From Mobula hypostoma (taxonomy: Eukaryota), in NCBI RefSeq assembly GCF_963921235.1, contig NC_086108.1, positions 77,006,001-77,070,000 on the forward strand: a stretch of DNA of 64,000 nucleotides, given 5' to 3'. Position numbers and translations under genes: made by a program. The stretch's first letter is position 1, and every line of letters starts with the position of its first letter. Below the pieces are notes generated by a model, which had not been told where the DNA came from, ran no database searches, and was given only the letters and a program-made list of their open reading frames with translations. Of this stretch, positions 1 through 64,000 are shown one piece after another.

Positions 1-855
1 TTCTGATTGGCAGCATTTGCGAATGCACTTCCAGTACTGATCTTGCAAGTCCCTGAAAACAGTGACTGTGTTGCTAAATGGTGGCAGTCAATAGATCAAT
101 TATCAGGGTATGAAGTGTAAATTAGGCATTTTTATTTTATTATTTCAGTCAGTCATTTCTAAAATGGATTTTGTTTTTGTCTTTGAAAGTGCCTGGTTAT
201 TATCTTATGCAAGTATTACTGAATGAAATAATAATTGTCATACTGTTTTAAAGGTTCTCAAAAATATTCCATCACTTGAATGTGCTTTTAATGCAAATAT
301 TTAAATGTTTAATTTCGCTTTGTTGGTTTTATTAGCATCAGAATTGATATTTTGGTGTAGTACCATATTGATATTGACTGTTGTAACTGGAGTATTTATT
401 GAGCAACTTTGACAAAATTTAATCGAAATTTGACTTTCTAGTTTAGTGATGGGGGAGAGACCACATTATTTTATTCAGCTGTCTGGTGAATTAGTGCATT
501 TGCGTTAACTTTAATAACCGAAAGTGTTGTGTAATGATGGCCGTATGTGGGAAATGGCTGGTGGTGTAGGAAGTAAAAATGAGGCTGTAGTCAAGTAACC
601 ATAAGGATGCTGAGCAGAAACAGTCAAGTGTCTGATGAAGGGGTACTTGCACCCAAAAGATCAACAACAGATATTTAGCTTACATCTGGATATTAGAGAT
701 GGGCAGAAAATTTTTTAGGATTGTGCTACATCCAGAATGTTCATAGCTATTATTTCATGGTAATTTGAAAGTCTTGATTTTATCTTGTAATAGAATGCGA
801 CTTACTGATGACTTTGCTTTTTTTTCCTTGTGCTTTCCATCAATTTTTTCACCTT

Positions 856-1520
856 CATAGTCATAGTCATACTTTATTGATCCCGGGGGAAATTGGATTT
901 TCATTACAGTTGCACCATAAATAATAAATAGTAATAAAACCATAAATAGTTAAATGGTAATATGTAAATTATGCCAGTAAATTATGAAATAAGTCCAGGA
1001 CCAGCCTATTGGCTCAGGGTGTCTGACCCTCCAAGGGAGGAGTTGTAAAGTTTGATGGCCACAGGCAGGAATGACTTCCTGTGACGCTCTGTGTTGCACC
1101 TCGGTGGAATGAGTCTCTGGCTGAATGTACTCCTGTGCCCAACCAGTACATTATGTAGTGGATGGGAGACATTGTCCAAGATGGCATGCAACTTGGACAG
1201 CATCCTCTTTTCAGACACCACCGTGAGAGAGTACAGTTCCATCCCCACAACATCACTGGCCTTACGAATGAGTTTGTTGATTCTGTTGGTGTCTGCTACC
1301 CTCAGCCTGCTGCCCCAGCACACAACAGCAAACATGATCGCACTGGCCACCACAAACTCGTAGAACATCCTCAGCATCGTCCGACAGATGTTAAAGGACC
1401 TCAGTTTCCTCAGGAAATAGAGACGGCTCTGACCCTTCTTGTAGACAGCCTCAGTGTTCTTTGATCAGTCCAGTTTATTGTCAATTCGTATCCCCAGGTA
1501 TTTGCAATCCTCCACCATGT
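856..1520 (-). mobile_element. Rex1/Babar-like non-LTR retrotransposon, 5'-truncated, fairly young
   Basis: Open ORF 1006-1377 (FYEFVVASAIMFAVVCWG...SHPLH...TERHRKSFLPVAIKLYN) is a typical Rex1-type C-terminus. The 3' end reads AATAAAG followed by (TATGAC)n on the minus strand. Confidence 0.85.
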
Positions 1521-1782
1521 CTTATTTTATCTTATTTACTTCATCTTATTTACAGTTGTCACTTATTTTTCCAGAGGAAATTAGCTTTTAAATTTATTTT
1601 AAGTTAACGAAATCAAGTTTTCTATTATAAGATTAATTGGGAAAATTCTAAATGTTAAAGTATTGTGGATCGAACATTCTATCTAACTGGTTTCATATAT
1701 TTTCACTCTGATGTTAGAATATTATTGACTTATTGATAGCTACTTGCGGCTAATTCAGGAACTTAATACTCTATTTAATATG

Positions 1783-2458
1783 CAGTGGATTCTGGTTAAT
1801 TGGGACATATTGGGATCAATACATTTTGGCCCAATTAGCTGAAGTTTCATAGAAATAGTTAAAAAGGTACTTTAAAAAAAGACAAATTACCATTTAACTG
1901 AGTAACAAATTATAAATTTAAATGAAATACCAAACAAATTAGAACACTACCAATACTACTGAATACTATAAAATTGTGTATTAGTATATAATAGTTATCA
2001 ACAGAGGAATTCATCCAGTGTACGCTGCCATGTTCTTTTAATTGATCATAAGTTAACAAAATCAGTACAGATACCTAGGGTAATTTTTTCGGCAAATGCA
2101 AATTTTTTTGTAGCATCTTGGCAGGGGTCTGAATTTCTTTCAAGTCGAAATAAAAAACAAAATTTATCAAAAATCACTGCTTTTGGAATTGATGACTGTC
2201 GGCCCAAATGGATAACATAATACAAGCACACGTAACTAACACTATTTAAAAACTGTTTGCTCTAAGCCCGGCGTAGTGTCTAAGGGCCACACAGTTGCAC
2301 ATGACTGATGCTAATTAGAAACTGTTTGGCATCAGTCTCCTGTCCCAAATGACTGAAGGGAATCCTGGCTATTTTCTCGATTAATTTTTGTTCTTTAAGA
2401 GTTGTCCAAATAAGTGGCTGCCCCGATTAACCGATGGCCCAATTAATGGAATCCACTG
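1783..2458 (-). mobile_element. Tigger/pogo-derived non-autonomous DNA transposon (MITE family A, copy 1)
   Basis: TIRs CAGTGGATTCTGGTTAATTGGG / CCCAATTAATGGAATCCACTG followed by TA. Reverse-oriented homologue of 3253-3959, 8984-9651 and 39033-40837. Confidence 0.85.
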
Positions 2459-3252
2459 TATATGGTTTTCCATTTACTGATATGCATAATTTTGTTTCCT
2501 GTTAAAGTGAAAAGATGTTTGTAGACGTACTAAATGGCTAAGATTGATTATTTAGTTTATTTTCAAACTGGCTTCAAGGTGGAAGTGCCTCTGTCTTCTA
2601 TCACTTTGCAATTGAAATTGAGTTTGCTGTTTAGGTAAGTTACAGGTATCGCTCATTCAGTCACATTCTATAGGTTCTGTATCTGTACTCAGTCCATTCT
2701 CATTCCAATACATCCACTTCTTTGCTATACCCACCTGCCCCTCCTCTTTGTACTTCCTCCACAATCTATCCATAAATCATTTGTCTGGATAATTATATTC
2801 ACTTAACAGTAATTTGTACAAAAAGGGAAATTGCATTGTGAGTTTCATAATGTATGAATGGCCTGTGGCACATTATGCTGGTGAAATTTTATTTGTGTTC
2901 AAGAAAACATATAAATTAAATACAGAATGTTTTCAGCTTTTGACTTGCTGTGTTTAAAGTCAAATGTTAATAGATGAATCAGTTCAATCTGTACTATGTA
3001 GAAAGTGCAATCTATGAAATACATCACTTGTAATAGGAATTTACAGCTGTAAATTTTTTGAAGTTAACCTGAGTAAACACAGATTTTTTCGCCATTTCTG
3101 TTCACAGAACAGAGGCATTAATCAGTAAACTCAAGTGGAATCAACTGTATAATTAATATGAACACCAATCTGTCAGGGTTTGATACATTCACCTAAAACA
3201 AGAGTATTTTCCACTTCTGAGTAATACTATCAAGGGAACCTTAAAAAATACA

Positions 3253-3959
3253 CAGTTGTGGATTCTGGTTAATTAGGCCATCGGTTAGTCGGGCAGCTGA
3301 TTATTTGGGACAACTCTTAAAGAACAGAATTAATCAAGAAAATTCCTGGGATTCCCTATGGGCAGGAGATTGTTGCTGAACAGGTTCCAACTGACGTCAG
3401 TTGCGTGCACTTGTGTGGCCATTAGACGCTGTACTTTGCTTAGAGCAAGTAGTTTTTAAATAGCATCAGTTGCGTGTGTTTGTATTCAAAAATCAGTGAT
3501 TGTTCTCACTGATAATTGATGAGAAATAAGCAGTAAATCAATTCCAAACTGTTTTGCTCACTGCAGTTTCAAGCATTCAGGCTTGGAGATGCCAGAAATG
3601 GCTGGAAGTGAAAATGAAACTATTTTACTACTATGAAGATTTGAAGGGTGCAGTCGTGAAGAGCATTCTGTGAAAGCAGTTCATTATTTGCACTAAGTGC
3701 CTGCACTGATTTTGTACTCTGGATTAATTTGTCCATCAATAACTTTTAGGAACTAATACACAGTTTTATAGAACTGTAGTACTATTGGTAGTATTCTAAT
3801 TTGTTCTGTATTTCATTTAAATGCATAATTTGTTACTCAGTTTCTCTTTTTTTTTATATACCTTTTGAATTATCTCCATGGAACTTCGGCAAATTGGGGT
3901 AGCTGCTTAATTGGGCCAAAAAGGTACTGATTGCTGATGTGCCCCACTGGAATCCACTG
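3253..3959 (+). mobile_element. MITE family A, copy 2
   Basis: Ends ...GTGGATTCTGGTTAATT and GGAATCCACTG. Internal remnant NCFAHCSFK resembles the pogo/Tigger NCF motif. Confidence 0.82.
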
Positions 3960-5212
3960 TTAGGATTTTATCTGCATTGACAGTTTTCTCTCTGTACTAT
4001 TTCATCTCCCCTTTCCCTCGAACATGCATGCAGGTGCACACACAGATGAGTGGGTCTGTTAGTTTGTCAAAGCCTACAAAAGTTTGGACTGATTGTTGAC
4101 TTGGGACTGGTTTGAACTGCCTAAATTAATATTGGGGTCATACTTTAAAGGCCATGGCTCTGGGACCAATGGCACCTGACCTGGGGGAGAAAAAGTGGGT
4201 GATGATATATGCCTAATGTGGCAGCAAGAGACCTTCAGTCAAGATTGATTCATCCTGGGCCAGTATAGACACTCTGCAAACTGGGAGACTACTGCTGGCA
4301 TGATGTATGATACTAAGTGTTTTAGCAAGTCAAGGCATGAATCATTCAAGATGCTGCGTGTCAGAGTTAAAGCAAACAGTTCCTGGCGCTTGAATTCCTG
4401 TTGGAGTCAGTTGCATTATGAGGAGTGTATGAAACAGACATGACGTATGAATGTTTATTTAATAATTCTCTAATATTTCCAGTGTGGCTAAGGCTTGTCC
4501 AGCGGGGAGTTATAAATCAGGAATAGGAGGCCATTAATCAGGGGGAATAAAATGGAGCGACACGCTTGCAGCTGCTACGAATGCAGGGGTTTTAATATTC
4601 ATCTCCCAGCCCTCAGTGAGGCTGGCTTATGTACCCCTGGCAAGATAAATGGGACCTACAAGGCCGCCAATCTGATTGTTGCCAAATTTCATGCTTGCTT
4701 GAAACAATAGAAGAAATTTCAGTGTAGTTGTAATAATTGAATCTGTCTCCCTATATATATATACACACACACATATTGATGCATGGTCTCTGGAATTTGC
4801 AGCATGCCTTTTTTAATGTGCTCTTCTTTACTAAATTTAAGGCAAGGGATAATATCTTTTTTATTTTACTTATGTTTCCATATATCATTTGTAACTTATA
4901 AATGGCAGAAACTCAAGGCAACAAAGTATCATTTGATCACTGCAGCAAATTTTAAATCTCATGTGTTTCTAAAATGTTTACTGCAATACTTGCTTGCTTT
5001 CAGGATTATTGAAAGCCCTCTGAATATTTATCTCACTTGAAATGTATCTAGAATTGACTACTTAATATTTAGTTTTATTCTCTGAAATTTGTGATTAATT
5101 TTATATTGTAATACTGTCATTGTTAATGAAACCTCGCAATATTCCAAATATTTTGTGTGGGATTTGTAGAGCTACATTTCTAAAACAAGCTAATAATTTC
5201 ATTTGTCACTAG

Positions 5213-5412
5213 AGATACTGCACATGCTGGAAATCTAGAGCAATACACACAATGTGCTGGAGGAGCTCAGCAGGTCAGGCAGCATCTGTGGATGGGAATA
5301 AACATTCAACATTTCGGTCCCGGTGAAGGATCTCGGCCCAAAACATTGACTGTTTATTCCTGTCCATAGATGCTGCCTGACCTGCTGAGCTCCTCCAACA
5401 CATTGTGTGTAT
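5213..5412. repeat. Palindromic Penelope pLTR-derived element (degenerate hammerhead arms)
   Basis: Inverted arms acacacaatgtgctggaggagctcagcaggtcaggcagcatct / agatgctgcctgacctgctgagctcctccaacacattgtgtgt, homologous to the 3' end of the Penelope copies. Confidence 0.85.
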
Positions 5413-5537
5413 CACTAATAACTTCAGTTAACTTTATACCCAGTTAACTTTATATCTTCAAAACCCAGCATTCATAGTGGCATCTTCTACTTTTCCAAAA
5501 TTAATTTCATTGAGGATGAGCCACAGGAGATTTCAGG

Positions 5538-6445
5538 ATCAAAATCAGCTTTATTATCACTGACACATTGTGAAATTTGTTGTTTGGAAGCTACAGTACA
5601 GTACAAGACAAAACAATGATTATAAGTTACAAAATAAATAAATAGTGCAGAAGAACAGTAATGTCATGGGTTTGTGGACTAGTCATGAATGTGATGGCAG
5701 AGGGAACCTGAAGGTAACAACACCAAGGGAGTATGTCCCAGTTGGTGAGGGTCTTTAACGATGGGTCCCACCTTCTTGGGGTATTGCCTCTTGAAGATGC
5801 CCTTGATGATGGGGAGGGTTGTGCTAGTTATGGGATTTGCTGAGTCTAAAATCCTCTTTGGTTTCTTGCAGTCCTGTGCATTGAAGGCTCCGTACCAGTC
5901 AGAATGCTCTTCACAGTACTCTTTTGGTGATGTACCAAACCTCATCAAACTCCCAATGAAGTATGGGCAGTGGTATGCCTTCTTCATGATTCCATCAATA
6001 TGTTAGGCCCAGGAGAGGTCCTGTGATATGTTGATTTACCAGGATATCATTAAGCTGCTCACCCTGTCCATCCCTGGCCCTTCTGTGAGGACTGGTATGT
6101 GTTCTCAGAACTTCCTCTTCTTGAAGTCTACAATCAGTCCCTTGGTCTTATTGACATTGAGTGCGAGGCTGTACTGTAACACGACTCAACCATCAGATTC
6201 TGCCAGAGGAAGTGGTGTTATTGGAAAATAAATAGATGCCGTTTGAGCTGCGCCTATCCTCACAATCATGACTGTGGAGAGAGTAGAGTAGTGGGCTAAG
6301 CATGCATAGTTGAGATGTGCTTTTCTGATTATCATTGAGGACGTGTTATTACTAATCAACATTGACTGTGGCCTCCTGATAAGGAAGTCGAGGATCCAGT
6401 TGCAGGGGGAGGTACAGAGTCCCAGGTTTTGGAACTTGTTATTAA
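5538..6445 (-). mobile_element. Old Rex1/L2-like LINE 3' fragment
   Basis: Minus-strand remnants QNLGLCTSPCNWILDFLIRRPQSM and LPIIKGIFKRQ...IVKDPHQLGH, with many frameshifts. Confidence 0.75.
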
Positions 6446-6466
6446 TTATCACATGTACTGATTGCA

Positions 6467-8955
6467 CCAGGATTGGGGCTTGGTGGACAGTAAGGAAAGG
6501 TATCAAAGCTTGCAGCCAGATCTAGACCAGCTGGAAAGATGGGCTGAAAAGTGCCAGATGGAATTTAATGCAGACAAGTGTGAAGTGTTGCATTTTGGGA
6601 GGATAAACCAGGATAGAACTTGCATGCTGAACAACAGGGCGCTGAGGGGTGTGGTAGAACAGAAGGATCTGTGGGAATATAGATCCATAATTCCTTGAAA
6701 ATGGCGTTACAGGTACATAGGGTTGTAAAGAGAGCTTTTGACACCTTTATAGATCGAAGTACAGGTGTCCCCCGCTTTTTGAAAGTTCGCTTTACGAAAC
6801 CTCACTGTTAGGAAAGATCTACATTAGTACCCTGGTTTTGCTTTCAGAAGGTGTTTTCACTGTTACGAAGAAAGGCAGCGCGCGATAAAAGGCAGCGCGC
6901 ACCCCGAGCAGCCGCTCGCCCCCGGATTTGGAACGGCATTGCTTAAACACGAGCCTGTGAGCAGCCGTTTGCAAGATGAGTTCTAAGGTGTCGGAAAAGC
7001 CTGAAGGAGCTCGTAAGGGTGTTACACTTAGCGTAAAACTAGACATAATTAAGCGTTTTGATCGTGGTGAATGAAGCAAGGACAAAGTGAGTTTGGCTTG
7101 TGGAAGCTGACGAAGATGATGTTGAAGAGGTTTTGGCATCCCATGACCAAGAACTGGTAGAAGAAGAGCTGATGCAATTGGAAGAGGAAAGAATAACAAT
7201 CGAAACCAAATTCAACCGAATGCAGAAAGTGAAGCAACTGCGTGAGACTTTCGCCGCAATTATAAAATACGATTTTAATTTTGAAAGGGTACGTAGGTTT
7301 AGGGGATATTTGGAGGATGTTTTGAGTCCTTACAAACAACTGTGTGATATAAAAATGCTCGAGGCTCAGCAGTCAAACAAGCCTTCCACATCAGCCACAG
7401 CAGACGACGAACCTAGATCTTCTACATCGAGACAGGCAGTCATAGGAGAAGATGAGCTGCCTGCCCTGATCGACGATGAGATGACACCCCCGTGTCCCAC
7501 CACCCCAACACCTGGGCCCCGGACAGATACTGTATCGATTCGCGGAGAATGCAGGGGTAGCTGGGAGGCACACAGCACATCTCTAAGAACATAGCCGAAA
7601 TAAACATGGTAATTAATTAGGTGCTGCCTAGCACGTCGTTGTCGGCCCAGATTAGTGCCGATGCAATCGGCAATCGCCTCTGATCTGCGCCGACATTTAC
7701 GTGCTGGGCAGCACCTAATTAATTAGCATGTTTATTTCGGCTTTTTTCTTAACGATGTGCTGTGTGCCTCCTGGCTACCCCTGCGTGCTTTGCGGCAATG
7801 TATCTGGTCGGCGGCCCGGAGGGTGGGGGCCACTGCATCACCCAGCCTGCGACGACTCAGTCTAACACACCATCATCAGTGTGCTCGATGTCTTCCCAAT
7901 TCCCGTAAGTGATACTACACTGTACATACATTATTTCTACTTTATATATGCTGTGTATTTTAACGTGTTATTTGGTAGATTTGGCAGCTTCATAGTTTAA
8001 AGGTTACTGAAGAGCGCGTTTATGCCAACAGCGCTTGCGTGAGATTTTCTGCTGAGAGCACTTGCGTGAAATTTTCGCTACGGAGATCCGTGCAGGCAAT
8101 GGTAGTAGAGAAGTATTTCTACTTTATATAGGCTGTGTATTTATCATATAATTCCTGTTTTTACTATATGTTACTGTTATTTTAGGTTTTATGTGTTATT
8201 TGGCATGATTTGGTAGGTTATTTTTGGGTCTGCGAACGGTCACAAAATTTTCCCATATAAATAAATGGTAATTGCTTCTTCGCTTTACAACATTTCGGCT
8301 TACGAACCATTTCATAGGAATGCTCTACCTTCGGATGGCGGGGGAAACCTGTATTGAGTACAGGAATTGGGATGTTATGTTGAAATTGTATAAGACGTTG
8401 GTGAGGCCTAATTTGGAGTGTTGTGACCAGAACTGCACACCTACCTACAGGAAATATTTCAATAAGATTGAAAGAGTATAGAAAAGTTAGAAGGATTTTG
8501 CTGGGACTTGATGACCTGAGTTATAGTGAGAGGTTGAAACGGTTAGGGCTTTATTCCCTAGAGCATTGGAGAGTGATTTGATAGAGGTATACAAAATTAT
8601 GAGGAGCATAGATAGGGTAAATGCAAGCAGGGTTTTTCCACTGAGGTTGAGTGAGACTAGAACTAAAGGTCATGGGTTAAGGATGGAAGGTGAAATGCTT
8701 AAGGGCGGAAGGTGAAATGCTTAAGGGCAACCTGAGGGGGAACCTCTTTACTCTGAGAGCAGTGAGATATGGAGCAAGCTTCCAGCGGAAGTATTGGATG
8801 CAGGTTTGATTTCAACATTTAAGAGAATTTTGGATAGTTATGTGGATAGGAGGTGTATGGAGGACTATGGTCCAGGTGCAGGTCAGTGGGACTAGGCAGA
8901 GTAATAATTTAACATGGACTAGATGGGCCAAAGGACCTGTTTCTGTGCTCTAGTA
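6467..8955 (+). mobile_element. CR1 LINE 3' fragment split by a Tigger insertion (6467-6761 and 8352-8955)
   Basis: DLDQLERWAEKCQMEFNADKCEVLHFG, then MLKLYKTLVRPNLE after the insertion. CR1 3' UTR gggccaaaggacctgtttctgtgct. Confidence 0.9.
6762..8351 (+). mobile_element. Tigger/pogo internal-deletion derivative, 1590 bp, TA TSD
   Basis: TA|CAGGTGTCCCCCGC...GCGGGGGAAACCTG|TA. The psq-HTH start MSSKVSEKPEGARKGVTLSVKLDIIKRFDRGE is fused to an acidic C-terminal region (ORF 7100-7594); the DDE core is absent. Confidence 0.92.
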
Positions 8956-8983
8956 CTGAAGGTTATGTACATCAAAGCATATA

Positions 8984-9651
8984 CAGTAATTTCTGGTTAA
9001 TTGGGCCATCAGTTAATCAGGGCAGTTGCTTCAATGGGGCAGGAGACTTGCTGAACAGCATCAGATGTATGCATTTGTGTGATTGTTGGACAGTACAGTG
9101 TGATTAGAGCGAACAGTTTTTAAATAGTGTTAGTTGCATGCACTTGTGTTTTAAAAAGTGATTTTTGTCATTGATAGTTGATGAGAAATAAGCAGTAAGA
9201 TAATTCAAAACTGGGCTCACTACAAAGAATTTGAAGTTATTGACAATTATCCTGAATGTTACAATGGAAATGAAGACTTGGAGGATGCAGTCATTGATAG
9301 CATTGTATGAAGGCAGTACATTATCTGCACTAAGTGTCTGCCCAGATTTTGTTCGTTTTCAGTCACTCAAAACAAAGAAGGTGGCAGGGTACAGGTACAC
9401 TGGATGAATTCCTCCATCGGTAACAATTAGGAACTAATACACAGTTTTACAGTAATATAGTAGTTTTGATAGTGATCTAATATGTTCTGTAATTCATTTA
9501 AATGCATAATTTGTTACTCAGTTAAATAATGGTTTATCTTTTTTTTGTATACCTTTTTAAAGATTTCCATGAAATTTTGGCTAATTGGGGCAGCCATAAT
9601 TGTACCAATATGTACTGGTCCTGATGTGTTTCAATTAACTGGAATCTACTG
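8984..9651 (+). mobile_element. MITE family A, copy 3
   Basis: TA|CAGTAATTTCTGGTTAATTGGG ... CAATTAACTGGAATCTACTG|TA. Confidence 0.85.
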
Positions 9652-9870
9652 TAGTGAAATGCATCATTTGTGTTAACAATCAGCATAGTCCAAAGATGTT
9701 CTGAGGGTGGCCTGCAAATGTTGCCATGGCACCAACATAACATGTCCATGATTTACCAACCTTTATGTCTTTAGAATGTGGGAAGAAACTGGAGCAACCA
9801 GATGAAGCCCATGTGGTCATGGGAGTACATCCAAACTCCTTACCCACTTGCTGCTGCTGTAAAGCCTTAC
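9652..9870 (-). mobile_element. HE1/V-SINE-like SINE, degenerate
   Basis: The reverse complement gives the V-domain-like ggagtttggatgtactcccatgaccacatgggcttcatctggttgctccagtttcttcccacattctaaagac. Confidence 0.7.
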
Positions 9871-10102
9871 ACTCCCGCATCACCTGTGAGAGGATGATCT
9901 TTGACATCCATCAGTTGGATCTTTGACATCCCTCCAATGGGTTAAATTATGTAACAGTAAATTTTGTTGATGAGATCACATTGTCAAACATCTGAGAAGG
10001 AAAAAGTTTTCAATTTTTAACTAGCTCTTTTTTAAACATTTTACAAGTAGTGATATAAAACTTTAGACATGTACACTACTGCAAGTTGTGAGGTGTTAGA
10101 AC

Positions 10103-10485
10103 ATGAGAGAAGATCTGACAGAGGTTTATAAGATATTGAGAAGCATGGATAAGATAGACAGACAGTATCTTTTTCCCAGGTTTGAAATGTCTAATACCAG
10201 AGGGCATTGGTTTAAGGTGAGAGGGGGTAATCTCAAAGGAGATGTAAGGGGCAAGTATTTTTACACAGAGGGTGGTAGGGCTTGGAATATGCTGCCTGGG
10301 TTGGTGGTAGAGGCAGATACATTAAGAGACTTTTCAGAGATAGGCACGTGAATGTGAGGAAAATGGAAAGATTGTGTTGGCAGAAGGGATTAGATTAGTT
10401 GGCCATTTGATTACTAATTTGTTTGGTTCTTCACACTTTGCGAGCTGAAGGGCTTGGTCTTGTGCTGATCTGTTCTTTGTTCCAT
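10103..10485 (+). mobile_element. CR1 3' fragment
   Basis: REDLTEVYKILRSMDKID...TRGHWFKVRGG followed by CR1 3' UTR. Confidence 0.85.
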
Positions 10486-11354
10486 GTTTAAAATAAATAA
10501 ACATCTGAAGTAACTGTTGTGAGAGAATGGATAAGGCACAGTTAATATTGTAAGTGTGCTTTTCAATGAACATTGTGACTTAGTATGCCATTATGAAATC
10601 AGTTGTTCAATATCTTGACTATTTTCAAGGCTTTATTATCACAAACATTTATAAAAAGTTGAAGTTCTTGTCAGATTAGCAATTTTAAAGGTCTTCCTTC
10701 TTTTTGAACTTTTTCCACAGAATGTGATGCTGAAGTATGTTATCACCAGCAGTGAGTTATGGATTTTCACATCTAAATACACGTCTAACTTTTCCACCAC
10801 TGGTCATTGTGTTTTATGCTGGTGCTTATATTTGGTGCTCGTTCCTTTTCTCCTTTTGTACTTTGAAGGCATGATAGATTTGAAAGGAAGCAGTCACAAT
10901 GGATCAGATATGAGTCATGGTGGATGAGATTAACTACTTAGTAATTTTGGGGAGAATATTTCAATCATTTTAGAACAATAATAATTAGGGGTTTTCTGAT
11001 CACTCAGCTGTACAACCCCAGAAAAGGAAGCCCATGTCCAAAACGTATTGTAAAATATACAGTATTCAGTAATATGTTTTTGGATGTCTTAATGTGTCAA
11101 AAGCACAACATTAATGAAAATTGTTTTTGAGCACATATATCATGTGCCTTTGAAGTGATTTTTTTTAAGAGTTGTACAGAGTTTTATCTTGTACCATTGA
11201 ATCAAGAAATGATTGTAGCAAGATAATGGACAACTGTTGAAAGGTTTTGAAGGTTATAATTGTAGGCATCTCAAAATTATCATGTATGCCTTTTTGCTAA
11301 AGTATGAAATATGAATGGAACTAAAGTCAATTAACTGAGGTGAATAAATATTCA

Positions 11355-11480
11355 AACATAGAAACATAGAAAACCTGCAATACAATACAGGCCCTTCGGC
11401 CCACGATGCCATGCTGAACATGTATTTATTTTAGAAATTACCTAGAGTTGCCCATAGCCCTCTATTTTTCTAAGCTCCAT
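11355..11480 (-). mobile_element. CR1 3' tail
   Basis: (aaacatag)2 tail plus caatacaggcccttcggccc; near-identical to 14963-15090. Confidence 0.8.
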
Positions 11481-12967
11481 TCACCACCTAAATTAGATTT
11501 ATAAATATGAATCTTGACTATTCTTTTATAGTTATTGACCTGGAATGATGTATTTTATTTTCAGTTATTGATTGAAATATAGCATAGACAATGAGAAAAA
11601 TGTTCTGATTTGTATTTCAGTATGTTTATGTTTTAATTGCTTAAGCTATAAGCTAGATCACGGATTTAAAGGGGGATGAGAAAACTGCAATGACAGCTCA
11701 TGATAAATGAATACTCTGGAAATGCAGGATTCTACTAATTTCAATTTATTCAGTGGATTCTTGTTAAGAAAATTGGCTAATCCCTATAATTGATATGTCC
11801 TCCCAGGTGGAATATGTCATTTATTTCAGTTAATTTCCTAAAGTGTAGTTCAATGGGAAGAAATCACCAGTTTGTGGTACTAACCTGGCTGAGATCTGAG
11901 GTAGAGAGACAAAAGAACCCAGCAGACTTGCATTGTTCACCTGTGACTAGCATTGAAAATATTTGTAAATATTTGCTTCTGTTCAGTTAGAGAGACTTAG
12001 AAATGAAAAAAAATGCATATATCTGGGTGAGGCTGTTATTACCAAGGCAACAATATACCAGCTTGAGTTTTCACTTTTGAAAGGAAGAGAAGAAAAAAAT
12101 GAGTGCAGAAACTTGATATCTAATCTCAATGTTATTTTAATTTATTACATCCTCTATCCTGTTAGATCACATGCATTTTTTATATTTTGGATAGAAATGT
12201 CCTATGAAATTTGGTCCTGGCATTATGAAGTGCTTTGAACACATTTCTCTGATCCAAACTAGGTCCAAAGGTGAAACATGAGTTCTATTGATTTCTTGTG
12301 TAGAACAGTTCCCTTATACCCTCATTGGCCCTGCCATACTAATGTTTGTTTTAGCAGGAAGTAAATTTAGTAATTCTGACCAATGTACATCCTTTTCCGG
12401 TGATTATGACCATTACTATAGAACTACATTTCAAGTTTTAACACAATAGAAGCAGCCATTCAAATATTTCAGGTTTCTGAGGGTGTGTAAACTAATATGA
12501 TTTAATTAATGGATTGCATAGTGAAACCATCTGAGATGTTAATTTGGGAATTCCACTGTTTAATTTGAGGAGCAAAGAGCACACGTGTGCACTAATGTTT
12601 GACAAATGACCTGTTCTATCTGATAGACCCAGTTGGGTCCATTGAGACTTTCCATCGTGATCATTATTTGCTAATGAAGTTAATGGATTCTGTTAGAGGC
12701 TGTATTGTTGCCTAGGCAGACACGATATAAGATAATTAATTCAGCATGAGTTACTAGCGCTAGTGGGAAAACACACCATTGAGCAGGTTTAATTCAGATT
12801 TTTTTTTAAGTACAAGCATAATGACTAATAGTTATACTCCTTCTGGCTTAGGTTATACTAGCCAACTATTTCAGAAGTTGCATGTAAAAACTGAATCTAC
12901 TGGAAAGATTTGATGCAAAGTCATTTAAAGTCACAGATTATGAGTTATGTTTTAAAATTTAGGAATT

Positions 12968-13050
12968 AAAGTTTTGACCATCTAAAAGATCAAGGGTTCC
13001 TACAAAAAAAAGTTTTGACCATCTAAAAGATCAAGGGTTCCTACAAAAAA
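12968..13050. repeat. Exact tandem duplication, 41-bp period, 2 copies
   Basis: gttttgaccatctaaaagatcaagggttcctacaaaaaa at 12971 and 13012. Confidence 0.95.
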
Positions 13051-13120
13051 CAAATACTAAAACAATTCTTAAAATCTTACTGTTGTTTGGATCATTCATT
13101 TAAATAATATTCCTCCTCAC

Positions 13121-14757
13121 AAGTAGTGGAACCTATACAGATTAAAGAGGAGGAGGTACTTGCTATCTTGAGGCAAATCAGAGTAGATAAATCCCCAGGA
13201 CCTGACAGGGTATTTATTCCCTCAGACCTTGAAGGAGACTAGTGTTGAAATTGCAGAGGTCCTGGCAGATATATTTAAAATGTTGGTATCTACGGGTGAG
13301 GTGCCGGAGGATTGGAGGATAGCTCATGTTGTTCCATTGTTTAAAAAAGGCTCTAAAAGTAATCTGGGAAATTATAGGCCGGTAAGTTTGACGTCGGTAG
13401 TAGGTAAATTATTGGAAGGAGTACTAAGAGATAGGATCTACAAGTATTTGGATAGACAGAGACTTGTTAGGGAGAGTCAACATGGCTTTGTGCGTGGTAG
13501 GTCATGTTTAACCAATCTGTTAGAGTTTTTCGAGGAGGTTACCAGGAAAGTGGATGAAGGGAAGGCAGTGGATGTTGTCTATATGGACTTCAGTAGGCCT
13601 TTGACAAGGTCCCGCATGGGAGGTTAGTTATGAAGATTCAGTCGCTAGGTATACACAGAGAGGTAGTAAATTGGATTAGACATTGGCTCAATGGAAGAAG
13701 CCAGAGAGTGGTAGTGGAGGATTGCTTCTCTGAGTGGAGGCCTGTGACTAGTGGTGTGCCACAGGGATCAGTGCTGGGTCCGTTGTGATTTGTCATCTAT
13801 ATCAATGATCTGTATGATAATGTGGTAAATTGGATCAGCAAATTTGCTGATGATACAAAAATTGGAGGTGTAGTGGATAGTGAGGAAGGTTTTCAAAGCT
13901 TGCAGAGGGATTTGGACCAGCTGGAAAAATGGGCTGAAAAATAGCAGATGGAGTTTAATACAGACAAGTGTGTGTGAGGTATTGCACTTTGGAAGGACAA
14001 ACCAAGGTAGAACATACAAGGTAAATGGTAGGGCACTGAGGAGTGCAGTAGAACAGAGGGATCTGGGAATACAAAATTCCCTAGAAGTGGTGTCACGGGT
14101 AGATAGGGTCGTAAAGAGTGCTTTTGGTACATTGGCCTTTATAAATCAAAGTACTGAGTATAAGAGTTGGAGTGTTATGGTGAAGTTGTATAAGGCATTG
14201 GTGAGGCCAAATTTGGAGTATTGTGTGCAGTTTTGGTCACCAAATTACAGGAAGGATATTAAGGTAGAAAGAATGCAGAGAAGGTTTACAAGGATGTTGC
14301 TGGGACTTGAGAAATTGAGTTACAGAGAAGGGTTGAGTAGGTTAGGACTTTATTCCCTGGAGCGTAGAAGAATGAAGGGAGATTTGATAGAGGTATATAA
14401 AATTATGATGGGTATAGATAGAGTGAATGCAAGCAGGCTTTTTCCACTGAGGCAAGGGGAGAAAAAAACCAGAGGACATGGGTTAAGGGTGAAGGGGGAA
14501 AAGTTTAAAGGGAACATTAGTGGGGGGCTTCTTCACACAGAGAGTGGTGGGATTGTGGAATGAGCTGCCAGATGAAGTGGTAGATGTGGGCTCACTTTTA
14601 GCATTTAAGAAAAACTTGGACAGGTACATGGATGAGAGGTGTATGGGGGGTTATGGTCCAGGTGCAGGTTAGTGAGACTAGGCAGAAAAATGGTTCGGCA
14701 CCGCCAAGAAGGGCCAAAAGGCCTGTTTCTGTGCTGTAATGTTCTACAGTTCTATGT
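13121..14757 (+). mobile_element. CR1 LINE, 5'-truncated, RT domain and 3' UTR, frameshifted
   Basis: [53 protein letters not shown]; tail ttctacagttctatg. Confidence 0.96.
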
Positions 14758-14821
14758 TTCTCCCATTTTCTTTATTGAGTGATGACCAATTCAAAGAAGG
14801 GGGAAAATTGATCTTTGTAAA

Positions 14822-14926
14822 TTGGCCCGTGATTAGGCTAGGATTAAATTGGGAGTTGCTGGGCTGTATGACTCAAAGGGGCAGAAAGGCCTATTCTGTG
14901 CTGTATCTCTAAATAAAATAAATAAA
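14822..14926 (+). mobile_element. HE1-like SINE 3' fragment
   Basis: gggcagaaaggcctattctgtgctgtatctctaaataaaataaataaa, a CR1-type SINE tail. Confidence 0.6.
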
Positions 14927-14962
14927 GTGCACTTAGGCCCCGCTTAACACTGAGGATATGTT

Positions 14963-17900
14963 AGAAACATAGAAACATAGAAAACCTACAGCACAATACA
15001 GGCCCTTCCGTCCACAGAGTTGTGCCGAACATGTCCCTACCTTAGAAATTTCTAGGCTTACCTATAGCCCTCTATTTTACTAAGCTCCATGTACCTATCT
15101 AAAAGTCTCTTAAGAGACCCTGTTGTATCTGCCTCCACCACCGTTGCCGGCAGCCCATTCCATGCACTCACCACTCAATGAGTAAAAATCTTACCCCTGA
15201 CATCTCCTCTGTACTTACTCCCCAGCACTTTAAACTTGTATCCTCTTGTGGCAACCACTTCAGCCCTGGGAAAAAGCCTCTGACTATCCACACAATCAAT
15301 GCCTCTCATCATCTTATACACCTCTATCAGGTCACCTCTCATCCTCCACCGCTCCAAGGAGAGAAGGCCGAGTTCACTTAACCTATTCTCATAAGGCATG
15401 CTCCCCATTCCAGGCAACATCCTTGTAAATCTCCTCTGCACCCTTTCTATGGCTTCCACATCCTTCTTGTAGTGAGGTGACCAGAACTGAGCACAGTACT
15501 CCGAATGTGGTCTGACCAGGGTCCTATATAGCTACGACATTATGTCTCGGCTCCTAAATTCAGTTCCACGATTGATGAAGGCCAATACACCGTACGCCTT
15601 CTTAACTGCATAGTCAACCTGTGCAGCTGCTTTTATTGTCCTATGGACTTGGACCCCAAGATCCCTCTGATCCTCCACACTGCCAAGAGTCTTACCATTA
15701 ATACTATATTCTGCCATCATATTTGACCTACCAAAATGAACCACTTCACACTTATCTGGGTTGAACTCCGTCTGCCACTTCTCAGCCCAATTTTGCATCC
15801 TATAAATGTCCCACTGTAACCTCTGACAGCCCTCCACACTATCCAGAACACCTCCAACCTTTGTGTCATCAGCAAACTTACTAACCCATCCCTCCACTTC
15901 CTCATCCAGATCATTTATAAAAATCACAAAGAGTAATGGTCCCAGAACAGATCCCTGAGGCACTCCACTGGTGACCGACCTCCATGCAGAATATGACCCG
16001 TCTACAACCAATCTTTGCCTTCTGTGGGCAAGCCAGTTCTAGATCCACAAAGCAATGTTCCCTTGGATCCCATGCCTCCTTACTTTCTCAATAAGCCTTG
16101 CATGGGGTATCTTATCAAATGCCTTGCATGGGGTATCTTATCAAATGCCTTGCATGGGGTACCTTATCAAATGCCTTGCTGAAATCCATATACACTACAT
16201 CTACTGTTCTTCCTTCATCAATGTGTTTAGTCACATCCTCAAAAAATTCAATCAGGCTCGTAAGGCACGACCTGCCTTTGACAAAGCCATGCTGACTACT
16301 CCTAATCATATTATACCTCTCCAAATGTTCATAAATGCTGCTTCTCAGGACCTTCTCCATCAACTTACCAACCGCTGAGGTAAGACTCACTGGTCTATAA
16401 TTTCCTGGGTTATCTTTACTCCCTTTCTTGAATAAAGGAACAACATCCGCAACCCTCCAATCCTCCGGAACCTCTCGCGTTCCCATTGATGATGCAAAGA
16501 TTGTCGTCAGAGGCTCAGCAATCTCCTCCCTCACCTCCCACAGTAGCCTGGGGTACATTTCATCCAGTCCTGTCGACTTATCCAACTTGATGTTTTCCAA
16601 AAGCTCCAGCACATCCTCTTTCTTAATATCTACATGCTCAAGCTTTTCAGTCTGTTACAAGTCATCACTACAATCACCAAGATCCTTTTCCATAGTGAAT
16701 ATTGAAATAAAGTATTCATTAAGTACCTCTGCTATTTCCTCCGGCTCCATACACACTTTCCCACTGTCACACTTGATAGGTCCTATTCTTTCATGTCTTA
16801 TCCTCTTGCTCTTCTCATACTTGTAGAATGCCTTGGGGTTTTCCTTAATCCTACCCGCCAAGGCCTTCTCATGGCCCCTTCTGGCTCTCCTAATTTCCTT
16901 CTTAAGCTCCTTCTTATTAGCCTTATAATCTTCCAGATCTCTAACATTACCTCACTCTCTGAACCTTTTGTAAGCTTTTCTTTTCTTCTTGACTAGATTT
17001 ATTACAGCCTTTGTACCCCACGGTTCCTGTACCCTACCATAACTTCCCTGTCTCATTGGAACGTACCGATGCAGAACTCCACACAAATATCCCCTGAATA
17101 TTTGCCACATTTCTTCCTGAGAACATATGTTTCCAATTTAAGCCTCCAATTTCCTGCCTGATAGCCTCATAATTCCCCTTACTCCAATTAAACGCTTTTC
17201 TAACTTGTCTGTTCCTAACTTTCTCTAATGCTATTGTAAAGGAGATAAAATTATGATCACTATCTCCAAAATGCTCTCCCACTGAGAGATCTGACACCTG
17301 ACCAGGTTCATTTCCCAATACCATATCAAGTACAGCCTCTCCTCTTGTAGGCTTAGCTGCATATTGTGTCAAGAAACCTTCCAGAACACACCTAACAAAC
17401 TCCACCCCATCTAAACCCCTTGCTCTAGGGAGACGCCAATTCGATATTTGGGAAATTAAAATCTCCCATCATGACAACTTTGTTATTATTACACCTTTCC
17501 AGGATATGTTTCCCTATCTGCTCCTCGATATCCCTGTTACTATTGGGCAGCCTGTAAGAAACACCCAGTAAAGTTATTGACCCCTTCCTGTTTCTAACCT
17601 CCACCCACAGAGACTCCGTAGACAATCCCTCCATGGTGTCCACCTTTTCTGCAGCCGTGACACTATCCCTGATCAACAGTGCCATGCCCCCACCTCTTTC
17701 GCCTCCCTCCTTGTCCTTTCTGAAACATCTAAAACCCAGCACTTGAAGTAACTATTCCTGTCCCTGAGCCATCCAAGTCTCTGGAATGGCCACCACATCA
17801 TATCTCCAAGTACTGATCCGCGCTCTAAGCTCATCTGCTTTGTTCACAACACTCCCCATGTTAAAATAGATACATCTCAAACCTTTAGTCTGAGCGAGTC

Positions 17901-18097
17901 CCTTCTCTATCACCTGCCTGTCCTCCCTCTTGCACTGTCTACAAGCTTTCTCTATTTGTGAGCCAACCTCCTCTTCCCCAGTCTCTTCAGTTCGGTTCCC
18001 ACCCCCCAACAATTCTAGTTTAAATTCTCCCCAGTTGCCTTAGCAAAGCTCCCCGCCAGGATATTGGTCCCCCTGGGATTCAAGTGCAACCCGTCAA
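14963..18097 (-). mobile_element. CR1 LINE: end of ORF1 (SGNH esterase) plus essentially complete but frameshifted ORF2 (APE endonuclease and RT)
   Basis: ORF1 end DGLHLNPRGTNILAGSFAKATGENLN*. EN motifs LRCIYFN, MGDFNFPNI, GDSDHN. RT motifs [18 protein letters not shown]. (agaaacat)n tail. Likely TSD ATGTT at 14958-14962 and 18098-18102. Confidence 0.96.
16095..16179. repeat. 26-bp tandem triplication inside the CR1 RT
   Basis: gccttgcatggggtatcttatcaaat at 16095, 16121 and 16147 (third copy has one substitution). Confidence 0.95.
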
Positions 18098-18939
18098 ATG
18101 TTCCTCAGAAGTGGAGCGCTATGTAAATCAGTGCTATGTGAGGTCATTATAACATTACATAAATGGATGTGTGTCTGATTTAAAAACAATCAAACTTGAA
18201 GTCTATGATATTTTATGTTCCACAGTAATTCATGGAGTAACAAACACACAAATAGGCCTAACCTGTATAGCAGTGGAGCAGCAACACATTGTAGTAGCAA
18301 TGTAGGGAAGTGGGTGTTGGTTACATCTTAGAGGGGGGACCGGGCTGTGGGTTTCATCTAACTTTGGCTTCTCAAGTAGGCATCGAGATTTGACAGCCTT
18401 TTCTTAAGTTTCCTCTCATGAAGCAGTTCTTGGTAGCAGGAAATCATATCAAGAGCATCTCTCTTTGCCTTATTGCTTTACTCCCAGTCAGGGTCATTAT
18501 TGATGAACATGGCAAATTTCAAAGAAGTGCCAACATCAACCCCTGATGCTCACCAGCTTCCAAATGCCGTATCACTTGCAGTTTCACATCCATGCTAATG
18601 CTTTTCCTAGACATAGATTTACTATCCTCACTGGAAGTTGCAGGCCGTTTTCCAGACATTATTGGAGAAAAAAATGGAATAAATTGCTGAGGGAGCAAGA
18701 ACATTTACACACGCGGGGGAGGCATAGTGTGAACTGATACGTGATTGGCTGTAAGTGGCTCAGAGTGTATGTAAAGTGCTCTCATTGGCTGATTGAATGC
18801 TTACTGTAATGGTGGCTGCTCTTGAGAAGTTTTAAGTGTTGTTTAGAATGAATTTTTGTCGTTAAAAAATTTTCAGTAAAGAATTGAATAACCATGTTGT
18901 AACAAATCAGCACTATGTGGGGTCTGACTGTATGTTGTT

Positions 18940-19330
18940 ATTTAACATCTTTCATAGCTCCTTTACAGCGAATGAAATACTTTCTGAGGTAAAGCCACTC
19001 CTGTAATATAAGCAGTTTGCCCATGACAGACTTTCACAAGTTTGATAATAACCAGATAATTTCAAAACACTGATCTCAAAATCTTGCCCAGTACACAAGA
19101 AAGAACTCACATACTCTTTAAAAATAGTGCCATGGGATAGTGTGTATCTATGTGATAGTGCATATTAAACTGACTTTGTTTAATGTCTCTTCTGAAAGAT
19201 GACACCTTCAGTAGTACAGCAGTCCCTTGATATTGAACTGTAGTGTCAATGTACATTTTGTGCTCAAGTCTCTGGAGTACTAATTGAATCCACATTCTTG
19301 TGAGTCAGGCAACTTTGTTAGCACAGAAGC
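18940..19330 (-). mobile_element. Ancient Deu-domain SINE (SacSINE1/AmnSINE-related)
   Basis: The reverse complement contains ctccagagacttgagcacaaaa...gaaggtgtcatctttcagaagagacattaaac...atcccatggcactattt...attatctggttattatca, matching the Deu domain as I know it. Confidence 0.75.
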
Positions 19331-20339
19331 TGTAGCTGATACTATGCAGGGATATTTTCACAAAATAAAATTGCCATTTGTCCAGCAATTTAAGCTAGTT
19401 TTCATGTGAATGTGGTGACTACTTGACTGGCCTTTCAGATGCTTAGTGCTCATTAGCAAGTCTAATTCTCTTTATTCAAATTCTAAAAGTGCGCAAGTTC
19501 CATCGGCAGCTAATATACAGATATGGAGGCATACTCATCTTGTTCTCTATGCATCTTAGCCAATGTAGTCAAATGTATATACCCTTTTATTAATTACTTT
19601 GTGAGGAGTTTTAAAGTGTTCGATTTACTGTCAGTAGGATTGGATTCATTTATCACTTTTGTTCTATTCCCCCACAATTGAACATGTAATATTTTCAGTC
19701 AAAATGAATCAATTGCATATTTAAAGTAACTGGCCCTCGTAAACTCAAATGAAACCAAAATTAAATGGTTAATGAGCAGAGTCCAGTTAATAAATGTGAT
19801 TTTAACAAGGTCTGGACCATATGAACCTACAATAACTAAATCAATATTCTCTCTATTGATTGTGCAGTATTCACATATTGCACTGATCTTTGGATAGTGT
19901 AGCAATTTTTTACAACTAAATCAGGACTTGATGTGGCCTACTCATTGATTATGGGCTGCACCACACCTGCTATTTGGCTTCTTCTTGACTCAGTTCAAAG
20001 AACTGCTCTTTCTAACCATTTGTTACCTAAATCAAACATTGTGTGTTCTTTGACTGGGAAGGTGATCTTGTAAGCATTCTTTTGGCCTGTAATATTGCTG
20101 CTGTAATCAGCTATGAAAGAGAGCACCAAATTAATGAAGATCGTGCATTTTCAAAAACGTGCCTGCAAAATAAATTGATGATAAAAATACTGCTATTCTT
20201 TCTGTACAATGCAAAATAAAGATACTCTTTTTTTCATTATACAATGGATATACAACTTTATTTGTGCACCCTAAACTAAAGAAGTACCTTCAAAAAGATG
20301 AATTAATTGGACACTTGTCCAATTAATACACAGTGATCA

Positions 20340-20420
20340 GTTAATATGCAACTTGGGACAATGGGAGGAAACAGGAGCACCTGTGAAAAATCCTTGTGGT
20401 CACAAGGGGGAGTGGGGATG
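20340..20420 (-). mobile_element. V-SINE fragment
   Basis: ttgggacaatgggaggaaacaggagcacctgtgaaaaatccttgtggtcacaagggg is the reverse complement of a V-domain. Confidence 0.55.
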
Positions 20421-20773
20421 AACTCTATCAAAAGCTTTTACCTGCTGTGCTTTTGTGCTGTCCATTTGCTGCTAGCTGAGTGAGATCTGATATTGGACTC
20501 TTGAACCCCAACATACCAATTTCATGCAATTTCCCAACAGTCCTATTCTTAAATAGCCTTTTAAACTGTTTTAAGTACATTTATGTTTATATAGGTTTTG
20601 AATATCTCTGAATATTTGTGAATATCTAAGATAGTCCAACCATTTGACAGCTTGGGACAGAGCTTAGCTGGCTGCCAATGCTTTTCTAAAGGAAGCAGTG
20701 ATCAGAGTGACCTGCCTGCCAGGATGTTTTCAGGAGTTCTTGCCTTGGGATCCCTTCAAAGTAAATGTTTGAA

Positions 20774-20988
20774 AGCAACACATGCAAAGTACTGGAGGAA
20801 CTCAGCAGGCCAGGCAGCATCTATGGAAAGAGTAAACAGTCGAAGTTTCGAGCCAAGACCCTTCATCTGGTCCTGATGAACGGTCTTGGCCTGAAGCACT
20901 GACTGTTCACTCCTTTCCATAGATGCTACCTGGCCTGCTGAGTTCATCCAACATCTTGTGTGCATTGCTTGGATTTCCAGCATCTGCC
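20774..20988. repeat. Palindromic Penelope pLTR-derived element with back-to-back hammerhead cores
   Basis: Inverted arms of about 95 bp meet at cccttcatctggtcctgatgaacgg. Confidence 0.87.
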
Positions 20989-23900
20989 TATTTTTTTCAA
21001 AAATTTTAAGCAAGTAGGTGAGTGGGAACTGGCTTACCATTCCCAAGATATTCAGACTACCTCCAGACCATTCTTTTCCAGTGTAACTTGCAGCATTTCT
21101 ATAATTAGTAAATGGCTATTGAAGTGTTTTATAATACATACTTTGTATTCGCCCTCATCCACAACTAAGTGTTAATTTTATTTTTAATGCATATTTATTT
21201 TAGATAAAAATGCAACTGTCCTTCAAAGATTTGAGTTTCTGTTGCAAGCTTTTTAAATTGCAAAATCAATTTGTGCTGCCAGTGTGCAAAATTGGCCCAG
21301 ACCTCTGAGTGCAGTGAATAAATCTACCCAGGCTAATTTGTACAGCACTAAATTTTCAGGAACCTAATGCCTTTTCAATGCTTGACACTAAGACTTGCTT
21401 ACTTGCACGATGGATGTGGTTTATAGGGCCCTTGTGCAAGTGATAAATGGCTGTTGGTTACACTGTTGCATAAAGTGCTCATTTTGGTCCTTTGAAGGTT
21501 CATGTTGTGATTTGAGGATGTTTATCAAATGTGAAGTATTTCTTGGATGTTTTCAAACCATGAATTAGTAAGTATGCTGAAAGAAGATTTGCGTCATGCA
21601 CTGCTGTTTATTGTTAAAAAGCTGTCGACTGTTTGATTCAAAGCTTTAGCTTTTAGCCTCTCCCTTTATCTCCCCATTCCCTCTACTGTATAATTTTATT
21701 GCTTCTTATGAATCTCTTCTGGTTTTAGAAAGTGGGGAGGGAATACTGGTGAAGTGGGTGAGATGGTGGCAGGGGAAAGAAAAGACCATCTGCTGTGTAG
21801 TTCTGTGTTCATGATTGGTCTGTTGGGAGTGCAACTTATCTATGGATGCCAGAATTTCACCTTTATCATCCACTGCACATTATCTGCCAGTGGGGCTAGT
21901 ATAGTACTACCATAGCATTCTCTTTTTCTTTGCTTGCACACCGGATTGATGGAATGCATTATTGTATGTGTTTTTAGAGATTTTGTTGATGTGTGAAATG
22001 CTGGAACTGGGATCCAACGTAATTTAGTCTGTAAAGCAAAGGTTGGTGTTCTGGTGCTGTCTGCCTTAGTGCAGTAAATCAAGACCTTTCTACAATTACC
22101 ACCACCTGCCTGTGGCTACCATTGGCTTCACTGCCAAGTCCCTTTGACTGTTTGTAAGCAAGCTGCCAGTAGATATCACATCAATCAAATTGTTTAAGAA
22201 TTGATTCCTGTCTGGAATATCATGAATCTGTTAAGAAAGTTATATTTTCAAAATAATTTAGACACTATTCTTTAATTCAAATTGAACATTTTTCATAACA
22301 TTACTTGATACCATTGACAAATCATAAACTGTATCAATAGACTGATATATTGTTGCTTTGTTCACTTCAGAGTGCACCAATGTACTGCCTGTTTGGTAGC
22401 TCTTCTGTGAGGTCTGCCTTCTTTGCATGTCAATAAAGTTACTTAGGAACACAGAGGAAAAACAATATTTTGTTGACATTTACTTTTTATGAGAATAGGA
22501 TTAGGTCATTCAGTCCTTCAAGCATGTTCTGCCAATCATCTGTACTTCTGTTCTGCCTTTTCTTCCTGTACCTTGCTTTAAAAAAAACAAACTTTCAGTT
22601 AAGTTGGGGTCAAAATCTTTTGGTAGAAAGAATTACAGATTTTCACAATCCTTTCCATATGAAAGCTGCTGGTTGGTTTTAGCTCTGTTTTTAAGATTGT
22701 GCCACTTTGTTCTTGATTCGCCATTTTGAGGATAATGTTTTCCTTCATGGAACCCAGCTTATTGATAAAAACACCTTTATTGATTTAGATGTCATCCTTC
22801 TAAACATGAAGCTTAGGAGCCATCTACATGCAATCAGGTTATATGCTTGAGAAGTAAGCAGTGCTAACACTCAGATACATCTGTATTGTTCCTTGTATTG
22901 CTTTTACATTTCACCATCCAAACCTAAATGCAGCCCTTTAGAAGGGGTTGATAAATACTCCGTTGAGTAGAATCATCAGTCCTTATTTTCATAAATGAGA
23001 CCGATGCAGTAACCATCAGGATTTTATTGGCTTCATTGATTACATTTTAAATAAAATCTTTGCTTCCATGATTTGTTTCAAGATTCTGATTAAAAGAGAG
23101 TTTGAGATTTTTGTTCTTGAATCCTGGCTGGATGACCTCAATTCCCCATTTCAAGTGGTGTCTACCAATGATTTGACTATTCAATCATTGTTCCTTTCCT
23201 TACTCCTAGCTATTTAGTCATGGGCCATTTTGTATGTATGATTCTCTATTCCTCCTTTCAAGTTATTTGGTTAAAACTTGTTGACCATTGACCACTGTCA
23301 TAAGTGTCTGGTTTTGTAGATCAACAATCATGTTGACTCGCTGGGAAGTTTTGCCTTGATCTTAATTGGCATGATACAGTGCCATGCTAGGGCATCTTGT
23401 AGTGGGGTGGAGTGGTCTTGTACTACTCAGAATAAGCCTTGAAACAATAAAAAAAGTAAAATCTTTTGACAGCTGACCAAGCCATACCATCTGCCATGAC
23501 CAGCTGATGAAAAATTGTTAAACAATTATGAACATTTCAGACATTTGGTAACATTCAAAGTTATTTAACAAAAGAAATAAAAGACATTTGAAAGCATTAT
23601 AAAACTATTCATTATAAAACTTGACATATGCTATGCACTCTGAGCACGTAGCTGCAGTGCCTCTTAAGATTCAGTACATGCCTGGCTGTGTTATCATCAT
23701 TGAATAATAAGAAGCAGGAATACATAGCTAGTTTTGATGTATTTAAGCAGTCTTTGGGGTTAAAAGTGATCCTGTTTGCTGGAAGCTGAAATCCGAAGTA
23801 GATTGTTCAAGTTTATTGTCCATGTCTACGCAGGGTAGAAATGCCATGGAAATTAGCTTTTTGCCACAGAAGCACAATTTGTTACAGGATGAAGATAAAT

Positions 23901-25290
23901 ATTAGAGATTGTTTGAGAATTTTTCAGAGAATGTATTTTGAATTTCAGAGGTAGCAACTTTTGATTTCAGCTGTTGGCCTGCCATTGAATCCTAATTCTG
24001 GCTGCTGTTTAGAACTTGCTCAGGGTCTGCATGTATGCTTCCTAAAGCTTCTCACTTTGATCAATCTATTGCCTGCAGAAACCCATGCACCCATTTTCCT
24101 AATGTGTTTCATGAACAGAAATTAAAAGTGTAACAGAAGTGTACTAAGTGCTTAGTTTGCAAGGTGGGTGCATTTTTATTTGTACAGAAGAGATGACCAG
24201 TCATATATCACTACTTTATACCATGGTAATCTTACAGAAATCTATAATTTACTCAGAGGGATAGTTCTGCGCTCTTTCAGTATCTAAACTTTTAGTGAGG
24301 ATTTTTGAAGTGTGTAATGTGTGGATAAGTGTATTGTCTCACGAATGGATATCTGAATGGAAAAAATGTTGCTATTACATGTTAATTGGATCTGTGTTAA
24401 AAATTTTTTATTGTGCACAAAATTGTTTATGGTTTCTAGGCAAGACCTAATATACTGTTACCATTGACCAACTGACCAGTGTTTCTTCTGCACTAAAGAG
24501 AAAGTATTAAAATGAAAAAGGTTTGGGCTTTTATTCCCAGGCATGATTGTAACTTTTTGCTCTCTTTATGAATTGAGACATATTCCATTCAGGTGTTGGA
24601 GTTAAATAGCTTACTCCATACCTGTGGAAGCCTCTATTAATCATCATGTATTAGGAAACCATAATAGTATTCTTTCCAGAGAAGTATTGTCTTCTTATGT
24701 GTCCATATAATTACCTGTCATTTTATATTAGCACCATTACAATTAACAGTAACTCCCTTGCAGCTCCTAGTTATATGTATTTCTGTGTCATGCCATTTTG
24801 TGGTTTGTTTGGCAGAAAATGAAGTAGATTTGGTTGAATGCATACAGGCTCTTAAGTGCTTTCTTTGATTCCTCTGATGCATACACGTCTCTGGCTAGCA
24901 CAACAACGTAATTATTCTTAATTTGATTCTCTGTTTGACATTTTCTCATTGGTGTATTGCTATTTATTGACTTGATAAGTGGCAGTCTTAACGATGTGGC
25001 TGTCATTTGGCAGAGTAGCATTGAAACTTGGGTGCTTTCCAGAGGTACTTTAAAACTGCAGTCTACTTTTTCAGATATGCACATGATAATCATAGATCAT
25101 TTTATGAAAAGAAAATCCTGCTGTGTTAATACTTCCAATTTTTAATCTCCTTCACAAATCTTTGTATAGCTATTTGTCTTTCTTTTTTAAATCAAATTTT
25201 AATTATTTCTTATTTTATTTAATCGTGTCAAGTGTATTGAAATTGTTCTGTTTATATCAAACCAATGATTTGTTTTTCTTGTAATTACAG

Positions 25291-25399
25291 GATATCAGAA
25301 GATGCAACTGTAACGACAATTGAAGCACTGAAAGCCCGCATCCGTGAATTGGAACGACAACTGTCCCGTGGGGATAGATATAAATGTCTTATTTGTATG
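25291..25399 (+). CDS. RNF220: RNF220 E3 ubiquitin ligase, internal coding exon (109 bp, phase 2 to 0): ISEDATVTTIEALKARIRELERQLSRGDRYKCLICM
   Basis: Acceptor ttcttgtaattacAG at 25289-25290 and donor GTaggc at 25400. The translation matches the vertebrate RNF220 C-terminus as I know it (EALKARVRELERQLSRGDRYKCLICM) and joins in frame to 50442. Not in the ORF track. Confidence 0.96.
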
Positions 25400-25918
25400 G
25401 TAGGCAATATTTATTTTATGACTATCTTGTAAAACCCTTATTTTCCATGTACAAACCAGAGGATCTAATTTTTTTGATAGAGATTTTTGTAAGTAACATT
25501 TTAAATTGAAGTCAGTGGCATTGAACATCCTACTGCCCCTGTACTTTGGTGAATTATTTTAATAATCTGGTTTTTAATTACTGCAAAAACGCTTTACACT
25601 TATGACTGTGAGGCTAAGCACAGCTCCAATGCCGTGTTTATGTTTGCTGATGATATTGGCAGAATCAAAAGTGGTGACTCCAAAGCATAAGACAAATTGA
25701 AAGGAAAAGATGGGAGCCTGGGAGAACATTCATGTTTTGTTTTTACTTTTAGCAAGACATGCATATATGACATAGTGGTGTAATGACGTATGCTGTTCAC
25801 ATACTTTTACATATAACCTGTAATGAAGTATGTAAATAACAAAGAGTGCTTAACCGAACAATATATTTACAATATCACTCAAATTTTACTGAAATATTAA
25901 GTACACAGTGCTCCTCCC

Positions 25919-27023
25919 ATTTCACGCACATCTGCTGTCACCCCATCCTCCCGCCACCCCACTAGGGATAGGGTTCCCCTTGTCCTCACCTACCACCCCA
26001 CCAGCCTCCGGGTCCAACATATAATTCTCCGTAACTTCCGCCACCTCCAACGGGATCCCACCACCAAGCACATCTTTCCCTCCCCACCCCTCTTCTGCTT
26101 TCCGCAGGGATAGCTCCCTACGCGACTCCATTGTCCATTCGTTCCCCCCCATCCCTTCCCACCAATCTCCCTCCCGGCACTTATCCTTGTAAGCGGAACA
26201 AGTGCTACACGTGCCCTTACACCTCCTCCCTCACCACCATTCACCTAGACAGTCCTTCCAGGTGAGGTGACACTTCACCTGTGAGTTGGCTAGTGTGATA
26301 TACTGCATCCGGTGCTCCCAATGTAGCCTTCTATATATTGGTGAGACCCGATGCAGACTGGGAGACCATTTCGCTGAACACCTACGCTCTGTCCGCCAGA
26401 GAAAGCAGGATCTCCCAGTGGCCACACATTTTAATTCCACGTCCCATTCCCATTCTGCTATGTCTATCCATGGCTCCCCTACTGTCAAAATGAGGCCACA
26501 CTAATGTTGGAGGAACAACACCTTATATTCCGTCTGGGTAGCCTCCAACCTGATGGCATGAACATTGACTTCTCTAACTTCCGTTAATGCCCCTCCTCCT
26601 GTTCTTACCCCATCCCTTTATTTATTTTTTATTTTTTCCTTTTTTTCTCTCTCTGTCCCTCTCACAATAACTCCTTGCTTGCTCTCCATCTTCTTCTGGC
26701 ACTCCCCTCCCCCTTTCTTTCTCCCTAGGCCTCCCGTCCCATGATCCTCTCCCTTCTCCAGCCTTGTATCCCTTTTGCCAATCAACTTTCCAGCTCTTAG
26801 CTCCATCCCCCCCCCTCCTGTCTCCTCCTATCATTTCGGATCTCCCCCTCCCCTTCCCACTTTCAAATCTCTTACTATCTCTTCTTTCATTTAGTCCTGA
26901 TGAAGGGTCTCGGCCTGAAAAATCGACTGTGCTTCTTCCTATGGATGCTGTCTGGCCTGCTGCGTTTTAACAGCATTTTGTGTGTGTTGCTTGAATTTCC
27001 AGCATCTGCAGATTTCCTTGTGA
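25919..27023 (+). mobile_element. Penelope-like element copy A (5'-truncated; GIY-YIG and pLTR)
   Basis: VIYCIRCSQCSLLYIGET...HFNS. 10-bp TSD TGCTCCTCCC at 25909-25918 and 27024-27033. Confidence 0.93.
26893..26928 (+). ncRNA. Hammerhead motif with mutated stem III (probably inactive)
   Basis: AGTC-CTGATGA-AGGGTCTCGGCCT-GAAAAATC-GACT; the ACGT palindrome is lost. Confidence 0.65.
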
Positions 27024-27088
27024 TGCTCCTCCCTGCTATAAACTCCAACTCAATATAGAATACATCTCAACTTAGATTCATACCTATA

Positions 27089-27108
27089 AACAGACAGACA
27101 GACAGACA

Positions 27109-27147
<39 letters not shown>

Positions 27148-27161
27148 ACTTACTTACTTAC
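27089..27161. repeat. Compound microsatellite (CAGA)n(CA)n(CTTA)n
   Basis: Directly visible. Confidence 0.95.
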
Positions 27162-28509
27162 TCTGTTGGGATAATGTCTTTCCTGACTGGTGGGTGGATC
27201 ACTGCTTGGCAGGTGAGACTTGTGACTGTGAAACAATCTCAGGTTCTGGGGTCTCCTTGGTGGTTGTAGGAGTTGACTCTACGACTGCAGGAAGTGGCTT
27301 CAACAGCTCTGGACACCTTTCTTCTTCTCTAGGAATTGATTCTGCTCTTATCAACTGATCGATGTGTTGTCTCCAGATACAACAGTACAATCTCCACTGT
27401 GTAGGAAAGTGGTCCAGTTCTGTCTTAAATCTTGCCAAATACCCACTTTTGATCACCTTTGTAGTCCCCTGCCAGGACTGCTTGTTTAGGTTTGAAATTT
27501 CAAACCTCCTTGTTTTGAGGAGCTTTCAATTTGTCTCAGCTGTTTATCCTGCATACTTCTTCTGAGATTGGGTTTGAGGAGATCCAACCATAAATACAAG
27601 GGATAACCCTTGGTAAGTTGTTGGTGGTGAAGCATGCTGCATTAAGATTTGCAAGGTAGAAATCGGCGCGCTTCTGATTCAGTGTTAGTGTAGTGTGTTC
27701 TACTGACATTGCTTGCACTGTGTTTTTTAGACTATGGACAAACCTTTCTGCTAAGCTAATTGTAGCTGGGTGGTACGATGCAGATGTCTTATTCTTATTC
27801 CAATAGAACATGACTTATTCCATTCATTTCAGGAATGACTGAAAATGTTCTGCAACAAATTGTGGTCCATTGTCACTGAATAAGTGTTCTGGAACATCAG
27901 TCCTTGGAAAAAAGGCTTCTCAACTCATCAATACTGTGTGAGGCAGTAGTGGAAGCTATAGGGAACATTTCTGGCCATTTTGTAGCTGCATCCACTGCTA
28001 CCATAAAATTTGTGCCCATGAATGGTCCGGCAGGGGAATACTGGTCATTCCCAGAGATGTAGAGGCGCTGCTCTTTGATATCTTCAGAGAAAGCTGCTCA
28101 ACCTGCTGATCTTTCCCAGGCCACCAGAGAAAGCACTTTAACCACGCTTAGATGACCAGCATGTAGCTCCTCCAATACTACAACTCTCAGTCCCTTTGTA
28201 AAGCAACCCCCGTCAAGAGCAAGTTCATTCTGGCACTGGTAAAAATGGGGGGAACTGGAGTTTCAGCTGCACATTCCAGCCATTTTGGGTGGATATGTAG
28301 ACCTAGGACAGTGTAGGGTCTTTTCTGGTTTCCCTTTGGATCATCTCTGCTGTAATAGGGAGACTTCTGATATGCGTTAGGGATAGTGTCCTCTTTTATA
28401 AATTTTTCAGGTATTTCTTTTTCCAAGGGTAAATGGGACAATTCCTCAGCATTTTCATGATTAGTCATCCTCTTGAATTTGATCTTATAATTGTATCCTC
28501 CAAGAAATA

Positions 28510-29107
28510 TGAGGGGGTGATTGATAAGTTTGTGGCCTAAGGTAGAAGGAGTCAATTTTAGAAAACCTAGCACATTTATTTTTCAGTGTAGTCCCCTCCT
28601 ACAGCTACACACTTAGTCCAGCAGTCATGGAGCGTATGGATCTTGGACCTCCAGAAAGTGTCCACAGCAGGGGTGATTGATAAGTTCGTGGCCTAAGATA
28701 GAAAGAGATGAGTTATACAGCTGTCATTACATGCACATGCAGGTCAACTCTTTGAGTGATTATGCAGAAAGTTTGAGGTTAATAACTCATTGTCGAGTGT
28801 AGGCTACGAACTTATCAATCACCCCTGATGAGTTATTAACTTCAAACTTTCTGCATAATCACTCAAAGAGTTGAACTGCATGTGCATGTAACGAGAGCCG
28901 TATAACTCATCTCCTTCTGCCCTAGGCCACGAACTTATCAATCACCCCTGCTGTGGACACCTTCTGGAGGTCCAAGATCCGTATGCTCCACGACCTCTGG
29001 ACTAAGTGTGTAGATGTAGGAGGGGACTACGTTGAAAAATAAATGTGCTAGGTTTTCTAAAATTGACTCCTTCTACCTTAGGCCATGAACTGATCAATCA
29101 CCCCTCG
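28510..29107. mobile_element. Mariner-derived fold-back MITE, 598 bp, TA TSD
   Basis: TA|(C/T)GAGGGG(G)TGATTGATAAGTT...TCAATCACCCCTCG|TA with arms of about 280 bp. The right arm reads RMLHDLWTKCVDVGGDYVEK* (mariner C-terminus). Removing it restores the Gypsy frame WAL/FLGGY. Confidence 0.93.
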
Positions 29108-32100
29108 TAGAGCCCACCTCTGCATTGGTACTGTTGCTGTTAGTGGAACATCTTTCTGTGGATTGAAAATGGATACTAGTGGTTGATGATCTGTAGTGAA
29201 GGCAAACTCTTTCCCATACAAGTACTGGTTGAAGCATTTTACATCCCAAACCAGACTGAAGACCTCTCTGTCAACTTGTGAGTAATTTTTCTCTGTAGTA
29301 GTAAGGGAACATGGTGAAAAGGCTATGGATGTTCATTTCCATCACTGATAACATGTGATATGACTGTACCTGTATCATTAGGCCAGGCATTACAGGCAAG
29401 TTTCACTGGACAGTATGGATCATAATGTCTGAGTATAATGTCTGCTGTCGCAATTTCTTCTGCCTTTTGGAAAGCAACCTCACATTGCTTTGTCCATTGC
29501 CATTTCTTCCTAATCTGTAGTAATAGGTTCAAGGAATGGAACACAGTAACCAGGTTTGGCAGGAACCTGTTATAGTATTTGACAGATATTAGAAAGGACT
29601 GCAACTGTGACACGTCCTTTAGCCATGGGGTATTCACCACTGCTTGAATTTTCTCACACACTTGTGTAATCCTTGTGTGTCAATGGTGTGACTACAGTAA
29701 GGGATGCTTGGTTTAAAGAATTCACACTTGTTGCATCATGCTCTGAGTCTATTACCTTTTAATCTTTTTAACACTTGTGAAATTTTGAAGATGTTTCTCA
29801 TCCTTTCCGGTAATAATGATGTCATTCAGGTAACATTGAGTGTGTGGGCAGCCTTACAGCATCTGGTCCATAGTTTTCTGCCAGAGTGCAGGTGCAGATG
29901 CTACTCCAAAAATATGCCCATTATAGCCCTTTGTGTGTTTGTATAGTGAGATACATTTTGAACTCTTCTTCCATCTCCATCTGTAGGTAGGCCTCAACTA
30001 TGTCATCTTTGCGGAAATATTTCCCTCCAGAGGGGTTTGCAAAGATATCCCTTTCAGGGCAGAAGATATTGATCAACTTTCTGTACTGAGTTGATGGTGA
30101 CCTTAAAAATCATCACAGATCCTGACGGACACATTCTCTTGGCTCTGTGATCACCGGTGTTGACCATGGGCACCACTCAACCTTGGAAAGAATTCCTTCA
30201 GTCTCCGTACAATCTAGTACCCTGGCTACTCTATCACAAAGGTATAAGGAACCGGACAGCCTTGTAAAACTTGGGTGTGCCATTTTCATTTAACATTATC
30301 TTACCCTTGATATATTTGAGTTTTCTAATGCTATCCTTGAACACCGCTGTGGCATCATTTAAAACCTTCCTTAATTCGTTTTCAGTTGACTCTTGCAGGA
30401 GATGTGACACGAAACTGGTGGATGGATCTCCACTTAGAAATTGTAGATGTTTCAGGCACTCACATCCCCACAATGCTGGCCCTCCTGTTTTCATCACATA
30501 CAAGCCAAAGTGGCTTATTGGATGTTGTGTTTCACTGTTACGAATATCTTTCCCACAGGAGTTACCTATTCTCCAGTAAAAGTTCTTACTTGGATATCTG
30601 CAGGCTTCAGTTCAATATCTTTGAAATGCAGTTCAAACGCATGTTGTGGAAACTGAATCAGCTGAGCCAGTGTCCAATTGCATTTTAATTAATTTGCTGT
30701 TCACTACAGGTGTAAGCCATATTGCTTGTCTCTCATTAGTGTTCACATTGTAAATCTTAAGGCCGTGTAGTCCTGTGTCATTCTCATCATCATCAGATTT
30801 TTTATCAATAGCATGCAGATTAGTGCTCTTTCTGAAACTGCAATTTGACTTTTAAAAATCTTTTTTATCTTCCCTGTGCAGCCATCTATTTTTGTCTGCC
30901 CAACATGCTGTTTGTATATGTCCTACTTTGTTGCAATTTCTGCAAGAAGCCTGCATTGGTCTGGTGTATGTGAACCACTGCCACGATGGTAACACAATTT
31001 GTTTAGCCAGGCCTGATGTGTACAATTTCGTTCACGCTCACTTTCATTCCTGACTGTAGCTCAATTGCATTTCTGTCTGTTGTTTTCAATGATACAGCAA
31101 TTTCAACTGCGCTTTTAACTATGAGTTGTGCTTCAGTTAGGAGTAATTTTTAATGCTTTTTTTGTAAGATTCCACAAACTAAACGATCTTTCAGTGCATC
31201 ATTAAGCTCATCACTAAACTGACAATGCTCAGACAACTTTTCAATTCAGCCATGTATGCTAAAATGGACTCACCTTCCTTTTGATTCCTCTTATGAAACC
31301 TAAAGCATTCTGCAAACAACAGTGGTTTTGGTTCTAAATGTTTCTGAATTAGTTTCATGATATCAGCAAAGCTCATTTTGGCTGGTTTGGATGGGGCAGT
31401 TAAACTTCTAAGCAAACTGTATGCTTTTCCACATATTACACGCAGCAGAACTGGCACTTACTTTGCATTAGCTATTTCATTTGCTTCAAAATACTGCTCA
31501 GCTCGCTCACTGTAGATATTCCAGTCATTTTTTGTGCAATAGAATGCACCTATCTGTCCAATATAGCCAGCCATTTCTGCTCTTTTAAAAAAATTTATGA
31601 TTATTATCACCCAGTACTCACTTTATGAACCTGTGAATTCACTCATTTTCTGCCTTTTTTAAAAAAAACTTAAATGTCTTTCCCCTCATGCGAAGAAAAA
31701 ATAAGCCTCAATTTTTTTTTATCTTGAACATCTCACTGCGCTTTTTTAAAAACTGGAATGTATCGCTGCACTTCAACAGGTAGGTTGTCATCTTAGTTTC
31801 ATTTAAAGTTTCCTCATCATGTCTGTTATGTTTTGTAACACCAAAAGATACAACTAAGTGCAAGAAAAAGGCAGGAGCCCAGGAGAACGTGTACATTTTA
31901 ATTTTAGTGAGGCATGCACATGTGACAGTGGCTTAATGAAGTATGTAAACAACAAAGAATACTTAACTAAACAATGTATTAACAATATTACTCAAGTATT
32001 ACTGAAATAATAAATACACAACAGCGATTAAACAGCATATAGGGGGGAGATTGAAAATCTGGCTTAGTGGTACCATAACAGCAACCTTTCACTCGGTGTC

Positions 32101-33239
32101 AGCAAGACCAAGGAGCGGACTGTTGACTTCAGGAAGAGGAAACTGGAGGTCCATAAGCCAGGCCTCATCATGGGATCAGAGGTGGAGGGTCAGCAACTTT
32201 AAATTCCTCGGTGTTATTTTAGAGCATCTGTCCTGGGCCTAGCACGGCAGACATAGAAAAGAAAGCACGGCACCACCTCAACTTCCTTAGAAGTTTGCCA
32301 AGACTCAGCAAGGCATCTAAAACTTTAACTAACTTCTGGACAGTATATTGACTGGTTGCATCATGGCCTGGTATGGAAGCATCAATACCCTTGAATGGAA
32401 AATCTTACAAAAAGTAGTGGATATGGCCCAGTCTATCATGGGTAAAACCCTCCCCACCATTGAGCATATCTACATGGGGCAATGTTGTAAGAAAGCAGCA
32501 TCCATCATCAACGACCCCCACCACCCAGGCATGCTCTCTTCTCGTTACTGACATCAGCAAGAAGACACTGGAGCCTCATGACCCCACCATCAGTTTTTGG
32601 AACAGTTATGACCCCTCAACCATCAGGTTCCTCAAACAGAAGGGATAGCTTCACTTGCACCATCACTGAACTGTTCCCACGACCTATGGACTAATTTTCA
32701 ACAGCTCTTCATCTCATGTTCTTGTTAGTTATTGCTTATTTATTTATTATTTAATTTTCTCTTTTGTATTTGCATAGCTTGTTGTATTTAGCAGATTGGT
32801 TGTTTGTCCGTCCTGTTAAGGTGGTCTTTCATTGATTCTATTGTGTTTCTTCGATTTACGGTGTATGCCCTCAGCAAAGCGATTTCAGGGTTGTATATGG
32901 TAAACTATATGTACTTTGATAATAAATTTACTTATTTTGTTTGTTGAGAGCTATAAAAATTCAGGAAGTACAAAGATAAGATATGGAGCTTACAATAACT
33001 GAAATATTGAATGAAAGAACTCTAATACTTTGAAACTTAGTCCTGATTGTTATTCTTAATCTTCTGCTGATTTTAATTATATTGCAATTAACCTTTTTCT
33101 CTCATTATATAAATGATTGACTTTTAACTATGGCATCTTCCTTCTGATTATAGACTACATCTGGATTTCTGAAAGAAATGCATTTAGATTTATTTCTGTT
33201 TTGATGCACAACTGCCAGTGCTCATATGGATGAAAAAAG

Positions 33240-33356
33240 AATATGAAGCGTTATGTGGAAGGGAAGGGTTGGATTGATCTTGGAGTAGGCTGAAAGGTCA
33301 GCACAACATCATGAACCAAAGGACCTGTACTGTGTTGTACTCTCCTATGTTCTATG
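33240..33356 (+). mobile_element. CR1 3' UTR fragment
   Basis: ggtcagcacaacatcatgaaccaaaggacctgtactgtgttgtactctcctatgttctatg. Confidence 0.7.
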
Positions 33357-35098
33357 CATGAGTGAGTCTGGTAATTTGCTTACAGGACTTCACTGAAATT
33401 TAGAAGCCTAGCAAAATGTGCGTTGTATTTTCAATTTTGCCGGTAAGCTTTAGTAATTTCTAGTTCAAAAAAAATAAATTGCATGTGAGCTGCGATACTT
33501 GCTGCCATGGCATCAGTAATCCAATTCTGCATCTCAGTGATTTTATCACTTGACACCTGCTGTTTCTGTAGGTGAATGGGGGAAATACTGTTTAAGTTGA
33601 TTTGGTGTGATTTGATTTTTCCACAAATATGTAACTTCTCATAGTTTCAGGTATTTCTGTTTTCTGTCTCTGTCCCAATGCTAATTATTTTCTACTATTC
33701 TCTGCAGCTTGTCTTGCTCAGTTCCATAATACCAAATTGAGTGCAGCATTCCATTTTCAACTTGACATGTGTATTGAACTGGATCACCAACAAATGAGCA
33801 GTACTTCCATTACATTGAACTTACACTTCCCTGAAGACTTTATGTGGCTTGATTGTCTGATTGAATGTTTGCCCATGACTTGCCTTCAGTTCGATGGGTC
33901 GAGCCAAGGACAAATTCTACACCATCTGTCCATCATTGCACAGAGGGAGGCTACGTGACTCAGCCTTACTTGTTTTGATAATGTGCAATACCTAGCCCTT
34001 CCAGGCGATTGCTGGGCACAACCTTAGAGATATTTCTCCGTTGTTTCCTGTTTTGGTGACGCAGGGAGTGGCTTCGTAACCAGCCCGAGTCCAAATAAGG
34101 ACTTAGCTGAACAACATTACTAAGAGTTTCCATATCAGTCACATGAGAAGAAATATATATTACTTAACCTCTATTATCTACTTTACTGTTTACTAGTCCA
34201 AAAAAATACAATGGCCTTCAATATTCCTCACCATGAAACTATATGCTACATTCCTTCCCAAGTATCTGCTGTATTCTGTCCTGTTATTGCCATATTGTTC
34301 CTCAAATATCTGCAATATTCTGCCTCCACAAAGTCCTTTGAGTGCCATATCCTCCCAGAACTATCTGGTCACAGACCCCCACACTTCCTCCTTCGTAAAA
34401 AGTGAACCATTGATTAGTCTTCATTGCATTTTAGTGTTCTAGCTAACTTCAACTGGTGGGTAGAAAGTGTAACATCAGCAGTTCGCATTTCTGCAGCTTC
34501 AAAAGATCCAGGAATCAGTGTGCTTCACACTCTAATATGCAGTAATTAAGATTCAAGCCATCTGGTACACTTTAATGTGTGTGTGGATTTGTGGGAACAG
34601 AAAAACCATGGCATTTCTCTTCGATCTGTCATATAGTTTAACCAATCAAGCCTCAAAGATTGTCTACAAAGTTTACATATAGAACATAGAATAGTACAGC
34701 ACATTACAGGCCTTTCGGCCCACAATGTTGTGCCGACCCTCAAACCCTGCCTCCCATATAATCCCCCACCTTAAATTCCTCCACATACCTGTCTAATAGT
34801 CTCTTAAATTTCACGAGTGTACCTGCCTCCACCACTGACTCAGGCAGTGCATTCCACGCCCCAACCACTCTCTGAGTGAAAAAACCTTCCTCTAATATCC
34901 CCCTTGAACTTCCCACCCCTTACCTTAAAGCCATGTCCTGTGCTGGCTATACACTCTATCTATTCCTCTTATTATCTTGTACACCTCGGGTATCATGTCT
35001 CCTCTCATCCTCCTTTTCTGCAAAGAGTAAAGCCCTAGCTCCCTTAATCTCTGATCATAATGCATACTCTCTAAACCAGGCAGCTTCCTGGTAAATCT

Positions 35099-37509
35099 TC
35101 AACCCTCCTCTTCTTCATGGACACCCCGCTCTGGTCTTCTGCCTGCTCTGGATCTCTTTATCGCTAACTGCCAACGGGACATCAACCGTCTCGACTTTAC
35201 CGCACCTTGTCCCCATTCCAACCTCACTCCTTCGGAACGCTCTGCTCTCCACTCCCTCCGCACTAATCCTAACCTTATTATTAAACCCGCCGATAAGGGG
35301 GGTGCTGTTGTAGTCTGGCGTACTGACCTCTACCTTGCCGAGGCACAGCGACAACTCGCGGATACCTCCTCTTATTTACCCCTCGATCGTGACCCCACTA
35401 AGGAGCACCAGGCCATTGTCTCCCACACCATCACTGACTTTATCCGCTCAGGGGATCTTCCATCCACTGCTACCAACCTTATAGTTCCCACACCCCGCAC
35501 TTCCCGTTTCTACCTCCTACCCAAGATCCACAAACCTGCCTGTCCTGGCCGACCTATTATCTCAGCTTGCTCCTGCCCCACCGAACTCATTTCTGCATAC
35601 CTCGACACTGTTTTATCACCCCTTGTTCAATCCCTTCCGACCTATGTTCGTGACACTTCTCATGCTCTTAAACTTTTCGATGATTTTAAGTTCCCTGGCC
35701 CCCACCGCTTTATTTTCACCATGGATGTCCAGTCCTTATATACTTCCATCCCCCATCAGGAAGGTCTCAAAGCTCTACGCTTCTTTTTGGATTCCAGACC
35801 TAATCAGTTCCCCTCTACCACCACTCTGCTCCGTCTAGCGGAATTAGTCCTTACTCTTAATAATTTCTCCTTTGGCTCCTCCCACTTCCTCCAAACTAAA
35901 GGTGTAGCTATGGGCACCCGTATGGGTCCTAGCTATGCCTGCCTTTTTGTTGGCTTTGTGGAACAATCTATGTTCCGTACCTATTCTGGTATATGACCCC
36001 ACTTTTCCTTCGCTACATCGACAACTGTATTGGCGCTGCTTCCTGCACGCATGCTGAGCTCGTTGACTTTATTAACTTTGCCTCCAACTTTCACCCTGCC
36101 CTCAAGTTTACCTGGTCCATTTCCGACACCTCCCTCCCCTTTCTAGATCTTTCTGTCTCTGTCTCTGGAGACAGCTTATCCACTGATGTCTACTATAAGC
36201 CTACTGACTCTCACAGCTATCTGGACTATTCCTCTTCTCACCCTGTCTCTTGCGAAAACGCCATCCCCTTCTCGCAATTCCTCCGTCTCCACTGCATCTG
36301 CTCTCAGGATGAGGCTTTTCATTCTAGGACGAAGGAGATGTCTTCCTTTTTTAAAGAAAGGGGCTTCCCTTCCTCCACTATCAACTCTGCTCTTAAAGGC
36401 ATCTCCCCCATTTCACATACATCTGCTCTCACTCCATCCTCCCGCCACCCCACTAGGAATAGGGTTCCCCTGGTCCTCACCTACCACCCCACCAGCCTCC
36501 GGGTCCAACATATTATTCTCCGTAACTTCCGCCACCTCCAACAGGATCCCACCACTAAGCACATCTTTCCCTCCCCCCCTCTGCATTCCGCAGGGATCGC
36601 TCCCTACACAACTCCCTTGTCCATTCGTCCCCCCTATCCCTCCCCACTGATCTCCCTCCTGGCACTTATACGTGTAAGCGGAACAAGTGCTACACATGCC
36701 CTTACACTTCCTCCCTTACCACCATTCAGGGCCCCAAACAGTCCTTCCAGGTGAGGCAACACTTCACCTGTGAGTTGACTGGGGTGATATACTGCGTCCG
36801 GTGCTCCCGATGTGGCCTTTTATATATTGGCGAGACCCAACGCAGACTGGGAGACCGCTTTGCTGAACATCTACGCTCTGTCCGCCAGAGAAAGCAGGAT
36901 CTCCCAGTGGCCACACATTTTAATTCCACATCCCATTCCCATTCTGACATGTCTATCCACGGCCTCCTCTACTGTAAAGATGAAGCCACACTCAGGTTGG
37001 AGGAACAACACCTTATATTCCGTCTGGGTAGCCTCCAACCTGATGGCATGAACATCGACTTCTCTAACTTCCGCTAGGCCCCACCTCCCCCTCGTACCCC
37101 ATCTGTTACTTATTTTTATGCACACATTCTTTCTCTCACTCTCCTTTTTCTCCCTCTGTCCCTCTGAATATACCTCTTGCCCATCCTCTGGGTCCCCCCC
37201 ACCCCCCCTTGTCTTTCTTCCCGGACCTCCTGTTCCATGATCCTTTCGTATCCCCTTTTGCCTATCACCTGTCCAGCTCTTGGCTCTATCCCTCCCCCTC
37301 CTGTCTTCTCCTATCGTTTTGGATCTCCCCCTCCCCCTCCAACTTTCAAATCCCTTACTCACTCTTCCTTCAGTTAGTCCTGACGAAGGGTCTCGGCCTG
37401 AAACGTCGACTGCACCTCTTCCTACAGATGCTGCTTGGCCTGCTGCGTTCACCAGCAACTTTGTGGTGTGTTGCTTGAATTTCCAGCATCTGCAGTATTC
37501 CTGTTGTTT
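35099..37509 (+). mobile_element. Penelope-like element copy B (probably Neptune group): RT, Cys-rich linker, GIY-YIG and pLTR; inactivated
   Basis: IIKPADKGG, FYLLPKIHK, MDVQSLYTSIP, GVAMGTRMGPSYA, RYIDN (YIDD mutated), CKRNKCYTC, VIYC..YIGET. 14-bp TSD TTCCTGGTAAATCT at 35085-35098 and 37510-37523. Stop plus frameshift near 35995 and a frameshift near 36580. Confidence 0.96.
37376..37411 (+). ncRNA. Minimal type I hammerhead ribozyme motif in pLTR (predicted cleavage after 37407)
   Basis: AGTC-CTGACGA-AGGGTCTCGGCCT-GAAAC-GTC-GACT: stem I AGTC/GACT, intact CUGANGA and GAAA core, palindromic ACGT stem III. Confidence 0.85.
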
Positions 37510-38654
37510 TTCCTGGTAAATCTCCTCTGTACCCTTTCCGATGCTTCCACATCCTTCCTATAGTGAGGCGACCAGAGCTGGACACAGTACACCAATTGTG
37601 GCCTAACCAGAGTTTTATAGAGCTGCATCATTACATCACGACTCTTAAACTCTCTCTCTCGACTTATGAAAGCTAACACCCCATAAGCTTTCTTAACTAC
37701 CCTATCTACCTGTGAGGCAACTTTCAGGGATCTGTGGACATGTACCCCCAGATCCCTCTGCTCCTCCACACTTCCAAGTATCCTGCCATTTACTTTGTCC
37801 TCTGCTTTGGAGTTTGTCCTTCCAAAGTGTACCACCTCACACTTCTCCGGGTTGAACTCCATCTGCCACTTCTCAGCCCACTTCTGCATCCTATCAGTGT
37901 CTCTCCGCAATCTTCAACAATCCTCTACTCTATCTACAACACCACCAACCTTTGTGTCGTCTGCAAACTTGCCAACCCACCCCTCTACCCCCACATCCAG
38001 GTCGTTAATAAAAATCACGAAAAGTAGAGGTCCCAGAACCGATCCTTGTGGGACACCACTAGTCACAACCCTCCAATCCGAATGTACTCCCTCCACCAAT
38101 CTTAACTCAATCTTAAACAATATATAGTGAACAAAATGTTCTGAAAAATTCATTTAAGATGGGATGATACAGTAGAATTTTTAAAATTATAATCGTCAAT
38201 GTTAAAGTTTGAAGGAATAACACTTGCAAAACTAAATTTTCAATAATAGAACAGCTGTTTGGCAGCAGTTATGACCTATCATACCATTAAACTCTAGAAA
38301 TAATAAACCCTATTTTTTTCCTATTATATATGTCTCATGAGTAAATGCCAAAACTTCACAAAGTTATGTGACTATCAAGTCAGCCTATGATCTTTCAGTA
38401 TACTGGTGCTTGTGGAGGAGGTGAAGAATTTGTACAGCATCTTCCTGGTTTCCTCGTTAATCCAAGTTGTTGTTAGGTTACAAAATGCAGACCTTTGCAA
38501 ACTACATTGACTTGGCACTGACATTAGTGGTGTCCATATGAAAGATCGTTACAGGTAATCTCTAGGTAACGAATGAGTTCCGTTAACCATATTTCCATTA
38601 TATTGAATTGAATGGCGGCTAAAGCATATAAGACAGAAAAGAACAATTAATAAA

Positions 38655-38780
38655 TACGAGAGGTTCTGCGGATGTTGGAAATCCAGAGTAATCCACAAGA
38701 CCCTGGAGCAACTCAGCTGGCCGGCAGCATCTATGGAGAAGAATAAACAGTTGATGTTTCAGGCTGAGCCCCTTCATCAG
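38655..38780 (-). repeat. Solo Penelope pLTR fragment with probable 17-bp TSD
   Basis: pLTR homology ending at ccttcatcag (CTGATGA on the minus strand), flanked by aaagaacaattaataaa and aaagaacaattactaaa. Confidence 0.75.
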
Positions 38781-39032
38781 AAAGAACAATTACTAAACTT
38801 GGAGAAACAGAGGAAGCTACTTCTGCTATTTGTAGGAATGACTGTATGTACTTAATCAGACTTTTGAATTTAATAATATGGGAGTTTGTATTCTTTATGC
38901 ATTGTTCATAAATCAGGCTTTCTTCACTCAGGAACAGTTGCTTAAGAAAATTATACTGTAAGTTTGTAGAAGGTGATCAACTCCCAAGTTGACACCTATA
39001 GTTTATTGGGCTAGAAATAGCCTTTCACTGTA

Positions 39033-40837
39033 CAGTTCATATTTGGGAGCAGCCCTTATTTGGGACAGATTTTAAGAAAACAAATCAAGAAAATAGCTGG
39101 GATTACCTTCGTTTATTTGGGACACTATGCTTAACGGGTAGGAGACTGGTGCTGAACATTTTATAAGTAGCGTCACGTGTGTGTGTGTTCAAAAAAACAC
39201 TGATTTTTGTCACTGATAACTGGTGAGTACTAAGCAGTAAGACAATTTGGAACTTTTTCTCTCTGCAGTTTCAAGATTCGAGCTTGGTGATACCAGAAAT
39301 GGCTAGGTGTGAAAATGTAACGATTTCATTACTTCAGCAAGTTAGGAACTATAAAGTATTTAAAGTTATCGGCAATCATCCTGAATATCTATATACTACT
39401 AAAACTCTTATGCTCTGTCTGTCTGTTTGTGATCTCCAGTTAGTGCTAACGGTGCATTACAGCGGCACTTTTTTGGCTAAATCGAATTAAAATGCGCTAA
39501 CTTTCAGAATGCAGGCAAAGTTCAGGGTTATATATTCGTATAAAATTGCTCATTTGCCAAAATAAATAGGCTCTCTTTTAACCCGAGACCCAATTGGCCA
39601 TCGTGGAAATCGGGACACGACAGCCCGACACATGCGCACGGCCAGCCTCAGCAGTGACACCTACCGGAGCAAAAGGACAGGGCAGCTCTATTTTGAGGGG
39701 TCACATTCTGCTAGTCACCATCAACATGTGCAGGATTGGGAACGATCTAACTGCACCCATCAATAAGAGATAATTAAATCTTATTGTAATGACATACTTC
39801 GAGACACCCATAAAACCCTTTGCTGCAGTCAAAAGACAGCGGTGACTATTTCACGTCCATTTAGGAGAGCACCAACCACATCATCGAGAATAATCAGCAT
39901 CCTTTGGTGTTACTGCTTCGTATCTTCTATCCAGCATTAGGGTGTAAAAAAGGTCAGCCTAATTATGCCACATGAAAAGGGAAGGGGGACATTATGGTCA
40001 AGAGATGATGCCAAACGTCGTTGGGAAGCGGCAGGGAGAGGGAGAGAACAAGAATTGGATAAGGCCAGGGCTGCAAGACTCCAGGATCAAAGAGTCAGGA
40101 CAAAAAAAGATGAGAGAGGAAGAGACAGAGGAGGAGAGGCATGCACGTCTCCAGGATCAGAGACAAACAACAAACAGCTGAAGAGACGGGGGATGAATGG
40201 GCTGCATGTCTCCAGAATGACAATGGGAGGCACAAGGGTGGCAGATAAATCAGAAATGATGCCATCAAAAGTGTCCTTTGTTAAATGAGGAGCAGCTCTA
40301 TTTGCTTTGCTACGCGTTGTTCTTTAATAAACTGAGGTTTTCTACTCAGTTTCCAAAGCAAAGCGATACCAGTAGCATTCAGGAAAATTTAATGTTCATT
40401 CTGGTCACATCAGACTACACTACCCTTCTCTCAAAGGGTCACCCCGTTGCCTAGTTACAAATAAAAATGAAGATTTGAATGATGCAGTCATCGAACACAT
40501 TGTTTGAAAGCAGTTCATTATCTGTACTAGGTGTCTATGCTGATTTTGTTCATTTACAGTCAATCAAAAGAACTTAGCAGTGTACACTGGATTAATTCCT
40601 CCGTCGATAGCTATTTGGAACTAGTACACAGTTTTATAGTACTGTAGGAGTTTTGGTAGTGTTCTAATTTGTTCTGTATTTCATTCAAATACACAATTTG
40701 TTACACAGTTAAGCTGTAGTTTGGCTTTTTTTAAAACATATTTTAACTATTTCCATGAAACCAGCTAATTGTGGCAGCCACTTAACTGGGCCAAAATGTA
40801 CTGGACCTAATGTGTCCCAATTAATCGGAATCCACTG
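39033..40837 (+). mobile_element. MITE family A, copy 4, split by a Helitron
   Basis: Colinear with 8984-9651 on both sides of the insert; right TIR CCCAATTAATCGGAATCCACTG|TA. Confidence 0.85.
39388..40454 (+). mobile_element. Non-autonomous Helitron, 1067 bp
   Basis: A|TCTATATACTACTAAAA...CTAG|T with no TSD. 3' hairpin CAAAGGG-TCAC-CCCGTTG (40432-40449). The empty-site homologue in MITE copy 3 reads cctgaatg/ttacaa. Internal STPR-like repeats. Confidence 0.9.
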
Positions 40838-43800
40838 TATTTTGTTTGCAGCTATGAGTCTCAGTTCAATAACTACGATTTATTCTCAACAATCTATCTT
40901 GCCTGGAAGTGGATTTTAACACCTATTTTATTCCATTTACAAAATGAGCTGCTTTTAAAAAAAATTAAATGCATCTGCTAGTCATGAACATTTAAATTAT
41001 TTGCAGAAAGTTAAATGGCCAGAAGGTCCAGAAAAATGCCTCTCAATCATTTTTAGACACAACATTAAAATTTCATTTGAGCTGAGAGGTGTGATAATAC
41101 TCTGTCTTCTCTTCAGTGCTAGGATGAGACTTGGCAATGGGCTTGCATGCTTATATACAGAAGCATACATCATTCTGCCTTGCACCATTACTACAAACGG
41201 ATCTCTGTGACATATCCTTAATTTGTTTCTTCTGTTATCAATGGATAATCATCGTTAGTAGTGCAATAAAGACTGTAAGGAATATTCCACAGAAAGAAAT
41301 AGTAAATAATTCAAGTTTTTTGGTATATTTTTGTGTACCAGAAGACATAATCATTTTGTGGTCATCCTAATACTTGCATTATTATGTAGTAAAACCTCCA
41401 GTAATTGCACTACTTTTCCAAGTTGGGGCAGTGCAAGAGCTTAGACTTGGATAAATTTGTAGTTCTTGAAGGTGAGGCCTAAGAAGGAATTTTGCGATTG
41501 AGAGAACTTTAAGAATAAAGCTAAGAATTTTTAAAACAGTCAGCAAGTCAATGTAGGTGATGGACACAGTGATTGTATATGTATGTGATTATATAAGTGA
41601 TTGTTTACGTGATTGTTTGGCTGCAGTTGAAAGAAGTTATGATTCCAACTAGTTGTCTAATGCAGATCCATTTGAATATTACTTCTGAATGGTATAACCT
41701 TCATTTGCACAAATTATGTCTTAAACTTGCTCTGATTACTAGAGTCTTTATACCATGTCTCTTCTGACCTTTTGGGTAAGATTTTAAAAAGTGCTTTATA
41801 AATTCAGTATCCTCCTTTATTCCCACTTTAAACATTTAACACCTTGGTTGTGTCATGAAATGGTGTTCATGAGATTCAAAAAACTCACAGAACAATATTG
41901 AATCTGTTTTGATATGGCAGTGAATTTGTGTTCCTTGACAAATTTAAACAGGATGTAAAACTTCCCTTGGCAAAGTGTTGGAATTAGTTGAAAGAAGATG
42001 GTCAATACAGGGAGGCTGATGAAGTTCTCTTTGCTGTTATCTGGGATTATGAGATAGACTTGCAATTATCTTGTGTTATAATTGTTGTAAAGTGAAATTG
42101 AGTCATATTGATGTAAAAGAAATAGGAATAGATGCTGAGAGCTATTATGAACTGGGCTTTTAAGTCTGGAAATGAGACTAGGACTTTACAAGATTATTTA
42201 AGGGAATGAAAACAGAATAACAGCTGAGAAAATGTTTTCAACTAGTCACTGATAACTTAGTGGGAAGTTCCAAAGAAAGTTCTTTACTCAAAGATGTGGA
42301 ACTCAATTCCTCCCTGCTTGGGTAGAATAGGTATATTTAACTGTAATTCATATTTATAATTTAACTATACATTGGCAAAGTTCTGAAGGGAAAACAGAAT
42401 GGAAAGAAATAAATTTGTTAAATGAAACCAACCTAACCACTTGTTAGTTAAGAGTATAATTGGCTGTAAAATGTGTTAATTTTTTAGAGCACAAGAGGAT
42501 GTGGTTATTTAAAACCACGAATAATACATAAGGAAATAGTTCTTATTGGTGGAGGGATCAAGAATTGAGTCATAGTGGGTGACACTGGATGAAACTGATT
42601 GGCAAAGTGATCTGTGGGAGATCTTGTTTTTATGCAGTAAGTGGTTCAGATCTGGAATGCACTGTCAGACAACTAGTGGAGGCTGATTCAATTGCATCAA
42701 AAAGGTATTGCATAAACAGCTGAAGGGGGGGGGGTACTTTCAGGACTGTGGCTAGAGGGCTTGAATTAAGAGTATGCCAAGTTGGGTTGCCCTTATATAG
42801 AGTTGGTTGGCAAATGACCTTCTACCACACTAAGGACTTTGAATATTGTGGCTTCCTTGAATTACCAAGATGCAAAGTATGAAGTGTAAGGAAAGACTTC
42901 AAAATTTTGACTCTACGTTCTTGAATGAAAGTAAATGGAAGGAGCCCATATACAAGTATACAAATGACAAGAAGCAGGAAAGTAAGATCTCATTTCGAAT
43001 TAAATCTCAATTTCTGGACTGGGCGACATCCATAAACTGGTAATAGGAAAACTCAAGACTGATGTCCGGACATTAGGAGTAGTATAAATAACGGGAATAG
43101 GCTTCTACACAGGATAATGGAGGGAAAATCTTGTTATCCAGAAGATTGATACTGTAATGAAAGAGACTATGTATTTCTAAGACTGAAAGTCTACCTATCA
43201 CTATATAACTTAGTGATCTTTGATTAGAGATATTGTTTTTTAATATTATTTGGTACAATTAATTGACTATTACTGTACTTCTGAATGCTCAAATGTAGGT
43301 GAGGTACGTAGAATCACAAATTTGTCATAATCATGAAGTACAGAATGTTAGTGAATACTTCTCAAAATGTCATGAAACCCACTAGGATCAATTGGCATCA
43401 GGGTCAAGTTTACAGATATCAAAACACATGCACATTATTGTAACAGTGAAGCCTTTGGGAACTAGTAATCACAATATAATTAGGTTTTGGTTTATTTGGC
43501 AGCAGGGCAATGAAACTTCAGCTATTTCTAAATATATTTCAGAGGGACAAAAAATGTGAAGAGAAGCTAAACTGGGTTATTTTGTCAAAACATAGTTAGA
43601 AGCAGCACAGTTTTAAATCTATAATGTTTGACCCTAAAAGATAAAAGTAAGTAAAAGCAAACCAAATATGAACTAAATAGATAGACAGCAAATGAATGAG
43701 TCAGGCAAAAAATGGGAATAAACAAAAACATCCCACAGTAATTTACGGAAACAAAATGAAGAATAGGAAAAGAATGATCCTAATCAAAGGCAACTGACAG

Positions 43801-45022
43801 TCACCAAGATTTGTTATCCTTTCTTGTCCTTTCCAGTTTTGTTGCTGTATTTAATATGAAATGATCACATCATCCTCTTCTAACAGCTCTTCTCTGTTGT
43901 CTATTTGAAGATGAATGCCTCGCTTGATCCCACTTATGTCTAAGTGATTGCATTTCTTCCTACTCCTACAGTGTTCTCTGTGGGATATCCTTTGAGCATC
44001 TTGGCAAAATTATTTAACAATATGGCCTCTTAAAATCAAAGACAATATGAGATTTCATTTGAATTTACTTGTTAATAAAGACCATGCAATCCTTGTGAGA
44101 GGAATTTTGGGTTAGTGGGGCATAATGTCCCTTGGATTGCTGCAAACATATTGATCAGAAATTTATAGAGTATATTAATGTTCAAAATTAAATATGAGTT
44201 TCTTCATTACACCAAAAAAAATTAGAATATGGGAACAGGAGCCCTTCATTTCTGCCCTGGAGCCTCTTCTGATGTTCATTGCGAGAATGGCTGACAAGTG
44301 CCTAACTCCACATGCTCAATTGCCCCAGTCACCCTAATGCCTTTGGGTAATGAAGGTCAGCCAGTCTCTGCTTTAATATTAATAGTTGACCTATTTTAAT
44401 TTTCCAGTTGACAAATAAGAGATTCATCTTGTTGCCACTCTTTTCCTTTAGAAGTATTTTAATGAAGCGCTTGGCTTCAAGTTTTGGACCATCATACTTA
44501 ATCATCAGTTCTCTCAGTCAGTCAGTGTAAGTAGCTTTTCTAAATATTTCGAAAACTGTCAATTTGCCCCTTAGTTTCTAAATTTTAGCAATGCAGCCCT
44601 CATTAGACAAATTTGGGGTCATGTTATTCTGGTTAATCTGAGCAGCACTCCCTTCCTAATTACATATCCACCTAAGATGCCAAGAAATCTCACTCATCCA
44701 GGTGTGTCTAAACTGGAGTTTAAATGACCCACGAGAGACTGTTATCATTTTTTTCTTCTGTGATTTAAGTACTCTCCACAATTGTGAAAAAGGTAAGAAA
44801 GAAAGTCTAGTTTGTATTGATTCTGGGAATAAACATAATTAGTATATGATGAATTGAATAGGCAGAGGAATAATTAATGAGATCTGCTTTAATGTTAATA
44901 TTGGTGAATCAGAGTACTACAGTACAAATCCCAGGGAACTTTGGTAAATGATTAACACACTATTGGTTAGCCATAATTTGGAGTATTATATTCAGTTCTG
45001 CTTGCCACAATGCATATACATA

Positions 45023-45496
45023 CAGCACTGTGCAAACATCTAAGACGCATATATATATTGCTAGGGTGTCTAAGATTTTTGCATAGTACTGTAGTAATTT
45101 TATTTATTGCTGCTGCAAAAAAAACTAACTTATTGACATATGTGAGTGATGATAAACCTGATTTTGATATGGGACTCTATTGTGGACTGAAAGTGGAAGG
45201 GGGCAAGGAGAGAAAATCATGGTTGGGAAAAGGGGAAGGGAGAGGGGAGGGGAGGGTGTGGGATGCTCCAAAGATACGTTCTGTAATGATCAATAAACCA
45301 ATTGTTTGGAATCAAATAACCTTTTCTGGTGTCTCGGCACTGGATGTGTCTGTACCTGAGGCACCCCACACCCTGGCACTCCACCCTCACCTTTCCTAAC
45401 ATCCTTTGCTTCTGCCAGATTTACAGCCTCACTCTGCACTCCACGTTGGCAAATACAGTACTGTGCAAAAATCTTAGGCACCCTAGCTATATATAT
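45023..45496. mobile_element. Composite element with three Tc1-like TIR copies around a LINE-tail-like core
   Basis: TIR CAGTACTGTGCAAAAATCTTAGGCAC at 45023 (+), ending at 45091 (-) and at 45456 (+). Confidence 0.65.
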
Positions 45497-45534
45497 CAAG
45501 TATTTGAAGAGAGAACAAAAGCCACAAAATGTTG

Positions 45535-45780
45535 GGGCTGCACGGTAGAATAATGGTTAGCATAATGCTATTACAGCACTAGTGACCCGGCTTCAGTTCT
45601 GCTGTTATCCGTAGGAGTCTGTGTGTTCACACTGTGACCGTATGGGTTTCCCCCCACATTACAAAGATGTAGAAGTTAGTAGGCTAATTGGTCACATGGT
45701 GAAATTGGGCTGTGCGGGCTTGTTGGGCCAGGAGGGCCTGATACTGTGCGGCATCCCTAAGTACATTAAGTAAAAATAAA
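45535..45780 (+). mobile_element. HE1/V-SINE
   Basis: tRNA-like head ggctgcacggtagaataatggttagc, V-domain ggagtctgtgtgttcacactgtgaccgtatgggtttcc..cccacattacaaagatgt, CR1-like tail. Confidence 0.8.
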
Positions 45781-46911
45781 GAAGCTTCAGCTTTCTGGTC
45801 TAGATGAAATGAGGTGGAGAGAAGGATAAATATTGTTTTAAACAGGTCTCCAAGTGAGCATCAAAAGACATACAAGCTTGGTGCAATTATTGTAAAGAAA
45901 CCTTGCAGAAAAATAACAGATATTTTGACAATTTAACAATCAGTGTACTCTGATCAGACATAAGAAGTTCAAAAGGAGGCTGTACCCAAACTGGAGATCA
46001 GTCAGAGAAACCATAATCAATTATTCTTTTATTTTAAATCTAACAATGATAATAAATGAACCTTTAAACCTTTAACAATGAAATAAAAGATGAAATTTCC
46101 CAGAAAACAGTCATAAATAGCAGGCACATTATTATGATACCCAACCAGCAACCATTTCTCTGACTGGGTTCCAATGTTGTATTTTGCACATCTAACAGTC
46201 TTCAGGTAGTTGGTCATTTCCTTCTGTTCCATGGAATAAAAGAAGAGTTAAATACTGATTACAACATCAAATTATAGAAAAACAACATTGTTCAAGTTGT
46301 GGCCTATTCATTAAATTTTATTTTCCACTGTTGTAATGAAAATGGGCAATGGGAAGCAGCAGTTATTTTTTTAACATACATCCCAACATTTTAATCCATT
46401 AAGAATGATTTTTTTTACCAAACATGCACACAGGTTTGACTTCTTATTAATGAGAGCGTAGATTCTATTTCTCATCTAAATTCACCAAAGGTTTTGGGAA
46501 TGTTATTTACTGCAAACTCAATTAAACCAACGTACTGCAGCATGGCGTAATGTGACTTAAGGAAATTTAATTCGCAATTGTGCTGTTTGTTGAGTTATTA
46601 GACTGATAGAACTATTTCCTTCTGATACCAAATGCCTTTGGAAATCTGTATAAATATGGATTACAGTTAAAAAGAACTTTAAAAAAAAAGTTTAATATAG
46701 CAAGATCGGCACTACTCGGTTGGGGTAAAGAGATCCCTTACATTGCTTTTGGTTAATTTGTTCAGCAAACTAAAGATTAATAATGAGTAATCATCACATA
46801 TCTTCCATTAAGAGGTACTTTTCATTCTCATTTTAGGAAAGAATTTCATAGTTCAAAATCTGATTGAAATTCAGTACGTTCATTTAGAGGAGCATTAGGG
46901 CCACTGTGAGT

Positions 46912-47180
46912 TTCATAGAGACATAGATTTGTACAGCGTGGAAACAAACCCTTTGACCAGCCACATCTATATTGACCATCGTGTCTATCCGTGCCTGCAT
47001 TAACTCCATGTTTCTCTGTGCCTTGCTCATTCAAGAATCTGTTGAGATGCCTCTTAAATGTTATTAGTTTTCCAACTTATACCATCTATTCTGGTAGCTC
47101 ATTCCAGTTACCACTAGTCTGTGAAAACTGTAGCCCTTGAATCCTGCCTCGCACCTAAAACAGTCTAGTTCTAGATACTT
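46912..47180 (-). mobile_element. Old CR1 3' tail
   Basis: catagagacatagatttgtacagcgtggaaacaaaccctttgacc... Confidence 0.65.
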
Positions 47181-48599
47181 TAGCATATGAAAATAAAAAA
47201 ATTATCTGTGATGAAAACATTTGTTTAATCAGTCTTATTATAGCTATGTAGATAAAATAATGTCTCTTCCATGGGGATATCTTTTGGAAAGTCAGCTTGT
47301 AGAAAACTATTAACTTTAGCTCCACCTTGTGGTAAAGAATTAATGTGTATTGTGATTATTGAAATGAAATTACAATAAGATCTAAGACTTTAGCCTTTAT
47401 TTTCAATTTTTATTGGAAACGAATCCTCAGTGTGTCATTTTGCTGTTCTTGCATATTTGTGGCAAAGACACTGGAACTGAAGCTACAATTCCTTTTCAAT
47501 ATATCTTGATATTTGTACACATTTCAAAGCCATTGTGCCAAAGTGATGCTGGTTGTAGCAGTTGTAGAGAAAGCTACATAGAGCTTTTTTAAAAAGAATA
47601 CTGTTGGTGTTTTCCTTCTCTTGGTTTCCTCTTAAAGATGTTGTATTGTTGCTGCAGTGGTTATATTTCAAAGGCATCCAAACATACCATTCATGTTTGA
47701 TTATAGGCCCATGAATGTCAGTTTGATTTTGCTGAGTTTTGCATGTAGTGCTGCATGGAACTGCTGGCATTTCTCAACGGAAGTGCCAGTATGTCTCCAA
47801 TTTCTTGTAGGAATTCTGAACTTTGTGGTAAAGTGCACCTGGGTATTCTGCAAGCGTGGAGCAGTAGCTTGCTGAGATGCTGAGGAATCTGCTATTGAGT
47901 CTGGCACAGTGTTGGACCTTGCGCAGGATCTGAATGTTCATTCATTTAAATAAAGATAAAGGAGGATTATATTAACATTTTTGTATTGTATTTATGAATT
48001 TTAATTATTTTAAAATGAATAATTGTTTAATAACTATGTATTTCTAACAATTTTTCTGAAAATCAGAGGTTTTCAACCAGTAAAGTAGGTCTTATGGGGA
48101 GTTTGTTCTGACCTACTTACCGTGTTGTTCAGGTCCTGCAATTGCTTGCCTCTAATACTATGCATACCAGTGAGGTCACCTTCCAGATCAGGTGAAGGGT
48201 AATTTAAGGAAATGTGGAAGGCGGGAGCACAAGCACTAAGGGATATGGGGATGGAGCTGGAAAATGTTGCTGAGGGAGAAGATTTGCTATGATCTTGATG
48301 AATGGTGGGGCAAACTTGAAAGGACAAATGGCCTGCCCCTGCTCCTGTTTCTTATGTTCCTAAGACCCACTTGGGAAAATCTGTACCTCAACAAATTTTA
48401 TGTTTTAAATACTCAATGTTGCTTGTTAAGTAGATGATTAGGCTTTTTAAACCTCTGGGATTCATAGTTTATGTATTGTGCCACATGCTTCTGCAGTAAC
48501 TTATAAATCAGACCTTGGGAAATCTCCAAATGATTTCTTTTGCCTAGTATTCTTAAAATCATCAATGCTGCATAAATACTTAGCTACTCAGGCAGAAAG

Positions 48600-48725
48600 T
48601 AGAACTTTTCAAGTCAATCTGAAATGTTAACTCTTGTTTTATTTTCCACATGTGCTGTCTGACCTGCTGCATGTTTCCAGCAAGTTTATAAAAAATATTT
48701 TGGACTTCTGGCCTCTGCAGTTTTT
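48600..48725 (+). repeat. Old Penelope pLTR remnant
   Basis: ctgaaatgttaactc...tgctgtctgacctgctgcatgtttccagca...ctctgcag. Confidence 0.55.
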
Positions 48726-50441
48726 GAATTTTATTTGCTGCAGAATGTTCATATGATAACATGCACATATATACAGTATAATACAGTGGGATACATAGGG
48801 TTTCACTTCCATATGAAATACATTTCCATCCAGGGGTATGTCGCATAGATGTTCTTTCTTCAGGACTGATAACTTACCCCTTGATGAGGAAAGCACACAT
48901 GACATTACTAAAATCATTTTTTGTCTTTTTAACAATCATTTCTTGGACATTTTTCTTCAAAGTTTCTGTTCAATCACTTATTTTGAGAGTGATGATATGG
49001 TATTGATTGCTAAATGATCTTTGTTTGCAAATGTGTGGTAATAAAACGAAGTAGATGAATATGATTATATGTGCATGTTCATTTTGGTATTGAAAGATGA
49101 GTGATTTTACTAAAATAATTATTTCTTCTTTAAATATTTCTGAAATGAGGGAAACATGCCAAAATTCCATATACTTAATTGACAAGAAAGATATTGATTA
49201 CCCTTAAAAATGCTAGCAATGAAGAGGATATGTAAACCAACGTCAGCATTCCCTCCGCTGCCCATTTCTCAAGTATTGCGGTCCTAAATGTACTCGGTTA
49301 TCTCCAATAGGTTGGCTATGTCATTTGCATGCCTGACACCAGATTAGCAGGCAATATATTTTCATTCAGCATAGCAAGAGATTACCAAGTGAACTGAGGA
49401 AATAATTAAATGATATTCTCAAAGCCTCCTGGAAGATACTAACATTGTCATTGATTCATGGGAATCTCAAGCCAGTATCTTCTCAAAACAAAGATGGGGC
49501 ATTTTCTGTGCCATTGACAAATCCTTTCATTAGTAACAGACAGACACACATAATAAATGGCAGAGGAAGAGCAACAGCTCCCAAATTACCCCCACATCAT
49601 TGCCTTCCCACCCGCAGAACTGAAGTGAAAGCAAGTTATCTTCAAGAGAAACACAAGGAACTGCAGGTTCTAGGATCAGAAGCAACAAAGAAACTGCTTG
49701 AGCGACTTGGTTGGTTGAACAGTTTGATTTAGGGTATCAATCCAAAATATCAGCAGTTCCTCCCCTTCCCCCCCGATGCTACTCAGCATCTACGGGCAAA
49801 TTTTGCTCAAAGCATCTTCTATTCTGAGGACTACCTAAGAGGAATAGAAAAGTAGGCAAAGCAAGTTGTAGTCAATGCAGAAAAGCTTCACCCACCAAAT
49901 CATTTAATATTGCTTTATTATGAACAAGGTTTGGCTGTACACAAAACATTGTTGAAGATACAGAGACAATTGATAGGTCAGAGACCATTGCCACATTTGA
50001 AGATAACTAATTGAAGCAGAGAACAATGCTAGGCAATGGAGTGAGAGCAAGTTATTGGGATTCAGGATGGATTGCTCTAGTAAGCAGACAGTCCGAAAAA
50101 GCATGAGCCAAAAGATGCTCTCCGATTTTGTAATGTATCATTTCTATATTTCTCAGCAGAATCGGCAGTAAGGATAGAAATGAAGGTTATTGAATGACAA
50201 TTAACATAGCACTTAATGAAAGACTATTATTGTTTTGTGCACTTTTCTTATTCTTTGCATAATTATTTATTACAGTAAAATTTTTTGGTGAGCTTGTTTG
50301 ATCATAGAATGCAACAGCATCCCAAATTCATAAACAATTTGTCACTTACCCAAAATGACATATGAGCTGTATATAGTTTCTCTTTAATTTTTTCATAGAG
50401 CACTCTTCAAATTAGTAAGTTTATCTTTTTATTTTGTTCAG

Positions 50442-50516
50442 GACTCCTACTCGATGCCCCTTACATCAATCCAGTGCTGGCACGTTCATTGTGAGGAATG
50501 CTGGCTCAGAACATTG
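50442..50516 (+). CDS. RNF220: RNF220 coding exon (75 bp, phase 0 to 0): DSYSMPLTSIQCWHVHCEECWLRTL, RING core
   Basis: Acceptor tttttattttgttcAG and donor GTaaga at 50517. The peptide matches the RNF220 RING as I recall it. The terminal exon (GAKKLCPQC...) was not seen in the window. Confidence 0.97.
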
Positions 50517-52896
50517 GTAAGAAACTCCTTTCATTTTCCCAAGTTTTTCCTTTCCTTTCTGTCATTCTGCCCTTGTGCCTTCAGGGAAGAGTGTTATAAT
50601 CTGTTCAAACATTGGACTACAGAAGGAAGCAATTAATAAGAAAATGCTCATCTGTTTCGCAGCCAGCATTTTCCAATACACAATTTATTATATAAACACT
50701 TTCACGACGTCCTTTAAAATTTGCTTGCTGTGGCGGCTTGTTACTAATGTTACCATTAAACCATACCCTGAAGACAGCAATAAAGTTGGAATGCTGGGCC
50801 CTTGCATCTTTAATCAAAGTGAATGCATGTAATCTTGTTACTGCTGTCTTTTTTTTATGAAACTGGGCAGTGCATGGCAACTGTGTATGTATGTATGTGA
50901 CTATGTAATGCTCATTGATTATTCTCATTAACCTGGTTCTATTTAAACTAAATCTTCTTTATAATAAGGAAAAGAAAGGAGAATTTTAATGATTGTGCTG
51001 CATAGATCATATATAAAACAAATGAAAACAACCAGTACCACAACTAGTGCTGTAAAAATTTAGAAGAAAGGGGTCTTTTCACACAGTTTTAAAGAGTGTT
51101 TGAAGTATAAAAAGAACTAATGAACTAAAAAGCATACATTTATTGCTGAGCTTAATACACTAGGGTTGAAGTAAGTTCATTATAACAATTAAGATACTGC
51201 TTTAGACTATGATTAAATGTTCCTTAACATATATAATCATTTTTGAAAGCCTGATGTTTCTTTATTCATCCTATTCCTACAATATCAGAGACATAGGGTA
51301 GGGTGAGGTAGCTGGGCAGTGAGTGATGTTCTTATATTAAATTGCCCCAATCCAATATGCTAGATTTGATTAATGTTACATTGATCAATTTTCATATCTG
51401 TTATGTGCCTCCACTTTTCACCATTAGCTAAGAAGCTAGTAGGTTTAGTTTACACTCTGCTTTGTGATTAGTGGTTAACACCTCACTTTAATCTTCTGGT
51501 CATTGGGAAATATTGATTGTCGGTATAAGAGTACAATGATTTGACTACTGGGTTTCATGCTAACGTAGCGTATCTTCAGTATCAGGTATTGTTCACATTA
51601 ATTCCAACAGTTTTGTCTCCATTGCAGATTGCTTAGTAGCAGAGATACCAACAGTGGAACTGTAGACAGGGGTATTGTGACACTACAACTGTTTTGTACA
51701 GGCAATGGTATAGAAGCAGATTGATTTGGTATTGTGTACATATGACAAAAATGAAGTATTAATTTCCATTGTTATCTTAGGGAATTTAAATTAGAGTTAG
51801 TCTAATCACACCTCAGAGTGAAATGGGAACAGGTTTCCACAAAGAGATTATTGTGCATGGGTGTAATTGTTTTTATTGTATGTTTGTCTTTGTTTTTAAA
51901 GAATAATGCTGGATCAAAAACATGTACAGCAGTTTTTAGAAAAAATATCTCAACACATTACACAAAGGTGTAATCATTCAGAAATGGACTTTGAACTGAG
52001 AAAAAATGGAGATATCAGAAAAGATGTCCAAAAATATGATTAGATTAGGAGCATTTTAACCAGTTGCATAGATGGGTGAAGACTTGCCCGCCAATGGTGA
52101 GATGAAGAGAGAGAATTTAAGTGGAAGTGCTAAAGGAATAGAGGGTTACTTAGGTTTTGGATTAGAATTAAGCAAATGTGAGTGGTAAACCATGAAGGAA
52201 TTAAAAATCAGGCTGAGGTATAGATTGCAAGCCAATGGGCAGACAGATACGATAGATGGGTAGGCTGGTATGGTGGCTGCTGAGATATGGCACCGGAATT
52301 TTGAATGAGCAAGAGGCAGAATGATTTGAAAGGACAAAGTAGCTGAATCTGCCTTGAAAAGTTGAAGTTTAGCAAGTAGAGAGCCTGACTCTTACAGGAA
52401 ACCCTCATCACATAAATAGTAAATTCTCATTTTCAAGATTTAATGTATGTTGATTGCTTAAGGGGAAGCCTCTTTATTATTCTGATATATTGTGGAAAGT
52501 AATAATGTCTGTAAATTATGATAAATTTACTCTTTTGTAGTGAATGCAGCATTCATTTATCTGGTCATGTTAAATAAAACATCAGTTGGTTTATAGCCTC
52601 AATCTCGGCCTAGCTGACTAAAAGTTCAATCTTTTTCTGTCCTTTTTTGAGTGTTTATAATCAATCTAACATAGACAAAGGGAATCACGTAGTGACATAT
52701 GAAACAAGCTAGTTCACAGTGGCAGTACTCTTTATTCAACTTTTAAATCTTGCAAACAATTACTGAGGTATTGAAAACTTTTGTTCTTCCAGGTGTCATG
52801 AATAGCCAGTTGTTTGGTGTTTCAGTGGTCTTAGTTGTTATGGTGTAATCTTAGGCCCTTTTAAAGCAACAGTTATAATAGAGCGTTTAGATAGTG

Positions 52897-53108
52897 ACAC
52901 ACACAAAAAATGCTGGTGAACACAGCAGGCCAGGCAGCATCTATAGGAAGAGGTACAGTCGACATTTCGGGCCGTGACCCTTCATCAGGACCTGGCCCGA
53001 AACGTCGTCTGTACCTCTTCCTATAGATGCTGCCTGGCCTGCTGCGTTCACCAGCATGTTTTGTGTGTGTTGCTTGAATTTCCAGCATCTGCAGATTTCC
53101 TCGTGTTT
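52897..53108. repeat. Young palindromic Penelope pLTR-derived element with one near-intact hammerhead (52957-52992, minus)
   Basis: Arms of about 75 bp are almost perfect. The minus strand reads GTC-CTGATGA-AGGGTCACGGCCC-GAAATGTC-GACT. Confidence 0.9.
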
Positions 53109-54224
53109 GAATATAGTATTTGAGTTGTGTGTGAGATGGAGGATAGCATGATATACAGTACTTAAAAACTGAAAGAATTAGCCCCAGAATGTATAACCAA
53201 ATTAATAATGTGTATTTACATAGTAGATCTGTCAAAATTTAATCCATTTTGAAATCTGACCATAATCTGCGATTTCACCACAAACATCAACCATATTTTC
53301 ATTGTGGATAATTACTTTGAAGCTATTTTGGATAATTATTCTTCTAGACGATTTTAAATTACACTCTTAGATTGATGGAGAAGGCATCACAAAAATTCTT
53401 TTTTTCAGTTTCCTTATAAAATGAAGTAATTGAACATGTAAATTGACATAAGTATGTATTGTAGAATTGAGTCTTTGAACAGTATACAAATGCATTCAAG
53501 GAGCACTTGCAGACAGATCAAGAAACAAACCAATTCCTCTCAGCATTTTCAGGTTGTTGGTCCTTTGTGACCTCCTCATTGAAAAACCATGTGTAACATT
53601 CGTATTGACTTTTATTCAATATCTTAACGCATGACTGAAAACTGAACAACAAACAGTGTCCACCTCATGATGCCATAACAGCAAATGTTAATTTAAGACA
53701 ATCAAATTCCAATAATTCTAACTGGTTTTCAATTTAAAACAGAAACTACTAACAGGTCATTTAGCATGTGTAGAAAGAGGCACCATTTAAAATTACAAGC
53801 CCTAGACTCTGTCAGACTTCAGCCTTTTCAATTTACCCTGAAGCTACAACATAGAACAGCTCTGGAACAGGCCTTTCGGCCCATGATGTCTCAGCCAACT
53901 AGGATCCCAGTTTAAACTGCACAAACCGGGGTAACTTAACAAAAGGGTTGATGTGTGAGATGGCTAGTAAGTGTATTGAGCTAACTTATGCTGGTATTCC
54001 GTGGATCACCAGGAGCAGGGAAAATCTGTTCATTTAAGGGATGGGCAGATCCATTGAAGCAGTGAAATCTGAGGAATTCAGCTGATCAACAGAGGCTTGT
54101 ACCTCTGTTGAATTTCTAACCTTCTGGCATAAAGCACAGTTAAGTCCCACAGCAAGCTGGATGATGTGTTAGAAGCAGGCCTTGCCACCATATCCCTGAT
54201 GAATTAAGCATCATTTGGTGTTTC

Positions 54225-54530
54225 AAAGTTCAAAGTAAATTTATTATCAAAGTACATATGTGTCACCATATACAAACCTGAGATTCATTTTCTTCATTTT
54301 CTTTTGGGTACTGTAGATACAGAGAAACACAATAGAATCAATAAAAAACTGCACACAACAAAGACAAACAACCAATGTGAAAAGATGACAAACTGTGCAA
54401 ATACAAATAAAGGAATAAATAAATAAATAAACAAACAAACAAACAAACGAATGAATATTGAGAACACAAATCGTAGGGAGCTTAAGAGTGGGCCCATAGA
54501 TTGTGCGGTGAGTGAAGTTATCCCCCAGTC
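54225..54530 (-). mobile_element. Rex1-like LINE 3' UTR fragment with (TAAA)n(CAAA)n
   Basis: Reverse complement of the tail type seen at 32700-32932. Confidence 0.7.
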
Positions 54531-54864
54531 TGATTTCTGCTAATTCTTTCACTTTCAGACCCTGGGGGATCTGGAATTAAACAGAAACTTTTTTTCATTC
54601 AAACACTTTTAAGTATGGTTTGAAAGCTCCTCAGGGATGTGTTTTAATTTGCTAAGGAATTGACTAACCCGCTAACTAGAAAATTGCTGAGGATATTTAA
54701 TTTTCAGTATTTTGAATTCTGATTACTATCTGATACTTTGACAAAATAATTAAAAATGTTTTTTGGTGGATGAAACCATTTTCAGTTCTGTTATTAACAG
54801 CACATTAGTCCATAAAAAATGTGCATTTTCAACATCCTGTCAATAAGTTATTCTCAGATTGTGG

Positions 54865-55031
<167 letters not shown>

Positions 55032-55420
55032 CAAATTTCTCATTCAACTATTGATGGGTATAGCCAAATGAAACAGTTTTCCTCCAGGGCCAAGGTACAA
55101 AACACAGTACCAACAGCACACAGCATATAACACCTATAGTTATGTTAGCAGAAAAATATAGTCACAAGAAACATTACAGCTTAAGTCCCTGGGTGTCTTG
55201 GCTTGTAGATTGATGCTGCATGGGATGGTGTCCTGTTCCAGCTTGTCTTCCACTGAATGAGCCGTCTAGGGCAGCACAAATGGGAGGGGCAGTACCCAAG
55301 CCAGTACAGATTCCAGCGTGTCCACTTGAGGCCCTGGTCCGCTTAACAACCGAAGCAATGTAGCTCCCCCACTATCGGTCTTTCCAATGAACAAGTGAAC
55401 CTTGCTTGCAGTATTCTGAA

Positions 55421-55855
55421 TTGAAATGAATTGACTTTATTTCTTACATCCTTCATATACATGACGAGTAAAAATCTTTGTGTTACGTCTCTCTAAATGT
55501 GTAATTATAGTAATTTATAATAAACGGTATGTACAACAGGACAGTGAATATAACATAGAAATACAATTGTATCCGCATGAATTAAGCAGTCTGATTGCCT
55601 GGTGGAAGAAGCTGTCCTGGAACCTGTTGGTCCTGGCTTTTATGCTGCGGTACCATTTCCTGGATGGTAGCAGCTGGAACAGTTTGTGGTTGGGGTGACT
55701 TGGGTCTCTAATGATCCTTCGGGCCCTTTTAACACACCTGTCTTTGTAAATGTCCTGAATAGTGGGAAGTTCACACCTACAGATGCACTGGGCTGTCTGC
55801 ACCACTCTGCAGAGCCCTGCGATTCAGGGAAGTACGGTTCCCATACCAGGCAGTG
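55421..55855 (-). mobile_element. Rex1-like LINE 3' fragment
   Basis: TAWYGN...LPTIQDIYKDRCVKRARRIIRDPSHPNHKLFQLLPS...RFQDSFFHQAIRLLN; tail aataaagtcaattcatttcaa. Confidence 0.87.
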
Positions 55856-56867
55856 AATGAAGTCCCACCCAACCTCAGTGGAAAAGGCTTGCTTACATTT
55901 ACCCTATCTGTACCCCTCATAATTTTGTATACCTCTATCAAATTTCCTCTCAATCTTTTACGTTCTAAGGAATAAAGTCCTAACCTATTCAATCTTTCCT
56001 TATAACTCAGGTTCTCCAGACCCGGCAACATCCTTGTAAATTTTTTCCATACTCTTTCAATCTTTTTTACATCTTTACTGTAGGTAGGTCACCAAAACTG
56101 TATATAATACTCCATATTAGGCCATACCAATGTCTTATACAACTTCAACATAACATTCTATCTTCTGTACTTAGTACATTGATCTGTGAAGGCCAACATG
56201 CCAGAAGCTTTCTTTACGACTCTATCTGCATATGACGCCACTTGCAATGAATTATGGACCTATATTCCCAGATCTCTTTGTTCTACTACACTCCTCATTA
56301 CCCTACTGTTCACTGTGTAAGACCTACCCTGGTTGGTCTTACTGAAGTGTAACACCTCGCACTTGACTGCATTAAATTCTTCCTGCCATTTTTCAGCCCA
56401 TTTTTCCAACTGGTCCTGATCCCGCTGCAAGCTCTGATAGTCTCTGTTCACTACACCCCCAGTCTTGGGGTCATCCACACATTTGCTGATTCAGTTAACT
56501 ATATTATCATCCAGTTTGTTGATATAGGTGACAAACAACACCAACCCTGCAGCACATCACTAGTCACAGGCCTCCAGTCAGAGAGGCAACCATCTACTAC
56601 GTCTCTCTGGCTTCTCCACAAAGCCAATGTCTATTCCAACTTGCTACCTCATCTTGAATCCCGAGCAACTGAACTTTTTTGACCAACCTCCCATGTGGAT
56701 CCTTGTCAAATGCCTTGCTAAGGTCCATGTAGACAACATTAACTGCCTTGCCTTCATTCACTTTCCTGATAACTTCCTTGAAAAACTCTTATTAGATTAG
56801 TTAGATATTTGTCCTGTCATGCTGACAATCCTTAAGCAATCCATGTCTATCCAAATACTTATATATC

Positions 56868-58190
56868 TACTATAAGCCTACTGACTCTCACAGCTATCTG
56901 GACTATTCCTCTTCTCACCCTGTCTCTTGCAAAAATGCCATCCCCTTCTCGCAATTCCTCTGTCTCCGCCGCATCTGCTCTCAGGATGAGGCTTTTCATT
57001 CTAGGACGAGGGAGATGTCTTCATTTTTTAAAGAAAGGGGCTTCCCTTCCTCCACTATCAACTCTGCTCTTAAACGCATCTCCTCCATTTCACGTACATC
57101 TGCTCTCACTCCATCCTCCCACCACCCCACTAGGAATAGGGTTCCCCTGGTCCTCACCTACCACCCCACCAGCCTCCGGGTCCAACATATTATTCTCCGT
57201 AACTTCCGCCACCTCCAACGGGATCCCACCACTAAGCACATCTTTCCCTCCCCCCCTCTCTCTGCATTCCGCAGGGATCGCTCCCTACACAACTCCCTTG
57301 TCCATTCGTCCCCCCCATCCCTCCCCACTGATCTCCCTCCTGGCACTTATCCGTGTAAGCGGAACAAGTGCTACACATGCCCTTACACTTCCTCCCTTAC
57401 CACCATTCAGGGCCCCAAACAGTCCTTCCAGGTGAGGCATCACTTCACCTGTGAGTCGACTGGGGTGATATACTGCGTCCGGTGCTCCCGATGTGGCCTT
57501 TTATATATTGGTGAGACCCGACGCAGACTGGGAGACCGCTTTGCTGAACATCTACGCTCTGTCCGCCAGAGAAAGCAGGATCTCCCAGTGGCCACACATT
57601 TTAATTCCACATCCCATTCCCATTCCCATTCTGACATGTCTATCCATGGCCTCCTCTACTGTAAAGATGAAGCCACACTCAGGTTGGAGGAACAACACCT
57701 TATATTCCGTCTGGGTAGCCTCCAACCTGATGGCATGAACATTGACTTCTCTAACTTCCGCTAGGCCCCACCTCCCCCTCGTACCCCAGCTGTTACTCAT
57801 TTTTATGCACACATTCTTTCTCTCACTCTCCTTTTTCTCCCTCTGTCCCTCTGAATATACCTCTTGCCCATCCTCTGGGTCACCCCCCCCCCGTCTTTCT
57901 TCCCGGACCTCCTGTCCCATGATCCTCTCGTATCCCCTTTTGCCTATCACCTGTCCAGCTCTCAGCTTTATCCCTCCCCCTCCTGTCTTCTCCTATCATT
58001 TTGCATCTCCCCCTCCCCCTCCAGCTTTCAAATCCCTTACTCACTCTTCCTTCAGTTAGTCCTGACGAAGGGTCTCGGCCTGAAACGTCGACTGCGCCTC
58101 TTCCTATAGATGCTGCTTGGCCTGCTGCGTTCACCAGCAACTTTGATGTATGTTGCTTGAATTTCCAGCATCTGCAGAATTCCTGTTGTT
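56868..58190 (+). mobile_element. Penelope-like element copy C (5'-truncated, open thumb-linker-GIY-YIG frame)
   Basis: ORF 57015-57764 is uninterrupted. 12-bp TSD TACTTATATATC at 56856-56867 and 58191-58202. Highly similar to copy B. Confidence 0.96.
58058..58093 (+). ncRNA. Minimal hammerhead ribozyme motif in pLTR (predicted cleavage after 58089)
   Basis: 36-mer identical to 37376-37411. Confidence 0.85.
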
Positions 58191-58489
58191 TACTTATATA
58201 TCCAATCCTTTTAAAATACCTTCCAATAACTTTTCCACAGTTGATTTCAGCCTCACTGGCGTATAATTTCCTGACTTATGTTTAGAGCTTTTCTTAAACA
58301 GCAGAACAACATTGGCTATCCTCCAATCCTCTGGTACCTCTCCTTAAGTTATTTCATCCATCTTTTGCAGCCAAGATGCCAAGCACTGGATTTCCCTCCC
58401 TAAACATCTTCAGCTTTTCACGTATCTTTCTAATTTTATGATACTTCTTAAATCTTGATTCTTTGATCAACTTTTGGCCATCTGCCTTG

Positions 58490-59076
58490 AAACATTGAAC
58501 ATTGCAGCACAGGTACATGCCCCTTCATCCGTGGTGTCTACGTTGAACATGATGCTAAATTAAGCTAATCTCTTCTGCTTGCAAACAATCCATATCCCAC
58601 CATGTCCTGCATTTTTATGAGCTTATCTGAAAGGCTCTTAAACACAGCTATCATATTTGCAAACACAAGGAAATCTGCAACTTTTATGTGTGTTGCTATC
58701 TTATTTGCAGATCACCAATTCCCCTGGGAGCACATTCCAGGCACCTACCTCCCTTGGTGTTAAGAAAATAAAATTTTAAAATACTTGCCCCTGATATCTT
58801 CTGTAAACTTTCCCCCTCTCACCTTAAAGTTATGCCTTCTATTTGACATTTCTAACCTGGGAAAATGACTCTTGACTGTCCTAATTATTTATCCCTCTCA
58901 TAATTTTATAAACTTCTGTCAGGTGTCCCCTCAGTCCTCAAACTCCAGAGAAAACAATCCATGTTTGTCCAATCACTGGTTATAACTAAAACCCGCTAGT
59001 CCAGGCAGCATCCTGGTAAACCTCTTCTGCACCCTGTTTACACTTCACATCCTTCCTGTAATGGGGTGACCAGACC
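58490..59076 (-). mobile_element. Old CR1 3' fragment
   Basis: aacattgaacattgcagcacagg tail; ccaggcagcatcctggtaaacctcttctgcaccc (VQKRFTRMLPG). Confidence 0.78.
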
Positions 59077-59788
59077 TAATGACTCCTTATTTGGATAACT
59101 TCAGTTTTTGCTAGCAGGAACTTCTGTGGAGCTTTATATGATGTTAAAGGTGCTAGAGAAGCTATTAATATTGTAGCATTATGCTCTCTAGAAATTAAGA
59201 GCACTAAGCCATATTTGGGATTTATCCAGAGTGGGATTTTATTTTGAAAATTTGTGTGTATTTCTTAAATTCGGTATTCGGTAGGTTAAGAAACAGTTTA
59301 TTTCTGCACCTGGTATGGTAATGAACTTGTATCTGTTAAATAAATGAACCACACTGGTGTATAGCAGGTAAATGGTAAATGTGACTTGTTTTTGTATACT
59401 GTTAGTTCATGCTACAGAGTCAATGTAATTAAGTAGAGACAGTGAAAAAGTTGAAAAGCTTATTTAAGTGAAGTTAGATCAGCAGTTTATTGTTTATTGC
59501 TGTACTGTTACTTCTTTCCATGTATTACATGTTTATTTTGCATACAGATTTTTACAGTCTGTGTAATTGTTCCTTTGACATTTCAGCAGGGCACTCTTTT
59601 AAAAAAAGCTTGCTCCAAGTTCAAAAGAAGAATGCTATAGCATAATATTCATAATCATCTTTGATGGTGGTTACTGTCTAATCAGGAATTTACAGTTTAC
59701 AGTGATCTAGACAGTTTCTCAGCTGGACTAGGTGCAGATACTGATGTTGGATTTTTATATTAGAAGGCATTCCATTATTCAGTTTACC

Positions 59789-60227
59789 TTATACTTATAG
59801 TTTATTGTCGCCAAACAATTGATACTAGAACGTACGATCATCACAGCGATATTTGATTCTGGCGCTTCCCACTCCCTGGATTACAAATATTAAATATTAA
59901 AAATATTTAAAATAGTAAAAATTAGTAAATATTAAACATTTAAATTATAAATCATAAATAGAAAATAGAAAAATGGAAAGTAAGGTAGTGCAAAAAAGAC
60001 CGAGAGGCAGGTCCGGATATTTGGAGGGTACGGCCCAGATCCGGGTCAGGATCCGTTCAGCAGTCTTATCACAGTTGGGAAGAAGCTATTCCCAAATCTG
60101 GCTGTACGAGTCTTCAAGCTCCTGAGCCTTCTCCTGGAGGGAAGAGGGACGAAAAGTGTGTTGGCTGGGTGGGTCATGTCCTTGATTATCCTGGCAGCAC
60201 TGCTCCGACAGCGTGCGATGTAAAGTG
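59789..60227 (-). mobile_element. Young Rex1-like LINE 3' fragment
   Basis: Minus strand LYIARCRSSAARIIKDMTHPANTLFVPLPSRRRLRSLKTRTARFGNSFFPTVIRLLNGS*; tail aataaactataagtataa. Confidence 0.85.
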
Positions 60228-62643
60228 ATTTGCAAAGTGGAATTCTTTCCTGTAGTTCAAAATGTTAAAGGAAAACTGTCAGTTTCAAATATATTCCATT
60301 ACTGACCTTTTGATAAAATACTTATGACTAAATAAATTCAGACTATACATCTATCTAGCCTGTTAGTAAAACTTGATTCATGTCTTGTAGAAAGTATGTC
60401 CAAAAAGAAAGCATGTTTGCTTTACAGAAGTTGTACTTTGTGAACTTGTGATTTATTGGAAAATGAATAGCCATGTTTTCCCCAGTGAGCCCTTCTGTAC
60501 TGCGTATTGGAAGCCCAGTGAGTGGCTAATCTGCTTCCCTGCAATAACTCGTTTAACATTGCTGTGTACAGCGCAACACGACAGTAATAGTTTAAATTAC
60601 AAATGGCAGAAATGAAGCCACACAGCTTGAAGCTATAGTCTTCTGGCTGTACTCTTTCTGTTTACTCTGAAGTAGACACCTAGAGTTTCATTAGCATTTG
60701 AGATGAATTGGTATATTTACCTCTTCAAAATATTTTTGAAGATGCGTAGACATTTTTCTCAGGATGCTTTGACCAACAGTATATTTTTCTCCTTGATTTA
60801 TCTCGTCATACTATGCTTTGCGGATTTCTAGGTATCTATTTATAGGCTCTTATCAATACAAATCTTAATCTAAGTGTTCTGAGATATGCAATAGAACACT
60901 TACGCTTTTCGGGGAAAGTGGGTTAACTCACTACACAAGCACGCAAGGATTTAAAGCTATCTTACTTATTCCCAATTTCTGTTTCTTTGCCTGCTACTTG
61001 TGTAGTTGATGTCCGATTGACCAAAATGTATCATGGCCTTCCTGCAAGATGATATTGGAGGCCTGTCACCTCAGATGTTCAATTGAAGAGAATAGTTTAG
61101 GAAGTCTGGGCAGGAGATGCTAGGAAGCAATGCTTCGTTGACCTTGTGGTTTTAATGTCAACCTTCCGTGGCAAATGTTTGCACAGTTCATACAAATTTA
61201 TATTGACACACAAAGAAAACTGCCTATCTGTTAATCAGAACAGTGTAACTAAGACTGCTCTTACTATCAAGGCTGTTGAGAGCAAACAGGATTAACAAGC
61301 TCGGTTGTCAAGTGAACTCAACCCTTTCAGGTTACTTTACTGATTACTCTGTTAATATTGAGCTTTGGCATTGCAGTTAGTGGCTATTGTTCTTGCATTA
61401 TCTCCTTTTGGCACTTCAGCTTCTGATAGTAGTTAGAGGTAACCACTCATTCTAATGTCTGTTCACACCTTTTTGCTGTCACTTTCTTTGATAGATGAGC
61501 TAATGGTAGTAGATCATTTACTTGCTTGTTCAGACTCACTTGTCATTGTTATGAGAAGGAGCAAGGGCTGTGTGGGTCATTGAATTCCTCTTCAGTACAA
61601 TAATTACTTGGTGTATAATATTTTTGAGTTCTGTATATTAACCCCTAGGAATCTGTCACAGGACTGCATGAGTTTGCACAATAGCTGCAAATTATGGCTT
61701 CGTCCCAGTTTGTATTTGCGTTTGAAGATGCACTATAAGCCTTCCCTGGCTCTGAATTGCTGGGGTAAGCTCTAACACAGATAAGGTGAACTCAAGATAT
61801 AGGAAGTGGTAAGGAAAGAAGAGAGTAGAACACAAACCAGCAAATCAAGCCTGCTTAATTATTTGAACAGGGTCTATTGAAGGAAGAGAAATATCTCAAA
61901 TTTTACATTTAGATTTTTAAATTTTAAAAATCAAAACAAAAGATGAGAAATCCCTGCAGTTCTAGTGATGTGATCCTGACTTAAGGGAAGAAGACCTGCA
62001 GTCTCTCTGTTGAGTAGTACAAGAGGCAGGGGGAGTGGGGGTGGAGAGAGAGAGTAAAATCTTGAAAGGGTAATGGAATGGGCAGATACGAGCCAAATCC
62101 AGTTATATATAGATAAAATGAAGAAAAAACATTTGGCATAAGAAGTGGCAAAAGAAATTGTAAAGTACTGGATTCCAGTATTTAAAGATGATTCAGAAAC
62201 ACCGAGGAAATAGAAGCTGGAGTAGGCCATATGATTTCTCAAATCTACTCCACCATTCAATAAGGTAATGTCCATTTTCTTGCCGAATCCACATATCTGC
62301 TGAACTTCCTGGGGATGTTCAACTATTTTATCAATCTCAGCTTTCAATATACTCAATTATCGATCTCTAAGGTGAGACAACAGCTTTTCACCAACCATTT
62401 TACCAATCCCTGTCATCTACCCTTCTGTGAGATTATCAGTCATTCATTTATACTCCAATGCAAATGAGCTTGTCTTTAATCATTAAACAATACTTTCATC
62501 ATGGGAATGAAATTAACATGTATATAATTTCTTAGATAAAAAGAAATGCACTGTTTGTTTTTACTAAACCTCAAATCTTGAGGAAGTTTAATCTTAAATG
62601 TGGCCTTAAGTATATAAAGGCCAAGCATTCAAAGGGCACACCC

Positions 62644-62742
62644 CAATTAACAGCACTGATGATGACTCCTTGTATGGTGATGAAACGTTTGCAATTAACA
62701 GCACTGATGATGACTCCTTGTATGGTGATGAAACGTTTGCAA
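62644..62742 (+). repeat. Exact 48-bp tandem duplication, each unit a hammerhead-like motif
   Basis: caattaacaGCA-CTGATGA-tgactccttgtatggtgat-GAAAC-GTT-TG at 62644 and 62692. Confidence 0.9.
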
Positions 62743-63112
62743 GTAAATTGCCAAGATCTGAGAACCACTCAATCCAACCAGTTGTATATCTCTTTGCATC
62801 TTCTGTAGGTGATTTTCCAACCTGGCTTTATAAGATCAATGCACATAAGTCGCAATTTCCCATGTTATCTATCATGAATGGAAGTTCTAAATAGCAAATA
62901 TCCTTGAAATAATACTTGTAGCCGCCTTTGAGTAGCAGTCATCCTGCCTAAAATGACGCATTTATTCTGTCCTTTCAGATAGTCTTTCATGCTGGTTAAT
63001 ATCTAAACTCCATACTTTCCCAACCATGTAAGCTCCTTTAGTTTATATAAAGCACTTGTTTGGCACCCTGCACAGATTCATTTTGATGTACTAAACAGTG
63101 CCTTGAAAAAGT

Positions 63113-64000
63113 AACACACATCAAAGTTGCTGGTGGACGCAGCAGGCCAGGCAGCATCTCTAGGAAGAGGTACAGTCGACGTTTCAGGCCGAGACCCTTC
63201 GTCAGGACTAACTGAAGGAAAAGTTAGTAAGAGATTTGAAAGTGGGAGGGGGAGGGGGAAGGGGAGATCCAAAATGATAGGAGAAGACAGGAGGGGGAGG
63301 GATGGAGCCAAGAGCTGGACAGGTGATTGACAAAGGGGATATGAGAGGATCATGGGACAGGAGGTCCAGGGAGAAAGACAAAGGGGGGGAACCCAGAGGA
63401 TGGGCAAGGGGTATAGTCAGAGGGACAGAAGGAGAAAAAGGAGAGTGAGAGAAAGAATGTGTGTATATAAATAAATAACGGATAGGGTATGAGGGGGAGG
63501 TGGGGCGTTAGCGGAAGTTAGAGAAGTCAGTGTTCATGCCATCAGGTTGGAAGCTACCCAGACGGAATATAAGGTGTTGTTCCTCCAACCTGAGTGTGGC
63601 TTCATCTTTACAGTAGAGGAGGCCGTGGATAGACATACCAGAATGGGAATGGGATGTGGAATTAAAATGTGTGGCCACTGGGAGATCCTGCTTTCTCTGG
63701 TGGACAGAGCATAGGTGTTCAGCAAAGCGGTCTTCCAGTCTGCGTCGGGTCTCGCCAATATATAGAAGGCCACATCGGGAGCACCAGACGCAGTATATCA
63801 CCCCAGCCGACTCAGGTGAAGTGTCGCCTCACCTGGAAGGACTGTCTGGGGACCTGAATGGTGGCAAGGGAGAAAGTGTAAGGGCATGCGTAGCACTTGT
63901 TCCGCTTACAAGGATAAGTGCCAGGAGGGAGATCAGTGGGGAGGGATGGGGGGGACGAATGGACAAGGGAGTTGCATAGGGAGCGATCCTTGCGGAAAGC
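63113..64000 (-). mobile_element. Penelope-like element copy D (GIY-YIG and pLTR), runs off the window end
   Basis: ORF 63508-63801 IYCVWCSRCGLLYIGET...DFSNFR; reverse complement of the 3' part of copy C. Confidence 0.94.
63174..63209 (-). ncRNA. Minimal hammerhead ribozyme motif in pLTR
   Basis: Exact reverse complement of the same 36-mer. Confidence 0.85.

What the first reader, a model, noticed from the sequence alone, without database searches (positions are those of the whole stretch)
62644..62742. Exact 48-bp duplication that is a tandem pair of minimal hammerhead ribozymes, sense to RNF220 pre-mRNA
Seen: each unit reads GCA-CTGATGA-(19 nt)-GAAAC-GTT-TGC (62653-62692 and 62701-62740). 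Stem I is GCA/TGC, extendable by TTAA/TTAA across a 2x2 loop in copy 1, and a self-complementary AAACGTTT replaces a stem III loop. The motif differs from the other hammerheads in the window. Established: Penelope-like elements carry minimal type I hammerheads with a palindromic stem III that are thought to cleave as dimers. Inference: this is a pLTR remnant of a second (Poseidon-like) Penelope family, and the duplication supplies the dimer partner in cis. Cleavage after 62689 and 62737 would release a 48-nt monomer, like a retrozyme or satellite unit. Caveat: stem II (GACTCC/GGTGAT) has two mismatches, so activity may be low.
Basis: partly seen in the sequence, partly recalled or inferred. 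Interest (0 to 1): 0.75.

Follow-up and report, generated by a model that had tools for sequence, protein, structure and literature searches.

The report
Decayed Penelope hammerhead, locally duplicated
The 48-base doubling is real, but it is a one-off copy inside a worn-out fragment of an old Penelope-type jumping gene in the last intron of RNF220, likely made by an ordinary DNA copying slip after the fragment had decayed, so it is probably an inert accident and not a working ribozyme pair or a new mobile element.

Summary
62644-62742 is an exact 2x48-bp duplication with a 3-bp microhomology, present in reads. Each unit has an intact minimal-hammerhead core and lies sense in the last RNF220 intron. 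The motif is the pLTR hammerhead of an old Penelope/Poseidon-type element: in 20 of 20 endonuclease-selected loci it lies downstream in sense, and 0 of 18 show the Neptune cysteine linker.

The dimer is not a family feature. Its junction is unique in 3.48 Gb (1 of 265 strict sites; 0.1-0.8 expected from in-genome rates). Both units share a 2-nt stem I deletion seen in 0 of 85 other copies, and a related species has the same insertion single-copy without that deletion. So the doubling came after insertion and decay, likely by microhomology-mediated duplication.

Stem II has lost its G-C closing pair and gained an A.A mismatch, and family copies show no covariation. A double hammerhead can be drawn, but activity is untested and probably low. 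The retrozyme/satellite reading is not supported. The scan has noted similar tandem Penelope hammerheads on other DNA. Side result: the genome's dominant family has 8-fold more tandem junctions around its hammerhead than around a neighbouring segment.

The parts
62607..62780 (+). Solitary pLTR fragment of an old Penelope/Poseidon-type element (126 bp plus the 48-bp duplication); no ORF remnant of this family nearby
   Evidence: Family contigs begin at 62607 and end at 62780 (loose ends). BLAST with two longer family copies hits only this stretch in the window, 8 kb upstream and 30 kb downstream.
62612..62619 (+). TATA-like box of the pLTR; in longer copies a CCAAT-like box lies upstream (promoter role inferred, untested)
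   Evidence: Sequence; family columns
62644..62691 (+). Duplication unit 1 (48 bp)
62692..62739 (+). Duplication unit 2 (48 bp, identical)
   Evidence: junction contig in reads
62740..62742 (+). 3-bp microhomology CAA (also at 62644-46 and 62692-94)
62653..62692 (+). Minimal hammerhead copy 1: stem I arm, core, extra U after A9, weakened stem II (62664-62681), GAAA, ACGU palindrome, predicted cut after 62689
   Evidence: anatomy as in PMC4209133
62701..62740 (+). Minimal hammerhead copy 2, predicted cut after 62737
50443..50517 (+). Penultimate RNF220 exon (RING part); the intron that follows holds the finding

Best explanation
This is a short end-fragment (pLTR) of an old Penelope/Poseidon-type retrotransposon carrying that family's minimal hammerhead, in which a 48-bp stretch was doubled after the fragment had decayed, likely by microhomology-mediated tandem duplication, and which is probably a neutral passenger with little or no cleavage in the RNF220 intron. 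Order of events: (1) the fragment inserted before organisms A-D split (shown: contigs of all four run from unique flank into the element); (2) it decayed by CpG transitions, a stem II T>A change and a 2-nt deletion in the stem I 5' arm (shown against 85 family copies); (3) a CAA-to-CAA slip copied the decayed unit in lineage A (duplication and shared derived states shown; the slippage mechanism is inferred); (4) the two units could pair their ACGU palindromes into a double hammerhead, but stem II is G.U, A.A, C-G, U.U, C-G, C-G and the inner stem I is 3 bp, so cleavage would be slow (inferred, untested).
For: The junction is found once in 3.48 Gb with a tight pattern and with a CpG-tolerant gapped pattern, against 266 strict family matches and at least 2208 candidates. 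0 of 46 sampled family loci have a same-strand partner within about 1.5 kb, while 22 of 46 have the inverted partner typical of PLEs. Both units share the 2-nt deletion (0 of 85 other copies) and the stem II A (5 of 85) and are 100% identical, while unbiased family copies are 74% identical to each other. In organism B one contig runs unbroken from unique flank to 62694 with the two deleted letters still present and its last letter not matching the junction. Expected tandems among 265 sites are 0.10-0.81 at rates measured in this genome. Three other exact 22-41-bp doublets lie in the same window. Family copies decay neutrally: the core is intact in 4 of 23 endonuclease-selected copies and covariation does not exceed shuffles (476 of 500 as high). 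The stem II hairpin is -1.2 kcal/mol against -3.4 or -4.7 for typical copies. Even undamaged PLE minimal hammerheads cleave weakly as dimers in vitro (PMC4209133). Over 50% of exact doublets in the human reference carry microhomology arms (PMC13167724).
Against: The catalytic core, the ACGU palindrome and a 3-bp stem I are intact here, which is so in only 4 of 23 unbiased copies for the core alone. The duplication encloses exactly one whole hammerhead. The folding ensemble does not show inactivity: 7 of 7 tandems of the intact dominant family score even lower probabilities for the active fold. A 3-bp microhomology can arise by chance. Only one sample of organism A shows the junction, and it is probably the assembly's source. 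Single-copy status is clear only for organism B, rests on one contig, is weakly suggested for C and is undetermined for D.
Confidence: 0.85

Rival explanations
1. The accidental duplication created a cis-active double hammerhead that cuts the RNF220 last intron in vivo at a rate that matters. Core 1 would cut after 62737 using the outer arms, and core 2 would cut after 62689 using a 3-bp hairpin.
For: All core residues are present. The nested double-hammerhead fold is possible and the family's stem I extension fits the outer arms. It lies sense in a transcribed gene. Tandem dimers rescue minimal hammerheads to low activity (PMC4209133). The junction depth equals the flank depth, so it is homozygous in the sample laid.
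Against: The conserved G10.1-C11.1 pair (PMC4209133) is G.U here, followed by A.A. The double-hammerhead fold is only -2.1 kcal/mol against -14.3 for the best fold, and against -4.9 to -18.7 for dominant-family tandems. The triplet is GUU, slower than GUC (recalled). It is not conserved in organism B.
Confidence: 0.08
2. The tandem was made at insertion by a reverse-transcriptase restart (PLE partial tandem), as appears to happen in the genome's dominant family, and the units were later homogenised.
For: The dominant family has 199 head-to-tail hammerhead junctions, 8.1-fold more per copy than a neighbouring segment. Several sit at the 5' edge of the insertion. Partial tandems are typical of PLEs (PMC8557442).
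Against: Organism B has the same insertion single-copy. The units share rare derived states and are identical in a family about 25% diverged between copies. Here 37 bp of pLTR precede unit 1, so it is internal, not at the 5' edge.
Confidence: 0.04
3. A nascent retrozyme or satellite: a 48-nt monomer is excised, circularised and re-inserted.
For: Head-to-tail hammerhead repeats are the form of metazoan non-LTR retrozymes (PMC7229834 passages).
Against: Two units only, one locus in the genome. Retrozyme monomers are about 220-400 nt with canonical hammerheads. The junction lies 2-5 nt downstream of the cut site at a microhomology, not at the cut site.
Confidence: 0.02
4. An assembly artefact.
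For: Short exact doublets can be consensus errors; the window has four in 64 kb against two loci in 241 kb elsewhere.
Against: A double-depth 51-bp contig and a junction contig at flank depth in a run's own contigs.
Confidence: 0.01

Closest known systems
Minimal type I hammerheads (min-HHR) in pLTRs of metazoan Penelope-like elements (Cervera and de la Pena 2014, PMC4209133; parts 1-2 of 4 of the text read)
   Same: Core, unpaired nucleotide between A9 and 10.1, palindrome in place of helix III, short helix I, long helix II, place in the pLTR, mostly single truncated copies, opposite-strand pairs 100-700 bp apart.
   Different: This copy has lost G10.1-C11.1 and 2 nt of the stem I arm. The family's stem II carries a U.U. 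The 48-bp head-to-tail spacing is a local duplication, not the roughly 3-kb pLTR tandem.
Penelope/Poseidon clade of EN+ PLEs (Craig et al. 2021, PMC8557442; passages read)
   Same: C-terminal GIY-YIG upstream of the hammerhead, no CX2-5CxxC linker, frequent inverted 5' copies.
   Different: Only a 126-bp non-coding remnant here. No RT tree was built and no full-length copy was sought.
Microhomology-mediated tandem duplication (Wei et al. 2026, PMC13167724; abstract and section 13 read)
   Same: Exact 1x-to-2x doublet flanked by a short microhomology, lineage-specific, non-coding.
   Different: It happens to enclose a ribozyme motif. The arm is only 3 bp.
Metazoan non-LTR retrozymes (Cervera and de la Pena 2020, PMC7229834; passages read)
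   Same: Head-to-tail type I hammerhead repeats that can act as dimers.
   Different: Those are about 220-400-nt units with canonical hammerheads, multi-locus and expressed as circles. This is 48 nt, single-locus, minimal and damaged.
Conserved intronic hammerheads of amniotes (RECK, CTCL, DTNB; PMC6155905 passage read)
   Same: Sense in an intron.
   Different: Those are canonical and conserved across species. This one is decayed and the doubling is absent from a close relative.

Membership tests
PLE minimal hammerhead (min-HHR) | Catalytic core CUGANGA ... GAAA and NUH cut site | tested here: met
PLE minimal hammerhead (min-HHR) | Extra nucleotide between 9 and 10.1; palindromic 15.x-16.x | tested here: met
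   U at 62663, ACGU at 62685-88; U in 91% of 85 copies
PLE minimal hammerhead (min-HHR) | G10.1-C11.1 pair and a paired helix II | tested here: not met
   G.U, then A.A, in this copy; 4 of 6 columns pair. The family's CpG pattern points to an ancestral G-C (28 G-C and 47 G.U of 85).
PLE minimal hammerhead (min-HHR) | Stems supported by covariation | tested here: not met
   62 rows: 81% of cells paired against 23-38% for slid controls, but covariation is no higher than shuffles. Copies of one dead family have little power for this.
PLE minimal hammerhead (min-HHR) | Located in the pLTR of a PLE | tested here: met
   20 of 20 endonuclease-selected loci carry the motif downstream in sense, 18 within about 200 bp
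PLE minimal hammerhead (min-HHR) | Self-cleavage as a dimer | not testable with these tools
   Folding ensembles do not discriminate
Penelope/Poseidon clade | C-terminal GIY-YIG endonuclease | tested here: inconclusive
   Remnants align to the window's GIY-YIG ORF (E 0.001-0.03). Pfam GIY-YIG E 0.012, below cut-off, in 1 of 2 remnants scanned. The motif order is clear in translations.
Penelope/Poseidon clade | No CX2-5CxxC linker between RT and EN | tested here: met
   0 of 18 loci (broken frames, stops read as X). The dominant family has the linker.
Penelope/Poseidon clade | RT phylogeny | not tested
   No reference RTs on hand
Non-LTR retrozyme | Multi-locus tandem units of about 200-400 nt with a canonical hammerhead | tested here: not met
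   48 nt, one locus, minimal motif
Non-LTR retrozyme | Circular RNA in vivo | not testable with these tools
   Only contigs, no raw RNA reads
Microhomology-mediated tandem duplication | Exact doublet with a microhomology arm; single-copy ancestral allele | tested here: met

The most novel reading that the evidence does not exclude
One replication slip turned a dead, monomeric transposon hammerhead into a working double hammerhead in the last intron of RNF220: a ribozyme born by duplication in a single species, cutting the pre-mRNA and releasing a 48-nt piece. With its single-copy orthologue in a sister species it would be a natural before/after test of the dimer model.
Probability: 0.08. Interest if true: 0.55.

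Novelty: new member of a known kind. Interest (0 to 1): 0.14.

Why it matters
As it most likely stands, it matters little: one more decayed Penelope hammerhead and one ordinary doublet. If it cleaved, it would show how an intronic ribozyme can arise in one step from transposon debris. The intact tandems of the dominant family (199 junctions) are better natural substrates for testing the dimer model of minimal hammerheads than this damaged pair.

Tried and rejected
Rfam at gathering and at E up to 10: no hammerhead family, only sub-threshold snoRNA-like matches from UGAUGA. This is uninformative, since the dominant-family motif in the same range is missed too; a C/D snoRNA reading was rejected (16.5 bits against a cut-off of 41). 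Plain folding of the stretch is no better than shuffles (z +1.44). The ensemble probability of the double hammerhead (about 1e-10 to 1e-11) was dropped as an argument, because 7 of 7 dominant-family tandems score lower. Expression: no RNA holder listed on record. Organisms C and D hold the insertion but their copy number was not settled. One control pattern was badly chosen, matched nothing and was replaced. No clear target-site duplication at 62607/62780 by eye. A look-up of earlier findings by sequence was blank. Paper searches: one for hammerhead + Penelope + shark returned a single review that uses 'shark' only for the name; one for stem II/minizyme rates returned nothing, so the effect of stem II damage and of GUU on rate is recalled, not read. 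No supplements were read; those of PMC4209133 may list similar fish families. Rows left out: 24 of 85 copies were not put in alignment A1 (16 chosen by an exact hammerhead pattern, 8 truncated or with indels); 3 duplicate loci were dropped; 2 of 20 loci were dropped as duplicates of earlier loci.

Full report
Observation. The stretch 62644-62742 is two identical 48-bp units plus a third copy of the 3-bp start CAA. Core-like motifs occur 8 times in the window against 0.70 expected. The doubling is in reads: in run X1, probably the assembly's own sample, a 51-bp contig covers 62644-62694 at depth 22.4 against 11.2 for both flanks, and a junction contig covers 62665-62721 at 10.9. RNF220 domain exons lie on + upstream. 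The last two exons, found with recalled RING motifs, flank the site with proper splice ends. The stretch is therefore sense in the last intron, about 12.1 kb from its start and 5.0 kb from its end.

What the unit is. It belongs to a dispersed repeat with at least 2208 candidate places and 266 strict matches. Here the element spans 62607-62780 and no other piece of the family lies in the window, 8 kb upstream or 30 kb downstream. Family loci carry remnants of a GIY-YIG-like ORF. In 20 of 20 loci picked by that ORF, the hammerhead lies downstream in sense, 18 of them within about 200 bp. Pfam GIY-YIG matches one of two remnants weakly (E 0.012, below cut-off). None of 18 translated loci has the CX2-5CxxC linker that marks Neptune and Nematis and is absent from Penelope/Poseidon (PMC8557442, passages); the window's dominant PLE family has it. 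22 of 46 loci have an inverted partner and 0 of 46 a direct one.

When the doubling arose. The junction occurs once in the genome under two patterns. Both units lack 2 nt in the 5' arm of stem I, a state found in 0 of 85 other copies, and both have A at stem II position 2, found in 5 of 85. Copies chosen without regard to the hammerhead are 74% identical to each other over 56 nt, so two units made at insertion would not still be identical. In organism B a single contig runs from unique flank through 62694 without the break that a 51-bp repeat forces. It retains the two deleted letters, and its final letter does not continue into the junction. Organisms C and D also hold the insertion, but their copy number was not settled. 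The order is therefore insertion, decay, split from B, doubling. An exact doublet with a short microhomology arm is the common form of tandem duplication (PMC13167724, abstract and section 13); the slippage mechanism here is inferred.

Is it more than chance? In the dominant family, tandem junctions number 199 per 65,081 hammerhead sites (0.31%) and 42 per 110,946 sites of a neighbouring non-hammerhead segment (0.038%). Applied to 265 sites of this family these rates predict 0.81 and 0.10 tandems; one is seen, and it was chosen because it was seen. The window holds three other exact doublets of 22-41 bp; other loci held two such places in 241 kb. A tandem minimal hammerhead is thus not rare in this genome.

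Would it cleave? Stem II reads G.U, A.A, C-G, U.U, C-G, C-G. The U.U is the family norm (74 of 85; all 61 matches of a pattern allowing A or T there have T); a few copies have the pairing A. The G.U follows CpG decay of the G10.1-C11.1 pair that PMC4209133 calls highly conserved. The hairpin is -1.2 kcal/mol against -3.4 or -4.7 in typical copies. A nested double hammerhead can be drawn: core 1 would cut after 62737 using the outer arms and the family's stem I extension, and core 2 would cut after 62689 using a 3-bp hairpin with an 8-nt loop. Its energy is -2.1 kcal/mol against -14.3 for the best fold. Against my reading: seven tandems of the intact dominant family give even lower ensemble probabilities, so folding does not prove inactivity; and this copy's core is intact, as in only 4 of 23 unbiased copies. 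The family shows the stems by pairing (81% of cells against 23-38% for slid controls) but no covariation above shuffles (61 of 85 copies plus the window), and core CpG positions decay like flank CpGs, as expected of dead copies. Published dimers and trimers of a minimal hammerhead cleaved only weakly, and a single motif not at all (PMC4209133, parts 1-2 of 4 read). Slow cleavage at high Mg2+ is possible; a physiological effect is unlikely (inference). Expression and RNA ends could not be examined.

Comparison and verdict. It is a damaged member of the known PLE minimal hammerheads, doubled by a known kind of mutation. It is not a retrozyme: those have about 220-400-nt multi-locus units with canonical hammerheads (PMC7229834 passages). 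It is unlike the conserved intronic hammerheads of amniotes (PMC6155905 passage). I found no paper on this family in the searches made; most subscription papers and all supplements were not seen. Earlier notes of this scan reached similar readings for other tandem Penelope hammerheads, in this and other genomes; they are unchecked and not counted as support. Interest 0.14.

Side result. The 8.1-fold excess of tandem junctions around the dominant family's hammerhead (Fisher p about 7e-48, junctions not all independent) is not explained by random duplication. In the listed junctions the second unit often restarts a few bases before the core and the first often ends about 0-7 or 20-30 nt after the cut site, and trimers and tetramers occur (100 of 199 listed). 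Of eight loci inspected, several sit at the 5' edge of the insertion or next to an inverted piece. This suggests reverse-transcriptase restarts at a preferred 5' end near the ribozyme, in line with PLE partial tandems (PMC8557442); it was not tested further.

Noticed in passing
genome-wide; e.g. L080-L090, G000:C22:156787342-156787460: The dominant Neptune-type family has 199 head-to-tail hammerhead junctions at short period, including trimers and tetramers, 8.1-fold more per copy than a neighbouring segment. Junction offsets cluster near the ribozyme's stem I arms; likely reverse-transcriptase restarts at insertion.
   Followed up: partly
window 37380, 58062 (+); 63205, 52988, 38780 (-); 26897 (+): Hammerheads of the dominant family and a variant; 65,081 exact core matches genome-wide. 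58062 is sense in the same RNF220 intron.
   Followed up: partly
window 35061-37450 (+): Long, frameshifted Neptune-type PLE with RT, cysteine linker and GIY-YIG (Pfam E 5e-5) followed by its hammerhead.
   Followed up: partly
window 8685-8728, 12968-13050, 16095-16179: Three other exact or near-exact tandem doublings (22, 41, 26 bp); four in 64 kb is denser than in 241 kb of other loci.
   Followed up: partly
e.g. G000:C2:18376108, C2:122046484, C21:174247482; L027: A minority of copies of this second family have A instead of T at stem II position 4, giving a fully paired stem II; possibly a subfamily.
   Followed up: no
window 51552-51579 (-): A further core-like motif unlike both families; not examined.
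   Followed up: no
window 27200-31460 (-): Remnants of an LTR-retrotransposon-like gag/pol region in an RNF220 intron, seen only as broken frames (assignment recalled).
   Followed up: no
L043:1-1184: 47-bp minisatellite next to an inverted pair of family copies.
   Followed up: no
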